From assembly GCA_963796105.1 (NCBI GenBank), contig CAWCKJ010000003.1, positions 640,001 to 704,000 of the forward strand: a stretch of 64,000 nucleotides of DNA, written 5' to 3'. This document shows positions 1-64,000 of the stretch, one piece after another. The stretch comes from a candidate division FCPU426 bacterium (GTDB lineage: Bacteria; Oederibacteriota; Muellerivitia; Muellerivitales; Muellerivitaceae). The translations under genes and the position numbers were made by a program. Every line of letters begins with the position of its first letter. Within the stretch, counting starts at the first letter, position 1. The notes under the pieces were generated by a model. It was not told the origin of the DNA. It saw only the letters and a program-made list of their open reading frames with translations, and did no database searches.

Positions 1-1554
<1,554 letters not shown>

Positions 1555-1697
1555 GTAAATCTCCTTAAAATTCTTTACCAGACAACTATCGAAGCACGCG
1601 GGAAAAGTCGCGTAAAATTAAGTAAAAACGGATTCTCGCCCTTCCTTCAAACCAATGCCGGCAAATACTGCCCAGCCTCTCTTAATTGCATTTGGGT

Positions 1698-2759
1698 TTA
1701 AACCGCCTCAACGCCCTTGAGTGCCTTTCCCAAAAATTTGGCCCGTTCCAGGGCTTCCTGCTCCGGGTTAAGCTCCTTTGCCGACAACTTCGTGAGATGC
1801 GCCGGTTGTATTAAGATGAGAAGACTGTTCAAATTTGGCAAGTCGATACCGGTTAATATTTTCTGCTCGATTCCCACCCGAATGGCGGACAACTCGTCCA
1901 AAGCTTCCTGAAGAGAGATTATTTTAGCATTTTTCAAGGTTCCCAGTGCACGGCATATTCGGTCTTGAATCCGAAGCCCCTCCTTCTTGAAAACCGCTTT
2001 TTGGGATTGTTGTTCCACCTCTACCATTTGACGCGCCATACGCTCAACGTGTTCCACGATTTCAAGACCCCTCTTGCCGAGGGAGAACTGGTTTGATATT
2101 TGAAAGAACGCGCTGACCACCTGGGTGGATTCGCCCTGGATTCCCCTAACGGTTAACCCAACCTGGGAAACCCCTTGGAGCACCTGGGCAATACGATTAC
2201 TGTAAGTCAAGGCGGGAAGATGGATCAAAACGCTGGCCCGAAGCGCCAAACCCAGGTTCGTGGGACAGGCTGTCAGATAGCCTAGTTGGGGATCCTTGGC
2301 GTAAGGAAGACGGGCGGCCAATATCCGATCGATCTCCGTCATTTCCTTAAAAGCCTTTTTAAGGCTCAACCCGGTCCGGAAAACCTGAATTCTTAAATGG
2401 TCCTCCTCATTCACGAGAATGCTCAAGCCTAGCTTAGGATCATAAGCCACGGCGCTCTCGCCCAGACTCGCCGCGTGCTCGGCCGAGATCAATTGGTGCT
2501 CAGTCAAGAACTGCCTGTCCAGGGAGGAGATTTCCTTTAACCGGACAAACTTAAGTTCCTGAAATTTCGGCTCGCTTGTCAGGACGCGCTGAACAGCCTC
2601 CAGGATTTCCTTCTGCTCATTCGCGCTGGCATGGTGGGGGAACTTTCGTCCCTCCAGGTTTCGCGCTAGTCGCAATCGGCTTGAGACCACGACCTCCCCC
2701 AAGAGCCCTTCCTGGGTGAACCACTCCCCCTGAGGGGATAAAAGTTCCTCAAACGCCAT
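1698..2759 (-). CDS. mcsB: Protein-arginine kinase McsB (ATP:guanido phosphotransferase)
   Basis: VVVSSRLRLARN, NEEDHLRIQ and GYLTACPTNLG motifs; lies between mcsA and clpC. Confidence 0.95.
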   Translation of the reverse strand: MAFEELLSPQGEWFTQEGLLGEVVVSSRLRLARNLEGRKFPHHASANEQKEILEAVQRVLTSEPKFQELKFVRLKEISSLDRQFLTEHQLISAEHAASLGESAVAYDPKLGLSILVNEEDHLRIQVFRTGLSLKKAFKEMTEIDRILAARLPYAKDPQLGYLTACPTNLGLALRASVLIHLPALTYSNRIAQVLQGVSQVGLTVRGIQGESTQVVSAFFQISNQFSLGKRGLEIVEHVERMARQMVEVEQQSQKAVFKKEGLRIQDRICRALGTLKNAKIISLQEALDELSAIRVGIEQKILTGIDLPNLNSLLILIQPAHLTKLSAKELNPEQEALERAKFLGKALKGVEAV

Positions 2760-2761
2760 GA

Positions 2762-3328
2762 CTATTCCTTTTCCAGCCGTTGGATTTCATCCCTCAATTT
2801 GGCCGCCTCCTCAAACTTTTCTTTTTGAACCGCCTCCTTGAGTTTTTTCCTTAAGGGTGCGATATGGGAATGGTGGGTTGTTTTCGAATCGCCTTCTACC
2901 GTGTTTTCCTCGATGGGGACCTCTGTTTCTTCCTCGGTATGACGGATATTTCCGTGGATGCCGGTAATCAAAGGTTCCAATGTTTCCCGGAAGGATTCAT
3001 AACAATGAGTGCACCCCAGCCTTCCATTGAGGCGGAAAGTGGATAACTGGTAGCCGCATTGAGGGCATTGAACCTGTCCCTCGCTCACAGGCAGAGGAAC
3101 CCTTCCCGCATCCCCTTCAGGGGGACCGGACTGACCCCAGGGCATGAAATTGGAGATAAACTCCGTAAGCGCCGCGAATGGGTTAAAATTCATGGGATTC
3201 AATCCCCCGTAGGCCTGGTTTTGCTCCTGTGCGCAGAACTCACAAAGGTGAGCCTGGGTGGTTTGGTTTCCCACCGTTTGGGATATGAAAACCGTAGCCT
3301 GTCGTTTCCCGCATTTCTGGCAAAGCAT
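2762..3328 (-). CDS. mcsA: McsA activator (CxxC zinc motifs + UVR domain)
   Basis: MLCQKC, LCEFCA, CPQCG, GRLGCTHCY and C-terminal EKFEEAAKLRDEI; start placed at MLCQ (3328) rather than the ORF-track 3379. Confidence 0.93.
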   Translation of the reverse strand: MLCQKCGKRQATVFISQTVGNQTTQAHLCEFCAQEQNQAYGGLNPMNFNPFAALTEFISNFMPWGQSGPPEGDAGRVPLPVSEGQVQCPQCGYQLSTFRLNGRLGCTHCYESFRETLEPLITGIHGNIRHTEEETEVPIEENTVEGDSKTTHHSHIAPLRKKLKEAVQKEKFEEAAKLRDEIQRLEKE

Positions 3329-3388
3329 TTTCTTACCTCGAAATTTTAGGTTTAAAATAGGGCATAAAACAAAATCCAATCTTTCAGA

Positions 3389-4069
3389 TCATGTTTTTCG
3401 TTTAGTGACCCGTCCGGCATTTAAAGTTAACACGTGATCCGCCCGTTTGGCCAGAGGCTCATAATGAGTCACGACGATAAGGGTCCTGCCCTCCTTCTGG
3501 CAAAGCTCCCAAAGCGCGTCGTGGATCCCCTCGGCCGTCCGGCTATCCAAGTTACCGGTAGGCTCATCCGCCAGGATGATTTCAGGCTCATTCATGACCG
3601 CCCGGCAAACCGCCACCCTTTGTTGTTCCCCACCCGAAAGTTCCCCGGGTTTATGGTTCATCCGCCCCGAAAGGCCCACTTGCACCAGCAGTTTCTTGGC
3701 TCGGATAAGGCAATCCTCATAGGGGCGTCTCCCCACCCGGCCCGGAAGAACAACGTTTTCCAACGCCGTCAGTTCCGGCATTAAATAATGGAACTGGAAA
3801 ACGAACCCAAAGGACTTGTTGCGCAATACCGCCAGTTGTTCCACCGGCATCTCATAAAGGGAATGGGATTTGAAAAAAACCTGGCCCTTAGACGGACTAC
3901 TCAACCCCCCCAAAAGGGTCAAGAGGGTGCTTTTTCCGGAACCCGAGGGGCCTAGGATCACCGTTATGTCCCCCGCGTCCAGGGTAAAGCTGACATCCTG
4001 GAGGGCTTGTACTGTCTCCCCTTCCAGGAAGTAGCTTTTGAAGACATTCTCAACCTTTAAAATTTCCAT
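3389..4069 (-). CDS. lolD: Lipoprotein-releasing ABC transporter ATPase LolD
   Basis: [37 protein letters not shown]; adjacent to a LolC/E permease. Confidence 0.9.
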
Positions 4070-4083
4070 TCAACCCTTCCCGA

Positions 4084-5337
4084 TCATCCTAAACGGATGG
4101 CATCCACCGGCTCCAGCTTGGCCGCTTGCCTAGCGGGATAAAGCGTGGCAATAAAACAAAGCAATACCGACATGATAGGAATGATAAAGAAATTGACCCG
4201 AGGATCCACTTTGACAGGCAGACGGTCAATGTAATAGACCATCCCCCCTCCCGGCATGGGAATGGGCACGCGAGCGATGATCTCGCAGAGAATATGGCCC
4301 CCGAGGAGCCCGAAAAGAATGCCGATTACGCCGATGAACATCCCCTCGAAAATAAAAATAAAGGTGATGCTTCGGTGTGTGCCGCCCATGGCCTTCAGGA
4401 TGCCGATCTCTTTCGTCTTTTCGATAACCATCATGGTCAGGGGATTCACGATGTTCAGAGCCGCCACCAGCACGATTAAAGAGAGAATGATTCCCATGAC
4501 CCATTTTTCGGTCTGCAGTGCCACGAAGAGGTTGCGGTTCATTTGAAGCCAGTCCTGGACGAAATACTTGCCGTGGTACTTTTCCCGGATTTCCTTCGCC
4601 AGCGCCGGGGCCAGGTCCACATTGTCCACCTTGACCGCGACCCCCGTGACGTTATCCTCCAGCTGGTACATTTTCCTTCCGTTTTCAAGTGAAACATAGG
4701 TATAGGCCGAATCGTAGTCGTACATGCCGGTGGATAATATCCCCACCACCTGGTATTTCAAGCTCTTGGGCATCATGCCAAGTGGGGTGGCTTGAAGAAT
4801 GGGAAGGAATAGCACCAAATCATCCCCCACGGCCACATGGAGACGCTGGGCCAGTTCCGAACCCAGGAAAATCCTCTCCGACCTGCCGGATGCCGTGTCA
4901 GGGGGGCTTTTTAAATCGACTGCCTTCGCTTCCCATAAATACTTGTTCAAGTCGGCGATGGCTTGCGGCGCGTCGGGATCAACCCCCCAGACCATCACAC
5001 CCAATGAACGTTCCTTGGATCGGGCAAGCGCCTGCCCCTCCACGTAAGGGCCGACCGCGGTCACATGATCCATCTGGCGGATGGTTTGAGTGATTTGGTC
5101 GTAATCACCCAGGGGATGGTTCTGATATCCGGAGACAATAATATGGGCGTTCAATCCAATGATTTTGGCCTTTAAGTCCTCGTCAAACCCGTTCATGACC
5201 GAAAGAACCACGTTTAAAGCCATGACTCCGATGGCTACGCCCGCCACCGAAATCCACGTCAATATGGATATGGCGGTTCGCTTGCGTTTGGAACGCAGGT
5301 AACGCAGGCCTAGGAATATTTCAAATGGCAGGTTCAT
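4084..5337 (-). CDS. lolE: Lipoprotein-releasing ABC transporter permease LolC/E family
   Basis: FEIFLGLRYLRSKR, VLSVMNGF, EKTKEIGILKAMG, YPARQAAKLEPVDAIR; start likely MNLPFE at 5337. Confidence 0.88.
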   Translation of the reverse strand: MNLPFEIFLGLRYLRSKRKRTAISILTWISVAGVAIGVMALNVVLSVMNGFDEDLKAKIIGLNAHIIVSGYQNHPLGDYDQITQTIRQMDHVTAVGPYVEGQALARSKERSLGVMVWGVDPDAPQAIADLNKYLWEAKAVDLKSPPDTASGRSERIFLGSELAQRLHVAVGDDLVLFLPILQATPLGMMPKSLKYQVVGILSTGMYDYDSAYTYVSLENGRKMYQLEDNVTGVAVKVDNVDLAPALAKEIREKYHGKYFVQDWLQMNRNLFVALQTEKWVMGIILSLIVLVAALNIVNPLTMMVIEKTKEIGILKAMGGTHRSITFIFIFEGMFIGVIGILFGLLGGHILCEIIARVPIPMPGGGMVYYIDRLPVKVDPRVNFFIIPIMSVLLCFIATLYPARQAAKLEPVDAIRLG

Positions 5338-5384
5338 CGCTGTTTTTCCGGTTTCTCCACTCCCGTCGCGGGGAGGAATCGTCT

Positions 5385-6896
5385 TCAACTATCAAAAGTC
5401 ATTTTTTCCTCATCATCCCTTTGACGAAGAAGGGGGAAAAGAATGATGTCCCGGATCGAGGGGCTATTCGTCAATAGCATCAGGAGCCGGTCAATCCCGA
5501 TTCCCACACCTCCCGCGGGAGGCATTCCATAAGAGAGAGCGAGAATATAATCCTCGTCCAGGTACATTCCTTCCTCGTCCCCCGCCTTGCGAAGCTCCAC
5601 TTGCTTCTCAAATCGCCGGCGCTGGTCCATTGGGTCATTCAACTCTGAAAAACCATTCGCGATCTCCCTGCCCATTACAAAAAGCTCAAATCTCTCTGTC
5701 AAAGCCGGATTCTCCGCCTTGGACTTGGCCAATGGGGAAACCTCCACGGGAAAATCCGTGATAAAGGTGGGCTGGACCAGCTTAGATTCGACCAATTCCC
5801 CGAAAAGAATGTAGGCCAGCTCGGCTTTGGACAACGAACCGATATGCCGGACATTAGCGGGCGAATTCTGGACCCTTTTCCTCAATTCCTCCATCGTGGA
5901 TTTCTCATAGTCCAATCCGCCGATTTCCGCCAAACCTTGGAGTAGGGGAAGGCGTTTGAATGGAGCCGTGAAGTCGATATCGACATCCCCCACTTTGATC
6001 GTGAGATTCTGTCCTGACGCCTGGACTCCCTCCGAGATGACCTTTTCCGTCAAAGCCATGGCAGTATCGATATTGCCGTAGGCTTGGTAAGCCTCCATCA
6101 TGGTGAACTCGGGATTATGCTGGATGCTGATGCCTTCGTTTCGAAAACTGCGGTTGATCTCATAGACCCTCTCGAACCCACCCACTAGCAAGCGCTTCAA
6201 GTAAAGTTCAGGGGCGATTCTCATGAACAAGTTCATGTCCAAGGCGTTATGGTGGGTCGCGAAAGGCTTGGCCGCGGCGCCGCCCGGAATGGGGTGAAGC
6301 ATAGGGGTTTCAACCTCCAGGAATCCCTGGGAATCCATATATCTGCGGATGGCGGCCACTACTTTGGAACGTGTCTCAAAGGTCTTGCGGACATCCTCAT
6401 TAACGATCAAGTCCACATAACGGTGCCGGTATCTGGCTTCCACGTCGGTAAGACCGTGCCATTTTTCCGGGAGAGGATGAAGGGCCTTGGAAAGGATAAG
6501 GAAGGATTCCACATGGATAGTCACTTCCCCGGTTCTAGTCTTGAAGGGAAATCCCTTGACCCCGATGATGTCTCCCATTTCCAGCAGGCCGAATACCTGG
6601 TAGGCATTTTCTCCGACCGCGTCAAGCTTCGTGTAAATCTGGATTCTGCCCTTCGCGTCCTGAAGATGGGCGAAGGCGCTCTTGCCGTGCCCTCGGATGG
6701 TCATCATCCGCCCAGCCACAGAAACTTTTTCCAACTCTTTGTGGTCGCCCGGCTGCAAATCCTGGTAGTGGCCTATGATGTCTAGGGAATGATGGGTTTG
6801 TTCGAAGGCCTCCGAAGGGTACGGATTGATCCCTTTGTCCTTGAGCGCCTTCAGCTTTTCCAATCGGATTTTGATGAACTCATTCAGTTCTGGCAT
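5385..6896 (-). CDS. lysS: Lysine--tRNA ligase (class II)
   Basis: LPEKWHGLTD, RIAPELYLKRL, FRNEG, GMPPAGGVGIGIDRL. Confidence 0.97.
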   Translation of the reverse strand: MPELNEFIKIRLEKLKALKDKGINPYPSEAFEQTHHSLDIIGHYQDLQPGDHKELEKVSVAGRMMTIRGHGKSAFAHLQDAKGRIQIYTKLDAVGENAYQVFGLLEMGDIIGVKGFPFKTRTGEVTIHVESFLILSKALHPLPEKWHGLTDVEARYRHRYVDLIVNEDVRKTFETRSKVVAAIRRYMDSQGFLEVETPMLHPIPGGAAAKPFATHHNALDMNLFMRIAPELYLKRLLVGGFERVYEINRSFRNEGISIQHNPEFTMMEAYQAYGNIDTAMALTEKVISEGVQASGQNLTIKVGDVDIDFTAPFKRLPLLQGLAEIGGLDYEKSTMEELRKRVQNSPANVRHIGSLSKAELAYILFGELVESKLVQPTFITDFPVEVSPLAKSKAENPALTERFELFVMGREIANGFSELNDPMDQRRRFEKQVELRKAGDEEGMYLDEDYILALSYGMPPAGGVGIGIDRLLMLLTNSPSIRDIILFPLLRQRDDEEKMTFDS

Positions 6897-6975
6897 AATC
6901 TTCTTTCTCCTCTAAATCCCGCAATACAAAAACAATTAGCAAAAAAACTGAAAGCATAGCTCATTCGAATTTTAA

Positions 6976-8077
6976 TTAATTCGAATTAACCCTATTATCT
7001 TTTAAAGCCGCCTCGATGAATGGATCTAAATCCCCATCCATGACTCTGGCGATATCGCCCACTTCCATTTCGGTCCGGTGGTCCTTCACCATCTGATAAG
7101 GCTGGAAAACATAGGAGCGGATTTGGCTTCCCCATTCTATTTTTTTCTTGGAACCGGCCACCTTGGCCATTTCCTCGTCGTGGAGATCCTGGTAATGCTG
7201 GAAAAGCCTCGCCTTCAGCATTTTCATGGCTTGCTCGCGGTTTTGAAACTGGGAGCGTTGGGTCTGGCAGGCAACGATGATGTTGGTGGGAATATGGGTT
7301 AAGCGGACCGCCGTCTCAACCTTATTGACATTCTGCCCCCCCTTGCCGCCTGAGCGGAATGTGTCCAGTTTGATGTCATCCGGGTTAATCTCGAATTCCA
7401 CATCCTCCACCTCGGGCATGACATCCACCGAAGAGAAGGAGGTATGCCTCCTTTTATTGGCGTCAAACGGTGAAATCCTCACAAGCCGATGGACCCCTTT
7501 TTCCACCTTAAGGAGGCCGTAAGCCCAAGGTCCCTTGACCAGCAGGGAGACTGATTTGATCCCGGCTTCATCCGCGACCTGATGGTCAAGGGTTTCAACT
7601 TCAAAACCCTTGTTTTCCATCCACCGAAGGTACATCCGAAGCAGCATTTGAGCCCAGTCCTGGCTTTCGGTGCCGCCGGCGCCAGGATGAATGGAAACAT
7701 AGGCGTTATTAAAATCGTATTTACCGGTAAAATTGCGTTTGAGCTCGATTTTGCTGAAATCCTCGTCGAATTTCCTCTGGCTTTGCTTTAATTCGGCGAG
7801 AAGGGCGTCATCATGCTGTTCCTTGAGCAATTCCTGGTAGGTAAGTAAATCTTGGTACTGCTTCTGGAAATCCTCAAACAACCCAAGATTATCTTTTAAT
7901 CGTGAGATTTTACCGGTTATTTCCTTGGCTTCCTGGGTATTATTCCAGAAATCAGGCTGGGTGGTTTGTTCTTCCAGCGTAGTTATGTCCCGCTTGAGTT
8001 TAGCGGGGTCAAAGATAATCCCTCACTTCGGTGAATTTTCTCTCCAAGGACTTGACGTCCAGTTCGAATAACGCCAA
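6976..8077 (-). CDS. prfB: Peptide chain release factor 2, translated via programmed +1 frameshift
   Basis: Short first frame (TTG 8077: [22 protein letters not shown]) ends in CTT TGA C at 8014-8008; second frame carries the SPF and GGQ motifs. Start codon is a best guess. Confidence 0.95.
8008..8025 (-). promoter_or_regulatory. prfB +1 frameshift signal (SD-like GAGGG + TAT CTT TGA C)
   Basis: Minus strand reads GTG AGG GAT TAT CTT TGA CCC, the canonical RF2 autoregulatory site. Confidence 0.93.
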
Positions 8078-8258
8078 TCCAACCACCACCCTTCCAAGAA
8101 AAATCTGCGGTCCCGCAGGGGGGAACGCCCTTAAATGGCTTTTAAGAAAGGACAGGATATAGTACCCATTCCCATAAAACACTAAAAAAACAGCCAATTA
8201 GAACCCCTTGATCAGGGCAAAGTCTCCGAAAGCGCGTGAACTTCAAACTTCTGATTGA

Positions 8259-8287
8259 TTGACAGTCCTAAAGCTCTACCCTAAACT
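8259..8287 (+). promoter_or_regulatory. Putative sigma70 promoter for pheT
   Basis: TTGACA-17 bp-TAAACT, 47 bp upstream of the pheT ATG. Confidence 0.65.
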
Positions 8288-8334
8288 TTCTCAATTCTCG
8301 CGTTTTTTAGCGCTTTTCTATTACAAGGACTGTC

Positions 8335-10746
8335 ATGCTGATCTCCTACCAATGGTTGAAAAATTATATCGATTGTCTTGAACCGCTCGAAACAATCGCC
8401 TCACGGCTTACACAAACAGGCACCGATGTCGCTAAGATCCAAGCGCTGGGAAAGGATATTAACAGGGTCATTGTCGCGGAACTTCTGGCTGTCGAAAAAC
8501 ACCCTCAGGCTGACCGTCTTTCCCTCACCAAGGTCACGGACGGTAAGGAAACTTTCCAGGTGGTTTGCGGCGCCAAGAATATAGCCCCAGGACAAAAGGT
8601 ACCCCTCGCCAAGGTTGGAGCGGTTCTACCCGGCAATTTCGAGATTAAAGCCGCGAAAATAAGGGGAATAGAATCATTCGGCATGCTTTGCTCCGCCAAG
8701 GAATTAGGAATTGCCGAAGACGCGGAGGGAATTCTGATTCTCCCTCAAGACGCTCCGCTCGGGGCGGATTTTACTCAATACATGGGTTTTCCGGATTTTT
8801 TACTCGAATTAGAGATTACTCCCAATCGGCCCGACCTTCTCAGCCATCTGGGTGTGGCGCGGGAGTTGGGGGCTATCTTTCACCGGAAAATCAAGCCACC
8901 CCCAATCAAGAAACTGCCTGAAAACAATATTAAAAGCGCTAAGCTGGCCAGCGTCACAATCCAAGCCCCTGATCTCTGCCGCCAATACGCCTGCAGAATC
9001 ATTAATGGAATCCAAGTCGGACCTTCCCCACGTTGGCTTTCCCAAGCGCTTGAAAAACTGGGGCAGCGTTCCATCAATAACATAGTGGATGTCACCAATT
9101 ACGTCATGATGGAAATGGGACAGCCCATGCACGCCTTTGACCTCGACCAATTGAGAGGTTCCCAAATCATCGTGAGAAAAGCCACCGAGGGAGAAAAGAT
9201 TCCTCTTCTGGACAATACTGAAAAAACCTTGAGCCAGGATATGCTGGTGATCGCGGACGCGGAAAGGCCCGTGGCTTTGGCCGGCGTCATGGGCGGAAGC
9301 AATTCACAAGTAACCGGGAATACCCGAAACATTCTTTTGGAATCGGCGTATTTTATTCCCGGCAGTGTCCGCAAGACCGCCAGAAAGCTTGGGCTGTCAA
9401 CCGATTCTTCTTATCGATTCGAGCGGGGGGTGGATCCCCAGGGGATTCTGCCGGCGCTGAACCGGGCGGCGGAATTGGTCTTAAAGGTGGGCGGTGGCAC
9501 CCTGGCCAAAGGTGTTCTTTCTCCCACCGTAAAACTTATTCAAACACCCAAGATCCAATTCAGGCCGAAGCGATGTGATCAGATTCTCGGCGTTCAAACT
9601 CCGGCCAAGACTCAAATCCAATTGCTAAAAGACCTGGGCTGCCGTTTAAAGGGCGCCAATACCGCCAAATCCTTTCAAGTCTTCCCCCCCAGTTCGAGAG
9701 TGGACCTAACGCGTGAAATCGATTTGATTGAGGAAATCGCGCGGCTCCAGGGTTATAACCGGATTATCTCCACCCCTCCCCGCATCCCGGCGAATCTTTC
9801 AAACATTGATCAAACACCCTGTCAGGATAAACAAATCCGGTTTCTTTTCCAGCAAGCGGGACTGAATGAGGCTGTTAATTCCTCATTCCTTCCAGAGGAA
9901 TTCGCCGCGAAATTAGGCCTCCCGGAGACTCACCCGCTCTGTCAGTTCCAAAAGGTCCAGAATCCAATCGCGGAGGATCAGAAAGTTTTGCGGCCTTCTT
10001 TGCTTCCTTCATTATTGGCCAATGCCCAACTGAACTTTTCCCGGCAGCAGGAACAAGTCGGTCTATATGAGATCAACAAGGTGTTCCGCTTGGAAGGCGG
10101 AGCGCATGTTCAAGAGCGGATTTTCGCGGCGGCGATTCTTGCCGGCCTTTCTGATCTTCCGGCGTGGTTCCAAACCGGGCGGCCGGCCGATTTCCATGAC
10201 ATAAAGGGATTAGCCGAAAACGTCCTGTCTTTATGCCGCGCGGAAGGGGTTCAATGGGTGTTTGGCGCTCTTAGTTCTCCCTATTGGACGCCGGAAAGCT
10301 TTGAGGTGAATGGCCCCGATGGAAAATCCATCCTATGCGGCGGCTTATTGAGCCCAAAGGTCCTGAAAACCTTTGATCTCCCCTTGAGCACTCTCGCTTT
10401 GGAAATCGACTTGACGAATCTTAGCCAACTACCCTCTCCCCCGCCGAAATACGTTCCCCTCCCTAAGTATCCGGGAGCCTGGAGGGACATTGCCCTGGTA
10501 GTGCCCGATGGTGTAACATCAGGCCAGGTTACAGAAGCGATTCGGGGCCTCCGAATCGCCGGATTAAATACCGTATCACTCTTTGATCTTTACCGGGGAA
10601 CCGGTGTTGCCCCGGGCCGAAGAAGCCTGGCTTACCGTCTTTATTTCCGGGACGAGGAAAGAACCCTCACGGACTTGGAAATGACGGAAAAAGTAGGACA
10701 AATCGTGGCAAGTTTGAAGGAGAGGTTTTCCATTGAACTCCGATGA
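8335..10746 (+). CDS. pheT: Phenylalanine--tRNA ligase beta subunit
   Basis: MLISYQWL, EKHPQADRL, ITPNRPDLLSHLGVARE, SYRFERGVD, EIDLIEEIAR, C-terminal FDX-ACB domain (RDIALVV...SLAYRL). Confidence 0.97.
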   Translation: MLISYQWLKNYIDCLEPLETIASRLTQTGTDVAKIQALGKDINRVIVAELLAVEKHPQADRLSLTKVTDGKETFQVVCGAKNIAPGQKVPLAKVGAVLPGNFEIKAAKIRGIESFGMLCSAKELGIAEDAEGILILPQDAPLGADFTQYMGFPDFLLELEITPNRPDLLSHLGVARELGAIFHRKIKPPPIKKLPENNIKSAKLASVTIQAPDLCRQYACRIINGIQVGPSPRWLSQALEKLGQRSINNIVDVTNYVMMEMGQPMHAFDLDQLRGSQIIVRKATEGEKIPLLDNTEKTLSQDMLVIADAERPVALAGVMGGSNSQVTGNTRNILLESAYFIPGSVRKTARKLGLSTDSSYRFERGVDPQGILPALNRAAELVLKVGGGTLAKGVLSPTVKLIQTPKIQFRPKRCDQILGVQTPAKTQIQLLKDLGCRLKGANTAKSFQVFPPSSRVDLTREIDLIEEIARLQGYNRIISTPPRIPANLSNIDQTPCQDKQIRFLFQQAGLNEAVNSSFLPEEFAAKLGLPETHPLCQFQKVQNPIAEDQKVLRPSLLPSLLANAQLNFSRQQEQVGLYEINKVFRLEGGAHVQERIFAAAILAGLSDLPAWFQTGRPADFHDIKGLAENVLSLCRAEGVQWVFGALSSPYWTPESFEVNGPDGKSILCGGLLSPKVLKTFDLPLSTLALEIDLTNLSQLPSPPPKYVPLPKYPGAWRDIALVVPDGVTSGQVTEAIRGLRIAGLNTVSLFDLYRGTGVAPGRRSLAYRLYFRDEERTLTDLEMTEKVGQIVASLKERFSIELR

Positions 10747-11053
10747 ATTGTTTGCCTATACCCCTGATCCCCAGGCCCAATGGCTTGGTTTGGAAAAAAG
10801 AATTAACCTTCTCCTGGAGGGAATCGTGCAGTTGAGGAACGCCAACGCCCTCCTCATGAAGGAAAATGTGTTGTTGAAGAACCAGTTGAAAGATAAAAGC
10901 GGAGATCCATCCGAGGAGGATTTTCAAAAACTCAGGAAACAATACGATGGAGCCCTGGAGGACCTTAAGAACGTAAAACAGAACCTTCAACGTATTGAAG
11001 TGTTAGCGGCGGAGCTAAAGCTGGAAGAAGCTCAAAACATTCCCGAAGGGTGA
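10733..11053 (+). CDS. Coiled-coil protein, ZapB-like
   Basis: LEKRINLLLEGIVQLRNANALLMKEN heptads; occupies the usual slot between pheT and zapA. Confidence 0.6.
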   Translation: MNSDELFAYTPDPQAQWLGLEKRINLLLEGIVQLRNANALLMKENVLLKNQLKDKSGDPSEEDFQKLRKQYDGALEDLKNVKQNLQRIEVLAAELKLEEAQNIPEG

Positions 11054-11055
11054 AA

Positions 11056-11937
11056 ATGGCCGAGAAAAAATCAGTCACAGTCAATATCTATGGTAACGAA
11101 TATACCCTTAAGGGCGAGGCGGACCCGCAGTACATCGCCGAACTAGCCAAGTTCGTGGACGGCAAGATGGCGGAGATCGGGAAGAAATCCTCAGCCCCTG
11201 CCGCGAAAGTCGCAATCCTGGCGGCCATGAATCTTGCCGATGAGATGCACAGGCTGGAAAAATCCAAGGCCGAGAACCTCAAGCTGATTGAAACCCTTGA
11301 AAAAAATCTTCTGGAAATGAAAAAATCCTCCGACGGATCCCTGAAGCACACCCTGGAACTCAAGGAACAGGTCGACCGTTTTAAGGTGGATGCCGGGGAA
11401 AACACTAAATTGGCTGACGAGTCGAAAAAGCTCAAGAAGGAACGCGACGAAGCCCTTCAGAAGCGCGAGGAGCTCACTAAGGAATTGACCCGTTTGAAGG
11501 GGGATCTTCAGGAACTAAAGCCGGAGTTATTGGAACTCCAGGTAAACCTGGAGGCCGAGAAGGAAAAGAGCCAAGAAAGCCTGGAGGAGGTGGAGCGGTT
11601 AAAGGCAGCTTTAAGCGAAACCCAGGTCGATCCTAATATGCCCCAAGAAATGGAACTTTTGAAAAAGGAACTTCAAGACCTCAAGCTGGAAATGGAAGAC
11701 CTGCGCAAAAACCTGGAAAGCGAAAAAGGGAAATCCAAGGAAGCACAAGAAGAAGCGGTTCGACTGAAGGCGGAGTTAAGCGAATCCCAGTCCGAGCTGG
11801 AAATGGCGATGGAGGATATTGAGAAAGCCAAAACGGCTCCGGCGCCAGCGCTTCCCCAAAACGCTCCCTCTTTATTACCTGCCAACGAGAAGTTACAAGC
11901 GTTATTCCGGAAAATAGACGCCGTTTTGGAATTATAG
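11056..11937 (+). CDS. zapA: Cell division protein ZapA with long C-terminal coiled-coil extension
   Basis: N-terminal VTVNIYGNEYTLKG...LAKFVDGKM...VAILAAMNLADE is the ZapA signature; about 200 aa of extra coiled coil follow. Confidence 0.85.
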   Translation: MAEKKSVTVNIYGNEYTLKGEADPQYIAELAKFVDGKMAEIGKKSSAPAAKVAILAAMNLADEMHRLEKSKAENLKLIETLEKNLLEMKKSSDGSLKHTLELKEQVDRFKVDAGENTKLADESKKLKKERDEALQKREELTKELTRLKGDLQELKPELLELQVNLEAEKEKSQESLEEVERLKAALSETQVDPNMPQEMELLKKELQDLKLEMEDLRKNLESEKGKSKEAQEEAVRLKAELSESQSELEMAMEDIEKAKTAPAPALPQNAPSLLPANEKLQALFRKIDAVLEL

Positions 11938-12118
11938 AGCCCCACGGGCCAAGCCCGCGGTACCAATATTAACCCACCTTCGCTAAAGCTTCGGTTGGTT
12001 TCCACCCATCTGCTTCTGTGAACATCCACCGTAGCCCAATCCCATTCACCAACGAGCATGGCCTGCGGCTTGCCTTCTATAGCTTTAGCATAGAAGGGAT
12101 ACTCTGGCGAAGGCGGAT
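11938..12118. repeat. Nested-hairpin dispersed repeat, copy 1 (core 12013-12118 shared with 22839-22946)
   Basis: Shared GAACATCCACCGTAGCCC...GGCTTGCC...ATAGCTTTA...GGGATACTCTGGC(G/A)AAGGCGGAT; extra upstream hairpins CCACGGGC-CAA-GCCCGCGG and CCACCTTCGCTAAAGCTTCGGTTGG. Confidence 0.8.
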
Positions 12119-12173
12119 GGAATCAGCGTGTTATCCTCAACAACCAAAAACCCGAAATCGAATTTTCCCTCGG

Positions 12174-14684
12174 TTACTGGATCTTGACGGCCTTGGCTTT
12201 CCAAATTTCATCGCAATATTGCCGGATAGTCCTGTCGCTTGAAAATTTGCCCATCCGGGCCACGTTGAGGATGGCCATCCGGGTCCACATCGCCTGGTTC
12301 AGGTAAAGCTGGGTCACCTTATCCTGGCACTCGACATAAGAGTTAAAGTCAGCCAAAAGAAGGTACTCGTCCACGTTCATCAATGAATCGACGATGGGGT
12401 TGAACAAGCCCGGATTTTCCGGCGAGAAAAATCCGCTGGAAATAAGGTCAAAAACTCCTTTTAGTTCCTGTGACTCCTCATAATAAAACCGGGGCCGGTA
12501 TCCCTCTCTCTTTAATTGGGCCACCTCGTCCGCCTTCAAGCCGAATATGAATATATTCTCATTCCCGACCTCTTCCAAAATCTCGACGTTGGCCCCGTCC
12601 AAAGTGCCGATGGTCAAGGCGCCGTTGAGGGCGAATTTCATGTTTCCGGTTCCCGACGCTTCTTTCCCGGCTGTGGAAATTTGCTCGGAAAGATCAGTCG
12701 CGGGAATGATTTTCTCGGCCGTGGAAACCCGGTAGTTGGGCATGAAAACCACCATGAGCTTTCCCTTGGTTTGGGGGTCCTGGTTCACCACGTCCGCGAT
12801 CGAGTTGATGAATTTAATGATAAGCTTGGCCGCAGCATAGCCTGGCGCGGCCTTCCCCCCGAAAATCACGGTCCTCGGGACAAACGGCGCCTGGGGATTG
12901 GCCTTGATCCTCCGGTAAAGGGTGATGACATGGAGCGCGTTCAATAACTGCCGTTTATACTCGTGGATGCGCTTGACCTGCACGTCAAACATGGATTTCG
13001 GGTCGACCGCCAGCCTTTGTTCAGCCGCGATCAAGCCGGCCAATTTTTCCTTGTTAAGCCTTTTGACTTCCCGCCACTCGAGCTGGAATTTCTCGTCATC
13101 GGCGTATTTTTCGAGTTTTTTGAGCTTATCAAGGTCCGTGATCCAGCCATCCCCGATTTTCGAGGTGATCAGGCGCGCCAAATTCGAGTTGCATTTTCTC
13201 AGCCAGCGGCGCTGCGTGATGCCGTTGGTCTTGTTATTAAAACGCTCCGGGTACAGTTCATAAAAGTCAGGAACCACCTGTGATTTCAACAATTCGGTAT
13301 GAAGGGCGGACACCCCGTTAACCGAGTGGGAACCGATGATCGCCAGGTGGGCCATCCGGATTTGCGGATCATGGCCCTCCTCGAAAATCGACATGCGCCG
13401 CAGTCGCTCCACATCGCCGGGATGCCGGTTGGCAACCTCCCTTAGGAAGCGGGCGTTGATCTCCTGGATGATTTGAAGATGCCTTGGAAAAAGCCGGCCA
13501 AACAGGTTCAAAGGCCATTTTTCCAGGGATTCCGGAAGAAGGGTATGGTTGGTATAGGCAAAGACGGCGCGAGTGATATTCCAGGCTCTTTCCCATTCCA
13601 GGCCCTCCTCGTCCACCAACATCTTCATGAATTCGGCAATCGCGATGGCGGGATGGGTATCGTTCAGCTGGATCGCGGCAACATCAGGGAGAAAATTGAA
13701 ATCAGTGTGTTCCCTTTTAAAACGACGCATGATGTCCTGAATGGAGGCGGAGACGAAGAAATATTGCTGTTTCAAGCGCAATTCCCTCCCCTCCGGGCTG
13801 TTGTCATTGGGATAAAGGACCTTGGAAATGGACTCCGTCTCGGTTTTCTTGGAAGTGGCGGCGTAATAATTGCCTTTGTTGAAGAAATCCAGGTCGAATT
13901 CCTGGGTTGCCTTGGCGGACCACAGCCTCAAGTTGTTCACTGTTTTTTGGCCGTAACCAGGGACGGGTGTGTCATAAGCCATGGCAAGCACATCCTCGGT
14001 ATCGACCCAGTCAAAAGCGAGTTTTCCCGTCCTGCTTAACCGCTGCGCCACTCGGCCCCCGAAACGGATCCGGTAGGTATATTCAGGCCTGGAAATTTCC
14101 CAGGGGTTGACGCTGGAGAGCCACTCATCCGGTTCCTCCACCTGGTAACCCCGCACGATCTTCTGCCGGAAAATCCCGTAATCGTACCGGATGCCATATC
14201 CATAAGCTGGGATTTCCAGGGTCGCCAGCGAGTCCATGAAGCAAGCCGCCAACCGGCCGAGGCCCCCGTTTCCCAGGCCCGCGTCAATTTCCAATTCGCG
14301 TAAATCCTCGAGGGTTAATCCCAAGTCAGCCAAGGCCTTTAGCACACTTCCCTCAGCCTGCAAATTGAGGATGGAGTTCCCCAGCGTCCGCCCAATCAAG
14401 AATTCCAGGGAAAAGTAGTAAACCCTTTTCACCTTTTGGGACCTGTATGTTTTCTGGGTCGCCATCCAATTCTCCACTAAACGTTCCCGGATGGCGTAGG
14501 CCAGGCTCAAGTACCGGTCATAAGGCGTGGCCGTGTCCGGCTCTTTCGCCAAGAGATACTTGAGATTGTTTTGAAAGGAATGGATAAAATCCTCGGGCCG
14601 GGTTCCCAAGAAGGCTTCCCCAATCTGTTGGGATTGACTTGTGTTTGCCGGTTTGGCGGTTTTCACTGCGTTATTTTTTTTCAT
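12174..14684 (-). CDS. glgP: Glycogen/starch phosphorylase
   Basis: DAGLGNGGLGRLAACF, IQLNDTHP, KRIHEYKRQ, EASGTGNMK (PLP lysine). Confidence 0.97.
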   Translation of the reverse strand: MKKNNAVKTAKPANTSQSQQIGEAFLGTRPEDFIHSFQNNLKYLLAKEPDTATPYDRYLSLAYAIRERLVENWMATQKTYRSQKVKRVYYFSLEFLIGRTLGNSILNLQAEGSVLKALADLGLTLEDLRELEIDAGLGNGGLGRLAACFMDSLATLEIPAYGYGIRYDYGIFRQKIVRGYQVEEPDEWLSSVNPWEISRPEYTYRIRFGGRVAQRLSRTGKLAFDWVDTEDVLAMAYDTPVPGYGQKTVNNLRLWSAKATQEFDLDFFNKGNYYAATSKKTETESISKVLYPNDNSPEGRELRLKQQYFFVSASIQDIMRRFKREHTDFNFLPDVAAIQLNDTHPAIAIAEFMKMLVDEEGLEWERAWNITRAVFAYTNHTLLPESLEKWPLNLFGRLFPRHLQIIQEINARFLREVANRHPGDVERLRRMSIFEEGHDPQIRMAHLAIIGSHSVNGVSALHTELLKSQVVPDFYELYPERFNNKTNGITQRRWLRKCNSNLARLITSKIGDGWITDLDKLKKLEKYADDEKFQLEWREVKRLNKEKLAGLIAAEQRLAVDPKSMFDVQVKRIHEYKRQLLNALHVITLYRRIKANPQAPFVPRTVIFGGKAAPGYAAAKLIIKFINSIADVVNQDPQTKGKLMVVFMPNYRVSTAEKIIPATDLSEQISTAGKEASGTGNMKFALNGALTIGTLDGANVEILEEVGNENIFIFGLKADEVAQLKREGYRPRFYYEESQELKGVFDLISSGFFSPENPGLFNPIVDSLMNVDEYLLLADFNSYVECQDKVTQLYLNQAMWTRMAILNVARMGKFSSDRTIRQYCDEIWKAKAVKIQ

Positions 14685-14958
14685 TCTCGTCCTTTACCTC
14701 AAAGTCAGCGTCTATAGCAGGGGCATTCGACACGATCCGTCCCGGGCCATGCATCATTCTCTGATGATTGCTATCCGGGCTCCCCCGAGCCGGCAAAAAT
14801 AAATATCGAATGGCCGTGGCGCCCAATGCCGCCGCGCCGACGGCCAAGGCCAGTGCCATGGCAAAAGGAAGCAAGGCTAAGGCCAATAGGACCAAAACCG
14901 GAATGATCCAGCCAGGTGCCCGGTATGTGTGTATTTGCATTCCCAAGGGAAATGACAC
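14671..14958 (-). CDS. Small membrane protein, hypothetical
   Basis: Hydrophobic hairpin followed by the acidic IDADFEVKDE C-terminus; overlaps the glgP start, suggesting coupling. Confidence 0.6.
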   Translation of the reverse strand: MSFPLGMQIHTYRAPGWIIPVLVLLALALLPFAMALALAVGAAALGATAIRYLFLPARGSPDSNHQRMMHGPGRIVSNAPAIDADFEVKDENEKK

Positions 14959-15048
14959 CTCCAGTAATTCCGAGCATTTTCGTACAGACTCGCATATTTC
15001 TCAATATGAGTTTTTTCCTCAAGGGTTTGTTTTCATTGATATCCTTCC

Positions 15049-15076
15049 TTGATTTGCCCCCCGGAAGTTTTAGAAT
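15049..15076 (+). promoter_or_regulatory. Putative sigma70 promoter for 6S RNA
   Basis: TTGATT-16 bp-TAGAAT, 6 bp before the 6S 5' stem. Confidence 0.5.
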
Positions 15077-15082
15077 AGATGT

Positions 15083-15259
15083 GCCTCTGCGGTGTTCGAG
15101 CTTGGGGCGGGAAATTTTGAGCCACAAAACAAATCAACGGGTTCCCATTTTCCAATCGGGGATAGTCTTCTTCGGAAGCGAATGAACCGCTTGGTCGGGC
15201 GCCCACCTGACTTAGTCAGGCCTCAAAAGAGTACTGTCTCAAACGGCACAGGCGGGGGC
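15083..15259 (+). ncRNA. ssrS: 6S RNA
   Basis: ~177 nt; closing stem GCCTCTGC/GCGGGGGC and GTGTT/GGCAC; 6S-like motifs GCGGTGTTCG, TTGAGCC...GGCCTCAA, GCCCACCTG; U-run after the 3' end; lies between zapA and the 5-FTHF cyclo-ligase gene, the conserved ssrS context. Confidence 0.85.
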
Positions 15260-15327
15260 TTTTTTATTTCCGTTTCTCCCCTGGTTTCCCACTTGTTGCC
15301 CCAGAAATAGGGCCCTATCATACCCCC

Positions 15328-16677
15328 ATGGATTTATTCGATTCCATTCCTGAAGAAAACGACACGGTCCGCCCCCTGGCCCTGCGCATGTCCCCCAGGT
15401 CCCTGGAGGATTTCTTCGGTCAGGAGCATTTGCTGGGGGAAGGCAAGCTTTTGAGGCGCCTGCTGGAAGCCAACCGGATTGTTTCCGTGATCCTGTACGG
15501 CCCCCCGGGAGTGGGCAAAACCGCCTTCGCCCGGCTTGTGGCTCGCAAGACCAAAAGCCGGTTCACGGCCTTGAACGCGGTCACCTCGGGCCTGGCGGAC
15601 CTGAGAAAGCTTTTCGACGAGGCCCAGGAAAACAAGCGCCTCTACCGCCAGTCCACCATCCTTTTCCTCGACGAGATCCACCATTTCAACAAGAACCAGC
15701 AGGACGCCCTGCTCCCCCATCTGGAGCAAGGCACCATCCTACTGATCGGCTCCACGACGCAAAACCCCTTTTTCGCCCTGAACACCGCCCTGCTTTCCCG
15801 GTCCCGGGTCTGCGAGTTCCGGCCCCTGGAGGAAAAAGACCTGGCCCTCATCCTGGAAAGGGCCTTGGCCGATGAGAAAAGGGGCCTGGGCAAATACAAG
15901 GTGGATCTCTCCATGGACGCCAAATCCCACCTCCTGAAAACCGCATCCGGGGACGCCAGGTCCCTTCTGAACGCCCTGGAAGTGGGTGTCTTGACGACCC
16001 CGCCCGACGAAAGCGGCGTGATCCATTTCAACCTGCGTACCGCCGAGGAATCCATCCAGAAACGCATGGTGCAATACGACGGCTCCGGGGACCAGCATTT
16101 CGACACCATTTCCGCCTTCATTAAAAGCATCCGGGGCTCCGATCCCGACGCGGCGCTCTATTGGCTGGCCAAAATGCTTTACGCCGGGGAGGACCCCCGG
16201 TTCATCGCCCGCCGGCTGGTGATTTCCGCGGCGGAGGACGTGGGAAACGCGGACCCGCAAGGACTTTCCGTCGCTGTGGCGGCCCAGCAGGCGTTGGAAT
16301 TCATAGGACTTCCGGAAGGGCGCATTCCCCTGGCCCAAGCCACGGTTTACCTGGCTTGCGCCCCCAAGAGCAACGCTTCCTATATGGGGTTGGAAACAGC
16401 GTCGGAGGACGTCAAGAATGAAACCGTCAAGGAAGTGCCTGTCCACCTGAAGGATGCCCACTATCCTGGGGCGAAAGCCCTGGGCCACGGGGAGGGTTAC
16501 CAATACGCCCACAATTTCCAGGATCATTACGTCCAGCAGGAATACGCCCCCCGCCTACCCCAGTATTATTTCCCCACCAACCTCGGCTTCGAGAATAAGA
16601 TCAAGAACTGGTTGGAACATTTGAAGAATCTGGAGAAGGCCTCCCCTTCCAAGGAAAAATCCGATGAAAACAACTGA
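15328..16677 (+). CDS. rarA: Replication-associated recombination protein A (RarA/MgsA)
   Basis: RPLALRMSP, GPPGVGKT, FLDEIH, ISAFIKSIRGSDPDAALYWLAKM, EDVGNADP. Confidence 0.95.
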   Translation: MDLFDSIPEENDTVRPLALRMSPRSLEDFFGQEHLLGEGKLLRRLLEANRIVSVILYGPPGVGKTAFARLVARKTKSRFTALNAVTSGLADLRKLFDEAQENKRLYRQSTILFLDEIHHFNKNQQDALLPHLEQGTILLIGSTTQNPFFALNTALLSRSRVCEFRPLEEKDLALILERALADEKRGLGKYKVDLSMDAKSHLLKTASGDARSLLNALEVGVLTTPPDESGVIHFNLRTAEESIQKRMVQYDGSGDQHFDTISAFIKSIRGSDPDAALYWLAKMLYAGEDPRFIARRLVISAAEDVGNADPQGLSVAVAAQQALEFIGLPEGRIPLAQATVYLACAPKSNASYMGLETASEDVKNETVKEVPVHLKDAHYPGAKALGHGEGYQYAHNFQDHYVQQEYAPRLPQYYFPTNLGFENKIKNWLEHLKNLEKASPSKEKSDENN

Positions 16678-17263
16678 TTCCCACGATCCCCCCGGGGGGG
16701 ATAAAAACCAGCTCCGGGAAAAATTGACCGCCATTCGCAACGCGGTGGATCAAGATTTGGCTGAAGCGGCTTCTCAGGGTGTATGGACCATCCTGCAGGA
16801 GGTTCCGGAATACCAGAAGGCCCGGGGAATCGGGGCGTTCGCCTCTATTCCCCATGAAATCAACACTTATCCCATCCTGGAGGGAACCCTGGCCGCTGGA
16901 AAAAAGCTTTATCTTCCAAAAGTGATGAAAGACAAATTGCATTTCGAGTTTTACCCAGTGCACGACCTGAAAAACCTGCAACCGGGCCCCTACGGCATCC
17001 TGGAACCCACTGGAAACCAAGCGGCTGATTGGCAGGAATTGGATATGGTGCTAGTCCCGGGATTGGCCTTCGACCGGATGGGGCGCCGTTTGGGTTTTGG
17101 AAAAGGCTATTATGACCGGGCGCTTCCCCTCCTGAAAAGCCATTGCCTTTCCGTGGGACTGGGATATTGCTTCCAGATCGTGGACCAGGTACCAGCTTCG
17201 GAGCACGATGTTCCCGTCAAGGCCATCCTTTGCGAATCAGGCTTCCACCCCTGCTTGAAATGA
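16664..17263 (+). CDS. 5-formyltetrahydrofolate cyclo-ligase
   Basis: GPYGILEP, LVPGLAFDRMGRRLGFGKGYYDR, HDVPV. Confidence 0.93.
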   Translation: MKTTDSHDPPGGDKNQLREKLTAIRNAVDQDLAEAASQGVWTILQEVPEYQKARGIGAFASIPHEINTYPILEGTLAAGKKLYLPKVMKDKLHFEFYPVHDLKNLQPGPYGILEPTGNQAADWQELDMVLVPGLAFDRMGRRLGFGKGYYDRALPLLKSHCLSVGLGYCFQIVDQVPASEHDVPVKAILCESGFHPCLK

Positions 17264-17333
17264 ACCTTGGAACAAAGATAAATAAAATCAGACGTTTTAA
17301 TTCTAAAAGGCGTTAAACAAAACCAAGTCCTTT

Positions 17334-17622
17334 GCCACGGATTCAGGGGATACAGGGGATGGGCAAGAAATTGGATTTCGCATGGTAAATTTTTCGATAG
17401 TGATCTATGGCTCAGCCGCCGGTCGATGGAAAAATTAATTTTTCCACGGTCCGCAGGCAGGGCCATAACGCCCATGGGACGCAATGGCGAAACCATTGCC
17501 ACGATCTAGACCTGTTTAATCCCATGAATCCCATGCATGCCGACCTTCCTATAAGTAATTAAAGAGGTCGGTATCGTACCAATCTTCATATAAGCTTTAT
17601 GGAAGATCGGCACATCCGTGGC
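17334..17622. repeat. Non-autonomous inverted-repeat element (27-bp imperfect IRs with 9-bp sub-repeats) carrying a nested MITE
   Basis: Left arm GCCACGGAT TCAGGGGAT ACAGGGGAT; right arm after removing 17538-17614 reverse-complements to GCCACGGAT GCATGGGAT TCATGGGAT. Confidence 0.7.
17538..17612. mobile_element. 75-bp double-hairpin MITE, copy 1, CA duplication
   Basis: CA|TGCCGACC...GATCGGCA|CA; two palindromes; similar to 32017-32093. Confidence 0.75.
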
Positions 17623-17731
17623 TAGAGTCTGTTTTTTAAAGATGAGTAGGTCGCTTTAACGCGTAATTCGGGTTTGCTTTTAAGGCTTGTTTTCATTAAT
17701 CTCATCCAACGCCTGAGGGAGAAATCATTTC

Positions 17732-18514
17732 ATGAACATTCTGATCATTGGGGACATTATTGGAAAACCCGGCCGTCACGCGGTTCATAACTGCATGGCA
17801 CGGGTCAAAAACGAGTTTTCGGTGGATTTCGTCGTGGCAAACGGCGAAAACCTTTCCAACGGAACCGGAATCCAGCCGGACGCGTTCAAGGGCCTTTTGG
17901 AGTCGGGCGTGGATGTGGTCACCAGCGGCAATCACATTTGGGCGAAAAAGGAAGTCCGTGAAATCCTGGGGAAAGACCCGCGCCTCTTGCGTCCCCATAA
18001 CTATCCCCCCGAAAATCCCGGGACGGGTCTTGGTGTTTACGATTGCAAAGGCACTCCCGTCGCCGTCCTGAACCTCATGGGCCGGGTTTTCATGTATCCC
18101 ATCGACTGCCCCTTCAAATCCGCTGACAGGGCCTTGGATTACCTGCAAGGCAAGGCCAAGGTGATTGTGGTGGATATGCATTGCGAGGCAACCAGCGAGA
18201 AGCGCGCCATGGGGTGGTACTTGAACGGCAGGGTCAGCTCGATGACAGGCACCCATACCCATATCATGACAGCAGATGAGGAAATTCTTTCAGGCGGGAC
18301 AGCTTACCTGACCGATATCGGCATGAGCGGCTCCCCCAACTCCATCATCGGCATGAAGCAGGAACAGGTCATGTCCCGCTTCCTCACGGGGGCCCCCTCC
18401 CGATTCGAGGTATCCGAGTCGCTTCCCTACTTGTTCCAAGCCGTGGTTGTTTCTGTCGATCCAGGAACCGGAAAAGCCACCAAAATCGACCGCATCCGCC
18501 AAGTTGTTAACTGA
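17732..18514 (+). CDS. ymdB: TIGR00282/YmdB-family metallophosphoesterase
   Basis: GDIIGKPG, ANGEN, TSGNH, DMHCEATSEK, GTHTH, TDIGMSG. Confidence 0.93.
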   Translation: MNILIIGDIIGKPGRHAVHNCMARVKNEFSVDFVVANGENLSNGTGIQPDAFKGLLESGVDVVTSGNHIWAKKEVREILGKDPRLLRPHNYPPENPGTGLGVYDCKGTPVAVLNLMGRVFMYPIDCPFKSADRALDYLQGKAKVIVVDMHCEATSEKRAMGWYLNGRVSSMTGTHTHIMTADEEILSGGTAYLTDIGMSGSPNSIIGMKQEQVMSRFLTGAPSRFEVSESLPYLFQAVVVSVDPGTGKATKIDRIRQVVN

Positions 18515-18677
18515 TTAAATCTAAAGCGTCTGGTCAGAACAAATTTAATCAGACTCCATTCTTAATGAGTAACTGGCAAGTCCTCGATAATACTCAGGGA
18601 AGGTCTGTCGAACCATATGCGAACCATTCACATTAGGTTTTTAACCAGTTATTGAAAAGCACTGACTTATTAATATT

Positions 18678-19258
18678 TTAGCTATTGTCTTTTTTAGCTT
18701 TCCTATCCGCGATGGTCTTTAAAATATATGGATCAATTTTGACATTCGGATTGCACTTTTGGACAAAACTAACAATGTTGGTAATGTGTTCTTGGTATTG
18801 CCTCGTAAACATTTTCCCGCCTAAAAACGGGCCTTTATCTTTCATGTCATTCATCCAGGTAATGTCTGAGGAAACCCGGAAAATCACTTTGGTGTCTCTC
18901 CATTTGTAGTACAGTCTTCTTTTCGTAAATGTATTTGTTTCACATCCGTTTTCGTCATAAGTCACTAATGGATAGAAAGTGTGAAAAATTGTAAAAACAA
19001 AAAAATAGCTCCCCCAAAAGTCGCAATATAAACCATGAATGATAGATTTTCTTTCATAACAATCAGGCGATATAAAAATCCCAAAAAACATGCACCCCAC
19101 ATAAGAAACCATCCGGTTCGTAAATAAACTTTATTTTTAAGATTATGTTCATCTTTAGAGTTGGGGATATAGGACGCATTTTTATTTTCTGAGTTTCCCT
19201 GTTTTTCCTCGTTTATATTTTTTTCATAGTCTTCGTCAAGATTAGGTTTTTCAGTCAT
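18678..19258 (-). pseudogene. AT-rich membrane protein gene apparently split by a frameshift (two overlapping ORFs)
   Basis: ORF 19258-18965 (SD GAGG, two TM helices) overlaps a -1 frame open to 18678; T-runs lie in the overlap. Confidence 0.5.
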
Positions 19259-19489
19259 TGACTTTAACCTCTAAAATAATACTTTCCGATGACCTGTGTT
19301 AGTAAAACACATTCCAAAATGCCAATTTATAATACCGTTCCAATTTAATCATTTCCCAAGTTGTACATTGCCCAGTAGCTTCGCGTCTTAAATTATTTTT
19401 AATTCAAAATTGAACAGGGACCTGTCCCGGAAACACCAAAATTATTAAAATCCTGACCGGGCGCTTACATCCAAGCGATTACTACCTGG

Positions 19490-20605
19490 TTATGGAAGCG
19501 TGGTGTTGTTGGGCGAGGCGGGGCTCTGGTAGGAATCCTCCGTATTGCGGGGGACTGGTTTAGGTTTTGGTTTCTTCTTTGGTTTTAGCTGGGCCCTCAG
19601 AATTTTGATGTATTTATTCGCGGCCTTGTTAGACGGGTCCAGGCTCAACGCCTTCTTGTAATAAGCCAGAGCTGTTAGATTGTGCCCAGTTATAGGTTTG
19701 TGGAACTGGTAAATGACCCCCAGGATCGCGTAGGCCTCTGCGTACTTGGCGCGGGCGACTGATTTTTCATGGGTGGACACAGCCAGTTTCAAATTTTTCG
19801 TGGCGGTGAGATAAGCCAAATCCGTGAAAGCCTTCATCCCTTTCTTGTAATACTTCAACATCTTGGAGCCCCCGCCCCCACCCTGATACTCCGCCATGAT
19901 CTCCTCATTCGTCAGTTTCGGTTTCAAGGGCGTTTCAAGCTGGACAGTCACTGCGCCAGAAGATGAAACCACCGGGGCTTGGGTTGGCGTGGGGGTGAAC
20001 ACCGCAGTAACGGAACTCGTCGGGGTAGGGCTTGCGGTGGGTTCAGGCGTGGGTTCCTCCTTCATATTAGGGAAAGACCAGCTGATGCCGAACCGCGCGT
20101 CCAAGTATTGGAAATAATCGCTGGCAGGTTCCATCCAATGGCTCTGGATGGCGATGTCGAGATAAATAGGCGAGACGAATAAGACCTTACTGCCCAAGCC
20201 CATTACATAATCGTATCGTCCATCCCAGCGACCCGGCATATCGGGAGCGGCGTTGATCCCAACCCCTGCCATAAAATAGGGCTGGAAATTCTGCCTCCAG
20301 TTCCCGAACGGAAAGGTCCTGGCCTCGAAATTAAAGGTTTCCGTCACAAAATCGGTGCTGGAATAAAAAGCCGCGTGCTCATAGCTGAATCCAAGCGATA
20401 TATTGCTGCATGGGTTTACTTCACCCAAAGCGCTGAACCCCACACCGTCGGAGTATTGACTTGCAAGGCTCAAAGGCTCGATCGGCATTCCATAGATGCC
20501 GTAAATGGACAGGGAACCGGGGGGAACTTCCCTCGCGCCGGCAAAACCGATAATAGAGAATAGAAACAGAAACGGAAAAAAATATTTATTGAATTTCAAA
20601 TTCAT
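19490..20605 (-). CDS. Secreted outer-membrane beta-barrel + Pro/Thr linker + TPR protein
   Basis: Signal peptide; alternating strands ending LDARFGISWSF; PTPEPTASPTPT linker; TPR-like YAEAYAILGVIY...YYKKALSLDPSN. Confidence 0.7.
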   Translation of the reverse strand: MNLKFNKYFFPFLFLFSIIGFAGAREVPPGSLSIYGIYGMPIEPLSLASQYSDGVGFSALGEVNPCSNISLGFSYEHAAFYSSTDFVTETFNFEARTFPFGNWRQNFQPYFMAGVGINAAPDMPGRWDGRYDYVMGLGSKVLFVSPIYLDIAIQSHWMEPASDYFQYLDARFGISWSFPNMKEEPTPEPTASPTPTSSVTAVFTPTPTQAPVVSSSGAVTVQLETPLKPKLTNEEIMAEYQGGGGGSKMLKYYKKGMKAFTDLAYLTATKNLKLAVSTHEKSVARAKYAEAYAILGVIYQFHKPITGHNLTALAYYKKALSLDPSNKAANKYIKILRAQLKPKKKPKPKPVPRNTEDSYQSPASPNNTTLP

Positions 20606-20618
20606 TCCTTTTCAAGAG

Positions 20619-21287
20619 TTAACGGTATTTTCTGACTTCCTTCAAATGTCTCAAAGCGGTTGGGTTTCCCCTTTCAAACTTCAAGGCGCTTTTATAATAA
20701 CCATAAGCCAAATGGTAATGGCCCTGCACGGGGAAATAAAACTGGTAAATCACGCCCAACATGGCGTTCGCCTCGGCGTAATAAAACTTCCGGGTGTAGG
20801 GATCATGGATTGTAAGTGATTCCTTCAGGTAGCGGATGGCCGCCTCATAATCTTTTCCCGCGTAAGCTTTCATGCCTGCCTCGTAAACATCCCGCATTTT
20901 TAAAATCCCATGGGCTTGAACCGCTAACGGGGCCACTTCCAACGCGGGCTTTTCTTTGGCGGTTGCTTCTGTTTGGTTTTCGTTGGTTTCCTGCTCCTCA
21001 ACAGCCGCGTCCTCATCGGATTTTGATTCCTCGGTACTAATCTCTTTTGTATCCGTGGATTCAGGGACGGGAGTGGGGGTGGCAACGATCGCCTGGGGAG
21101 CGTTTTGGGCCGCCTGCTTGGTTTGCGTGTTGGATGCCTTCGGAGCGGGGGCAGGATTGGTATCGCCCAAATCAATCTCAATATCCGCGAAGGCGCGGGT
21201 GAGGCCGAAAATCATGATGCCCGAAAATAAAATAACCCTAAAGGCCGATATTCTCTTCGTCAGCCCATTCAAGGAAAATGATCCCAA
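20619..21287 (-). CDS. Secreted TPR protein with acidic low-complexity linker
   Basis: Signal peptide (AFA); YEAGMKAY...YAEANAMLGVIYQF...YYKSALKFERGN, paralogous to the C-terminus of the neighbouring gene. Confidence 0.7.
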   Translation of the reverse strand: MGSFSLNGLTKRISAFRVILFSGIMIFGLTRAFADIEIDLGDTNPAPAPKASNTQTKQAAQNAPQAIVATPTPVPESTDTKEISTEESKSDEDAAVEEQETNENQTEATAKEKPALEVAPLAVQAHGILKMRDVYEAGMKAYAGKDYEAAIRYLKESLTIHDPYTRKFYYAEANAMLGVIYQFYFPVQGHYHLAYGYYKSALKFERGNPTALRHLKEVRKYR

Positions 21288-21372
21288 GCACCACCTCCAG
21301 AATTCTCCTAGAAGTTTAACAATTTTTAAGGGGTTTTTTTATTAAAAAACACGGCCTCAGGCCCCCAAAAGC

Positions 21373-22686
21373 TCAATTACCCTTTATTTCAATTAGGCTT
21401 TCCTCGGCTGATTTCACGATCTTTTTCAAATGTTCTCTGGTCAAGGCGGTTGAAAGGAACCAGCACTCGAATTGGGAGGGGGGGAGGTAAATTCCCCTCT
21501 CGAGCATGGCCCAGAAAAACTTGGCGTATTTCCCCCTGTCGGATTCCTTGGCTTGGGCGTAATTCTCAACCGGCGCTTCCCTGAAAAACAACGTGGACAT
21601 GCTACCCACCCTTTGGTAAACCGCCTCAGTCCCGGTCTTGAGGATGGCGGCGGCGATTCCCTTTTCTAGGAACGAGGATATTTCCTCCAAATAGGCGTGC
21701 TTGTTGCGTTGGGCCAGGGATTTAAGCGTGGCGATTCCCGCCGCCATGCAGACCGGGTTTCCCGAGAGGGTCCCAGCCTGGTAAACAGGGCCTTCCGGGG
21801 AGATCTTGGACATCAGGTCTTCCCTGCCCCCGTAAGCCCCGACAGGTAGCCCGCCCCCGATAATTTTGCCTAGCGTCGTAAGATCGGGTTTGATGCCGTA
21901 GAGTTCCTGGGCCCCGCCATATGCCACCCGGAATCCCACCATGACCTCATCAAAGATCAATATCGAACCGTTTTTTAATGTCAAATCCCGAAGGCCTTGG
22001 AGAAATCCCGGTTTGGGAGGAACCAGACCCATGTTCCCCGCGACCGGCTCCACGATGACCGCCCCGATATCCTTGAAATTGGAAAATGCCTTCTCTACCG
22101 CCGTAAGGTCGTTGTAAGGAAGGCTCAAGGTCAGGGCCGCCAATTCGGCTGGAACACCCGGACTGTCGGGAAGCCCCAGAGTGGCAGGTCCGCTCCCCGC
22201 CGCGACCAGGAGGCTGTCCCCATGGCCGTGGTAACAACCGTCAAACTTGATGATCCTGTTTTTCCCCGTCGCGGCCCGGGCCAGCCGGATGGCGCTGAAG
22301 ACGGCTTCCGTGCCGGAACTGACGAAGCGCACTTTCGCGATGGAGGGATAGGCCTTCTTCACCAGGACCGCCAGGTTGTTTTCCAGGGGGGATGGCGCGC
22401 CGAAAGAGAATCCCTTTTTCAAAGCCTTCTGGGCGGCCTTGAATACCGGCCCTGGAACGTGCCCCAGGATCATGGGTCCCCAGGACCCGACCAAATCAAA
22501 ATAGCGGTTCCCATCCACGTCCATTAGGAAGGGGCCCTTGCCCCGGTTGAAGAATAGGGGCGTTCCACCCACCCCCTGAAAAGCCCTGACCGGGCTGTTC
22601 ACTCCCCCCACCAGGTTTTTCTTGGCCTGTTCGAAAAGCTTCATCGATTTATTGAATTTTTTTGGCATTAACCAATAACCGCTCAT
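21373..22686 (-). CDS. hemL: Glutamate-1-semialdehyde 2,1-aminomutase
   Basis: GGVNSPVRAF, SGTEA, GCYHGH, FDEVM, LGKIIGGGLP, YQAGTLSGNP, PPSQFE. Confidence 0.97.
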   Translation of the reverse strand: MSGYWLMPKKFNKSMKLFEQAKKNLVGGVNSPVRAFQGVGGTPLFFNRGKGPFLMDVDGNRYFDLVGSWGPMILGHVPGPVFKAAQKALKKGFSFGAPSPLENNLAVLVKKAYPSIAKVRFVSSGTEAVFSAIRLARAATGKNRIIKFDGCYHGHGDSLLVAAGSGPATLGLPDSPGVPAELAALTLSLPYNDLTAVEKAFSNFKDIGAVIVEPVAGNMGLVPPKPGFLQGLRDLTLKNGSILIFDEVMVGFRVAYGGAQELYGIKPDLTTLGKIIGGGLPVGAYGGREDLMSKISPEGPVYQAGTLSGNPVCMAAGIATLKSLAQRNKHAYLEEISSFLEKGIAAAILKTGTEAVYQRVGSMSTLFFREAPVENYAQAKESDRGKYAKFFWAMLERGIYLPPSQFECWFLSTALTREHLKKIVKSAEESLIEIKGN

Positions 22687-22789
22687 TCTTAGGGGATGTA
22701 AAGACGCGATACTCGTGAGTTAGTTTAACCGAACCGGAATCCCATAACAACGAAAGGAGGGTTAAACATGGAGCCCCATGAGCATCTGG

Positions 22790-23584
22790 CTACGCAAAAG
22801 CTTCGTCAAATAAGCATCCGCAGCCTGTCCTCCCATCACTTCGGCGAACATCCACCGTAGCCCTATGGCATTCAACCGCGGCCATAGCCCGTGGCTTGCC
22901 CTCAATAGCTTTAACGAAATAGAGGGATACTCTGGCAAAGGCGGATAGGGGGCAGGAGGATGAAAATTCAGGTGTGAGCCAGCCATCGGTTGCTGAGGCA
23001 ACACTGAATAAATCGAACGGGCTCGTGCCATTTGAGCCACCGTCATACCCTCCACCCGCACAGGTAACTTCATAATTGGAATTATTTGAATAGACTTGGT
23101 CAGCCAAATCGGTGATGAAATTAGTAAAGTTAGTCTTATCGCTTGAGTACATTCCTTCAAAATCAATATTAACGCCCTGATATCCATATGTTTTAAAATC
23201 TTTTAAGATTTGAGTAATCACGTTTTGATAGAAGGCAGGATTACTTAATACTGAATGCATAACAGACGGGTCAAAGCTATAAACGCACATAATTGGTCTA
23301 ACACAATTACTTTCTGCCGCTGAAATAAAGTCAGTTTGTGGAGAGGCATTCAAGGTACCGTTCGAATTAAGTGGAAAATCGAAGTCGACGGCGTGTGTTA
23401 ACTTATCCCACTGTATTAAGGAATAATCGTATCCAGATTGATAAAATCCGTATTCAACTCCATTGACACTAAGTTGAGCAATAGAGTGGGCAGGAAGGAA
23501 AAATAGAAAAGAAAAAGAAACCGTCCACATATATTTTCTGGGCCAAAAGTGGCTTATGAAAAAATTTCTTTGAGTCTCGAGCAT
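22790..23584 (-). pseudogene. Truncated GH18 (chitinase-like) glycoside hydrolase
   Basis: Signal peptide, IQWDKLTH and GYQGVNIDFE (GH18 catalytic strand); hydrolase-like sequence stops near ATDGW (~22980) and the tail is read through a dispersed repeat. Confidence 0.7.
22839..22946. repeat. Nested-hairpin dispersed repeat, copy 2
   Basis: Aligns by eye to 12013-12118 over ~107 bp; inner stem CCCTC/GAGGG here versus CCTTC/GAAGG in copy 1. Confidence 0.8.
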
Positions 23585-23631
23585 TTTTTATCAATACTCT
23601 CTTTTGTATGAAATACAAAAACGATGAATTA

Positions 23632-24543
23632 TTATGGTCTTCTGACGTTCCCATTTTTTATTGGGATAACAGTTTGAATTGACATGTTGGTTTTGTGTCC
23701 ATATGCTCCAACACAAGCAACCCCGAAATAATAAATTTTTCCATTTTGCAGAAATCTAATGGTGATTTTTGTTTTTTTAAAAGGTTTTTTAATTTGCCTT
23801 TCGTATTTTATTCCGTCTTTCGAAACAAAAAGTACGTAGCTTTGAGCCTTTGGCATTGGATCCCAAGTTAGATAGGCCTCACTATCACCAGCTTCTATTT
23901 TGAGATTTGTAGGTGGGTCAGGTTGGGGTTCGGGGTTTTTGATCCCCCCGGGTGTTCCTTGAATAATATATTTTTGTTTCTTGCGCCATTTTGCATATTC
24001 TTCACTTTTTGGATCAGGTGGAGCAGCATTAGTTTGAATCCACTTAGGTGTAAGCTCAATAGCCCATTTGGGTGTAACCGATAGTTTTTTGGGAACCACT
24101 GATTGAACTGTCATTCCACTCTTTTGCCCGTCAAAGCCTAGAGAAGCTACAGCATAGTAGTATTTTTTTCCATTCTCCAATTTAACAACATTTGCTTCAT
24201 TAAAAACGTCTGCATTCGAATTTGGAAACTGAAGATTAAAATCCTTTCCATCTTCCGAAACATAAATCAAGTAAGCTCTTGCATTTGGCATTTTATCCCA
24301 AGACAAATGGGCACATTCATCCCCTGGTTCAATCGCGAAATTAGTGGGAGGAGCCGGAACAGTTCCAGGGGTCGGCAAAGCAATTAGTGTTTCTATTGAA
24401 GTGGGATTAGAATTTTGTGTTTGTCCTTGCGTTGGATACACGAATCCGGCTGAAAGAGAAAAACATAAAATTGAGAAAAAACCACGGTAAACCATTTTGC
24501 CTAACCAATTAGTTGAAACTTGGTTTCTATTTTCTTTTTTCAT
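23632..24543 (-). CDS. Secreted protein with two fibronectin type III domains
   Basis: Two repeats: PPTN(F/L)xIExGD...L(S/T)WDxMPxAxxY..(Y/F)VSxDG...L(E/Q)NGKxYY(Y/F)xV; AT-rich. Confidence 0.8.
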   Translation of the reverse strand: MKKENRNQVSTNWLGKMVYRGFFSILCFSLSAGFVYPTQGQTQNSNPTSIETLIALPTPGTVPAPPTNFAIEPGDECAHLSWDKMPNARAYLIYVSEDGKDFNLQFPNSNADVFNEANVVKLENGKKYYYAVASLGFDGQKSGMTVQSVVPKKLSVTPKWAIELTPKWIQTNAAPPDPKSEEYAKWRKKQKYIIQGTPGGIKNPEPQPDPPTNLKIEAGDSEAYLTWDPMPKAQSYVLFVSKDGIKYERQIKKPFKKTKITIRFLQNGKIYYFGVACVGAYGHKTNMSIQTVIPIKNGNVRRP

Positions 24544-24918
24544 GCAAGCCTCCGAAGGTTTCTTGATCTGTCAAGGTTCTCAAATTGCGAAATGGAAGTA
24601 AGGTAAAATTATTATTGTGAAGGAACAAAGCTTTACCAGTTGGTTGGACTGAATAGTTAGATTCAAACGATTTTAGAAATTTCACTTAATATGCCTCCCT
24701 GCTATTGATTGGTGAGTGGAGGGTGTGGATTGAATAACTTTTTGAAAACATCTATTGCTGAAAAGATTGCCTAAAATCGATAGAGGCACTCTAAATCTGG
24801 CGGGTCATCTATTCAACAAAAATGGAGGTAAAATATATTTTGATCTTTAAATGCACCACTGATTGTGTGAAGTGTTTTGACACCCCAAAATTGGAAAACG
24901 AAGATGTAAACAAACAAA

Positions 24919-25958
24919 GGGGTCAGGCCATCATTCATCACTTTACAAATGGTGTGAGTTGTTTACAATGTCCTAATGCCAAGACCTAAACGGATCCATT
25001 ATGAAGGGGCGGTTTACCATGTAACCTCGCGCGGTAATGAACGGCGAAAGATTGTTATGAATGACGCCGACCGCTGGATGTTTATTCGGTTATTGGGGGA
25101 AATGGTTGAAGAGAATGGTGTGTTATGTCACGCTTGGGTGTTGATGGATAATCATTACCATTTGATGCTGGAAACCCCAAGCGCGAATTTATCAGCAGCC
25201 ATGAAACATTTAAACGCCCAATACACACAAAAATTCAATAAAAAGCATTATCGGAACGGGCATTTGTTCCAGGGGCGGTATAAGGCCATTATTGTGGAGA
25301 AAGACAGTTATTTAAAGGAATTAAGCCGGTATGTGGTATTGAATCCGGTAAGGGCCCGGATGGTAAAACACCCCAAAGACTGGAAGTGGAGTAGTTACCG
25401 GGCGACAGCGGGATTTGATAGGGCGGAAAAATGGCTGAAAGTGGACTGGTTATTAGGGCAGTTTGGTAAGGAAAGAAAAAAGGCGCAAAAATCATACAGG
25501 ACTTTTGTGGAAGAGGGGATGGGGAAGAAAGAAAAGCCTTGGGATGATTTGTATTCGCGTATATACCTGGGTGGTAAGGAGTTTTTGGACAAGGTTCACG
25601 AAGTAGGGCAACGTCACAAACATTTGGATGTACCGAAATACCAGAAACACGTGGTAAAGCAAGATCCGAAAGAAGTGTTGGAGAAAGTAGGAAGAATGTA
25701 TGGTGAAAAACCGGAGGAAATATTGAGGGCAGGCAAAAGGGAGTCGGAAGCCCGGGATATGGCGATATATTTATTAAAGAGAAAATCAGGAATGAGTTCC
25801 AAGGCGATAGGAATGAAGATGGGGGTGGGGGAAAGCGCGGTGGGAAACCGATTGATGAAGATCAAAAAAAGGTTGGCGGAAGACGAAAAGTTTGCACAAA
25901 AGCTGATAAAGTGATGAATGATCACTGCCACACGCTGCGGAGCGTGTGGCCTGACCCC
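24919..25958 (+). mobile_element. Y1/HUH transposase element bounded by 27-bp inverted repeats
   Basis: Left GGGGTCAGGCCATCATTCATCACTTTA (24919-24945); right TAAAGTGATGAATGAT[25 nt]GGCCTGACCCC (25907-25958) is its exact reverse complement once 25923-25947 is removed; no TSD seen. Confidence 0.8.
24976..25914 (+). CDS. REP-associated tyrosine transposase-like protein (Y1_Tnp) with C-terminal DnaA-C-like HTH
   Basis: MPRPKR, YHVTSRG, LMDNHYHL (HUH), HLFQGRYK, RYVVLNPVRA (catalytic Tyr), WKWSSY; C-terminal EARDMAIYLLKRKSGMSSKAIG. Confidence 0.9.
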   Translation: MPRPKRIHYEGAVYHVTSRGNERRKIVMNDADRWMFIRLLGEMVEENGVLCHAWVLMDNHYHLMLETPSANLSAAMKHLNAQYTQKFNKKHYRNGHLFQGRYKAIIVEKDSYLKELSRYVVLNPVRARMVKHPKDWKWSSYRATAGFDRAEKWLKVDWLLGQFGKERKKAQKSYRTFVEEGMGKKEKPWDDLYSRIYLGGKEFLDKVHEVGQRHKHLDVPKYQKHVVKQDPKEVLEKVGRMYGEKPEEILRAGKRESEARDMAIYLLKRKSGMSSKAIGMKMGVGESAVGNRLMKIKKRLAEDEKFAQKLIK

Positions 25959-25964
25959 TATGTT

Positions 25965-26478
25965 TTGGAACTCTGGAACTCCTGGAACCGGCCTGGAACC
26001 ACGACACCCGGGAAACTTGGAACTCTGGAACTCCAGGAACTGGCCTGGAACCACGACACCCGGGAAACTTGGAACTCTGGAACTCCTGGAACTGGCTTGG
26101 AACCACGACACCCGGGAAACTTGGAACTCTGGAACTCCTGGAACTGGCTTGGAACCGCGGGAACCCGGGATTCTTGGAACCTTGGAACTGGCTTGGAACC
26201 ACGTAAATCCGGGGTTCTTAGAACCTTGGAACTTTGGAACCGCCTTGGAACCACGGAAATCCGGGGTTCCTGGAACCTTGGAACTTTGGAACCGCCTTGG
26301 AACCACGGAAACTCGGGATTCTTGGAACCTTGTAACTTTGGAACTGGCTTGGAACCATGGAAATCCGTGGTTCTTGGAACCTTGGAACTTTGGAACCGCC
26401 TTGGAACCACGGAAACTCGGGATTCTTGGAACCTTGTAACTTTGGAACTGGCTTGGAACCACGGGAACTCGAGAACTG
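25965..26478. repeat. Tandem array of ~10 x 52 bp units built from TGGAAC hexamers plus a palindrome
   Basis: Unit starts 25965, 26017, 26069, 26121, 26174, 26218, 26270, 26322, 26374, 26426; no unique spacers. Confidence 0.92.
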
Positions 26479-26828
26479 GACGGTAAGCAGGTAAGTCGGT
26501 AAGCCAGGCGGTAAACCTGGCATTGGACGACGGAAACCCGACCGGCCATGCCGGTTGCTGAAACCCCCATGCCGGTAGTTGAAACCCTCATGCCGGTAGC
26601 CCATCCCCGCCATGCCGGTAGGCGACGGACCATGCCAGCAGGGATGCCAGCGCATGCCAACAGGCATTCCGGCCTCTGCCAGCAGGGACCCCGGTCTATG
26701 CCAGCAGGAATACTGGCCATGCCAGCAAGGATTCCGGTGGAACGCGCCCTACAAGTTGGACAGTTGAAGCAAAAAATAGAGAATAGGGAAACGGCTCAAG
26801 GGGTAACCCCCCAAAGGAGCATTTCCAA

Positions 26829-27176
26829 ATGGGTAAAATAAGACGGAAGTTCAGTATTGATTTCAAAGAACAAGTCGTCCACGAGGTAGAAACTGGCCTA
26901 TCGCTCAATGAAGCTGCTCGTCAATACCAGCTCAATCCAAGCGTTATAACCCGTTGGCGCGATAAATATCGCCAAGGAACCTTGGTTGAAAAACCTTCCC
27001 TTCACGAAAAAATATTGGAAAAAGAGAATGAGAAACTCAAAGCCAAGATTGGGGAATTGATCATGGCGATAGACCTTTTAAAAAAATTCCAAAAATACGC
27101 GGAAAACCAGAGAAAGCTCGATACCTCCGTGATCACCTCAAGGAATTTGGCTCAATTTCAAGAGGATGCCAAATGA
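26829..27176 (+). CDS. IS3 transposase OrfA (HTH + leucine zipper)
   Basis: RRKFSIDFKEQVV...AARQYQLNPSVITRW; A7 slippery run at 27080-27086. Confidence 0.9.
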   Translation: MGKIRRKFSIDFKEQVVHEVETGLSLNEAARQYQLNPSVITRWRDKYRQGTLVEKPSLHEKILEKENEKLKAKIGELIMAIDLLKKFQKYAENQRKLDTSVITSRNLAQFQEDAK

Positions 27177-28009
27177 TGGGGCTTCCTCGAAGTACCTATT
27201 ATTCTGCACTTAAAAGTGAACCGGAGATTCAGGAACAAAGAGATTTGGACTTAAAGAACCGAATCGAGCAGGTGAGATTGACCTTCCCCTACTACGGCTA
27301 TCGGAGGCTCTACCACCACTTTTTACGGGAGGGATTAAGGATTAACGCCAAACGGATTCGGCGGGTGGTAAGGAAATACGGTCTTTACCCTATTATTTGG
27401 GGGAAAAGGTTCAAGATCCAAACCACCCAATCCAATCACGACCTGCCGGTGTTCCCCAACCTCTTGGAAAGGGTGGCAGAAACTGCTGTCAATCAAGTGT
27501 GGGTGGCGGATATTACCTATATCCGAATCCTCACTTGCTTTGTTTATCTGGCGGCCATTCTGGATCGTTTTTCCAGAAAGGTGATCGGGTGGGCGGTTTC
27601 CAAGAGACTGGATCGGGAGTTGTCGCTTTCGGCTTTACGCATGGCTTTAGAGGAAAGGAATCCTCTTCCGGGATGCATCCACCATTCAGACAGAGGGGTG
27701 CAATATGCCTGCTGGGATTACGTGGCCCTGCTTGAGTCCAAAGGATTAAGGATCAGCATGTCCAGGACAGGCAACCCTTACGACAATGCAAATGCGGAAT
27801 CCTTTTTCAAAACCTTGAAATATGAGGAGGTGCATCTATTCAATTACGAAACTTATCAGGAAGTGCTTCAAAGACTTCCATACTTCATCGAGGAGGTGTA
27901 TAACAAAAAACGGTTGCATTCTTCTATCGGCTACATGCCGCCTGAGGAGTTCGAGGCTTTAAAGTCACTCAAACCAATCGCCGGAAAACCTATTCTCAAC
28001 TTGGAGTAA
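27173..28009 (+). CDS. IS3 transposase OrfB (DDE integrase core)
   Basis: YGYRR, WVADITYI, HHSDRGVQY, DNANAESFFKTLK, YNKKRLHSSIGY; -1 frame is open from the A7 run, allowing an OrfAB fusion. Confidence 0.93.
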   Translation: MMGLPRSTYYSALKSEPEIQEQRDLDLKNRIEQVRLTFPYYGYRRLYHHFLREGLRINAKRIRRVVRKYGLYPIIWGKRFKIQTTQSNHDLPVFPNLLERVAETAVNQVWVADITYIRILTCFVYLAAILDRFSRKVIGWAVSKRLDRELSLSALRMALEERNPLPGCIHHSDRGVQYACWDYVALLESKGLRISMSRTGNPYDNANAESFFKTLKYEEVHLFNYETYQEVLQRLPYFIEEVYNKKRLHSSIGYMPPEEFEALKSLKPIAGKPILNLE

Positions 28010-28308
28010 AAACTGTCCAAGGTTTGGGGCGCACACCACGGCTTATGCCAGCAGTACCCAGGTTTATGCCAGCAGAAACACCGCCCATGCCAGCAGGGAA
28101 TCCGGCGTCTGCCAGCAGGAAAACCGAACCTGCCAGCAGGTACCCCGGTTTAATTACAGCTGTTTAGTGGATTTATTACATTGCGGCAAAACCAGGATAA
28201 GATTTAGTCCGTTTCTTGGGATTTCTTGGGATCTTGAAGGGAAAATTGCTTTAGTTTTGCTCTACTTGCCCTCGAACCGATTACAATAACTGTCCCTTTT
28301 AAATAAAT

Positions 28309-30828
28309 ATGAATGAAAAGGATCGTGAAATGGGAAACATTCGATACGCCGTTTTGGCCGCCCTGGTCTTTATCCCCGGCATACTCGCGTCAGCGGATAC
28401 CCTTCCTGACCCGGCGGAAAACCGGGTTGAAGCCATCCTGAAAAAAATGACCCTGGAAGAGAAGATCGATTACATCGGGGGATTCAATTCCTTTTATGTC
28501 CGGGCGGTTCCCCGCCTGAAACTGCCCGCCTTGAAGATGTCCGACGGGCCGATCGGGGTTCGCAATTACGGGCCATCCACGGCCTATGCCGCCGGGATCG
28601 CCCTGGCGGCGTCCTGGGACACGGAACTGGCCGGGCGCGTGGGCGGGATGATCGGCCATGAGGCCCGGGCGCGGGGGGTTCATTTCATGCTGGGCCCCGG
28701 CGTGAACATCTACCGCGCCCCCATGTGCGGGCGCAATTTCGAGTACTTCGGCGAGGACCCCTTTCTCGCCTCCCGCATGGTTGTCTCTTACGTGAGGGGA
28801 ATGCAGGAACAGGGCGTGAGCGCCACGGTCAAGCACTTCATGGGAAACAACTCCGAATATGACCGCCATAACACGAGTTCCGATATGGACGAGCGCACGA
28901 TGCGGGAGATCTACCTTCCCACCTTCGAGGCCGCCGTGAAGGAGGCAAAAGTGGGGGCGATCATGGACTCCTACAACCTAGTGAACGGCGTCCACTCCAC
29001 CCAGAACGATTTCCTCAACAACCAGTTGGCCAAGAAGGAATGGGGGTTCGACGGCGTCATCATGTCCGATTGGGACGCGACCTACGACGGGGTGGCCGCG
29101 GCCAACGCAGGCCTGGACTTGGAAATGCCGTCGGGCAAGTTCATGAACCGGGACACGCTGATTCCGGCGGTCAAGGAAGGTAAGGTTTCGGAGGAGACAA
29201 TTAACGACAAAGTGAGGCGGATCCTGCGCACGGCGGTTCGTTTCGGCTGGCTTGACCGCGACCAAACCGACCACGCCTTCCCCCTCTTCAATGAGAAGGG
29301 GCGCAAGCTGGCGCTCGAGACGGCCCAATCCAGCATGGTCCTCCTGAAAAACCAGGGCAATCTACTGCCATTGGACAAAGGGAAAGTCAAAACGCTGGCG
29401 GTGATCGGTCCCGACGCCTACCCTGCAGTGCCGGTGGGCGGGGGAAGCGCGAAGGTCCAGCCTTTCCAGTCGGTGAGCTACTTGGAGGGTTTAAGCCAGT
29501 ACCTTTCCGGAACCGCGGTGGTTTATTACAACCGAGGGCTCATGCCCATGGGCGAGATTTACGATTTGACGGAATTCGCGGCAGACGCCAAGGACGAAGA
29601 ATCGGGTCTCAAGGGAGAATACTTCAACAATGCCGACTTGAGCGGGGATGCAGCCCTCACCCGCAACGACCCCCATGTCAATTTCACTTGGGACCGCCCG
29701 AACAACTGGCCCACCGGCAGTACCGCGCATGATTTCTCGGCCCGCTGGACCGGCTATTACTTCCCTTCCACGGACGGCCCCTACCGCTTCGCTGTTTCCA
29801 CCTATGGCCTGGACGAGTACCGCCTCTATATCAACGGCAAGCTTTTCGAGGACCGCAAAGACCAAAAACAGCCCATTTCGCTGAAGGAGATGGAACTCAA
29901 GGCCGGCAAGGCCTACGCCCTGCGCCTGGAGTATGTCCATCGGGACCACCATGCCAGGCTTAGTTTTGGCATCCGGCGGGCCGACTTGTTCTTCGACCCG
30001 GAGGCGAAGGAGCTGGTGTCGCGCGCGGACGCCGCGGTGGTCCTGGCGGGTTTTGACCCCAACATCGAGGGCGAGGGTTTCGACCGGACGTTCCAACTCC
30101 CCGAGGGCCAGGACGCGCTCATCAACGCGGTCTTGGACGCCAACAAGAACACGGCGGTCGTGATCACATCAGGCGGCGCGGTGGACATGAAAAAGTGGGT
30201 GGACCGGGCGCCGGCGGTGCTGGAAGCCTGGTACGCGGGACAAGAAGGAGGCACGGCTTTGGCCCATATTCTTTTTGGGGACGTCAACCCCTCAGGCAAG
30301 CTTCCCGCGACCTTCGAGCGCAGTTGGGAGGACAGCGCGGTCCACGACAGTTATTACGCTGATTCCAAAAAGCATGTCCGCTATTCCGAAAGCATATTCC
30401 TTGGCTACCGGCATTTCGACAAGGCCGGCGTGAAGCCGCTTTTCCCCTTCGGTTTCGGTCTGTCCTACACCACATTCAAATACGGGGGCCTGTCCATCAC
30501 GCCCGATGCGGCCCAGGGAGACGACCCTGTCACGGTCTCGTTCAACGTGACCAACACGGGCGGGCGCGAGGGGGCGGAGGTTACGGAGCTTTATGTCGGC
30601 GACAGCCACGCGAAAGTGCCGCGCCCCGCGAAGGAACTCAAAGCGTTCGCCAAGGTGGACTTACAACCGGGCGAGACGAAGGGGGTGACTGTGAGCCTTG
30701 ACCGCCGGTCATTTTCCTATTTCGACGAGAAATCTAAGCAATGGAAGGCCGACCCGGGAGCCTTCAATATATTGGTAGGTTCCTCTTCGCGAAATATCGA
30801 GCTGACGGGCAAGCTGGAATTGCGCTGA
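28309..30828 (+). CDS. Secreted GH3 beta-glucosidase with PA14 insertion and Fn3-like C-terminus
   Basis: MSDGPIG, GRNFEYFGEDP, VKHF, IMSDW (nucleophile), LKGEYFNN...FSARWTG (PA14), FPFGFGLSYT, KELKAF. Confidence 0.93.
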   Translation: MNEKDREMGNIRYAVLAALVFIPGILASADTLPDPAENRVEAILKKMTLEEKIDYIGGFNSFYVRAVPRLKLPALKMSDGPIGVRNYGPSTAYAAGIALAASWDTELAGRVGGMIGHEARARGVHFMLGPGVNIYRAPMCGRNFEYFGEDPFLASRMVVSYVRGMQEQGVSATVKHFMGNNSEYDRHNTSSDMDERTMREIYLPTFEAAVKEAKVGAIMDSYNLVNGVHSTQNDFLNNQLAKKEWGFDGVIMSDWDATYDGVAAANAGLDLEMPSGKFMNRDTLIPAVKEGKVSEETINDKVRRILRTAVRFGWLDRDQTDHAFPLFNEKGRKLALETAQSSMVLLKNQGNLLPLDKGKVKTLAVIGPDAYPAVPVGGGSAKVQPFQSVSYLEGLSQYLSGTAVVYYNRGLMPMGEIYDLTEFAADAKDEESGLKGEYFNNADLSGDAALTRNDPHVNFTWDRPNNWPTGSTAHDFSARWTGYYFPSTDGPYRFAVSTYGLDEYRLYINGKLFEDRKDQKQPISLKEMELKAGKAYALRLEYVHRDHHARLSFGIRRADLFFDPEAKELVSRADAAVVLAGFDPNIEGEGFDRTFQLPEGQDALINAVLDANKNTAVVITSGGAVDMKKWVDRAPAVLEAWYAGQEGGTALAHILFGDVNPSGKLPATFERSWEDSAVHDSYYADSKKHVRYSESIFLGYRHFDKAGVKPLFPFGFGLSYTTFKYGGLSITPDAAQGDDPVTVSFNVTNTGGREGAEVTELYVGDSHAKVPRPAKELKAFAKVDLQPGETKGVTVSLDRRSFSYFDEKSKQWKADPGAFNILVGSSSRNIELTGKLELR

Positions 30829-30891
30829 AAGATTCGAAGGCCCCACAATCTATTGGTAATAGGAAGGAATAAATCAGGTGCTAGTGCCTTA

Positions 30892-31974
30892 ATGCGCTTG
30901 AACCACAAATCCATTACCCTTTCCCTGGGAACTTTTTTGTTTTTCCCAACCGGTTTTCTGGCCGCACAGACGGTTCCAGTTCCCACATCAATGCCTTCCG
31001 CGATATCAACGAAAATTCCCGTTCCACCCCAAGCCGGAGATTTTCACCCCACCCACACGCCCACCCCCGGAAAAGTCAGGCTGGCTTTCGGGGGGGATAT
31101 CAACCTGGCCCGTCTTGTTGGAAAACTGATTAAACAAAATGGAAAGAACTGGCCCTTTGAGAAGGTCAAACCCCTATTGGACCAGGCCGACCTGGTAGTC
31201 GCCAACCTGGAATCGCCCGTGGGGAAAGGGGGAAAGGCTTATACCAAGAAGGAGGTCTATCTGAAGGGCAGTGTGGATTCGCTGGACGCCCTTTCCTATG
31301 CCGGTATCGGTCTGATGACGGTTTCCAACAACCACATCCTTGATTATGGACCTGGAGTGGCTCGTCAGACCCTTCGGGGCCTTTCCGATCGGGGCATCGA
31401 ATCCGTGGGCTGGCTGGAAAAAGCGGATGGGACTGATCCCACCGTTTACTTGACCATCAACGGCGTGAAACTGGCCTTTCTGGCTTTTTGCGGGGTTTGC
31501 CCGGGAACATTCGACGCGAAAAGGGGAAAAGCCGGCATCGAGAGCACCACCCACACTGAAATCATCCCCAGAGTCCAGGAGGCCCGGAAAAACGCGGATT
31601 TCGTGGTGGTGCTGGTCCATTGGGGATGGGAATACGGGGATGTCGGACCGATCCAAAAAAAGAAGGCCCGCGTCCTGTGCGATGCCGGGGCCGACCTGGT
31701 CGTGGGGTGCCACCCCCACGTTCTACAAAAAATCAGGAGGATTAAAAAGGGACTGGTGGCTTACAGCCTGGGGAACTTTCTTTTCGACCTGCGCCGCAAG
31801 GAAACCTTGAATAGCTGTGTTTTAATGGTGGATCTTGAAAAGGGAAAGGCCCCCGCCTGGACAGCCTATCCCTTGAGTTTGGAATCCGGCAGGCCAGAAC
31901 CCATCCCCCAGGATGATCCCAGGTTCGAAAAGATCCAGCAGATCCTGGCTTCCCCCAAAACCAATCAAAAATAA
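30892..31974 (+). CDS. CapA/PgsA-family metallophosphatase-fold protein
   Basis: GDINL, ANLE, NNHILDYG, VHWGWEY, GCHPHV, YSLGNFLF; start uncertain. Confidence 0.88.
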   Translation: MRLNHKSITLSLGTFLFFPTGFLAAQTVPVPTSMPSAISTKIPVPPQAGDFHPTHTPTPGKVRLAFGGDINLARLVGKLIKQNGKNWPFEKVKPLLDQADLVVANLESPVGKGGKAYTKKEVYLKGSVDSLDALSYAGIGLMTVSNNHILDYGPGVARQTLRGLSDRGIESVGWLEKADGTDPTVYLTINGVKLAFLAFCGVCPGTFDAKRGKAGIESTTHTEIIPRVQEARKNADFVVVLVHWGWEYGDVGPIQKKKARVLCDAGADLVVGCHPHVLQKIRRIKKGLVAYSLGNFLFDLRRKETLNSCVLMVDLEKGKAPAWTAYPLSLESGRPEPIPQDDPRFEKIQQILASPKTNQK

Positions 31975-32002
31975 ATTCGAGACACTAACTAAACCTCTTT
32001 TT

Positions 32003-32161
32003 ACCACAGGGACCCATGCCGAACCTCAATGAAGATTTCATTGAAAGTTCGGCATAGCACCGATTTCCTTAACTGATTTATGGAAAACCGGCGCAGAGCC
32101 TCAGCTAAGATAATTCTTTAAATAATATGTTCTTTTGGCTGGGTCTCTGAGTCTCTGGGGT
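32003..32161. repeat. Inverted-repeat element (8-bp CAGAGAC-type sub-repeats) carrying a nested MITE
   Basis: Restored left arm ACCACAGGGACCCAGAGCCTCAGC versus right arm reverse complement ACCCCAGAGACTCAGAGACCCAGC (19/24). Confidence 0.65.
32017..32093. mobile_element. 77-bp double-hairpin MITE, copy 2, CA duplication
   Basis: CA|TGCCGAAC...AACCGGCG|CA; ATGCCGAAC/GTTCGGCAT stem plus a second hairpin resembling that of 17538-17612. Confidence 0.75.
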
Positions 32162-32297
32162 GAATTCAAGAATTTTGTTAGAGTTTCTTAGTCTTTTACC
32201 ATCAGGGTTTTCACACTATCCTTTCAATTCCCTATTATGAAAAACCTCTCAAATAGTTTTTGAAGCCTCTTCTTTTTACACGGTGTAAAATAAGCCC

Positions 32298-33725
32298 ATG
32301 CGTTTAACCAAAAGCTGGTTCCCGCTCTTTCCTATCCTGGGCCTTTTGGCTTCGGGCTGTGCCACATCCGGTTCATCCTTGATGGTCCCGATTAGGCCCG
32401 CGCCTATCCACACCCTGAAATCCCCCCCTCCCGCCCGGCTCCTCATTCCCCTGGTGGTAAAGATCCCCAAATTGACTGACGTGGAAAAACACCTGGCTGA
32501 ATTCGCAAAGAAAGATTTGGCCAAGGCCGAGACATCCCTGACCAAAAGCCTGGGAACCACCGTTTGGTGGGATCCCTTGGATTGGGAATTCAAGGGCAAC
32601 AGCCTGACCGCCCACATGCACTTCCACTTCAAGAGACCCGCCGGATCGAAGAGCCTGGCCAAGGAAGCCGAAACCCTCGCCAAGGATGTCGAAAAGGACG
32701 CCAAGGTGGATCTGGCCTCGGCCCTCCACTGGAGCGAAGACTGGCACCTGGAAGCGCCCAATTTCAAGGAAACTCCAGGGGAGGAAAAACCCGGGACCGC
32801 GGCCGCCCCGGAGACTGGCAAAGAAACGGACGTCCGCAAGGGCGAGAAAATCCTCCGCAAGGGGACTTCCAAGTATCACGAAATGTTGAAAGACGCCTCG
32901 AATTTCAAGGAAAAAGCCAAGGAACTTTTCGACAAGATCCAGGAACCCATCAAGATGGCCAAGGACCTCTGGCTCCAGATCAAAACAGACCGGGTGAGCG
33001 TGGGCTCCTTCCGGCTGATTCCTGACGTCCGTTCCCCCCGCCTGGAAACGGTCTTCGAGGTCATCGCCCAGCCCTATGTCGTCATCGGGGATAAACCCCG
33101 CCCCTTGAGGAGCGAATTGCCTCCCATCAAGGAATACCAGCCGGGTCCCGAGGGCTTCCATATCGAAACCAACCTGAAGATCAGCTTCAACGAGGTCAAC
33201 AAGCTCCTGATCGACCCCAAAACCGGCATCCTGAACCGGGCCCTTCCGGGGGGCGGCAACCACCACCTCAAGATCACCTCCATCCGCGTTTATGGTTCCG
33301 GGGGCCGACTCGTGGTGGAGGCCCAGGTGCAGTACGCCCCCGTCATCAATCTCGGGGGCAAACCCGCCGAATTGACCATCTATCTCCTGGGGACGCCCAC
33401 ATTCCACGAGAAGAAACAGGTCATCGACTTTCCCGACATGGATTTTGACATCAAGACCAGCGACTTCCTGGTGCAAATGGCCGCGTTCATCGCGGGTTCC
33501 GGAATAAGGGAGGAATTGCGCAAAAAAGCGGTGATCCCCGTCGGGAAAAACCTGGGGGAATTAAAGACCCAATTGACCCAAATGCTCAACCGGCCCCTGG
33601 GGCGCTTCGCCAGGCTCCGAACCAAGGTCACATCGCTCAAAATGGTGGAAGCCTTTGTCAGCGACTACGGCCTAGAAGGAAGGATTGCGTTGGATGGCGA
33701 CGCGGCGGTGGACCTGAACTGGTAA
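32298..33725 (+). CDS. Lipoprotein, DUF4403-like
   Basis: Lipobox LLASGC; IQEPI...LWLQIK, IRVYGSGGRLVV, IYLLGTP...DMDFDIKT resemble DUF4403. Confidence 0.65.
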   Translation: MRLTKSWFPLFPILGLLASGCATSGSSLMVPIRPAPIHTLKSPPPARLLIPLVVKIPKLTDVEKHLAEFAKKDLAKAETSLTKSLGTTVWWDPLDWEFKGNSLTAHMHFHFKRPAGSKSLAKEAETLAKDVEKDAKVDLASALHWSEDWHLEAPNFKETPGEEKPGTAAAPETGKETDVRKGEKILRKGTSKYHEMLKDASNFKEKAKELFDKIQEPIKMAKDLWLQIKTDRVSVGSFRLIPDVRSPRLETVFEVIAQPYVVIGDKPRPLRSELPPIKEYQPGPEGFHIETNLKISFNEVNKLLIDPKTGILNRALPGGGNHHLKITSIRVYGSGGRLVVEAQVQYAPVINLGGKPAELTIYLLGTPTFHEKKQVIDFPDMDFDIKTSDFLVQMAAFIAGSGIREELRKKAVIPVGKNLGELKTQLTQMLNRPLGRFARLRTKVTSLKMVEAFVSDYGLEGRIALDGDAAVDLNW

Positions 33726-33831
33726 ATAATATTGAGGATGATCACAGCCCAAATCAGCGGGCTATTTTAAGATCAGTAGACGGATGAGAACCTGATTTTC
33801 CAAATTTGTTCAACTCTCGAAAAAAATCGGT

Positions 33832-34734
33832 TTAGGACCCTAGATCCACTAGGAATTTACCGGAGCCTTTGGTTACGCCGTTCACCTGGATGAGATAATA
33901 ATAAACACCCGATGCCACTAAATTGCCATATCGGTTTCGTCCATCCCATAAAGCGACACCGTTATTCCCTTGGACCACCTGCACCAATTCCCCGGATAAG
34001 GTGAAAAAGGACGCGGTGGCGCCGGTCGGCACGCAATTAACCTTTAAATATCCCCCCACCGCCCATTTGGGATTGAAGGGATCCGGCCAAACATGAATGT
34101 TACAGACAGGAGTAAAAGTCGGTGTGATCGTAGGGGTCAAGGTTATGGTCGGAGTATTGGTAATGGTATTGGTGACTGTGGGTGTTGGTGTCAGGGTAAC
34201 GGTGGGCGTGATGGTAGGTGTCGGGGAGATCGTGGGGGTATCCGTTACGCAGTTGACGGTTAAAGTGATATAACTGCCGAAACTCGTTCCTGGTCCGCTA
34301 GGAACGGTATAGTACATGGTTGAATTAAGCACAAATGTGTTACTGAAACAATCTGTGACCTTCATGACCAACGTAACGTTACCTGACGCGCCAAGAGGCA
34401 GGTCCCCCAAAGTCCAAACCACCTGGCCGGATTCCAGGGTGCAAGATTGCCCCCCCGAGCAGGAAATAAAGGTCAGGTCGGGCGGAATCGCGGTCACAAA
34501 CGTCGTCTGGCTATCCGTATATCCATCAGGATTGGCATTGAGGTACCCGGGGCCGTATATCACGATATCGCCAATATTGTATTGAGCTTGGGCGCTTGAA
34601 AACCCCAGGAACAGGAAAAACACGGTCATCCAAAACATTTTCCACGGCCAGCCCGAATTGGTTTCCGCGGTTGATTGGTTTTTAATCACTTGTTTGTCCA
34701 AATTCCGAGAATATTCTCTTTTAAAAACCAGCAT
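33832..34734 (-). CDS. Secreted DUF11-like Ig domain + Thr/Pro linker + FlgD-Ig/T9SS-like C-terminal domain
   Basis: IPPDLTFISCS...VVWTLGDLPLGASGNVTLVMKV; TPTITPT linker; VWPDPFNP...FTLSGELV...WDGRN...ASGVYYYLI. Confidence 0.75.
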   Translation of the reverse strand: MLVFKREYSRNLDKQVIKNQSTAETNSGWPWKMFWMTVFFLFLGFSSAQAQYNIGDIVIYGPGYLNANPDGYTDSQTTFVTAIPPDLTFISCSGGQSCTLESGQVVWTLGDLPLGASGNVTLVMKVTDCFSNTFVLNSTMYYTVPSGPGTSFGSYITLTVNCVTDTPTISPTPTITPTVTLTPTPTVTNTITNTPTITLTPTITPTFTPVCNIHVWPDPFNPKWAVGGYLKVNCVPTGATASFFTLSGELVQVVQGNNGVALWDGRNRYGNLVASGVYYYLIQVNGVTKGSGKFLVDLGS

Positions 34735-34885
34735 TAAATGGATTTTTCACCATTAGTCGGGTGAAAAGAAACTTTTAATCATTACGCACTAAGGGAGTTT
34801 AGCACGAAATATTCGCATTGACGATTCCACGCTAATTAAATTCAGGGACAATCCAGCCAACACACATTAATGACAGAGGTATTAT

Positions 34886-35860
34886 TTATGGCTTGAAATA
34901 TTTCGCGGCTTCCTTGGCCCAATAGGTAATGATTCGATCCGCCCCCGCCCGTTTGATGGCCATAAGGCTTTCGGCCATGGCTCCCTCCAAATCCAGCCAT
35001 TTTAACTTCCCAGCGGCCTGAATCATGGAATATTCCCCGGAGACGTGGTAGGCCCAGAGGGGAACCGGGAATTTCATCCGGGCCTTCGCGATGATATCCA
35101 GAGCCGTCAAGGCGGGCTTGACCATGACCACGTCCGCCCCCTCCTCTATATCCATCTGGATCTCTCGCAAGGCCTCGCGCGCGTTGGAAGCCGGCATCTG
35201 GTAGGTTTTGCGGTCTCCAAAGGCCGGGGTGGAACCCGCGGCTTCCCGGAACGGTCCGTAGAATTGGGACGAAAACTTGGCCGCGTAACTCAACAACAGG
35301 GTGTTTTCCTGTTTGTTCTTTTCCAGCACCTTCCTGATAAATCCTACGCGTCCATCCATCATGTCCGAAGGCGCCACAATATCCGCACCCGCTTGAGCAT
35401 GGGATAGTGCGATCTTGCCCAGCAGGACCAGGGTCGGGTCGTTCTGGACTTCGCCCTTGGAAATAATCCCGCAATGGCCATGGGAGGTGTATTCGCAGGC
35501 GCAGACATCGGTGATTACCACCAGAGAGGGAATTTCCTTTTTTAAAACCCGGACCGCTTTCTGGATGATTCCATTGGAGTTATAGGCTTCCTTTGCCGAC
35601 GGATCTTTCTTTATGGGGATACCGAATAATAGAACCGCCGGGATTCCAAGGGCATGGGCCGAGGCCGCTTCCCTCACGAGGGAGGATAGGGAGCGTCTGA
35701 ATACCCCCGGCATGGAGGAAATCGCCTCAGGGGATTTTAAGCCCTCAGCGACGAACAAAGGCAGGATGAAATCCCGCGCTCCCAGCATAGTTTCTTCAAA
35801 CAGGCCGCGAAGAGCCTTGGTTCTTCTTAACCGCCTCATTCGTTGGATTGGGAAAGCCAT
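34886..35860 (-). CDS. hemB: Porphobilinogen synthase (delta-aminolevulinate dehydratase)
   Basis: DVCACEYTSHGHCG, APSDMMDGR, FYGPFREA, VMVKPA, AYHVSGEY. Confidence 0.97.
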   Translation of the reverse strand: MAFPIQRMRRLRRTKALRGLFEETMLGARDFILPLFVAEGLKSPEAISSMPGVFRRSLSSLVREAASAHALGIPAVLLFGIPIKKDPSAKEAYNSNGIIQKAVRVLKKEIPSLVVITDVCACEYTSHGHCGIISKGEVQNDPTLVLLGKIALSHAQAGADIVAPSDMMDGRVGFIRKVLEKNKQENTLLLSYAAKFSSQFYGPFREAAGSTPAFGDRKTYQMPASNAREALREIQMDIEEGADVVMVKPALTALDIIAKARMKFPVPLWAYHVSGEYSMIQAAGKLKWLDLEGAMAESLMAIKRAGADRIITYWAKEAAKYFKP

Positions 35861-35910
35861 GTTTTTCCTTTAAAAGCTAAGTCGATTCCAGGTAATTAAC
35901 GGAGATGAAA

Positions 35911-36753
35911 TTATATAACCCTTTGCTTGTATTTTCTTCCCCAAGCCGTAATCGCATTCGCGAATCCGGCAATGGTGTATTTGGCCGGTTTAACAACGAT
36001 TTCCATTCCCCATTTATGAACCGAACTAGCCGTGACTGGTCCGATCACCGCTATAGGAGTATCCTTTAGCCATTTTGCCCTTTGCGCTGATGTAAAAGAA
36101 TTGAAAAAATGATCTAACGCCAACGAAGAGGTGAAGGTAATAAGATCAGCTCCGCCATTTTTCTTAAACAATATCCTGAGTTTGCCAACACTTCCCTTCG
36201 GCATATCGTTTTTATATAAGGTTACGCTGTCAACCCTGGCGCCCTTTTTCTTTAGAAAATCGGAAAGGAGTTCTCTCCCTTCCCGGGCCCTGCAAAGTAA
36301 AAGCCTTTTCCCCCCCAAGGGCACTTTACCGAACTCCTCGGCCAAACCTTCCTGTTGAAAATCCTCGGGAACCAAATCCGGCTTCAAGCCAAAAGACTTC
36401 AGGGTTTTTGCCGTAGCTTCCCCGACGCAGGCAATCCTGGCTTTGCCAAGGGCTTGGATATTTTTTCTGAGTTTTTTCCAATGTCCGATAAATATACGAA
36501 CCCCGTTCGAGCTGTAAAATACCAGCCAATCGAACTCGTCGGCTTTTCTTATGAGTTTTTGCCCAGTTTTCCCCAAAGGAAGCGGGACAATTTCAGATAC
36601 TGGAATTTCAATGACTTTAAATAACTTCCCGTTTAGAAGACCCGTCAACTGCCCCGCTTGAGATTTCGCGCGGGTGACAAGGACCTTCAATTTTGGCCGC
36701 CCCTGAAACCGGTTGCCTTTCCCAGTGATCTGAACAATCTTATTTTTTTCCAT
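35911..36753 (-). CDS. hemD: Uroporphyrinogen-III synthase
   Basis: VLVTRAKSQA, WLVFYSSNGV, ACVGEATA, ITFTSS, VIGPVTA; directly upstream of hemB. Confidence 0.85.
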   Translation of the reverse strand: MEKNKIVQITGKGNRFQGRPKLKVLVTRAKSQAGQLTGLLNGKLFKVIEIPVSEIVPLPLGKTGQKLIRKADEFDWLVFYSSNGVRIFIGHWKKLRKNIQALGKARIACVGEATAKTLKSFGLKPDLVPEDFQQEGLAEEFGKVPLGGKRLLLCRAREGRELLSDFLKKKGARVDSVTLYKNDMPKGSVGKLRILFKKNGGADLITFTSSLALDHFFNSFTSAQRAKWLKDTPIAVIGPVTASSVHKWGMEIVVKPAKYTIAGFANAITAWGRKYKQRVI

Positions 36754-37013
36754 TTAATCCGTCTCATTCAGAATCGAATTTTAAACAACATTGCCAACAT
36801 CATTTCCGGAAACCCCAAAGATTTCATCTTTTAAGATCACGTTAAAAATTACTAGATATGCCATTTTATGGGGTGTTCATTGAAAAACATAGCCGCGTAA
36901 ACATGGTGGCGATTCCATTAATTGCCCTCATGAATATCTAATTTGTAATGAAAAACATTAAATAGTCGTGATATTCACAGACCATCAGAAAGCAGCGCTA
37001 TTTTACGGATCTT

Positions 37014-37027
37014 TGAAACCGTTTTCA
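37014..37027. promoter_or_regulatory. Putative LacI/GalR-type operator upstream of the GH5 gene
   Basis: Imperfect palindrome TGAAACCGTTTTCA with central CG. Confidence 0.4.
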
Positions 37028-37158
37028 GAGTCAACCTTGATTATCAAGTAAAAGTAAAAAATCCTCCCGAAAAGAAACGGAACTGTGAAAAATCGGGTAT
37101 ATTCTTAACAACAAAAAAAGACATTTGAAACAAACAATATTTCGAATTAGGGAACCTC

Positions 37159-40100
37159 TTGAAAAGACCGGGCCTTCTCATTTCCAATTTCATCTCTCAT
37201 GATTTTTCACTTTTTTCTTTTTTAAATCCAATCAAACGCCGTTATAGGTTCGCAGTCCTCGGAATTTTTTTAATTGTTCTTCCGGGGAAAGACGCCTATG
37301 CCCTGTTGGATACGCTATATGTCACAGGGAACCAGCTTGCCACCTCCCCTTCAAACGGTTGTACGCTTACACTTAAAGGCGTTGACGTGGATGGGTTGGA
37401 ATTCTCCCCCTATGGTTATGGGCCCGGCGGTAGCAGTTCCAATTGCGGCGGCTTTACCGGAAACAGCACCAACGGCTGCGGTGGAAATACCCTGGCGGCG
37501 GCCCAGGAAGCGGTCACGGCCTGGCATGCCACAGTCATCCGCCTTCCATTGAACCAGGATTTCTGGTTCGGTTGTTCCAATTCGATCACCCAGATCGCGG
37601 CCACCCAATACCAGTCGGCGGTATCCGCCATCGTCGGATACTGCGCCTCCAACAACTGTTATGTCATCCTGGACCTCCATTGGTCAGGCACCTATAGCGG
37701 CACTTCACCCACAACACCCTGTAGCGGATCGGGCTGGGGTACCGCCACGGGACAAGAAGCAATGGCGGATGCCAACGCTATCACCTTTTGGGGTTCCGTA
37801 GCCAGTATGACCTGGACCAAAAACAATCCAGCGGTCATGTTCGACCTGTACAACGAACCCACCAATATTCCCGCCGCGGCATGGGTTACCGGCGGAAGTA
37901 CAGGCGGAACCGATACCCCCTCCTGGACACCCGGAATGCAGGGACTGTTGAACGCGGTGCGCGGCGTAGGCGCCAATAATATTTGCTTGTTGGGCGGCTT
38001 GTCCTGGTGTTCAAACCTGAAAAGCGTCCTCAGCGCCCCAGGGCCAGTCACCAATAACGGTAATGGCGTCGTCTACTCAGCGCACTTTTACGGGTCCAAC
38101 GACGGAACCACACCCACAAGTTGGAACGCGGATGTGCCATCAAGTCTCTTGTCCACTGCCCCAGTTTTCGTCGGAGAATTCGGCGGTCCCACGACTTGTG
38201 GAACAGATCCTGATAATCCCACTTTCGACTCAAATATGATCGGCACTTCAGGATGGGCCGTCACAACCAATGGTGTTGTGGGAGCCACCGCCTGGTCATT
38301 TACCGATGATTCCTGCCCTAACATGCTTTCGAATTGGACTTGGACCGCCAACGCATGGGGTGCCGCCGTATCTACCTGGCTGGCGACGCCAATCCCCACT
38401 TGTCCTCCCATCACCCCCGGGCCGACTCTTACTCCGACTTTGTCTCATACCCCAACCCAAGTTGTCACGCCCACCTTTACCAATTCCTCAACCCGGACTC
38501 CCACTCCTTCTTCAACAAACACAAACTCTCCAACCGCATCAAGCACACAAACGCGCACGCCCACAAATACATCCACCAATACGGTGACCAATACCTTAAC
38601 TAATACATTAACCAGCACGCCCACCCTTACCGTGACGCACACAAATACACCCACTAACACATCCACTCCCACGCCAACCGCTTCCCCAACAGTCACCAGG
38701 ACCTACACACAAACCAACACCCTTACGAACACTTATACCAGCACCCCATCCCCGACTTTGACCCGCACGAATACCTCCACTAGCACCGTCACCAACACGG
38801 CGACCTTTACCTCAACTGCGACCAGAACAAACACGTCCACCAATACGGTCACGGCCACTCTGACGAACACTTCCACCAGCACCGCCACGAATACAGCGAC
38901 ATCCACTTCTAGTCCGACCAGGACAAATACCGCCAGCTACACCCCGACGCCTACTCCGACCGCAACTCGGACGAATACTTTGACCAACACAGCGACTGCC
39001 ACCTTGACGAATACCACGTCCAACACCGCCACCAATACGACAACACCCACTTTAACATCGACAAGGACCAATACACCGACAAACACTTCCACCAGCACCC
39101 CAACTTCAACGCCCAGCAATACCGCCACGAATACACCCACCAACTCGACAACAGCAACCTCGACTCGGACAACCACGCCTACGTCCACTAATACCGCTAC
39201 TTCCACCTCAACTTCGACTCCGACCAGCACCTATACGAGCACAGTCACCAACACGAGAACCAACACTTCCACCAATACAGCCACAGCGACGAATACGCCG
39301 ACAGTGACCCCCACCGCGACCAATACCAACACGGGGACCGCTTCCCCCACTAATACGCCTACGATCACGCCAACCAGGACCTCAACCTCCACCCCGACGA
39401 ATACCTCCACCGCTACTCCCACGCAAACGGCTACAAACACCCCCACCATTACGGCGACTGCCACGCCGACCAGAACCGCTACGCCGACCTCCACGAATAC
39501 TTCAACCTCCACAGCGACTTCGACTCCGACCAGCACCTTTACGACCACCGCGACAAGCACGAAGACCACCACGCCCACCAATACCCCAACGGCGGCAAAC
39601 ACGAATACCCCGACTGTGACACCCACAGCGACCAACACCAACACGGGAACCACATCCCCCACGAATACCCCAACGATTACCTCGACTAGGACTCCAACGC
39701 CCACACTGACAAATACTTCATCTTCCACTTCGACTCCGACTGTAACGAACACAACCACCAACACTTCAACGGCCACTACGACGCGGACGCCAACCCCTTC
39801 ATCCACGAACACCCCAACCCACACGCCTACATCCACCCAGACAAATACCTCAACCGCTACGCCGACTCCGACGCCTTCTTACACGTCCACCAGTACTTCC
39901 ACATACACGAAGACCACTACGCCCACCAATACCATGACGGCAACGAATACAAATACCCCAACGGTGACGCCCACTGCCACCACAACCAACACCGGGACCC
40001 AGCCGCCCACGAACACGCCGACCAATACCTCCGCCTTCACGAACACAGCAACTCATACCTTGACTACAACACCGACGAATACTTCAACTTCCACTCCGAC

Positions 40101-41484
40101 AGCGACGAACACATCAACGTCTTCGATGACGCCTACTGCGACCCGCACCGCTACCACGACGGTCACGAACACGATGACCGTTACGGCTTCGCCAACCCCG
40201 ACACCAACGGTGGCGAACACGTCCACCAACACACCAACGGCTACCCCAACCAGGACTGCGACTCCCACCTCTACCTATACTTCCACCTCGACCAATACTT
40301 TGACCGCTACTCTGACTTTAACACCCAGCTATACATCCACGAGTACGTCTACTTCGACGAGAACTGCCACACCTACATTTACCCCTACGGCGACTTTCAC
40401 CTCGACTATGACCCCTACAAATACATTCACGAGTACAGGCACTGCGACGAACACGAATACGCCGACTGTGACACCTACCACCACCAATACCAACACAGGG
40501 ACCCAGTCACCCACTAATACGCCGACTATAACGCCCAGCTTCACGAACACTCCAACGCAGACCCCGACACCCACAGCGACGGCTTCGATGACGTCTTCGC
40601 CAACTCCAACGGCGACAGACACATTCACCAACACCCCAACGTCCACCCCGACTGAGACGCCGACTTCTACCTTTACTTTCACGCTCACGAACACATTGAC
40701 GAATACCTCTACCTTCACACCGACGGCCACTTATACATGGACGAATACGCCGTCAAACACGCCCACTCCGACCGCAACTTATACTCCAACGAATACCAAT
40801 ACCGGGATCCAGTCACCCACCAACACACCGACGGCGACATTCACACCCACCCATACTCCGACTAATACGTCCACCTCGACGATGACGAATACGCAGACAC
40901 CCACCAACACCTTTACAAACACCTCCACCCCTACCTTTACCAGCACCAAGACGGCTTCGACTACAGCGACTCCTGCGTCATCGCCTACGCTCACCGCTTC
41001 GCCTTCCCCTACGGTCACGAACACGATGACCGTTACGCCAACTCCGACTGTCACCCGCACGCTGACCCCAAGCTTCACTTCGACGCCGACGGGGACATTC
41101 ACTTATACAGAGACTCCAACAAGCACTGCCACTTTCACGGCGACATTCACCGTGTCTTACACTCCAACGACCACCTTGACACAGACATCCACACCGGTAG
41201 GCAAGAATGGGGTGTTTATTTATCCGAATCCTGTGAGTGGTACTGAGCCTGTGACAATCCAGGTGACCCTGACGCGAACCGAGCCGTTGGTACGGATCGG
41301 GATATACACGTTGTCCTTCAGGAAGGTGAATGAGGTTGACCGGACCCAAGTGCCGGCAGGAGTCAGCGAGATAGCAGTCCCCCTGACGGACAAGGCCGGC
41401 AAACCTCTCGCGAATGGGATCTACTACGTAGTGTTCCAGGCGCCCCAGGGGCGCCTTGTCGCCAAATTGCTTATCTTGAGATGA
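37159..41484 (+). CDS. GH5 glycoside hydrolase + ~930-aa Thr-rich stalk + T9SS-type-A-like C-terminal domain
   Basis: [22 protein letters not shown] (acid/base), YSAHFY, VGEFG (nucleophile); TxTxT linker ~38410-41200; IYPNP...LANGIYYV...KLLILR. Confidence 0.88.
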
Positions 41485-41542
41485 AACACTTCAGGGAGAG
41501 AAAAACAAACAAATCAATCTTCTAATATTTATTCGAAATGAG

Positions 41543-42472
41543 TTACATTTTAAAAAAGTTTTTAAGTATCCCCTTCGCGCCATTCCTCAACAAATCATCC
41601 GCTAATGAAATTCCAAGTTCTACCGGACTTTGAGCCGGTCCTTTAAGACGCCCCCTCAATAACGGGGTCCCTTTGGGATCAGCAATGAATCCCGAAAGAA
41701 CAAGTTCATTTCCATCCGCATGAGCCAATGCGCCGACCGGAACGCGGCATCCACCCTGGAGTTTTTTCAAGAAAGCCCTTTCCGCCTCCGCGCTGATCTC
41801 CGTTGGGGAGTCGTTCAACACGCCCAGCTTGCTTAAAAGCTCACGGTTATTGCCTAGAATGGTCACACACAGGATTCCTTGGGCCGGCGCCGGGAGGAAG
41901 ACATCCGGCTCCAACAACTCGGTGATTTCTTCCCGCCTGCCCAAACGTATCAGCCCAGCCGCGGCAACAATGATGGCATCCGCTTCCCCTTTCTTGAGCT
42001 TCTTGATGCGGGTATCCACATTGCCGCGCATGGGAATAACGGTAAGGTCCGGACGGGACGCGTGAATTTGAGCCTCACGGCGGGGAGAACTTGTTCCCAA
42101 CCGCGATCCAGGAAGAAGTTCCCTGAACATTTTGCCGCCGGCCGAGATAAGCGCGTCCCGAGGCTCCTCCCTGCTAAGGAAGGCGCCGTAGACGATCCCC
42201 TCCGGCAGGACAGTCGGGACATCTTTCAGGCTATGAACCGCGGCTTGAATTTTTCCCGAAAGAAGCGCCTCATCCAATTCCCTGGTAAATATTCCTTGGG
42301 GTTCACTGCTCGAAGGCATAACACCCGGGGAAACCCCCAGTTGATCGCCTAATGTTTTGATCGGTTCTAGGCGGACCCCTTCCCCATTTAATATTCCGGC
42401 GATCTTCGCCCGGACCATTTCCGCTTGGGCCATGGCTAACGCACTTCCCCGGGTCCCAAGAAGAAAGGTCAT
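41543..42472 (-). CDS. hemC: Hydroxymethylbilane synthase
   Basis: GTRGSALAMAQ, AVHSLKDVP, GTSSPRR, RGNVDTR, GGCRVP. Confidence 0.96.
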   Translation of the reverse strand: MTFLLGTRGSALAMAQAEMVRAKIAGILNGEGVRLEPIKTLGDQLGVSPGVMPSSSEPQGIFTRELDEALLSGKIQAAVHSLKDVPTVLPEGIVYGAFLSREEPRDALISAGGKMFRELLPGSRLGTSSPRREAQIHASRPDLTVIPMRGNVDTRIKKLKKGEADAIIVAAAGLIRLGRREEITELLEPDVFLPAPAQGILCVTILGNNRELLSKLGVLNDSPTEISAEAERAFLKKLQGGCRVPVGALAHADGNELVLSGFIADPKGTPLLRGRLKGPAQSPVELGISLADDLLRNGAKGILKNFFKM

Positions 42473-42484
42473 GAAATAATGCCC

Positions 42485-43759
42485 TTACTCATTTTCTGGG
42501 TTTTCAACGAGCGAGAAAAGTTCATTCAACATTCTGGCGTATTCAAGGCGGTCCCGCTCGGTTTTCACCTTTTTCAAGTTCGCCGAGGGGGCGTGCAGCA
42601 ATTTGGCGGTTAAATCATGGACGAGGCGTTCCATGTCTTTGCGTTCATTCTCCGGCAGGTTGGGATGCTTTTTCAAAAACTCACCCCACTCCGCCCGCTG
42701 TAAACCCTCAAAATGCTCTCTCAGCCTAACCACCGTCGGAACTAGTTCCAGGGAGGCATACCAAGAGCAGATTTTTTCCATTTCCTCCCGGAGTATGTTC
42801 TCGGCGGATTCAACGGCTTTTAACCGTCCAGACCTGTTGGCATCCGCGAGGCCCGCCAAATTGTCGACATTGTAAAGATAGACTGATTCGATTTCCCCGA
42901 CCCCGGGATCGACATTCCTGGGAACGGCAATATCGATGATCAGGAGTGGTTTCCCATAACGGCTTTTCATGGCTCTTTCAAGTTGTTCCCGAACTAACCG
43001 CAATTTCCCCCCGCCCACCGAGGTAATAATGATGTCCATCTGCTCTAACTTGCCGAGCCCGTCCTCCAGGGTCAAAGCCTCCCCCCCCAGTTTCGCTGTC
43101 AGGCCTTTCGCTTTCCCCAGGGTCCGGTTAGCTATAAAAAGACTCCTCACTCCTGCGTCGGTGAGATATTTCGAGGTAAGCTCGCCCATTTCCCCCGCGC
43201 CTAAAAGCAAAACCCGGTGATTTGATAAATCGCTGAAAATCTTGCCGGCCAGGTCCACAGCCACGCTCGAGACATTGGTCGGCATTCGGGCAATATCCGT
43301 TTGCGTCCGAACCCTTTTCGCGGCGGCAAAAGTTCTGTTAAAAACTCCATGCAATATGCTTCCGGCCATCTTCCCCTGGCGGGCTTGCTCGAAGGCGTCC
43401 TTGACCTGGCCGAGAATTTGAGTTTCCCCCACGACCATGGAATCCAGGGAGCTGGCCACCCTGAAAAGGTGGAAAAAAGCCTCAGAACCCTCGTGAAAGT
43501 AAAAATACTTTTGGACTTCCACGGGCTTCAACCGGTGGATTCTGCCGAGAATGGCACGTATTTTCTCAAGGCTCTGTTTTTCGGCGTCTGTGACCACATA
43601 AAATTCCACCCGGTTGCAGGTGGAAAGGAAAACAGCCTCAGCCGCCGTTGCCTTTAGTTCCTCAAGCACCTTCATGACTCCGTCGGGCGCCAAGGCATAC
43701 TTTTCCCGCGTTTGAAGCGGAGCGGTCGTGTGATTCATCCCGTAGGCAAAAAACTTCAT
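42485..43759 (-). CDS. hemA: Glutamyl-tRNA reductase
   Basis: GMNHTTAP, LSTCNRVE, LDSMVVGETQILGQ, GAGEMG, DIAVPRNV; start MKFFAY at 43759. Confidence 0.96.
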   Translation of the reverse strand: MKFFAYGMNHTTAPLQTREKYALAPDGVMKVLEELKATAAEAVFLSTCNRVEFYVVTDAEKQSLEKIRAILGRIHRLKPVEVQKYFYFHEGSEAFFHLFRVASSLDSMVVGETQILGQVKDAFEQARQGKMAGSILHGVFNRTFAAAKRVRTQTDIARMPTNVSSVAVDLAGKIFSDLSNHRVLLLGAGEMGELTSKYLTDAGVRSLFIANRTLGKAKGLTAKLGGEALTLEDGLGKLEQMDIIITSVGGGKLRLVREQLERAMKSRYGKPLLIIDIAVPRNVDPGVGEIESVYLYNVDNLAGLADANRSGRLKAVESAENILREEMEKICSWYASLELVPTVVRLREHFEGLQRAEWGEFLKKHPNLPENERKDMERLVHDLTAKLLHAPSANLKKVKTERDRLEYARMLNELFSLVENPENE

Positions 43760-43784
43760 CCGGTTTTCCTCGGTCCCCAGTTCT

Positions 43785-44603
43785 TCAAAAGGCGTGAAAT
43801 GTCGACAAGAACACCCGAACACCCACAAAAGTGAAAAGAGCCAATAAATAGCCGGCCATAACGAGGGCCATGGTTTTTCGCCCCCTCATTCTCAAACCCC
43901 ACCTCAAAAGGAAAAAGGCGGCGTAAATGAGCATCACCATCATGGAACCAAGAATTTTCGGGTCTGTAAGGGGCAAATGGTCGAATACCAGGAATGCCTG
44001 GATGACCCCAAGAGCCAGGCCGGCGGTCCAGAACACAAAACCCAACGCTATATAAAAAACAGTCAAATTCTCAAGTGATTCCAGGGAAGGAAGCCGGTAG
44101 GCCCAATTTCGGATGCGGTGTTGTTTGATCTGGCCTTCCTGGACCCAGAAGGCCACTCCCACGCCGAAACCCAAAGTGTAATGAGCGAAACCCAGGAAGA
44201 TGAAAAAGATATGAAAAGCCATTCCGAGCGACATCAGCCGCGGGTCGATCAAGGCTTTCGAGTGAAATGAGGCGATAAAGGCGAGAAGGGAAAGCAGGAA
44301 AATGAACGGGATGAAAAGCGTCGTAAGGATCGGCACATTCAGTTTGATCTGGCCGAGGAGCAAGGCTCCCAATAGGGAAAATGTCAAAACCAATAGGATG
44401 CCATCCATCGTGACCATTGGGGCGTATCCCTCCAAGATCCATTTGGCGCACAAGAGCGCCGCAGTGCAAATAAAGCCGGCGGATAAGGATCCAAGAACCC
44501 GTTTATCCGTGACATTCTCCTGATTTTTATTCGAATAGGAAAACCAACTGGCGCCGGCGTTGCAAAGAACAATGGAGATGAAAAGGACTGGCAGTATTAA
44601 CAT
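43785..44603 (-). CDS. ccsA: Cytochrome c assembly protein, CcsA/HemX family
   Basis: About 8 TM helices, RLPSLESLE, DPK, terminal H; directly upstream of hemA. Confidence 0.8.
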   Translation of the reverse strand: MLILPVLFISIVLCNAGASWFSYSNKNQENVTDKRVLGSLSAGFICTAALLCAKWILEGYAPMVTMDGILLVLTFSLLGALLLGQIKLNVPILTTLFIPFIFLLSLLAFIASFHSKALIDPRLMSLGMAFHIFFIFLGFAHYTLGFGVGVAFWVQEGQIKQHRIRNWAYRLPSLESLENLTVFYIALGFVFWTAGLALGVIQAFLVFDHLPLTDPKILGSMMVMLIYAAFFLLRWGLRMRGRKTMALVMAGYLLALFTFVGVRVFLSTFHAF

Positions 44604-44721
44604 TCAAACACTTCCTCTCAGGGAGAACCATCCAATGAACAACGAAATTTTCCCACAGATTCCGGTAGAATCACCAAAAAAATAGGGTTCCCCGCGGTTT
44701 TCAAACACATCGGCCTGAAAC

Positions 44722-44753
44722 AAAAAACCCCCGGTCTATAGGCCGGGGGTTTT
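44722..44753 (-). terminator. Rho-independent terminator of the nuo operon
   Basis: AAAACCCCCGG/CCGGGGGTTTT stem, T-run on the minus strand, just after the nuoN stop. Confidence 0.8.
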
Positions 44754-44765
44754 CCTAAAGAAATC

Positions 44766-46235
44766 CTAAAAAAGGGCTGAAGCCGCGGATCTCGCGATAT
44801 CAATGATAGGCGTAGGCCAAAACCCAAAAGTCACAGTCGCCAAAACACAAACGATTAAAACAACCTTTTCCAAAAATCCCATCTCGATGGGCGATGGGTC
44901 CTTTGCCTCGCAAACCAAAGCCTGGCGGACAACCTGGAGATAGTAATAAAGCGAGACAACGCTGAAGATCATGCCTACCAGGGCCAGCCAAGTATAACCC
45001 TTGGAAATAGCCGCGCTGAAAAGGTACCATTTGCCCGCAAATCCCGCAAAGGGAGGAACCCCCGCCAGGGATAACAGGCAAACCAACAGGACCACGCCGA
45101 TCAAGGGGGACCTTTTCCACATACCGGCGAAATCCTCAATTTTCTCGCTGCCTGTCTTGTCCGCCACCACAGCGATGGCTAGGAATACGCCCATATTGGC
45201 GAAAAGGTAAATAAACAGGTAGAAAAGCACCGCGGTCAGGCCCAAATTCCCTCCCGCCAAAAAACCCGTCGAGATATAACCGGCCTGGGCGATGGAGGAA
45301 TAGGCCATCAAGCGTTTCAAGTTGGTCTGGGGAAGGGCTTCCAAATTGCCTAACGCGATGCTGATGGCGGCAAGAGCCGCGAATAGGCCGGCCCAAACCA
45401 CCTGGAGGGACGGGGCGGGAAGCCCCACCCAGAAAAGCCTGATGAAGGCCGCGAACCCGGCGGTTTTGGAGGCGGTAGAAAGATAAGCCGTGATCGGAGT
45501 GGGCGAACCCTCATAAACATCCGGGGTCCACATGTGAAAGGGGGCCAGCGAGATTTTAAAAGCCAACCCGCCGATCACGAGGATCAAGGCCAGCATCGCC
45601 AAGGGGGATGAAGGCTGGCCCATTAATTTATTTCCCATATCAGCGATGAATGTGGTCCCAGTCAAACCATAAAGGTAGGAAAAACCAAAAAGTAGCAAAG
45701 CGGAAGAGAAAGCCCCGATCAGGAGATATTTCATCCCCGCCTCATTACTGAGGCTGTCCTTTTTCATGAAGGAAGCCAGGAGGTAACTGCTGATGGTGAG
45801 TGTTTCCAAGGAAACATAAAGCGTGATGATTTCCTGGGCCGATGCCAGTGCCGAGGCGCCAGCGGCGGAGAAAAGCAGGATGGCGAGGAATTCGGGGAGA
45901 TAAGGTGTGGGCCGGGCCTTGAAATAGCGGGAGGCTATCAGGACCGTCAACAGAGCCGCCAAAAGGATCAACAACTTGAAAAAAACCGCCAACCGGTCGG
46001 TTTTCAGGAAACCGGCGAAGGCCTGGATGGAATCAGGCATGGGGCAACTGCCTGAGCATAAACCCGAACCTCCCAGGCATGGCAGCGCCGCCAATGCCCC
46101 AAGGATTCCCAGGGACGCGACCCAGAAAAATATTCTTTTTTTGGGTTCCCCCTCCAGGAAAAGATCAATCAAAAGGATGAGGATGGCCGCGCCGATCAGG
46201 CACAGCTCGGGAAGAAAAACCTGGTATTGGATCAC
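44766..46235 (-). CDS. nuoN: NADH-quinone oxidoreductase subunit N
   Basis: EAGMKYL, FKISLAPFHMWTPDVYEG, KRLMAYSSIA. Confidence 0.95.
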   Translation of the reverse strand: MIQYQVFLPELCLIGAAILILLIDLFLEGEPKKRIFFWVASLGILGALAALPCLGGSGLCSGSCPMPDSIQAFAGFLKTDRLAVFFKLLILLAALLTVLIASRYFKARPTPYLPEFLAILLFSAAGASALASAQEIITLYVSLETLTISSYLLASFMKKDSLSNEAGMKYLLIGAFSSALLLFGFSYLYGLTGTTFIADMGNKLMGQPSSPLAMLALILVIGGLAFKISLAPFHMWTPDVYEGSPTPITAYLSTASKTAGFAAFIRLFWVGLPAPSLQVVWAGLFAALAAISIALGNLEALPQTNLKRLMAYSSIAQAGYISTGFLAGGNLGLTAVLFYLFIYLFANMGVFLAIAVVADKTGSEKIEDFAGMWKRSPLIGVVLLVCLLSLAGVPPFAGFAGKWYLFSAAISKGYTWLALVGMIFSVVSLYYYLQVVRQALVCEAKDPSPIEMGFLEKVVLIVCVLATVTFGFWPTPIIDIARSAASALF

Positions 46236-47812
46236 TTGAACCCCCCGATGTGCTCAATGAGAGGCGCGATAGTGGCGTTAGAAAGCGCCACGAAGGGCTT
46301 CGGATATAGGCCCACCGCCAGCGAGACTGCCAATAAATAAACGATGGGAAGGATTTCGATGAATTTACCGTCCTGGATCTCCTCCTTGAAATGCGGGTCC
46401 TTGACCGGACCGTAAAAAACCATCTGGACCAAACGGAGGTAATATACCGCCGTGAAGACGATGGCCAGGATGACCACCCAGAACAAGGTTTGAAAAACGG
46501 GAAAACCTCCTTGAAAGCCGCTGCGGTAAGCCCCCAGGAAGATCAGGAACTCACCCACGAACCCGCTCAAGCCGGGAAGACCCACATTGGCCATGGACGC
46601 CGCCACAAAAAGCCCCGCCAAAACCGGCATGCATGCCGAAAGCCCCCCGAGTTTGGAAATTTCCCTCGTGTGAGCCTTTCCGTAAATCGTTCCAACAAGG
46701 GCGAATGACATGGCCGCCACGATCCCATGGGAAAAACCCTGGATGACGGCCCCGTTGAGGCCCGCGGCCTGGAAGGTGCATATTCCAAAGAGAACCGCGC
46801 CGCAATGGGACACGGATGAATAGGCGATAACGTACTTGAAATCCTTCTGTTTCAAAGCCACCAGGGCCGCGTAGAGAACATTGATCAGGGTAAGAAAAAC
46901 CAGGATTGGAAGCCATTGTTTCGCCCCGCCCGGCAGGCAGGGCAAGGCCACACGGATGATGCTGTAGCCCCCGAGGGTCTTCAAGACTCCCGCGTGAAGC
47001 ATGGAGGCGGCGGTCGGGGCCGAACCGTACCCGTCCGGGGACCAGGTATGGAACGGGAAGATGGCTGAAATGACCCCGAAGCCGATGAAAAGGAGGGGAA
47101 ACCAGAGGTTCTGGAAATCCTGTCCGAAATTCGTCCGGGTGATGTCCCCGAGGATCCGGAGGTCGAAGGTATGCACGGAGGAAGTGAAATACATCGCGAG
47201 AAAGCCCACCAGCATGAAAGCCGATCCCGCGAGGATGTATATCGTGAGTTTCATGGCGGCATATTCCTTCCGCCCGGAACCCCAAATACTCACCAAAAGG
47301 TACATGGGCAGGACGGCGAACTCGTAAAAAAGGAAGAAGAAAAAGAGATCCAGGCTGATGTAAGCGCCTGCCACGCCCCCGACCAGAAGGGAGAAATAAA
47401 CAAAGTACTCCTTGACCCGCAGGGTGATATTCCAGGAAATGAGGGAACCCGCGAAATAAACCGAAGCCACCAAAAGCACCATCAACACGCTCATACCGTC
47501 CACGCCCAGCAGATAGTTAATCCCCAGGTTGGAAAGCCAGGGCACCTCCTCCCGCAGCTGGAAACCGCCCAGGTTTGTCTGGTATAGGAAAAACACCCGG
47601 AAGGCGATCCCCAGTTCAAAGGAGGAGAACAACAGGCTGATCCATCGGCTTCCCTTCTCATTGGAGGCCAGCACCAACAAGGCGCCCAGGAGCGGAACTA
47701 CGATGAAGGTGCTCAACAAGGGCAAGAGGTTGGGTCCCTGGGCGGCCGGGTCATGGAAAAGGAAAAAAGCGGCCGCGAAGGGGACCAGGATTGAGCCGAG
47801 CACTGGAAGCAT
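46232..47812 (-). CDS. nuoM: NADH-quinone oxidoreductase subunit M
   Basis: YLLGVDG, DLFFFFLFYE, FPFHTW, IAYSSVSH, GLPGLSGFVGE. Confidence 0.95.
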   Translation of the reverse strand: MLPVLGSILVPFAAAFFLFHDPAAQGPNLLPLLSTFIVVPLLGALLVLASNEKGSRWISLLFSSFELGIAFRVFFLYQTNLGGFQLREEVPWLSNLGINYLLGVDGMSVLMVLLVASVYFAGSLISWNITLRVKEYFVYFSLLVGGVAGAYISLDLFFFFLFYEFAVLPMYLLVSIWGSGRKEYAAMKLTIYILAGSAFMLVGFLAMYFTSSVHTFDLRILGDITRTNFGQDFQNLWFPLLFIGFGVISAIFPFHTWSPDGYGSAPTAASMLHAGVLKTLGGYSIIRVALPCLPGGAKQWLPILVFLTLINVLYAALVALKQKDFKYVIAYSSVSHCGAVLFGICTFQAAGLNGAVIQGFSHGIVAAMSFALVGTIYGKAHTREISKLGGLSACMPVLAGLFVAASMANVGLPGLSGFVGEFLIFLGAYRSGFQGGFPVFQTLFWVVILAIVFTAVYYLRLVQMVFYGPVKDPHFKEEIQDGKFIEILPIVYLLAVSLAVGLYPKPFVALSNATIAPLIEHIGGFK

Positions 47813-47831
47813 GATGAGATTCCTCCGGAAA

Positions 47832-49709
47832 TTAAAAACTAACGATCAGATAAATCAGGGCCACCGCCCCAAAGATGACCAGCGCGTAGTTCTGGACGTA
47901 TCCAGTCTGGGTCAGGCGGAAAAACCCCCCCATTTTACGGAATGCCCAACCCGTACCGTCCACCATCCCATCGTCCACCACATTGTCGTCGAACCACGTG
48001 AAAAGAGTCGCGATGCCGAAATAAACCTTCTTCACCAGCCACCCGTAAAACTCGTCAACGTAATACTTGTTTTTCAACAGCAGGTAAAGCGGCCCAAAGG
48101 CCTTGGCGGCCTTCTCCGCCGAGAAAACCTTTTTCCAGTAAAACAGCGCCGCGGTCCCCATTCCCAGGAGAACCACCAGGAGGGAAGTTCCGGCGACGGG
48201 CCAGTTGAATTCCATGGGCTGGTACCCGCCGTAATGGACGAATTTGGTATAGGCATCCAGTCCGGGCCAGTTGATCCATCCGACCCCGATGGACAAAAGC
48301 GCGAGGATCATCAGGGGAACCGTCATGGTCAGGGGGGACTCGTGGGTATGGTCCCAGGCATGGGTATCGCGCGGCGGACCCGTAAACACCATGAAAAAAA
48401 GCCGGAACATGTACAAGGCGGTCAGGAAGGCCGTCAAGACGGCCACCCCATAAAGTATTTCGTGGTAAGGCACGGAACTTGTGCGCACCGCGTCAAGAAT
48501 GGCGTCCTTGGACCAGAACCCCGCGAAGGGCGGGATGCCCGCGATGGCGAAGTTGGCGATGAGAATGGTGGCGGCCGTGATTTTCATTTTGGAACCCAAC
48601 CCGCCCATCTTCCGGATGTCGTTGGTGTGAAGGGAATGGATAACGCTCCCGGCCCCCAGGAACAGGAGGGCCTTGAAGCAAGCATGGGTGGTCAAATGGA
48701 ACATTCCCGCGGTATAGCCCCCCGCACCCATAGCCAGCATCATGTAACCGAGTTGGGACAAGGTCGAATAGGCGAGGATACGCTTGATGTCGTCCTGGGC
48801 AATCGCGATGGAGGCCGCGAAGATGGCCGTAAAGCCCCCGACATAGGCCACCACCGTCATGGCGAGGGGGTCGGCCGAAAAAAGAAAGTACGTCCTGGCG
48901 ACCATGAAAACACCGGCGGCCACCATGGTGGCCGCATGGATCAGGGCGGAAACCGGGGTGGGGCCCTCCATGGCGTCCGGAAGCCAGACGTGAAGCGGGA
49001 ACTGGGCGCTCTTCCCCACCGCGCCGCAAAACAAAAGGATGGCGATCCCCGCGATAAAACCGCTCTGGTAAGTATGCGCGGCCAGGCCCTGGGCGACGAT
49101 GGACTGGACGCGGTCAAAGTCGAAAGTCCCGAACATCATGGCAATTGTCACCACGCCCATGAGGAATCCCATGTCCCCGATGCGATTGACGATGAACGCT
49201 TTTTTGCAGGCGTCGGCCGCTTCCGGCTTGAAATACCAGAAGCCGATTAAAAGGTAGGAACATAAGCCCACCAGTTCCCAGCCCACGAAAAGCTGGAGAA
49301 AGCTGTTGGCCAGCACCAGGATCAGCATCGAGGCGGTGAAAAGCGAAAGGTATGAATAGTATGTGGAAAACCTCGGGTCCTCCTTCATGTAGCCGAGGGA
49401 ATAAACCTGGACCATCAATGAAATGAAGGTCACCACGAGAAGCATATTGACGCTCAAGGGATCGATTAAAACCCCGACATGGATCGACCAAGGCGGTATT
49501 TCCATCCACGTCAACGATAGCGTGACGCTCCTGGCGGAAGGATCCAGGGCGAGCAGTTCAAGTAATATCAACGCCGAGAGGATAAAACAAACAGCAACAG
49601 CCAGGATGGATAGAAAGGCTGAAACCATCCGGTAACGCCGGGTGAAAAGAATTATCACCGCGTAAGTCAAAGCCGGCAAAACCGGGATGAGCCATGAATA
49701 TTGGATCAT
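47832..49709 (-). CDS. nuoL: NADH-quinone oxidoreductase subunit L
   Basis: WELVGLCSYLLIGFW, NRIGD, WLPDAMEGPTPVSALIHAATMV, HACFKALLFL; start MIQYSW at 49709. Confidence 0.95.
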   Translation of the reverse strand: MIQYSWLIPVLPALTYAVIILFTRRYRMVSAFLSILAVAVCFILSALILLELLALDPSARSVTLSLTWMEIPPWSIHVGVLIDPLSVNMLLVVTFISLMVQVYSLGYMKEDPRFSTYYSYLSLFTASMLILVLANSFLQLFVGWELVGLCSYLLIGFWYFKPEAADACKKAFIVNRIGDMGFLMGVVTIAMMFGTFDFDRVQSIVAQGLAAHTYQSGFIAGIAILLFCGAVGKSAQFPLHVWLPDAMEGPTPVSALIHAATMVAAGVFMVARTYFLFSADPLAMTVVAYVGGFTAIFAASIAIAQDDIKRILAYSTLSQLGYMMLAMGAGGYTAGMFHLTTHACFKALLFLGAGSVIHSLHTNDIRKMGGLGSKMKITAATILIANFAIAGIPPFAGFWSKDAILDAVRTSSVPYHEILYGVAVLTAFLTALYMFRLFFMVFTGPPRDTHAWDHTHESPLTMTVPLMILALLSIGVGWINWPGLDAYTKFVHYGGYQPMEFNWPVAGTSLLVVLLGMGTAALFYWKKVFSAEKAAKAFGPLYLLLKNKYYVDEFYGWLVKKVYFGIATLFTWFDDNVVDDGMVDGTGWAFRKMGGFFRLTQTGYVQNYALVIFGAVALIYLIVSF

Positions 49710-49792
49710 TCTAAAATCCTCTGCTAATAAAAATGTGTGAAGCCAAAACAATTCCACATTGCCGCAATCGCGCCAAGACGGGTGAAGCCAGG

Positions 49793-50107
49793 TCACCCCC
49801 GCATGGCGTGCGCGTCTTCCACGTTGACGCTCTTCAACTGCCTGCGAACGGAAATAACGATAGCCAACGCGACCGCAGCTTCAGCGGCGGCGATCGTAAT
49901 GATAAAAACCACGAAAACCGGCCCAGAGGCATTGATCCAGTTCCAGTATTTGGCGAAAGCTAGGAAATTGATATTCACCGCGTTTAGCATCAACTCAATA
50001 CCCATCAAGATGGAGATGGCATTTCTGCGGGACAAGATCCCGAACAAACCAATCCCGAACAATACGGCGGATAGGTACAAAAAATGGTTGAGAGGAATGG
50101 AATTCAC
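49793..50107 (-). CDS. nuoK: NADH-quinone oxidoreductase subunit K
   Basis: RRNAI...IELMLNA, AAAEAAVALAI. Confidence 0.95.
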   Translation of the reverse strand: MNSIPLNHFLYLSAVLFGIGLFGILSRRNAISILMGIELMLNAVNINFLAFAKYWNWINASGPVFVVFIITIAAAEAAVALAIVISVRRQLKSVNVEDAHAMRG

Positions 50108-50685
50108 GCTGTATCCTTTCGGGCGATCACAATAGCCCCCACCAAGGCCGATAATAAGAGGATCGAAACCAGTTCAAAAGCGAACGCGTATCCCTTGTCA
50201 GGCCTAATCAACTCCAACCCCAGGGCATTAACGTCGTATCCTTGGGGATTCACCGATGGATTCCCTGAAGAATCAAGAGGGAGACGGTTCGCGGAAACGG
50301 TTGAAGTGGGTTTTCCCAGGGAGGAGGCGGAATGGTCAGACCATTTGGAAACTGAGCTTTCAACCGCAAAGAGGGCGGCAATGGACAAGATGCCCGCCAC
50401 CATCACGGAAAGAGGCGCTTGGTGGTTCAGGACTTTGGCTTTGTCGCTCATAACCTCGCGGGTCAGCATGATCCCGAATATAAGGAGCACAGTGACGGCG
50501 CCGACATATATCAACACCTGAACAACCGCCAGGAATTCCGATTCAAGGTACAGAAAAATACCTGCCGCGCAAAACATGGTAACCGCTAGGAACAAGGCGC
50601 AATGGAAAAGATTCCGGAGTGTGACCACCATCAGGGCGGATACCACAAGGGCCCCCGCGATAACATAAAAAATGGCTGTTTCCAT
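50104..50685 (-). CDS. nuoJ: NADH-quinone oxidoreductase subunit J
   Basis: QVLIYVGA, FELVSILLL; start METAIF at 50685. Confidence 0.93.
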   Translation of the reverse strand: METAIFYVIAGALVVSALMVVTLRNLFHCALFLAVTMFCAAGIFLYLESEFLAVVQVLIYVGAVTVLLIFGIMLTREVMSDKAKVLNHQAPLSVMVAGILSIAALFAVESSVSKWSDHSASSLGKPTSTVSANRLPLDSSGNPSVNPQGYDVNALGLELIRPDKGYAFAFELVSILLLSALVGAIVIARKDTA

Positions 50686-50687
50686 GG

Positions 50688-51206
50688 TCACGCTCCCGAG
50701 CCAGACGCCGGGGGATTCGCCGCCGATACTGTCTCCAGGGCCGCAGGATCCGTTTGAGAAGGCCGTACCCACTTCATACCTTGCTCGTCCTGCAATAGGT
50801 TTCCCCGTTGATAGACCGCATTCTCGTACTCCTCCGCCACGAATGTTAATGCGTCAAAACCGCATGCCTCCACGCAATACCCGCAAAAGATGCAGGTGGA
50901 AAAGTCCAGTTTGAAGGTGGTCATGCGCCTTTTTCCGTCGGGCATCCTCACCCCCTCGAGCTTGATACAGCTATTGGGGCAAGCCTTGGCGCACATCATA
51001 CAGGCGACGCAATTGAACTGGTCCTTTTCCCCGTCATAGATGAGTTTTATCATGCTTCTGCTGCGCTCAGGCAACGGCATCCTCTCGTCCGGATACTGGT
51101 AAGTATTTGTTTTCTTAAAGAAATAACGGATGGTGACCGACAAGCCCAAAAGAAGGTTCCCAAACCCCTTGAGAATGCCTGGAAAATAACCGAGTTTCGG
51201 GCCCAT
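50688..51206 (-). CDS. nuoI: NADH-quinone oxidoreductase subunit I
   Basis: TYQYPDE, CVACMMCAKACP and CIFCGYCVEAC 4Fe-4S motifs. Confidence 0.95.
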   Translation of the reverse strand: MGPKLGYFPGILKGFGNLLLGLSVTIRYFFKKTNTYQYPDERMPLPERSRSMIKLIYDGEKDQFNCVACMMCAKACPNSCIKLEGVRMPDGKRRMTTFKLDFSTCIFCGYCVEACGFDALTFVAEEYENAVYQRGNLLQDEQGMKWVRPSQTDPAALETVSAANPPASGSGA

Positions 51207-51209
51207 GTT

Positions 51210-52289
51210 CTATGCCCCCCCGCCGCAATAAAGAATTAAAAAACCCGTTAATAGAATATTAACAATCGCAACAGGAATCAGGACTTTCCAGCCGAAATCC
51301 ATGAGTTGATCCACTCTGAGCCGTGGAAAAGTCCACCGGAATGACATAATCAAAAAAATGACCAAAAGAAGTTTCAGCATGAACCAGACGAATCCAGGCA
51401 AATTCAAGAAGCCCAGCAATGGCAAAGGAAGCCAACCTCCTAAAAATAATGAGACAGCGACCGACGAAGAAATTATGATCGCGACATATTCCCCCAAGAA
51501 AAACATCGCGAACTTGACGCCTGAGTATTCGGTATGGTAACCGCCGATCAATTCCGATTCCGCCTCGGGGATGTCAAAGGGGGCGCGGTTAGCTTCAGCG
51601 GTGGACGCGGTGATAAAAATAAGAAAAGAAACCAGAATGGGAATAATATAAAGACCCCTTAAAAACCAATAACCATGATCAGATTGATATTCAACGATCT
51701 TTTGCAAGCTGAGGGTGCCAGTGGCCAAAATAATTGGAATGATCGAGAGAACCAAAGGCACTTCATAACTGACAATTTGGGCCGCGGAACGAAATCCGCC
51801 CAGCAGGGCGAATTTATTGTTGGAACTCCATCCAGCTGAAAGGATCGCGATGACAGTGAAGCTGGAAATGGCGATGATATAAAGAACCCCAATGTTCAAA
51901 TCCTGGACCACAACCCCTTTGTCGAAAGGAATAACAACCAAACCCATGAAGGTGGCGACAAAAGCCACAATGGGAGCGATAAAATAGGGAATTCTATCCC
52001 GATGGACAGGCTTCACATTCTCTTTAATGGTGAGTTTAAGCGCATCAGCCAATGTTTGAAGCAGGCCAAAAGGTCCAACTCTATTGGGCCCAATCCTGCT
52101 CTGCATATGGGCTGAAACCTTGCGTTCCATCCAAACAAGGAACATCACAAATACAGCGACTATCGCGAACATGACCACTACGATAACAGCAGTATTAATA
52201 AACTCCTCCCAGTTTGATATACCCAATGTGGTATAGAGGAGCTTAAGAAAGCCTTTTATGAATTGGATTATTTTTTCGGTATTAGTCAA
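51210..52289 (-). CDS. nuoH: NADH-quinone oxidoreductase subunit H
   Basis: ERKV...GPNRVGP, AQIVSYE, NRAPFDIPEAESEL, PRLRVDQ. Confidence 0.96.
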   Translation of the reverse strand: MTNTEKIIQFIKGFLKLLYTTLGISNWEEFINTAVIVVVMFAIVAVFVMFLVWMERKVSAHMQSRIGPNRVGPFGLLQTLADALKLTIKENVKPVHRDRIPYFIAPIVAFVATFMGLVVIPFDKGVVVQDLNIGVLYIIAISSFTVIAILSAGWSSNNKFALLGGFRSAAQIVSYEVPLVLSIIPIILATGTLSLQKIVEYQSDHGYWFLRGLYIIPILVSFLIFITASTAEANRAPFDIPEAESELIGGYHTEYSGVKFAMFFLGEYVAIIISSSVAVSLFLGGWLPLPLLGFLNLPGFVWFMLKLLLVIFLIMSFRWTFPRLRVDQLMDFGWKVLIPVAIVNILLTGFLILYCGGGA

Positions 52290-52304
52290 ATTTCACATTC
52301 CTAA

Positions 52305-53450
52305 TCATCGGTCGACCTCGGGCACGATTAAATCAAAACTCCCGAGGATCGCCAATATATCCGCAACTTTCCAGCCTCGGGTCAATGTATCCAGAAGATA
52401 AAGATTACTAAAAGATGCGCAACGGAATTTCGCCTTCCAGGGTTTTGGTGTTCCGTCCCCAACCAGGTAAATTCCCATTTCTCCCCGCGAGGACTCGGTT
52501 CGTAAATATACTTCACTAGCGGGGGGTGCCTTTAGCACGGGAGGGAGCTTGGCCTCCACCGGCCCCGGTTCCAGGCGGTCCAGGCATTGCCGGATGATGG
52601 CGACGCTTTCCCGCATTTCATTCATTCTCACTTTGTAGCGGCTCCAACAATCCCCATCGTTTTCCAGGCATTCCTTGAATTGTACCCGGTCATAATAAAG
52701 ATAAGGTTGTTGTTTCCTCACATCGCAAGAAACACCAGAACCCCTCAAGGTCGGTCCTGAAACGCCCGCGTTCATTCCTAAATCAGGGGTGATGACTCCT
52801 ACCCCTTGGGTCCTCCCCAGGAAAATCGGATTGTTAGTCAAAAGATCCTCGTACTCGTCCACTTTAGGCTCGAAATAATCCAGGAAAGACCTGCACTTAG
52901 GGGTGAAATCGGGCAATACGTCGATCATGACTCCGCCGATGCGGATGTAATTATAGGTGAGTCTTTGTCCGCAAGTCATTTCAAACAAGTCCAGGATCCG
53001 CTCCCTTTCCCTTAACCCGTAAAGAAACGGGGTCAAAGCCCCAATATCACCGGCAAAAGATCCCATCCATAATAAATGACTTGCTAATCGTTGCAACTCC
53101 ACAAAGATCATTCTCAGCCATTGGGCCCGGGCCGGGATTTCAATGGCCATGAGTTTTTCAGCGGCCAATGCGAATGCGAGATTGACACTCATCGCCGAAA
53201 CATAATCAACCCGGTCAGTATAGGTGATGCACTGCGGATAAGTCCGGTTCTCGCAAATCTTCTCTATAGAACGGTGCAGATACCCCATCACGGGAGTTGT
53301 TTTTTGAACTGTCTCTCCGTCTAATTTTACAATTAAACGTAACACCCCATGAGTAGCCGGATGCTGGGGTCCAAGGTTGACGACGTAAGAGTCGGAATCA
53401 ACCGCCGAATCGCCGGTTCCTTTATGAAGGCTTAACAATAAATCCGTCAT
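52305..53450 (-). CDS. nuoD: NADH-quinone oxidoreductase subunit D
   Basis: NLGPQHPATHGVLRL, GYLHR, DRVDY, C-terminal EVDR; no NiFe CxxC motifs. Confidence 0.95.
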   Translation of the reverse strand: MTDLLLSLHKGTGDSAVDSDSYVVNLGPQHPATHGVLRLIVKLDGETVQKTTPVMGYLHRSIEKICENRTYPQCITYTDRVDYVSAMSVNLAFALAAEKLMAIEIPARAQWLRMIFVELQRLASHLLWMGSFAGDIGALTPFLYGLRERERILDLFEMTCGQRLTYNYIRIGGVMIDVLPDFTPKCRSFLDYFEPKVDEYEDLLTNNPIFLGRTQGVGVITPDLGMNAGVSGPTLRGSGVSCDVRKQQPYLYYDRVQFKECLENDGDCWSRYKVRMNEMRESVAIIRQCLDRLEPGPVEAKLPPVLKAPPASEVYLRTESSRGEMGIYLVGDGTPKPWKAKFRCASFSNLYLLDTLTRGWKVADILAILGSFDLIVPEVDR

Positions 53451-53895
53451 CCGTAAAATCCTTCCTTAAAGGATGTTTCTTATAATCATCAGGCATCATG
53501 ATGCGACGCAAATCGGAATGTCCGTCGAACATAACTCCATAAAGGTCAAACACTTCCCTCTCGAACCAATTTGCGCTTTTCCAAATTTTCTCCAACGTTG
53601 GGACAATGGGCTTATCTCGGGGAGTATCAAGTTTGACGGTAATTTGCTGATGATTTAGGTAAGACCATAGGTGGCACACCAAGGTGAACTTGTTTTCCTT
53701 GGGATAATCTACCGCCGTCAAATTGGAAAGGTGCTCAAAGGAATACTCTGGTTTATCCCTCAAGGTTTGGCAGAGGGACAAAAGGGTCTCGCTTTTCGCC
53801 AAAACCACAACTTCTTTTTGAGCGGAAAGAATTACGGTTTGGACTTGCTCTTTAAAATCAGATTCTAATTTAGATTTAAGCTCTTCATTCGTCAT
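53422..53895 (-). CDS. nuoC: NADH-quinone oxidoreductase subunit C
   Basis: ANWFEREVFDLYG, HSDLRRI, HPLRKDF. Confidence 0.95.
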   Translation of the reverse strand: MTNEELKSKLESDFKEQVQTVILSAQKEVVVLAKSETLLSLCQTLRDKPEYSFEHLSNLTAVDYPKENKFTLVCHLWSYLNHQQITVKLDTPRDKPIVPTLEKIWKSANWFEREVFDLYGVMFDGHSDLRRIMMPDDYKKHPLRKDFTDDGFIVKPS

Positions 53896-53974
53896 GAAAA
53901 TTTAATTCTCCCCTTTATCAACGCCTACATCATAATTTAATTCATTTTTCAACGCGCGATTGGACTACATAAAA

Positions 53975-54517
53975 TTAAAATTCCTTCCGCCTTCTAAATA
54001 TCGGTTCATCCTCTATTTTCTTTTGAATAGCCATTAACCCATAAATTAAAGACTCTGGTCTAGGGGGACATCCAGGGACATAAACATCAACCGGCACGAA
54101 TGAATCAATTCCTTTAACCACGGTATAAGAATCATAGTAATAAGGGCCGCCTGCGATGGTACAACTTCCCATAGCGATGACCCAACAGGGCTTAGGCATC
54201 TGCTCATAAAGTTTTTTCAACGCGTAACCCATTTTCTCGGTAATGGTTCCAGCCGCGATTAAAAGATCGGCTTGGCGGGGAGAAGGCCGAAATACTTCTG
54301 AGCCAAAGCGGGCCAAATCATAACGTCCGCCGGCTGCCGCCATCATTTCAATCGCGCAACAGGCTGTCCCAAACTGAAGGGGCCAAAGTGAATTCTTCCG
54401 AGCCCACTTAAACACGAATCCCATAGCCTTATCCAAGGTCCAAAGGCCTGGTACTTTGCTCTGGTCTTCCATGAGCTCTATTTCAGGTGTTGTTATCCCT
54501 TTTAATTCTAATCCCAA
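53975..54517 (-). CDS. nuoB: NADH-quinone oxidoreductase subunit B
   Basis: [29 protein letters not shown]. Confidence 0.96.
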
Positions 54518-54888
54518 CTCAACGCCTCTTTCTTCCAGGCATAAGCCAAACCCACCGCCAAGATAGAAATAAATAGAATCATTTCAACAAAGCCGGTAAC
54601 TCCCAATTGTTTAAAGGAAACCGCCCAGGGATATAAAAAAACAGTTTCAATATCAAAAATCACGAACATTAGGGCATAAAGATAGAAACTGACATTGAAC
54701 CTAATCCAGGAACCACCATATGTCTCCACCCCGCATTCATACGTATCCTCAAGGATTTCATGTTTGTATTTATATTTAAGCCCTAAAAGACCATTGGGAC
54801 TCAAAATCCAACCAGTTAAAAAGGCCATTAAAATAAATAACACTCCAGCGAATAAGAAAAATAGAACACTTCCGTACTGTTCAAGCAT
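54508..54888 (-). CDS. nuoA: NADH-quinone oxidoreductase subunit A
   Basis: [19 protein letters not shown]. Confidence 0.95.
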
Positions 54889-55014
54889 TTATCACTCTTT
54901 TGAAAAGATTAAAAAACGTTCAAATGAAAGAAATAAAGACAAATCGGTTGAATTAATCTATACATGGACTTTTAATAAATTTCAAGAACTCAGGTTCATC
55001 CGACAAGAGAAAAG

Positions 55015-55989
55015 CTAAAAATCCCTATTGGTGAGAAAATCCGCGAAATTCAAAAGTTCCGTTTTATCCCTTTGGCCGTTTAAAATTAACAACTCATTCT
55101 TTGCTTCGCTAACAAATTTTTTGGCAATTTCGACAGAATGAACAACTGCGCTATATTTGTCCAGCAATTGACGCAAAACATTGAAATCGGTTGAGGACTT
55201 GACTTTTTTATGGATAATTGATTTTAGTTTTTTCTTTTCAAGTGTCGAAGCCCGGTTAAGGCAATAAATCACCGGCAGGGTCAGTTTCCCCTCTCGCAAA
55301 TCACTCATAACCGGCTTGCCCACTTTTGTTTGATCACCAACAAAATCCAGGGTATCGTCAATGACTTGGAAAGCCATACCGACCCCCATACCGAAATTGT
55401 ATAACTGATCCACCGTTCTTTCGTCAGCGCCCGCTAGCATCGCGCCTGTTTGGCAGCTGGCCGCGAAAAGACTTGCCGTTTTCTCCCGGACAACTTCAAA
55501 ATATTGTTCTTCTGTCAGTTCCGCGTTGAACCTATGGAATGTCTCGGAAATTTCCCCGCGGCAGATTATATTCGTGGTATCCGCTAGGGTATTTAAAACT
55601 GTTTTAGGAAGGTTCTTGGCCATCAGATAAAAAGAGGAGGCGAAAACATAATCGCCCATTAAAACTGAAATCTCATTACCCCATTTGAAATTCAGGGTTT
55701 TTTGCTTTCGCCGCACCGCGGAATTATCGATGATGTCGTCATGGATCAGAGTGGCGACATGAAGCATCTCCAAAGCAGCGCCTAATACGACTGTTTGCTC
55801 GGGGACATTTCCGCAATATTTCGCTGAAAGAATTGCGAGGGCCGGCCGCGCCCGTTTTCCGGCAGATCTAGAAAGGTAGTCAACCATCTGCTGAACAAAA
55901 ATATTTTCTGTTTTGAGTGATTGGGCTATCTTTTGTTCAACACGATTTAAATCTTTTTGGATGGAATTGGTTAATTCCTTGAGTAACAC
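55015..55989 (-). CDS. Long-chain polyprenyl diphosphate synthase (IspB/HepT-like)
   Basis: GKRARP, ATLIHDDIID, EKTA, FQVIDD, DLREGKLTLP. Confidence 0.92.
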   Translation of the reverse strand: MLLKELTNSIQKDLNRVEQKIAQSLKTENIFVQQMVDYLSRSAGKRARPALAILSAKYCGNVPEQTVVLGAALEMLHVATLIHDDIIDNSAVRRKQKTLNFKWGNEISVLMGDYVFASSFYLMAKNLPKTVLNTLADTTNIICRGEISETFHRFNAELTEEQYFEVVREKTASLFAASCQTGAMLAGADERTVDQLYNFGMGVGMAFQVIDDTLDFVGDQTKVGKPVMSDLREGKLTLPVIYCLNRASTLEKKKLKSIIHKKVKSSTDFNVLRQLLDKYSAVVHSVEIAKKFVSEAKNELLILNGQRDKTELLNFADFLTNRDF

Positions 55990-56092
55990 AAAATCTCCCC
56001 TTAAACAGCATATCTACATTGCTCATTCTGCCCCGCATTACAATAGGAAACGCATTTTAACCCAAGAGCACTCCCTCAAAGCAACGAAATGC

Positions 56093-56121
56093 AAAAAAAA
56101 AGCTCCACAAATGTGGAGCTT
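56093..56121 (-). terminator. Rho-independent terminator after the Crp/Fnr gene
   Basis: Minus strand AAAGCTCCACA-TT-TGTGGAGC followed by T8. Confidence 0.8.
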
Positions 56122-56135
56122 TCCGGCCTCGTGGT

Positions 56136-56792
56136 TTATTCGCCGAATTGTTCCTTCATTTCTAAGAACTTAATAAACTTTTCGAGATTTTCAAGGCTAG
56201 TGACCACAATTGCACCCCCTGATAAACTGATCACCCGTGCCTTCACAAGGCGGTCCACGACTTCCTGGGTCTTGGGCAAATCCAACCCGCACATCTTGCT
56301 CAACTCGGACACTGTAAAATTTATATCCATTGTTATGCCGCTTGGCCCTTCCTCCCCGTGTTTATGAACCACTAAAAGGATGGTGTTAGCCACAAGACGG
56401 TTAGCATCCTTGATTAAAAGGGTGGCAATTTGCTGATTGGATTCTCTTAGTCTTGATGTGAGGTTTTTCAAAATCTTTTTGACGATTTTAGGATTTGTCT
56501 GCATATGCATCTCAAAAACTTCCTCATCCAAGGCAATTAGGCGAGAAGGCTCCATGGCTATCGCATTTGCAGATCTCACGTCTTTATCAATGACAGCCAT
56601 TTCTCCAAAAAAATCGCCAGCACCTAGGATAACCAATGTTTTCTCCACCCCATCCTTCAATTGCTTGGAAATTTTCACTTTTCCCGATTGGATGATAAAC
56701 ATTTCATTTCCAACGTCGCCTTCCCGAAAAATAATATCGTTGGAATTATAGGTTCGACCGCATTTCTCGAAAATTTCCTGTTCAGTGCTCAT
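56136..56792 (-). CDS. Crp/Fnr-family regulator (cNMP-binding domain + HTH)
   Basis: IFREGD, GDFFGEMA...RSANA cNMP motif; C-terminal FTVSELSKMCG helix-turn-helix. Confidence 0.88.
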   Translation of the reverse strand: MSTEQEIFEKCGRTYNSNDIIFREGDVGNEMFIIQSGKVKISKQLKDGVEKTLVILGAGDFFGEMAVIDKDVRSANAIAMEPSRLIALDEEVFEMHMQTNPKIVKKILKNLTSRLRESNQQIATLLIKDANRLVANTILLVVHKHGEEGPSGITMDINFTVSELSKMCGLDLPKTQEVVDRLVKARVISLSGGAIVVTSLENLEKFIKFLEMKEQFGE

Positions 56793-56896
56793 TTTTTCTA
56801 GCCTTTCGGATGGAGCTTTCAATTTAAGCAGGACAAATAAAGCCCAAAAATCAAACTAACCGATTTTTGTAATTAATTAAACAAGCGGGAAAAGGG

Positions 56897-57853
56897 TTAG
56901 AAATACGCATCAATTGCAAAATGATGGTTGGCGCCTAAAATACCGTCATTCGTCCAAGCGTAATCCAGGCCGACGTAATTTTTCATAAATGGAATTTTAA
57001 CCCCAGCCCCAAGATATAATCCGGCGACTGCGCCAAGGCCGACATCATTTTGGTCAATGGAGCCTTGGAATATGTAACCAAAGCGACCCACCAAGGTGTC
57101 TTTATACCAATACTCTCCACCTAAATTAGCGGAAATAGCATTATCATTTGGAAAGTTCATGTCATAAGCCACAGTAAAATTATTCTCAAACATCTTATAA
57201 GCAACACCAACCTTAACATTAAAAGGCAAAGGATCTGCTTGTTGGTCGAACTTCATGGTTGGCGCGATATTCTGAATATTAAAACCCGCCGTTAAACTTT
57301 TAACAGGAGTTCTATATAAAAGGCCTAGATCAACCGCAAAAGTTGTTGCTGTTTTCAAAGAGACAAGTTGTTCCGAAATGTACTTGGCAGTTAAGCCAAT
57401 ATCCACGTTATAACTGACCCTATAGGCCCCAGCGATATCAACATCCATGTAATTTTCACCGACGCTTTGTCCTGTGGGGTTTCCATTCTGATCATACGCA
57501 CTATCGGTACCTGTTTGAAGAACTTTTGCCCCAATACCAAAAGCAGCGTCATTTCCTAATTTAGTTCCTACATTAACAACACCATAACGAATGGTATCGA
57601 TGAAAACGTCATATTCAGCGGTAATATGGGCTCCACCTAATTGATTCAGCCCAGCAGGATTCCAATAAATAGCATTCGCATCATCCGCCACCGCCACAAA
57701 AGCCTGACCCATGGCAATTGCTCTGGGACCCTCTGGAATTTTGAGGGCTACCGCGCCTGTAGTTCCGGTTCCGCCTGAAAAAAGATTTTGGAGCCCTAAT
57801 AAACATAAATAAAACACTGAAAAAACAAAGATTTTAAAATATTGATGTTTCAC
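56897..57853 (-). CDS. PorV/PorQ (UPF0164)-family outer-membrane beta-barrel
   Basis: LKIPEGPRAIAMGQAFVAVADDANAIYWNPAGL N-terminal signature; amphipathic strands; terminal Phe. Confidence 0.85.
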   Translation of the reverse strand: MKHQYFKIFVFSVFYLCLLGLQNLFSGGTGTTGAVALKIPEGPRAIAMGQAFVAVADDANAIYWNPAGLNQLGGAHITAEYDVFIDTIRYGVVNVGTKLGNDAAFGIGAKVLQTGTDSAYDQNGNPTGQSVGENYMDVDIAGAYRVSYNVDIGLTAKYISEQLVSLKTATTFAVDLGLLYRTPVKSLTAGFNIQNIAPTMKFDQQADPLPFNVKVGVAYKMFENNFTVAYDMNFPNDNAISANLGGEYWYKDTLVGRFGYIFQGSIDQNDVGLGAVAGLYLGAGVKIPFMKNYVGLDYAWTNDGILGANHHFAIDAYF

Positions 57854-57880
57854 CTGGAAAACTCCTCACAATTTTTAATA

Positions 57881-57910
57881 ATTATATCCTTTATTCTCGC
57901 TGAACGTCAA
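57881..57910 (-). promoter_or_regulatory. Putative sigma70 promoter for the porV-like gene
   Basis: Minus strand TTGACG-18 bp-TATAAT. Confidence 0.6.
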
Positions 57911-57921
57911 TGTGGTTTTCC

Positions 57922-58907
57922 TATGCTTATGCACAAAGTGACCGTGCTGTAATGGGTTTTGCTAAGGCACATGCGGTCAAAGCACGGTGAAATAAGGAAT
58001 CGGGATCATGACGACGGTTGAACCGATAGGCATATTCACTTAGATACCGGCCTAAATACTTAGCATCAACGCCATGATGAGTTCCAATGATCCAGGCCTT
58101 GGCGTTGGAAATGAACCGGTGTACCCAGGGCAACCAACTTTCCAACTCTTTCGGGTCATTGGCCATCACCCGGTAGTCTGCCTCCACTCCTTTGAGTTCA
58201 CGCAAGGCTGGCGAAGCATCTGTGTTGAGGAAAGAGCCTTTTTCCATAGTCTGATTCACGAATTCCTGGCTCTCCCACTTGGTTTCCATAGCTACCTTCA
58301 CCTTGGCAAAACCCGCTTTTTCCTTCTTGCAACCATTCTCATCCACCCATTCCTTGCTTTCCACCGCCACCAAGACTTCCACTTGGTTTTCCTTGGCCTT
58401 TTTCCCAAAAACCGCCCCATCCAACTCAATGACGCCCTTTAGAGTATAGCTTTCGTCCTTTTGCCTAAGACCTTCCCGGATCTTATGCAATAGAAGCCAT
58501 GCCGAATGATCCGAAAGATTTAAATGCCGCTTCAGTTCCAGGGCCGAAATACCCCGTTTGCCCTGCATCATCAAACTGATGGCCCTGACCCAGGTTAAAA
58601 GAGGCAGCTTGGAGCTTTCAAAAATCGTCCCGGCGCGAAGCCGAAGACGTTTCCGGCAATAGTCACATTCCCTCACTTCAGGCTTGGCCTGGTGTTGCCA
58701 GAAGCTTTCGCCCTCACATTGGGGACAAACAAAGTCTTTCCCGCCGAAACGGCATCTCCACACCCATTGGCGGGCTTCTTCTTCCGTGTGGATTTTCCTC
58801 AGAATTTTAATGCTTTTCATCCGCTGGTAGCTCATGTACCACCTCCCGTAGCGGACAGTATACCTATGTATTCCTTTATTTCAAGGGTCACTTAATACAG
58901 AAGCATG
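57922..58907 (-). mobile_element. IS1595-family insertion sequence (986 bp), GGTTTTCC target duplication
   Basis: GGTTTTCC at 57914-57921 and 58908-58915; imperfect IRs TATGCTTATGCACAAAGTGACC / GGTCACTTAATACAGAAGCATG. Confidence 0.9.
57927..58835 (-). CDS. IS1595-family transposase (ISSod11-like)
   Basis: CPQC...CDYC zinc ribbon, AGTIFE, IELDG, TDA, LPWVHRFISNAK, GTHHGV, YLSEYAYRFNRR. Confidence 0.92.
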   Translation of the reverse strand: MSYQRMKSIKILRKIHTEEEARQWVWRCRFGGKDFVCPQCEGESFWQHQAKPEVRECDYCRKRLRLRAGTIFESSKLPLLTWVRAISLMMQGKRGISALELKRHLNLSDHSAWLLLHKIREGLRQKDESYTLKGVIELDGAVFGKKAKENQVEVLVAVESKEWVDENGCKKEKAGFAKVKVAMETKWESQEFVNQTMEKGSFLNTDASPALRELKGVEADYRVMANDPKELESWLPWVHRFISNAKAWIIGTHHGVDAKYLGRYLSEYAYRFNRRHDPDSLFHRALTACALAKPITARSLCA

Positions 58908-61780
58908 GGTTTTCCTGAAGCGGCAACCTTTCTTTCATTGGTTCGTTGGCGATATTGGTCCTTTTTGATCTTTTTAGAGAGAAAAAAACCCGTTTGGGAT
59001 CTTAAATTTTCCGTGACTTCTTTTACCGTACCTGATGCCACTACCATTCCGCCCTCCTCTCCGCCTTCCGGACCCAGGTCAATTATAAAATCCGCTGTTT
59101 TAATGACATCCAAGTTATGCTCAATAATGAGAACGGTATTACCGGATTCCACAAGCCTTTTCAGGATTGATATTAGGTGGTGGACATCAGCAAAGTGAAG
59201 ACCGGTCGTCGGTTCATCTAATATATATAAAGTCCGACCCGTACTGCGTTTCCCTAGTTCAGTGGAAAGTTTGACTCTTTGCGCTTCTCCCCCGGAAAGG
59301 GTGGTTGCGGGTTGCCCAAGTTTGATATAACCCAACCCGACATCTCTCAACGTTTCTATTATTCTCCTGATTTTGGGAATGGCCAAGAAAAAACTCAAGG
59401 CCTCCTCAACACTTAGTTCAAGTATCTCCGAGATGTTTTTTCCTTTGTATTGAATCTCCAGTGTTTCCCTGTCATATCTTTTCCCTTTGCAAACTTCACA
59501 AGGGACATATACGTCCGGTAAAAAATGCATTTCTATTTTAATAACCCCATCCCCCTCGCAGGCCTCACAGCGTCCCCCCTTAACATTAAAACTGAAGCGG
59601 CCTTCTTTATAACCTCTTGCCTTTGATTCGGGTAAATGGGCGAATAAATTTCGGACATGCGTAAATAAGCCGGTATAGGTTGCGGAATTGGACCTTGGGG
59701 TGCGGCCTATCGGAGTTTGATCAATGACTACAACTTTATCCAGGTTTTCACAACCTTCCAAGGACTCAAACCCTTCAGGCTTTACCCGGAGATGGTAAAG
59801 TTTATGCATTAATGCGGGGTAGAGTGTTTCCATCACTAAAGTACTCTTACCAGAGCCGGAAACTCCCGTTACAGCGCTAAATCCACCAATAGGTATTTTT
59901 ATTGTAATGTTTTTGAGGTTATTCTTGGTCGCACCCTTTAGGGTCAAACAATTTTCATACTTTTTTCCAGGTTCCAAATTGGGAGCAATATATTTCTCCC
60001 CCGTGAGATATTTCGCCGTTATGGAATTTTCATTGGCAATTATTTGTCTTAAATTACCCGATGCCACCACATCCCCTCCCGCCAAACCGGCGCCTAAACC
60101 CATATCGATAAGATAATCGGCTGATTCAATAGTATCTTCATCATGTTCAACAACAATCACTGAATTCCCAATGTCTTTTAAATGCCTTAAGGTAGAAAGC
60201 AACCGTTCATTATCTCTTTGATGGAGTCCGATGGAAGGTTCATCCAATATGTATAATACCCCTACTAAGGCGCTTCCGATTTGTGTCGCCAAATGGATTC
60301 TTTGCGCTTCTCCCCCCGAAAGGGAGGATGTCATCCTTTCTAAAGTCAGATAATCCAAACCAACATTTTTCAAAAATCCCAATCTCGCAAGAATTTCTTT
60401 AAGTATTTGACCCCCAACCAGAACGGTTCTGGGGTCCAAATTTAAATTCTCAAAAAATTCCAGGCATTTCCTAACGGACAACCGGGTAATCTCGATGATA
60501 TTTTTATCTTGAATGGTAACCGCCAAGCTTTCAGGTTTTAACCTAGTACCTTGACAGGCACGGCAGGGTTTACTAATCAGGTATTTTTCGATTTCATCTT
60601 GGATTGATTCCGAATCTGTTTCGCTGTAACGCCTTTCCAAGTTTGGAATAACTCCCTCGAAGGCGCCCCAATATCTCTGACGGTAATTGCCTTTTTGTAT
60701 TTTAAATTCGATTTCTTCTTTAGTTCCGTAAAGAATTGCCTCTTGAACTTTGCGCGGTATTTTTTTGAATGGAATTGTCATACTAATATCGAAGTGATTG
60801 CAAACTCCCTCCAGGAGATTTTGGTAATAAATCGCCTTTGGGGTTTGGTATGGATCTATTGCTCCATCGGCGATTGATTTTTCTGGATCCAAAACTAAGG
60901 ACTCGTCCGCTTCCATTTTGAAGCCCATTCCCGTGCAAGCAGGACAGGCCCCATGCGGATTATTAAAAGAAAAATTTCTTGGCGCCGGTTCCTCGACACT
61001 AATACCGCAATAAACACATGCGAAATGCTCTGAAAAGAGATGTTCGTTTTTATCCTTGGCGGAACCCAGAATGATTTTGACGATTCCGCCGCCATACTTT
61101 AATGCCGTCTCAAGAGAATCCGCGAGTCGTTTTTTGACTTCAGGCTTCAGTACCAAACGATCGATAACTACATCAATGTCATGCTTTTTGTTTTTATCTA
61201 AAGGGATATTATCGTCCAGTTCGAAAATCTGTCCGTCCACCCGAACCCGGACATATCCATCTTTCCGGATCTGATCGAAATTCTTTTTATATTCCCCTTT
61301 CCTGCTTGAAATAATAGGCGCCAAAATGCTTAATTTTTCACCCGCTGGAAATGAAAACACCCGATCCACAATTTGTTGGACAGTCTGACGGCTGATGGGC
61401 TTTCCGCAATTCGCACAATGAGGTGTGCCAATACGGGCGAATAACAAACGCAGATAATCGTAAATTTCAGTAGTTGTCCCAACAGTGGAACGCGGATTTT
61501 TACCGCCTGTTTTTTGTTGAATGGCCACAGCCGGGGATAGGCCTTCAATTAAATCCACATCCGGTTTTTCCATCAAACCGAGAAATTGCCTAGCATATGA
61601 TGATAAGGATTCCACGTATCGTCTTTGTCCTTCGGCATAAAGCGTATCAAACGCCAAGGAAGATTTTCCGGAGCCTGAAACCCCGGTTATGACTACTAAT
61701 TCGTCGCGCGGAATTTCCACGGAAATATTTTTGAGATTATGTTCCCTTGCCCCGCGAACAATAATTGTGTTTTTTTTCAC
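58892..61780 (-). CDS. uvrA: Excinuclease ABC subunit A
   Basis: [27 protein letters not shown], two ABC domains with zinc fingers, LSGGEAQR x2. Confidence 0.98.
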
Positions 61781-61884
61781 GACTATTCCCAGGATTTATT
61801 TTAAATACTCAAGAAAGTATTATGAGCTAAACTCAGGCATTATTTCTACCCACCAGCGTTATTTGAGTGGTCCAGTAGTAGCTA

Positions 61885-63984
61885 TTATTGAAATTGACTT
61901 GCCGCCCCAGTTAATCCTTGATTTCGCATGCTGTTGATTTGCTGGAGTTGTTGGGCGGAAACGGAAATCGGTCTTCCCGGGAAAGCTTTCAAGTTGAGTG
62001 TAAAATATAATTGTTTTCCAGAATTGGGGTCTTCGGTGTAGCTGATCTGGGCTTCCCAATCATGTAAATCCCGGTAGATACTTAATGAACGGGTAATATA
62101 TTTCGCATTGGTTACATCATAATTTTCTATTAGTGCGAGCCTGTAATTTGTAAAAAATGCGAAATCGACCTCGCCGCCAACTTGAAATGTAGGAAGTGAC
62201 GGGGAAGGGAAATAACCTATGTTGCTGACATTAGGATCAACGTAATTACCGTTAATCATAAACCGCCACATATCCCGGGGACTTTTTAGGTTAATAACCG
62301 AATTTATGTCTTTCACCGCGTTGTCCTGGATTGAATAATCCATGATGGCTAAATAATTATAAAGGGGAGAAGGGGTAATATAGATTTCCTGGCGGAAATA
62401 GGTTAATCGGGAAGCTTCTGTTCCCACCATAATGTTAAAATCATAGGAGGTACTTGAGCGGATTCTAAATAATGAGCCTCCCAAAAACTCAACCGCGCCC
62501 GTTAAGAGGTTGGACGTAATTCCATGCGGCGGATCAGTGGAACGAATATTATCCAGTTTTTGATTAAAGGTATAACCAAGTGTCGAGGTTGCGTATTCCG
62601 TCCATCTCGCTGTCCAGGTGTTATTAGCGTCTAAAGTATGTGTTTCCCCGGAATTAGTCCCGTTCAAATCAGGCTTATCTTGAAAATTCTCGTTCATCGC
62701 GATTCGTGAGAATAAAGTTTGTGTTTGAAAAAGCTGGGCACTTTGTCCGACTCCCACTTCCCCAGTTAAGTGGTTTACATAATAGCCATCCGTTAAAGTA
62801 TAGGTATGATCCCCAGACAAACTCAAATCCCACTTTAACCAATTCCTTCCAATTAACCGCTGTGGAAAAAGATTGAAATTAAATTGCGGCAGGGATTGAA
62901 GGCTGCGGGTGAAATGGGTTTCAGTTGTATCGCCAATGGAAAAATCAGGGTTTTCCTGACGCCGGAGTAAAAAGCTAAAAGTATATTGGAGGCGGGTCAA
63001 TGTTGCCGAAAGATCATATTCACGATAAGTTGAAACCAAACTCGGGTCCCGACGAGCCACCGAGTAATCCTGGCTGAACATTCCATCTTCAGGATAGTCC
63101 ACCTCCAACCGGCCTTGAAAGTTGGATGAAAATGCCCAAAGTCCCCTGGCTCTCGATTCCCAACGTAATCGATGGGTGTCTTTTTCGTCGATTCCATATC
63201 CATAAAGCGATAAAGCCGAATATTCGTTTAATCCCAATTCATGCCTGACTCCCAGGCCGAGCCCTTTTTTGAAAAAGTAATCCGTATAGAGAGCGCCATA
63301 GCTCGTCGGATTAAAAAGATAGCTTTCAGTCAAAAGAACATAATTACCAAGGTAGTCGGTTTGTCCCGTGGAAACCGAAAATGGCGTTTTCAAGTCATGA
63401 ATGGTTCGAACAAAAAACGGAAAGTAAAATACCGGCACCTTGCCTATATATAGCACAACATTTTCCGCGACTAAATAATCGCCTGAATATATGGTGATCT
63501 TCCCAGTCTTCATGTAAAAATGCCGGTATCCCTCCGGATAATCGCAAGTGGTTGTGACAGCATCCTTGATAATAATTTTTTGATCCTTGATATCGATCTC
63601 CGAACCAGTGCTAATCCATGGCGGAGAGGTGGTTTTTATGTTGTAAGCCTTTCCCTCTCTCGTCTTCAAGTTGTAATTTAAACTATTGGCCTCAATTTCA
63701 TCGGCTTCGCTCTGCCAGACAACATGTCCTTTGGCTTCCACCTCTTGCGCCGTCACGTCATAGCGAATACTGTCAGCATATAAATTGACTTTATCCTGTT
63801 GGATGTGGACTTGCCCTTTTGCCATAACGATATTTTGATCCCTCAGATACTCGATGGTATCGGCTTGCAAACGAACCTGGCCGTTAAGGGAAAAAGAGAG
63901 TTCGGCCCGAAGTGGACTGGATAAAATAATCCAAGCCAAAAGATAAAACAAAGAAACGGATATTTTTCTGTGGCGGAAATTCAT
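61885..63984 (-). CDS. lptD: LPS-assembly protein LptD-like outer-membrane protein
   Basis: Signal peptide; OstA beta-jellyroll ([24 protein letters not shown]), [14 protein letters not shown]; barrel with IYRDLHDW. Confidence 0.75.
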
Positions 63985-64000
63985 TTATTCGGAATAAATC

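Follow-up and report, generated by a model that had tools for sequence, protein, structure and literature searches.

The window analysed here, a 64,000-nt stretch of the genome of a candidate division FCPU426 bacterium, contains a TIRtron that appears to have been mobile recently. Its right tip joins a tandem array, of a family found genome-wide, that was probably there before it. The encoded transposase (TIRYT) likely visits and reshuffles such arrays and is neither their maker nor their dedicated partner; the probability of this reading is put at about 60%.

Table 1. Features of the TIRtron locus, numbered from the first letter of the window
Feature	Position	Strand	Details
Variable block between hemL and GH3 gene	22766..28315	.	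GH18-like gene, 303-aa gene, TIRtron, arrays, IS3
Left TIRtron end	24912..24945	+	7-nt degenerate tip 24912-24918; 27-nt repeat 24919-24945
Predicted sigma-70-type promoter	24942..24969	+	10/12 matches; -35 overlaps inner end of left repeat
TIRYT gene	24976..25914	+	intact ORF, 312 aa
Right TIRtron end	25907..25965	-	inner repeat 25907-25921, insertion 25922-25946, outer repeat 25947-25958, tip 25959-25965
Hairpin inside right repeat	25927..25950	.	10-bp stem; folding z = -5.7
GGAAC-motif array	25966..26468	+	period 52, 9.8 units
GGTAAG module	26482..26515	+	three GGTAAG and one GGTAAA, spacings 8, 8, 12
Four 21-22-bp units, ATGCCGGTAG-type core	26546..26632	+	repeat analysis
Five 21-22-bp units, TGCCAGCAG-type core (left part)	26630..26737	+	repeat analysis
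IS3-family insertion sequence, intact	26738..28038	+	orfA 26829-27176, orfB 27173-28009
Five more TGCCAGCAG-type units, array continued past IS3	28043..28150	+	repeat analysis

By its sequence, the window element is a TIRtron, a class that already has a name (TIRtron/TIRYT, Di Nocera et al. 2013, PMC3733652; TnpA-Y1 subclass 2.1, Quentin et al. 2018, PMC6006769). The combination of an HUH enzyme with terminal inverted repeats, which the sequence-only reading had contrasted with the subterminal hairpins of IS200/IS605, is the architecture of this described class. In the portions of the two accounts that were available, no RAYT-like subclass is larger or less studied than the TIRYTs, for which neither transposition nor biochemistry is reported, and the supplements may list multi-copy cases. 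The element agrees with those portions in its RAYT-like HUH/Y1 gene with a DnaA-C-like HTH between GGGGWSAS inverted repeats, in the dispersed gene-less repeat ends and in the self-complementary tracts of some ends. Beyond the descriptions given there are a mapped tip, a C^T-biased stutter, one-ended derivatives and an association with phased arrays.

The encoded protein is an HUH/Y1 nuclease with a C-terminal DnaA-C-like HTH, as had been read from the letters. Its Y1_Tnp domain matches the Pfam profile with an E-value of 2.5e-13, and the Bac_DnaA_C (PF08299) match is weak in the window TIRYT (E 3.9e-5, under the gathering cut-off) and over the cut-off in a 55%-identical paralog. NF047646 is also matched (86 bits, cut-off 80), and none of the IS200 profile models is. 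Catalytic H60-x-H62 and Y119 are invariant in an alignment of 42 TIRYT homologs. In the structure predicted by an alignment-based model (the single-sequence model was poor, pLDDT 42), the C-terminal domain is all-helical and the closest solved fold is the REPtron TnpA-REP (PDB 4ER8), whose Y115 corresponds to Y119. A plasmid search for TIRYT homologs gave one match, 43% identical, too little to show plasmid spread. The promoter in Table 1 is a weak call made from the consensus match alone, with 7 such sites against 4.4 expected in shuffles.

Both element ends carry GGGGTCAG, a GGGGWSAS-type inverted repeat, and the left repeat has a conserved GGGGTCAGG head with an inner part specific to the family. 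Where 27-bp inverted repeats had been claimed, the left 27 nt, the element limits at 24912 and 25965 and the one mismatch (between the outer 7 nt of the two ends) held; the right repeat is split by a 25-nt hairpin insertion and matches the left at 27/27 positions only once this is removed. Occurrences of the hairpin in the genome are mostly at repeat ends, and several different hairpins occupy the same position at other ends. The left end has no stable hairpin when its folding is compared with shuffles. Inverted repeat pairs flank 48 of the 79 metagenome TIRYT homologs.

The genome holds seven intact TIRtron copies that are approximately 98% identical, lie in unrelated flanks and lack target duplications. 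They show 14-24 differences per kb, a pN/pS of 0.20 and mosaic polymorphisms. As judged from sequence comparison, these near-identical copies show recent movement of the element, evidence that is new for the TIRYT class relative to the available portions of the published accounts. No common flanking target sequence was found at the copies. No empty-site allele was recovered: contigs from four DNA runs mainly covered multi-copy parts and none of them spanned the window junctions, and for three other copies none of five relatives has synteny with both flanks. Seven intact copies in one genome, together with a tip position that has been mapped and a C^T that is a candidate nick site, make RAYT-like self-mobility directly testable with defined oligos: whether such an enzyme mobilizes the gene that encodes it, and by what route given symmetric ends.

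The tip ends approximately 7 nt, often 9 nt, outside the GGGG of the repeat. For 14 of 50 ends there is a close paralog of the outer flank, and the match stops 5-10 nt outside GGGG, at 7 nt in seven cases (two allowing a 2-nt microhomology) and at 9 nt in five. Of 165 distinct homolog ends, 32 carry tandem duplications of the tip (stutters); the background rate at randomly chosen positions is 0.37%. Their commonest start is the C^T of CTGACCCC, with 12 of the 32 exactly at the T of C^TGACCC and the remaining 20 beginning elsewhere. TnpA-REP cleaves at C^T (PMC3333891), and the C^T at the repeat end is a candidate nick site for TIRYT. The products of joining carry no readable strand polarity.

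The REPtron system (Ton-Hoang et al., PMC3333891; PDB 4ER8) resembles the TIRtron in its fold and aligned catalytic residues, and the C^T cleavage and rolling amplification model of TnpA-REP would fit the TIRtron tip duplications. Unlike the REPtron, the TIRtron has a gene that seems to move as a unit, an extra HTH and inverted ends; a single, vertically inherited REPtron gene does not agree with seven intact copies in unrelated flanks. A REPtron with REP/BIME was also rejected, given that the arrays do not fold and the lone hairpin lies inside a repeat end, and the flanking arrays, unlike REP/BIME, are not GTAG-tagged hairpins. The Y1 HUH fold, the multiple copies and the lack of target duplication are shared with IS200/IS605 (IS608, ISDra2). 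Assignment to that family was rejected on the ends, which are symmetric and inverted rather than two different subterminal hairpins, on the left end without a stable hairpin, on the lack of a common flank and on the lack of an IS200 model match; the TIRtron further differs in having no fixed target tetranucleotide, non-contiguous flanks and no TnpB.

At the window locus, a ten-unit 52-bp array had been seen right at the end of the right repeat, and it does start there (approximately 25965), with 85% matches and one unit of 44 nt. The first 52-mer is cut mid-unit at the TIRtron tip, and the unit is composed of GGAAC motifs spaced 8, 9, 11 and 24. The module read as four GGTAAG copies is real as a set of four motifs, the fourth being GGTAAA; this family is much expanded in the same-genus genome G001. 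Fourteen 21-22-bp units are present as claimed; they comprise two motif types (4 ATGCCGGTAG and 10 TGCCAGCAG) and are split 9 + 5 by the 1.3 kb IS3, which had gone unmentioned. This insertion is flanked by a 3-bp CGG target duplication and is one of 10 genomic copies, nine of which are 99.9-100% identical. Its excision in silico restores the 22-bp spacing of the TGCCAGCAG-type array. Helical phasing is upheld for the 21-22-bp spacing, which is strict genome-wide in several motif families. The 'five turns' of the 52-bp period are not conserved, since the GGAAC motif family has periods of 17, 19 and 26 bp in G001. In the surrounding variable block, the 303-aa gene has just a weak fibronectin-like Pfam match.

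Related arrays are found at 48 loci of the genome, a count that leaves out three arrays outside these motif families. Judged by their sequence, the arrays are modular non-coding minisatellites with a core of approximately 10 bp and a tail that varies; in many of them the spacing is strictly two turns, and they occupy intergenic sites that are strain-variable among the genomes compared. The arrays were judged not to be coding, since repeats with periods of 22, 43 and 52 break the reading frame. A CRISPR or RNA-guide array was rejected as well, with tails recurring between units and loci and no Rfam match at the arrays (one weak chance match lies in a G001 locus). BLAST of the array block across 61 genomes, scoring no more than eight candidates in each, gave matches only in G000 and G001; the exact 52-mer-derived pattern has no match in the GTDB collection, and literature searches found no published description of the phased array family. 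A viral contig terminates in a perfect 21-mer sharing the array core, which may be an assembly artefact. An origin of the cores from REP palindromes was dropped, the longer unit of this contig having no stand-alone family in G000.

In plasmid iterons, a conserved core is repeated every two helical turns (21-22-bp spacing). Unlike iterons, the arrays occupy about fifty chromosomal loci and have many unrelated cores, with no Rep gene among the scanned neighbours. BrickBuilt of Porphyromonas gingivalis, a minisatellite-MITE, is described in the available part of its account as a dispersed intergenic tandem array with a 23-nt unit at 19 loci, a conserved leader and an inverted-repeat end (PMC4596501). 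Units made here of a repeat end, a 400-bp leader and an array are like this; compared with that description, many motif families are chained, the repeat end is one-sided and most arrays have none. A BrickBuilt-like MITE-borne minisatellite was rejected, as at none of the 48 array loci do repeat ends within 1.5 kb face inward from both sides.

As far as positions in the genome can tell, the adjacency of TIRYT and arrays is more than chance, because 3 of 8 TIRYT copies abut arrays (null approximately 0.7%), a cognate repeat end lies near 16 of the 48 array loci (controls 5/97 and 2.8%), and gene-less ends face arrays. Many such ends, carrying interior DNA of variable length, are present in the genome, and 9 of 28 face an array while none faces away, although the nine fall into just two families of interior sequence (7 + 2) and so represent few independent events. 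Among the G001 loci fetched, 3 of 9 gene-less ends face an array. That enzyme and arrays are linked, as had been proposed, is borne out in this adjacency and fails in that the arrays do not serve this enzyme alone.

A single functional unit, with the arrays as phased binding platforms or substrates of the HUH-HTH protein, is very improbable. The direct abutment seen here, at two sister copies and at one copy of a second TIRYT family on C7 would be expected of it, as would the strict two-turn spacing of many arrays. Against this, the abutting arrays come from three different motif families, and the homolog loci examined lack arrays. The arrays have no similarity to the repeat ends beyond shuffled controls, which counts against an HTH binding platform, and they fold no better than shuffles and lack hairpin structure, which counts against REP-like substrates. 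The inner repeat, moreover, varies with transposase family (rank correlations of 0.61 for the HTH and 0.55 for the core, among related sequences and hence no test of co-evolution).

Another reading makes TIRYT the builder of the arrays. From the repeat end that it occupies, it would nick C^T sites lying hundreds of bases further in and amplify short units by BIME-type rolling, and the arrays would spread and lose the end. Some tip stutters run to several copies in which the head is constant and the tail varies, as in the GGAAC and GGTAAG arrays; TnpA-REP cuts more than 400 nt from its own site and assembles tandem units in vitro (PMC3333891); and the arrays faced by gene-less ends lie 400-1200 nt off. 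Read on one strand, several array cores start with CT, and TIRtrons carry the only RAYT-like Y1 genes detected in the genome, which also has two shorter IS200-like genes. This explanation is nevertheless doubtful, decidedly so. Arrays are present at none of 108 homolog loci (0/29 best-hit loci in related genomes and 0/79 metagenome loci, 50 of these having a flank of 1 kb or more on one side) and no cognate repeat end lies within 1.5 kb of 32 of the 48 array loci, which speaks against the earlier tie between arrays and transposase. Same-core arrays occur in other phyla without a TIRYT homolog within 3 kb, GGGTCA words are scarcer in arrays than expected (3 seen, 16 expected), and stutter leaves the strict 21-22-bp spacing unexplained.

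Other transposons share the arrays. Copies within 600 bp of an array number 9 of 13 for IS21a (4 of 13 under a stricter measure), 5 of 5 for IS21b, 5 of 10 for IS3 and 4 of 8 for TIRYT, against a null of 2%; half of the TIRYT copies are thus not near arrays. Arrays are therefore likely to be favoured targets of unrelated transposases (two IS21 families, IS3 and TIRYT), perhaps through bendable or protein-bound DNA. These enrichments fit targeting and better survival in neutral DNA alike. Without targeting, arrays, TIRtrons and some IS would accumulate in neutral, strain-variable intergenic regions where insertions survive. Consistent with this, the variable block is absent from G001, with unrelated DNA in its place, array loci also gather heptamer-type repeats and accessory genes, and the IS21 and IS3 insertions in arrays share no common target sequence. 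The avoidance of arrays by five other IS groups, with 1 of 97 copies within 600 bp (IS1595 1/56, IS1380a 0/20, IS4 0/10, two other IS21 families 0/11), and the orientation of gene-less ends toward arrays make such passive accumulation unlikely. Phased arrays thus seem to draw in some transposon families and not others.

The enzyme thus likely visits rather than owns the arrays, since those at about fifty loci also hold unrelated jumping genes, and it is likely to transport array DNA, because the gene-less ends point toward arrays. The arrays were probably there before the TIRtron, as suggested by the window tip cutting a 52-mer mid-unit and by another site, at which G001 has a 12-unit array without TIRYT and G000 has three remnant units with a TIRYT approximately 430 bp on. 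For a recently mobile TIRtron joined into such an array, the HTH would bind the family-specific inner repeat and the HUH domain would nick single-stranded DNA at two places, the C^T and the tip. Each end would be joined to a target on its own, and this independent joining could give rise to stutters, partial duplications and non-contiguous flanks, as well as one-ended transport of any DNA internal to an end, including arrays.

IS91/ISCR elements also use an HUH enzyme, in one-ended rolling-circle transposition that starts at a single defined end and takes along variable lengths of DNA. The TIRtron differs in its Y1 RAYT-type enzyme and its two equivalent ends, without distinct ori and ter ends. 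A bolder picture, in which TIRtrons would be a self-mobile HUH class with ends acting singly (C^T nick, stutter, export) that in this lineage also builds and spreads the modular phased arrays as landing pads for other transposons, is speculative and unlikely; if true, it would amount to a bacterial array-building, Helitron-like system. Multi-copy TIRYT relatives are also present in genomes G016 and G026.

The element at 24912-25965 of the window is a TIRtron, with a RAYT-like gene, a DnaA-type HTH and flanking inverted repeats bearing GGGGWSAS. This class, with its transposase TIRYT, was defined in PMC3733652 and is equated with subclass 2.1 in PMC6006769; in the text available to a literature search, the two names appeared nowhere beyond these papers. 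The element is of a known kind, and what is new is the sequence evidence for its mobility and for a candidate cut position. In a domain search, the protein (312 aa, ORF 24976-25914) matched Y1_Tnp and, weakly, a DnaA-C-like HTH; it also scores above the NCBIfam cut-off for REP-associated tyrosine transposases. Residues H60, H62 and Y119 are kept in 42 of 42 aligned homologs, and the structure closest to the predicted model (pLDDT 86) is TnpA-REP (PDB 4ER8). The ORF, inverted ends and non-coding arrays described in the sequence-only reading are all present where it placed them. It overlooked, however, that the right inverted repeat is interrupted by a 25-nt hairpin insertion, and that an intact IS3 (26738-28038), flanked by a 3-bp target duplication, divides the 21-22-bp array; its in silico removal restores the 22-bp spacing.

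The genome (4.98 Mb) contains seven intact TIRtron copies, with 14-24 nt differences per kb, in flanks unrelated to one another and with no target duplication visible at any of the seven. Among these copies pN/pS is 0.20, and incompatibility at 108 of 190 informative site pairs indicates that they exchange sequence. There are five further intact related genes (52-69% identity), and 28 of the 53 repeat ends found have no transposase gene. Several similar copies are also present in the relatives G016 and G026, and in the same-genus genome G001 the segment that separates hemL from the GH3 gene is replaced by other DNA. Judged from these comparisons, the TIRtron of this genome moves. In the most IS-like group of true RAYTs, duplicates account for 6.3% (PMC5581495). 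The IS load of the genome is very heavy, with about 56 IS1595, 22 IS1380, 29 IS21, 10 IS3 and 10 IS4-type copies.

The outer flank of 14 of the 50 ends examined has a close paralog, and the match between the two stops 5-10 nt outside the GGGG. A 7-nt tip fits seven of these (two with a 2-nt microhomology allowed) and a 9-nt tip fits five, in agreement with the limits 24912 and 25965 proposed from the sequence. The flank traced at the window copy, and likewise at three of its sister copies, does not resume beyond the element, thus a simple two-ended insertion is not seen. Tandem tip duplications are present at 32 of 165 distinct gene-linked homolog ends, against 0.37% at random positions. The commonest start is the T of C^TGACCC, exact in 12 of the 32; none of the other 20 starts there, most beginning 3-8 nt farther outward. 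Duplications of larger end segments also exist, 120 and 512 bp in this genome and 89 bp in G016. TnpA-REP cleaves at C^T, including positions over 400 nt away from its site, and under a nick-extend-renick model it adds tandem units (PMC3333891). By analogy, TIRYT would share this chemistry, and each TIRtron end would be joined independently to its target.

The sequence-only reading had proposed that the enzyme and arrays form one system. Their distribution argues against this: none of 29 and none of 79 loci with a homolog carries such arrays, and 32 of 48 array loci in this genome have no cognate end within 1.5 kb. These loci derive from 101 arrays in 51 clusters, identified after removal of coding repeats, CRISPRs and IS ends, with three unrelated clusters left out. 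At none of the 48 is an array enclosed by two cognate ends within 1.5 kb. The repeat-end word is depleted in arrays (3 observed, 16 expected), which are no more like repeat ends than shuffles are. Other observations favour a link. A cognate end is nearby at 16 of the 48 loci, whereas the figures are 5 of 97 for control IS sites and 2.8% for random positions. Nine of the 28 gene-less ends face arrays and none face away, these nine representing only two interior-sequence families; in the loci examined in G001, 3 of 9 do so. The tip of the window TIRtron interrupts a 52-mer mid-unit, and at a site shared by both genomes G001 has a 12-unit array and no element, while this genome retains three units as a remnant, with the element close by. 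The most probable reading is that one end of a mobile TIRtron became joined to a pre-existing array at an intergenic site that is variable, and that TIRtrons of this family also move array DNA around.

Other transposons are likewise found within 600 bp of arrays, no less often than TIRYT, which again speaks against one system: IS21a (9/13), IS21b (5/5) and IS3 (5/10) beside TIRYT (4/8), compared with 1/97 for five other IS groups (null 2%). By a stricter proximity measure the counts are 4/13, 4/5, 5/10 and 3/8, respectively (null 0.7%). Only two of the four IS21 families in the genome have this preference. According to PMC11208146, both IS21 and IS3 have been proposed to have hotspots in DNA prone to kinking. 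From these counts the arrays are most likely a landing zone common to several transposon families.

Each array is a chain of modules that change in order and orientation, every module consisting of a core of about 10 bp and a variable tail. Spacings of the ATGCCGGTAG core are 21 or 22 in 97 of 113 cases and 42 or 43 in the remainder, and several further cores are spaced in this way. The helical phasing previously suggested holds for these cores, but not for the GGAAC motif (spacings 8, 9, 11 and 24) and GGTAAG, which lack strict 21-22 spacing; GGAAC arrays of G001 have periods of 17, 19 and 26 bp. The ATGCCGGTAG core recurs at 21-22 bp in 24 GTDB loci, about 2 being expected by arithmetic, and several of these reach at least three units (Bacteroides, Cytophagaceae, Stieleria, Dorea). 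None of the 24 has an enzyme homolog within 3 kb. No folding, Rfam match or published description was found for the arrays, the nearest described case being BrickBuilt (PMC4596501).

Between a gene-less repeat end and the arrays that follow lies a conserved non-coding leader, about 400 bp long and without an Rfam match, of which one part is 88% identical in G001. About eight arrays have an AT-rich heptamer-type repeat less than 200 bp away. Relatives of a probably secreted gene (window 23632-24543), or of its upstream region, adjoin TIRtrons or arrays in both genomes.

Features observed at arrays and repeat ends (G000, the genome of the window; C, its contigs; L, fetched loci)
Feature	Genome	Location
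Leader, about 400 bp	G000	C3:745011-745448 and copies
Leader	G001	L089:863-1039
AT-rich heptamer-type repeat	G000	C3:743793-743910 and similar
Relatives of gene 23632-24543 or of its upstream region, differing arrangements	G000	C6:78644-82657, C3:194692
As above	G001	L086, L097
Perfect 21-bp repeat, CTACCGGCA core, viral contig end; possibly assembly artefact		L240:2001-2222
RHS-repeat gene region with phage-lysozyme domain, broken by IS21a, between two array clusters		L009:6035-13667
Hairpin-bearing repeat ends, examples	G000	C3:496829, C4:1265496, C4:1206104, C12:12608, C12:177584, C12:186969
Hairpin-bearing repeat ends	G001	L226, L228
Long sequence outside both ends of a single TIRtron	G001	L096:4201 and 5215
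Same sequence outside an end of another family	G001	L092:7896
Last CRISPR spacer joined to repeat-end unit, beside 52-mer array	G000	C2:363775-367168 (L011)
Tandem 75-77-bp units	G000	C2:112809-121189, C2:158387-158993, C3:732524-732760

At least seven different 23-24-nt hairpins occupy one same position inside repeat ends of G000 and G001, followed by AG[G/T]GA, and some show compensatory base changes. It is possible that the repeat end takes up REP-like hairpins or swaps one for another. TIRtron tips may also be IS110 targets, since the long shared outer sequence overlaps an IS110 transposase gene at L092. One of the 75-77-bp arrays adjoins the left end of a 69%-identical TIRtron on C2.

Follow-up and report, generated by a model that had tools for sequence, protein, structure and literature searches.

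A phased direct-repeat array in a candidate division FCPU426 bacterium and its candidate partner, a predicted membrane-anchored ParB/Noc-fold protein family without the CTPase domain

We analyzed a phased array of 14 short cores in a 64,000-nucleotide stretch (hereafter, the window) of a candidate division FCPU426 genome. The array probably consists of sites that resemble parS half-sites, lie on one face of the DNA, and serve a predicted membrane-anchored ParB/Noc-fold protein lacking the CTPase domain; this assessment includes the mechanism proposed below. Four observations led to this reading: the geometry of the repeats, the fold match of a shared protein domain, the linkage of the corresponding genes to arrays, and the co-variation of array cores with the recognition helix. 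From these, we infer binding, membrane location, and function of the ParB-like proteins. No gene of this family was found in the 64-kb window, so the array copy there is an orphan, and we are somewhat inclined to doubt that it is active today. Below, G000 denotes the genome holding the window, G001 a genome of the same genus, and C-numbers the contigs of G000.

Geometry and sequence of the array

The array occupies positions 26546-28152 in two arms separated by an IS3-family element (Table 1). Fourteen fixed cores had been claimed, and all 14 were recovered, starting at 26549, 26570, 26591, 26613, 26633, 26655, 26677, 26699, and 26720 in the left arm and at 28046, 28067, 28088, 28110, and 28131 in the right arm. 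Once 26738-28041 was excised in silico, the spacings given in the preliminary description (21, 21, 22, 20, 22, 22, 22, 21, 22, 21, 21, 22, and 21) were reproduced exactly, with a mean period of 21.38 bp. Eleven of the cores are identical to TGCCGGTAG or TGCCAGCAG, and the other three are one base off. Read on the minus strand, four units carry CTACCGGCA and ten carry CTGCTGGCA, which is the polarity of the gene-linked arrays described below; the core is nearly palindromic (a loose dyad), so the polarity of the array is not certain. In the IS-excised window, the longest phased chain contained 14 cores, compared with 1 in 200 of 200 dinucleotide shuffles, a post hoc comparison in that the pattern was derived from the array itself.

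Table 1. Features of the repeat field and its surroundings (window positions, except for the element copies on other contigs of G000)
Feature	Position	Strand	Details
Predicted secreted 303-aa protein	23632..24543	-	Field points at its start, 352 bp away without the TIRtron
TIRtron-type element	24913..25964	+	Y1 transposase with DnaA-C-like HTH (24976-25914); inverted ends containing GGGGTCAGGCC
TIRtron copies in G000	C3:193610, C4:1337841, C4:1409137, C6:76932, C11:133326, C12:332367		
52-bp tandem array	25965..26468	.	About 9.8 copies; GGAAC subunits
Short intervening modules	26482..26545	.	GGTAAG units and one GGAAACC unit; recur in other G000 fields
Array, left arm (9 units)	26546..26737	-	Four TGCCGGTAG-type and five TGCCAGCAG-type cores on the plus strand
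IS3-family element	26738..28038	+	TG..CA ends; OrfA 26829-27176, OrfB 27173-28009
Array, right arm (5 units)	28042..28152	-	TGCCAGCAG units, in register with the left arm without the IS
GH3 beta-glucosidase gene	28309..30828	+	Conserved right flank of the variable island; bystander

The insertion carries the features of the IS3 family, namely TG..CA ends, OrfA and OrfB (matching Pfam HTH_Tnp_1 and rve), and a 3-bp target duplication, with CGG at both 26735-26737 and 28039-28041. The array had been described as older than the element, and this holds: the register is kept across the insertion, CGG stands on both sides, and the 10 IS3 copies in G000 all sit in different flanks. At 26545-26582, one low-depth contig of run X2 jumps back by 38 bases, which may reflect a variant of the array in copy number or from another locus.

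The ~12-nt segments between cores had been taken for variable spacers. These tails do differ from unit to unit, but the last ten share a consensus, GGATTCCGGC, with columns 30-90% identical; they are diverged copies of one sequence rather than independent or acquired spacers, so the label "repeat-spacer" overstates the case. The view that this is not a CRISPR was borne out, as the tails are homologous and only ~12 bp long and no cas family occurs among the window ORFs. Two CRISPR-like arrays exist elsewhere in the genome (G000:C16:43514-45739 and C2:363775-366962), built of other repeats and unrelated to the fields. Units of the array are head-to-tail direct repeats with a 9-11-bp core, not the 16-bp palindromes of parS.

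Direct repeats of 22 bp look like iterons, and without its IS the array has several stop-free frames, as a decayed heptad-coding repeat would. Both explanations, iterons of a replication origin and a decayed coding repeat, are largely refuted and scarcely credible. Of the 51 window ORFs scanned, none matched a cas, rep, or par family, and about 47 such fields exist in this one genome, which speaks against an origin. Open frames occur on both strands, and the ORFs overlapping the array had no Pfam match. As had been argued, the mixed 21/22 spacing breaks the reading frame, and strict 22/21 alternation elsewhere in G000 would break any frame. A strict 21-bp coding version was looked for in relatives and not found, the site being absent from G001. 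Mixed 21/22 spacing recurs at many G000 loci and at least four loci in G001, which argues against assembly indels.

The compound field around the array

The array is the right-hand part of a longer compound field that abuts a Y1 transposase element, a context missed in the preliminary description. This TIRtron (24913-25964) combines Y1_Tnp with a DnaA-C-like HTH and has GGGGTCAG inverted ends, and the field starts immediately after its right end. It fits the TIRtron/TIRYT elements of subclass 2.1 Y1 transposases, as far as these are described in the available text of PMC3733652 and PMC6006769. With about eight G000 copies at 98% protein identity, the element appears recently mobile; no target duplication was evident. 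Counting all types, 12 full TIRtrons are present, and four of them terminate no more than 30 bp from a repeat field, while fields make up 0.8% of the genome. The TIRtron as maker of the arrays was considered and dropped as the main explanation, eight of the 12 full copies not lying beside a field.

The 52-bp module of this field also occurs directly in front of a ParB-like paralog described below (G000:C2:369072). On the other side of the TIRtron, the gene for the predicted secreted protein is a candidate target of the array. In G001, a different gene stands between hemL and the GH3 gene, and the field is missing there, so the locus is a variable island. The remaining window ORFs encode housekeeping or carbohydrate functions, and a promoter and terminator scan of the window gave no excess over shuffles. 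The window also contains a PorV-like gene (type IX secretion; 56900-57853), and the genome is rich in Thr-Pro stalk proteins, such as that at 37159-41484.

Repeat fields across the genome

To place the array in its genome, we scanned G000 for recurrence after removing multi-copy IS elements. The scan gave 55 tracts (30 kb), which were merged into 47 fields, with two AT-rich tracts of another kind dropped; the array is a module in one of these ~47 compound fields. Elsewhere in G000, its unit occurs as near-perfect 43-bp (22+21) tandem repeats, with strict 22/21 alternation over 29 cores on contig C4 and 36 on C7. Fields are patchworks of at least a dozen modules with periods near 21.5, 42-43, and 51-53 bp. 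With polarity set from the gene-linked arrays, modules are co-oriented in 14 of 16 fields, and module order is partly common to fields (88 of 110 pair orders follow the majority, a count without a control).

Among 31 genomes of the bacterial family, the three-core pattern was found in two, G000 and G001, and the G001 copies also form compound fields. When orthologous sites in G001 were sought for six other fields, one field proved conserved in place, one site was empty, and four lacked synteny on both flanks. The conserved one is an orphan field whose cores and order of modules are unchanged in G001, while its tails and copy numbers differ. A very young array, with 37 copies of a 22-bp unit at 99% identity (L430; G000:C12:89596-90415), corresponds to an empty orthologous intergenic region in G001.

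Insertion sequences accumulate in the fields, which hold 5 of 10 IS3 copies and 7 of 13 and 5 of 5 copies of two other elements (17 of 28 together), and only 1 of 89 copies of five other IS families. The labels other than IS3 were presumed from the ORFs; the two other elements we take to be IS21-like. This pile-up and the absence from G001 of the window site and of another, young array are as expected of dispensable DNA. The co-orientation of modules and the one field conserved in place are signs that orphan fields are not mere debris. Of 39 orphan fields with a polarity, 28 are directed toward the start of a gene (crude ORF calls; three fields without polarity left out), which may only be local strand bias, as the upstream gene is co-directional in 26 of 39.

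Loose pattern scans of genome, metagenome, and viral contigs returned at least 247 loci, seven of which had mixed 21/22 spacing; among the matches listed, none matched the ParB-like profile. Mixed 21/22-spaced arrays with a similar core were seen in a Saccharibacteria MAG, Thermoanaerobaculia MAGs, and metagenome contigs (L163, L155, L185, L257, and L299), and their fetched flanks gave no match to that profile.

A ParB/Noc-like protein family beside the fields

Beside the 47 fields of G000, we found five intact paralogs of one protein family starting 37-244 bp after a field, as well as one truncated paralog, fragments, and one full-length ParB-like gene. We call paralogs that start at the DNA-binding domain and lack the CTPase domain (ParB_N) DBD-first; all those found in G000 start next to a field. 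About 40 of the 47 fields are orphans, that is, without a DBD-first gene.

The DBD-first proteins share an N-terminal domain of ~140 residues (mean identity 42%) that has no Pfam or NCBIfam name. Its AlphaFold model, built from six sequences, had a pLDDT of 83, and the top Foldseek matches were the DNA-binding domains of ParB, Noc, Spo0J, and SopB (probability 0.97-1.00, TM ~0.5, E 0.05-0.5), with no match at E 0.001. A sequence search with the domain profile alone retrieved no ParB structure. At the sequence level, the full-length paralog matches Noc (E 7e-4), and full-length relatives carry Pfam ParB_N and TIGR00180, while the Noc model scored far below its cut-off even for them. Atlas matches fell below 0.9 and serve as leads only (HTH_ParB clusters, 0.83; PDZ, 0.89).

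Simple hydropathy marked a hydrophobic 19-residue segment after the domain in 33 of 36 DBD-first proteins. A DNA-binding domain and a transmembrane segment in one chain are the hallmark of transmembrane regulators, and these proteins have both by prediction. Most of the longer ones have a common C-terminal region with a weak PDZ lead.

Profile matches occurred in 15 of 41 related genomes, up to 19 per genome, and as 240 representatives in the 50% library. At E 1e-20, they were confined to this bacterial family (9 of 99 genomes of the phylum), and profile search of viral contigs found no relative. The nearest ORF on each side of 36 genes revealed no recurrent neighbor and no recognizable parA, with 16 downstream flanks too short.

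Two further kinds of relative were observed. The full-length ParB-like paralog of G000 (250 aa; L036:4454-5203, G000:C4:1322953) has a CTP-binding motif that looks degenerate in the alignment with Noc. In G002, G006, G013, G016, G019, G021, G022, and G023 (L085-L136), 43 orphan proteins combine ParB_N with the DNA-binding domain and have no arrays; many of this class have predicted membrane helices or repeated DNA-binding domains, at ten or more copies per genome.

Association of arrays with DBD-first genes

We searched 650 bp upstream of each gene for 8-mers recurring with at most one mismatch at helical spacings in chains of at least five cores. The set comprised 85 distinct ORFs from 106 matches (some matches being repeated domains of one gene), several weak matches in G014, G013, G002, and G022 having been left out. 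A phased array was found upstream of 37 of 39 DBD-first genes in 10 genomes, and of 32 of 34 when G000 was set aside because its genes had seeded the profile. Arrays also preceded 1 of 43 paralogs that keep ParB_N (G000:C4:1322953, the only one), 2 of 3 fragments, and 8 of 300 random G000 genes; since the genomes are kin, these counts are not independent draws. In one array-less exception (L081), the start is shortened and the gene immediately upstream encodes a transposase.

The distance from array to start codon is 20-250 bp, and the polarity of the arrays is fixed relative to the gene. Cores differ from gene to gene: up to eight array-linked paralogs occur per genome, each with its own core, and the same individuality holds for each DBD-first gene in six other genera-level genomes. 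In two arrays, L414:1000-1500 (G043) and L033 (G000:C4:723883-724284), GTGACA-type cores alternate with GGCA-type cores, a pattern that suggests one leader read by two paralogs. In 8 of 35 genes, the array closely follows a sigma-70-like promoter, and two arrays lie ahead of one, again without a control.

The fixed polarity, and the promoter-like sites that would place those eight arrays in the transcript, would also suit repeats that act as RNA, either as protein-bound 5'-leader repeats or cut into ~21-nt units. We regard this explanation as very unlikely. Periods of gene-linked arrays and fields (21.5, 33, 43, and 52-53 bp) are in step with the helical turn of double-stranded DNA, and the partner is predicted to carry a DNA-reading helix-turn-helix. 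On the array itself, Rfam gave nothing at gathering level, sub-threshold snoRNA noise appearing outside it only, and the tails are homologous, not acquired.

Co-variation of cores with the recognition helix

On the gene strand, cores such as GGTAAACA, GGGAACA, and GGTGACA resemble the parS half-site GTGAAACA, whose outer base is read by residue R173 of the ParB recognition helix, as described in the part of PMC7383237 that was available. We compared helices and cores across 31 single-site arrays, with motifs aligned blind to the proteins; four arrays with 43-bp multi-site units and the array-less gene were left out. Eight recognition-helix residues were aligned by eye to ParB 172-179. An earlier form of the comparison, an unbiased single-column scan with crude motif windows, gave no significant residue (best family-wise p 0.15) and an overall Mantel p of 0.0004.

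With the rest of the domain removed, helix similarity predicted the five 3' positions of the core (partial r 0.22, permutation p 0.0002) and not the six 5' positions (r -0.04), a split that was picked after motif inspection and tested with permutations that leave some kinship in. The best five of 101 domain windows all overlap the helix-turn-helix, and the co-varying 3' end of the core is where R173 of ParB reads its site. GGCA cores accompany a DSQIT-type helix in 5 of 6 cases and other helices in 0 of 25, this class also having been chosen after the motifs were inspected. In a tree built without the recognition helix, resolution was poor and automatic core labels were partly out of register, so that convergence is neither shown nor excluded; in one sister pair with good support (L113/L114), the two members have different helices and different cores. 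Given the physical linkage of array and N-terminal helix, recombination could move both together. Co-variation at the level of sequence is therefore support for a code, not proof of one.

These results also bear on the idea that the fields consist of tandem DNA, selfish or neutral, that has spread through slippage, gene conversion, or the neighboring TIRtron transposase, with ParB-like genes that merely co-travel and bind nothing. The many orphan fields (about 40 of 47) would fit this idea, as would the 4 of 12 full TIRtrons ending within 30 bp of fields that cover 0.8% of the genome, the gain and loss of fields between two species of one genus, and the partly common module order (88 of 110 pair orders, uncontrolled). 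However, we consider it unlikely, because DBD-first genes each come with a different core of their own in six other genera-level genomes, cores track the recognition helix, and full-length paralogs of the same genomes have an array in only 1 of 43 cases. In addition, 8 of 12 TIRtrons are not beside a field, and TIRYT elements are described, in the available text of PMC3733652 and PMC6006769, with inverted ends and hairpin repeats rather than such arrays.

Proposed reading of the array and its mechanism

If cores follow the helix, the binder of the window array can be predicted. The core CTACCGGCA occurs, with at most one mismatch, 13 times on the gene strand upstream of a G022 gene with helix KDSHITTL (L040); G000:C4:724386 is preceded by 8 occurrences, and a G001 gene with a DSQIT helix by 7. 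The predicted binder is a paralog with a DSQIT-type helix, which in G000 would be its single DSQIT paralog, G000:C4:1196536 (helix SDSQITDL). Speaking against this assignment, the array upstream of that gene has only three near matches to CTGCTGGCA and fewer than three to CTACCGGCA.

The preliminary description had offered three readings: iterons, parS-like sites on one DNA face, or a miniature repeat-spacer RNA array. Same-face, parS-like sites are indirectly supported by the fold, the gene linkage, and the co-variation. The iteron reading lacks support, given the ~47 fields and no rep gene among the window ORFs, and so does the RNA-array reading, given the homologous tails and an Rfam signal that is sub-threshold noise outside the array.

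We propose that a monomeric helix-turn-helix domain would read one ~10-bp half-site-like core. A 21.5-bp period corresponds to two helical turns and would place all cores on one face of the DNA, so that a row of membrane-embedded proteins could hold the DNA along the membrane. At its own gene, an array would most likely repress transcription of that gene and tether the locus to the membrane, as is suggested by the position of arrays before the start codon, some just behind a sigma-70-like promoter. Copy number may change by slippage, and recombination may shuffle modules between fields, producing stacked, co-oriented fields like the one at 25965-28152. The orphan copy in the window might be read in trans or be a leftover.

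A broader version is possible but rather doubtful, in which the system performs multi-address docking of DNA to the membrane: ParB-derived readers, each with its own code, would grip stacked, phased arrays at dozens of chromosomal loci, with several paralogs at once holding and regulating a field and perhaps a response to signals through their outer domains.

Comparison with known systems

The closest parallels are ParB-parS and Noc-NBS. The DNA-binding fold is alike, the cores resemble the half-sites GTGAAACA and GGGAAATA, and specificity appears to change through the recognition helix, as in the part of PMC7383237 that was available. That source describes 16-bp palindromes, whereas the arrays here are direct half-site repeats at two-turn spacing. 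Array-linked proteins also differ from ParB and Noc in lacking the CTPase domain, and most have a predicted membrane helix and an outer domain. Noc has a CTP-gated amphipathic N-terminal helix and palindromic NBS; here, the hydrophobic segment comes after the DNA-binding domain. Without a 16-bp palindrome, and with array-linked paralogs that lack ParB_N, the system falls outside ParABS on these features.

F-plasmid sopC consists of 12 repeats of 43 bp, and the arrays here resemble it in being 43-bp-period tandem arrays that precede or adjoin the gene encoding a ParB-fold binder; each sopC unit has a 16-bp inverted repeat, and the units work with SopA on the plasmid (PMC3177203, available text). 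The arrays here, in contrast, are chromosomal, many, and mostly direct half-sites, with no parA partner seen.

These parallels raise the alternative that the same protein-DNA pairing has a physical role, with the arrays as centromere-like membrane anchors for chromosome loci or integrated elements in segregation or nucleoid organization. Such a role would agree with the ParB/Noc fold, with 43-bp periods as in sopC (PMC3177203, in part), with fields dispersed over the genome and some conserved in place, and with the precedent of Noc, a membrane-associated ParB relative (PMC8429893, in the text available). We judge it distinctly unlikely: the nearest ORFs of 36 genes included no recurrent neighbor or recognizable parA, the missing CTPase domain leaves no sliding clamp of the known type, arrays stand operator-like in the leader of the protein's own gene, and viral contigs had no profile matches.

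Under the preferred reading, that of half-site-like sites for a membrane-anchored reader, two further comparisons are informative. ParT of the Streptomyces plasmid SCP2 likewise has a ParB-like DNA-binding domain without a CTPase domain; in the part of PMC12260392 that was available, it appears as a soluble clamp, loaded at a single 18-bp inverted repeat and acting together with a ParA, and that text describes no membrane helix or phased array. Regulators of the ToxR/CadC type share the layout of cytoplasmic DNA-binding domain, membrane helix, and outer domain (here a PDZ-like lead), and the main text of a survey of transmembrane regulators does not use the words ParB and KorB (PMC10269533).

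To our knowledge, transmembrane transcription regulators are not characterized by long phased operator arrays that carry a paralog-specific code. Among mobile and repeat elements, REP and TIR repeats are hairpins with a GTAG/CGTC tag or GGGGWSAS inverted ends, and the array units carry neither. The TIRtron/TIRYT papers, in the text available, describe no phased tandem fields (PMC3733652 and PMC6006769). A survey from 2025 looked for ParB-fold proteins through their CTPase domain, and the word "transmembrane" does not occur in its accessible text (10.1101/2025.10.10.680097).

Significance of the array family

What is new here is a candidate partner for the array family, an undescribed ParB/Noc-fold domain without the CTPase domain. 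A published description of such a pairing of ParB-like family and array was not found in the literature searched, which covered few subscription papers and no supplements, and neither were CTP-independent, membrane-anchored ParB readers of direct-repeat arrays. The value lies mostly in the gene-array family, more than in the single orphan copy in the window, and the ParB-like pairing is a candidate explanation for the repeat family as a whole.

The 37 gene-array pairs amount to a natural table in which recognition helices can be set beside DNA sites. This table makes the diversification of ParB/Noc specificity directly testable, over many more than the two known states, and the pairs could supply orthogonal protein-site pairs for DNA labeling. 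If our reading is right, the ParB DNA-binding domain has been re-used in these bacteria as a set of membrane-anchored, CTP-independent readers of direct-repeat arrays.
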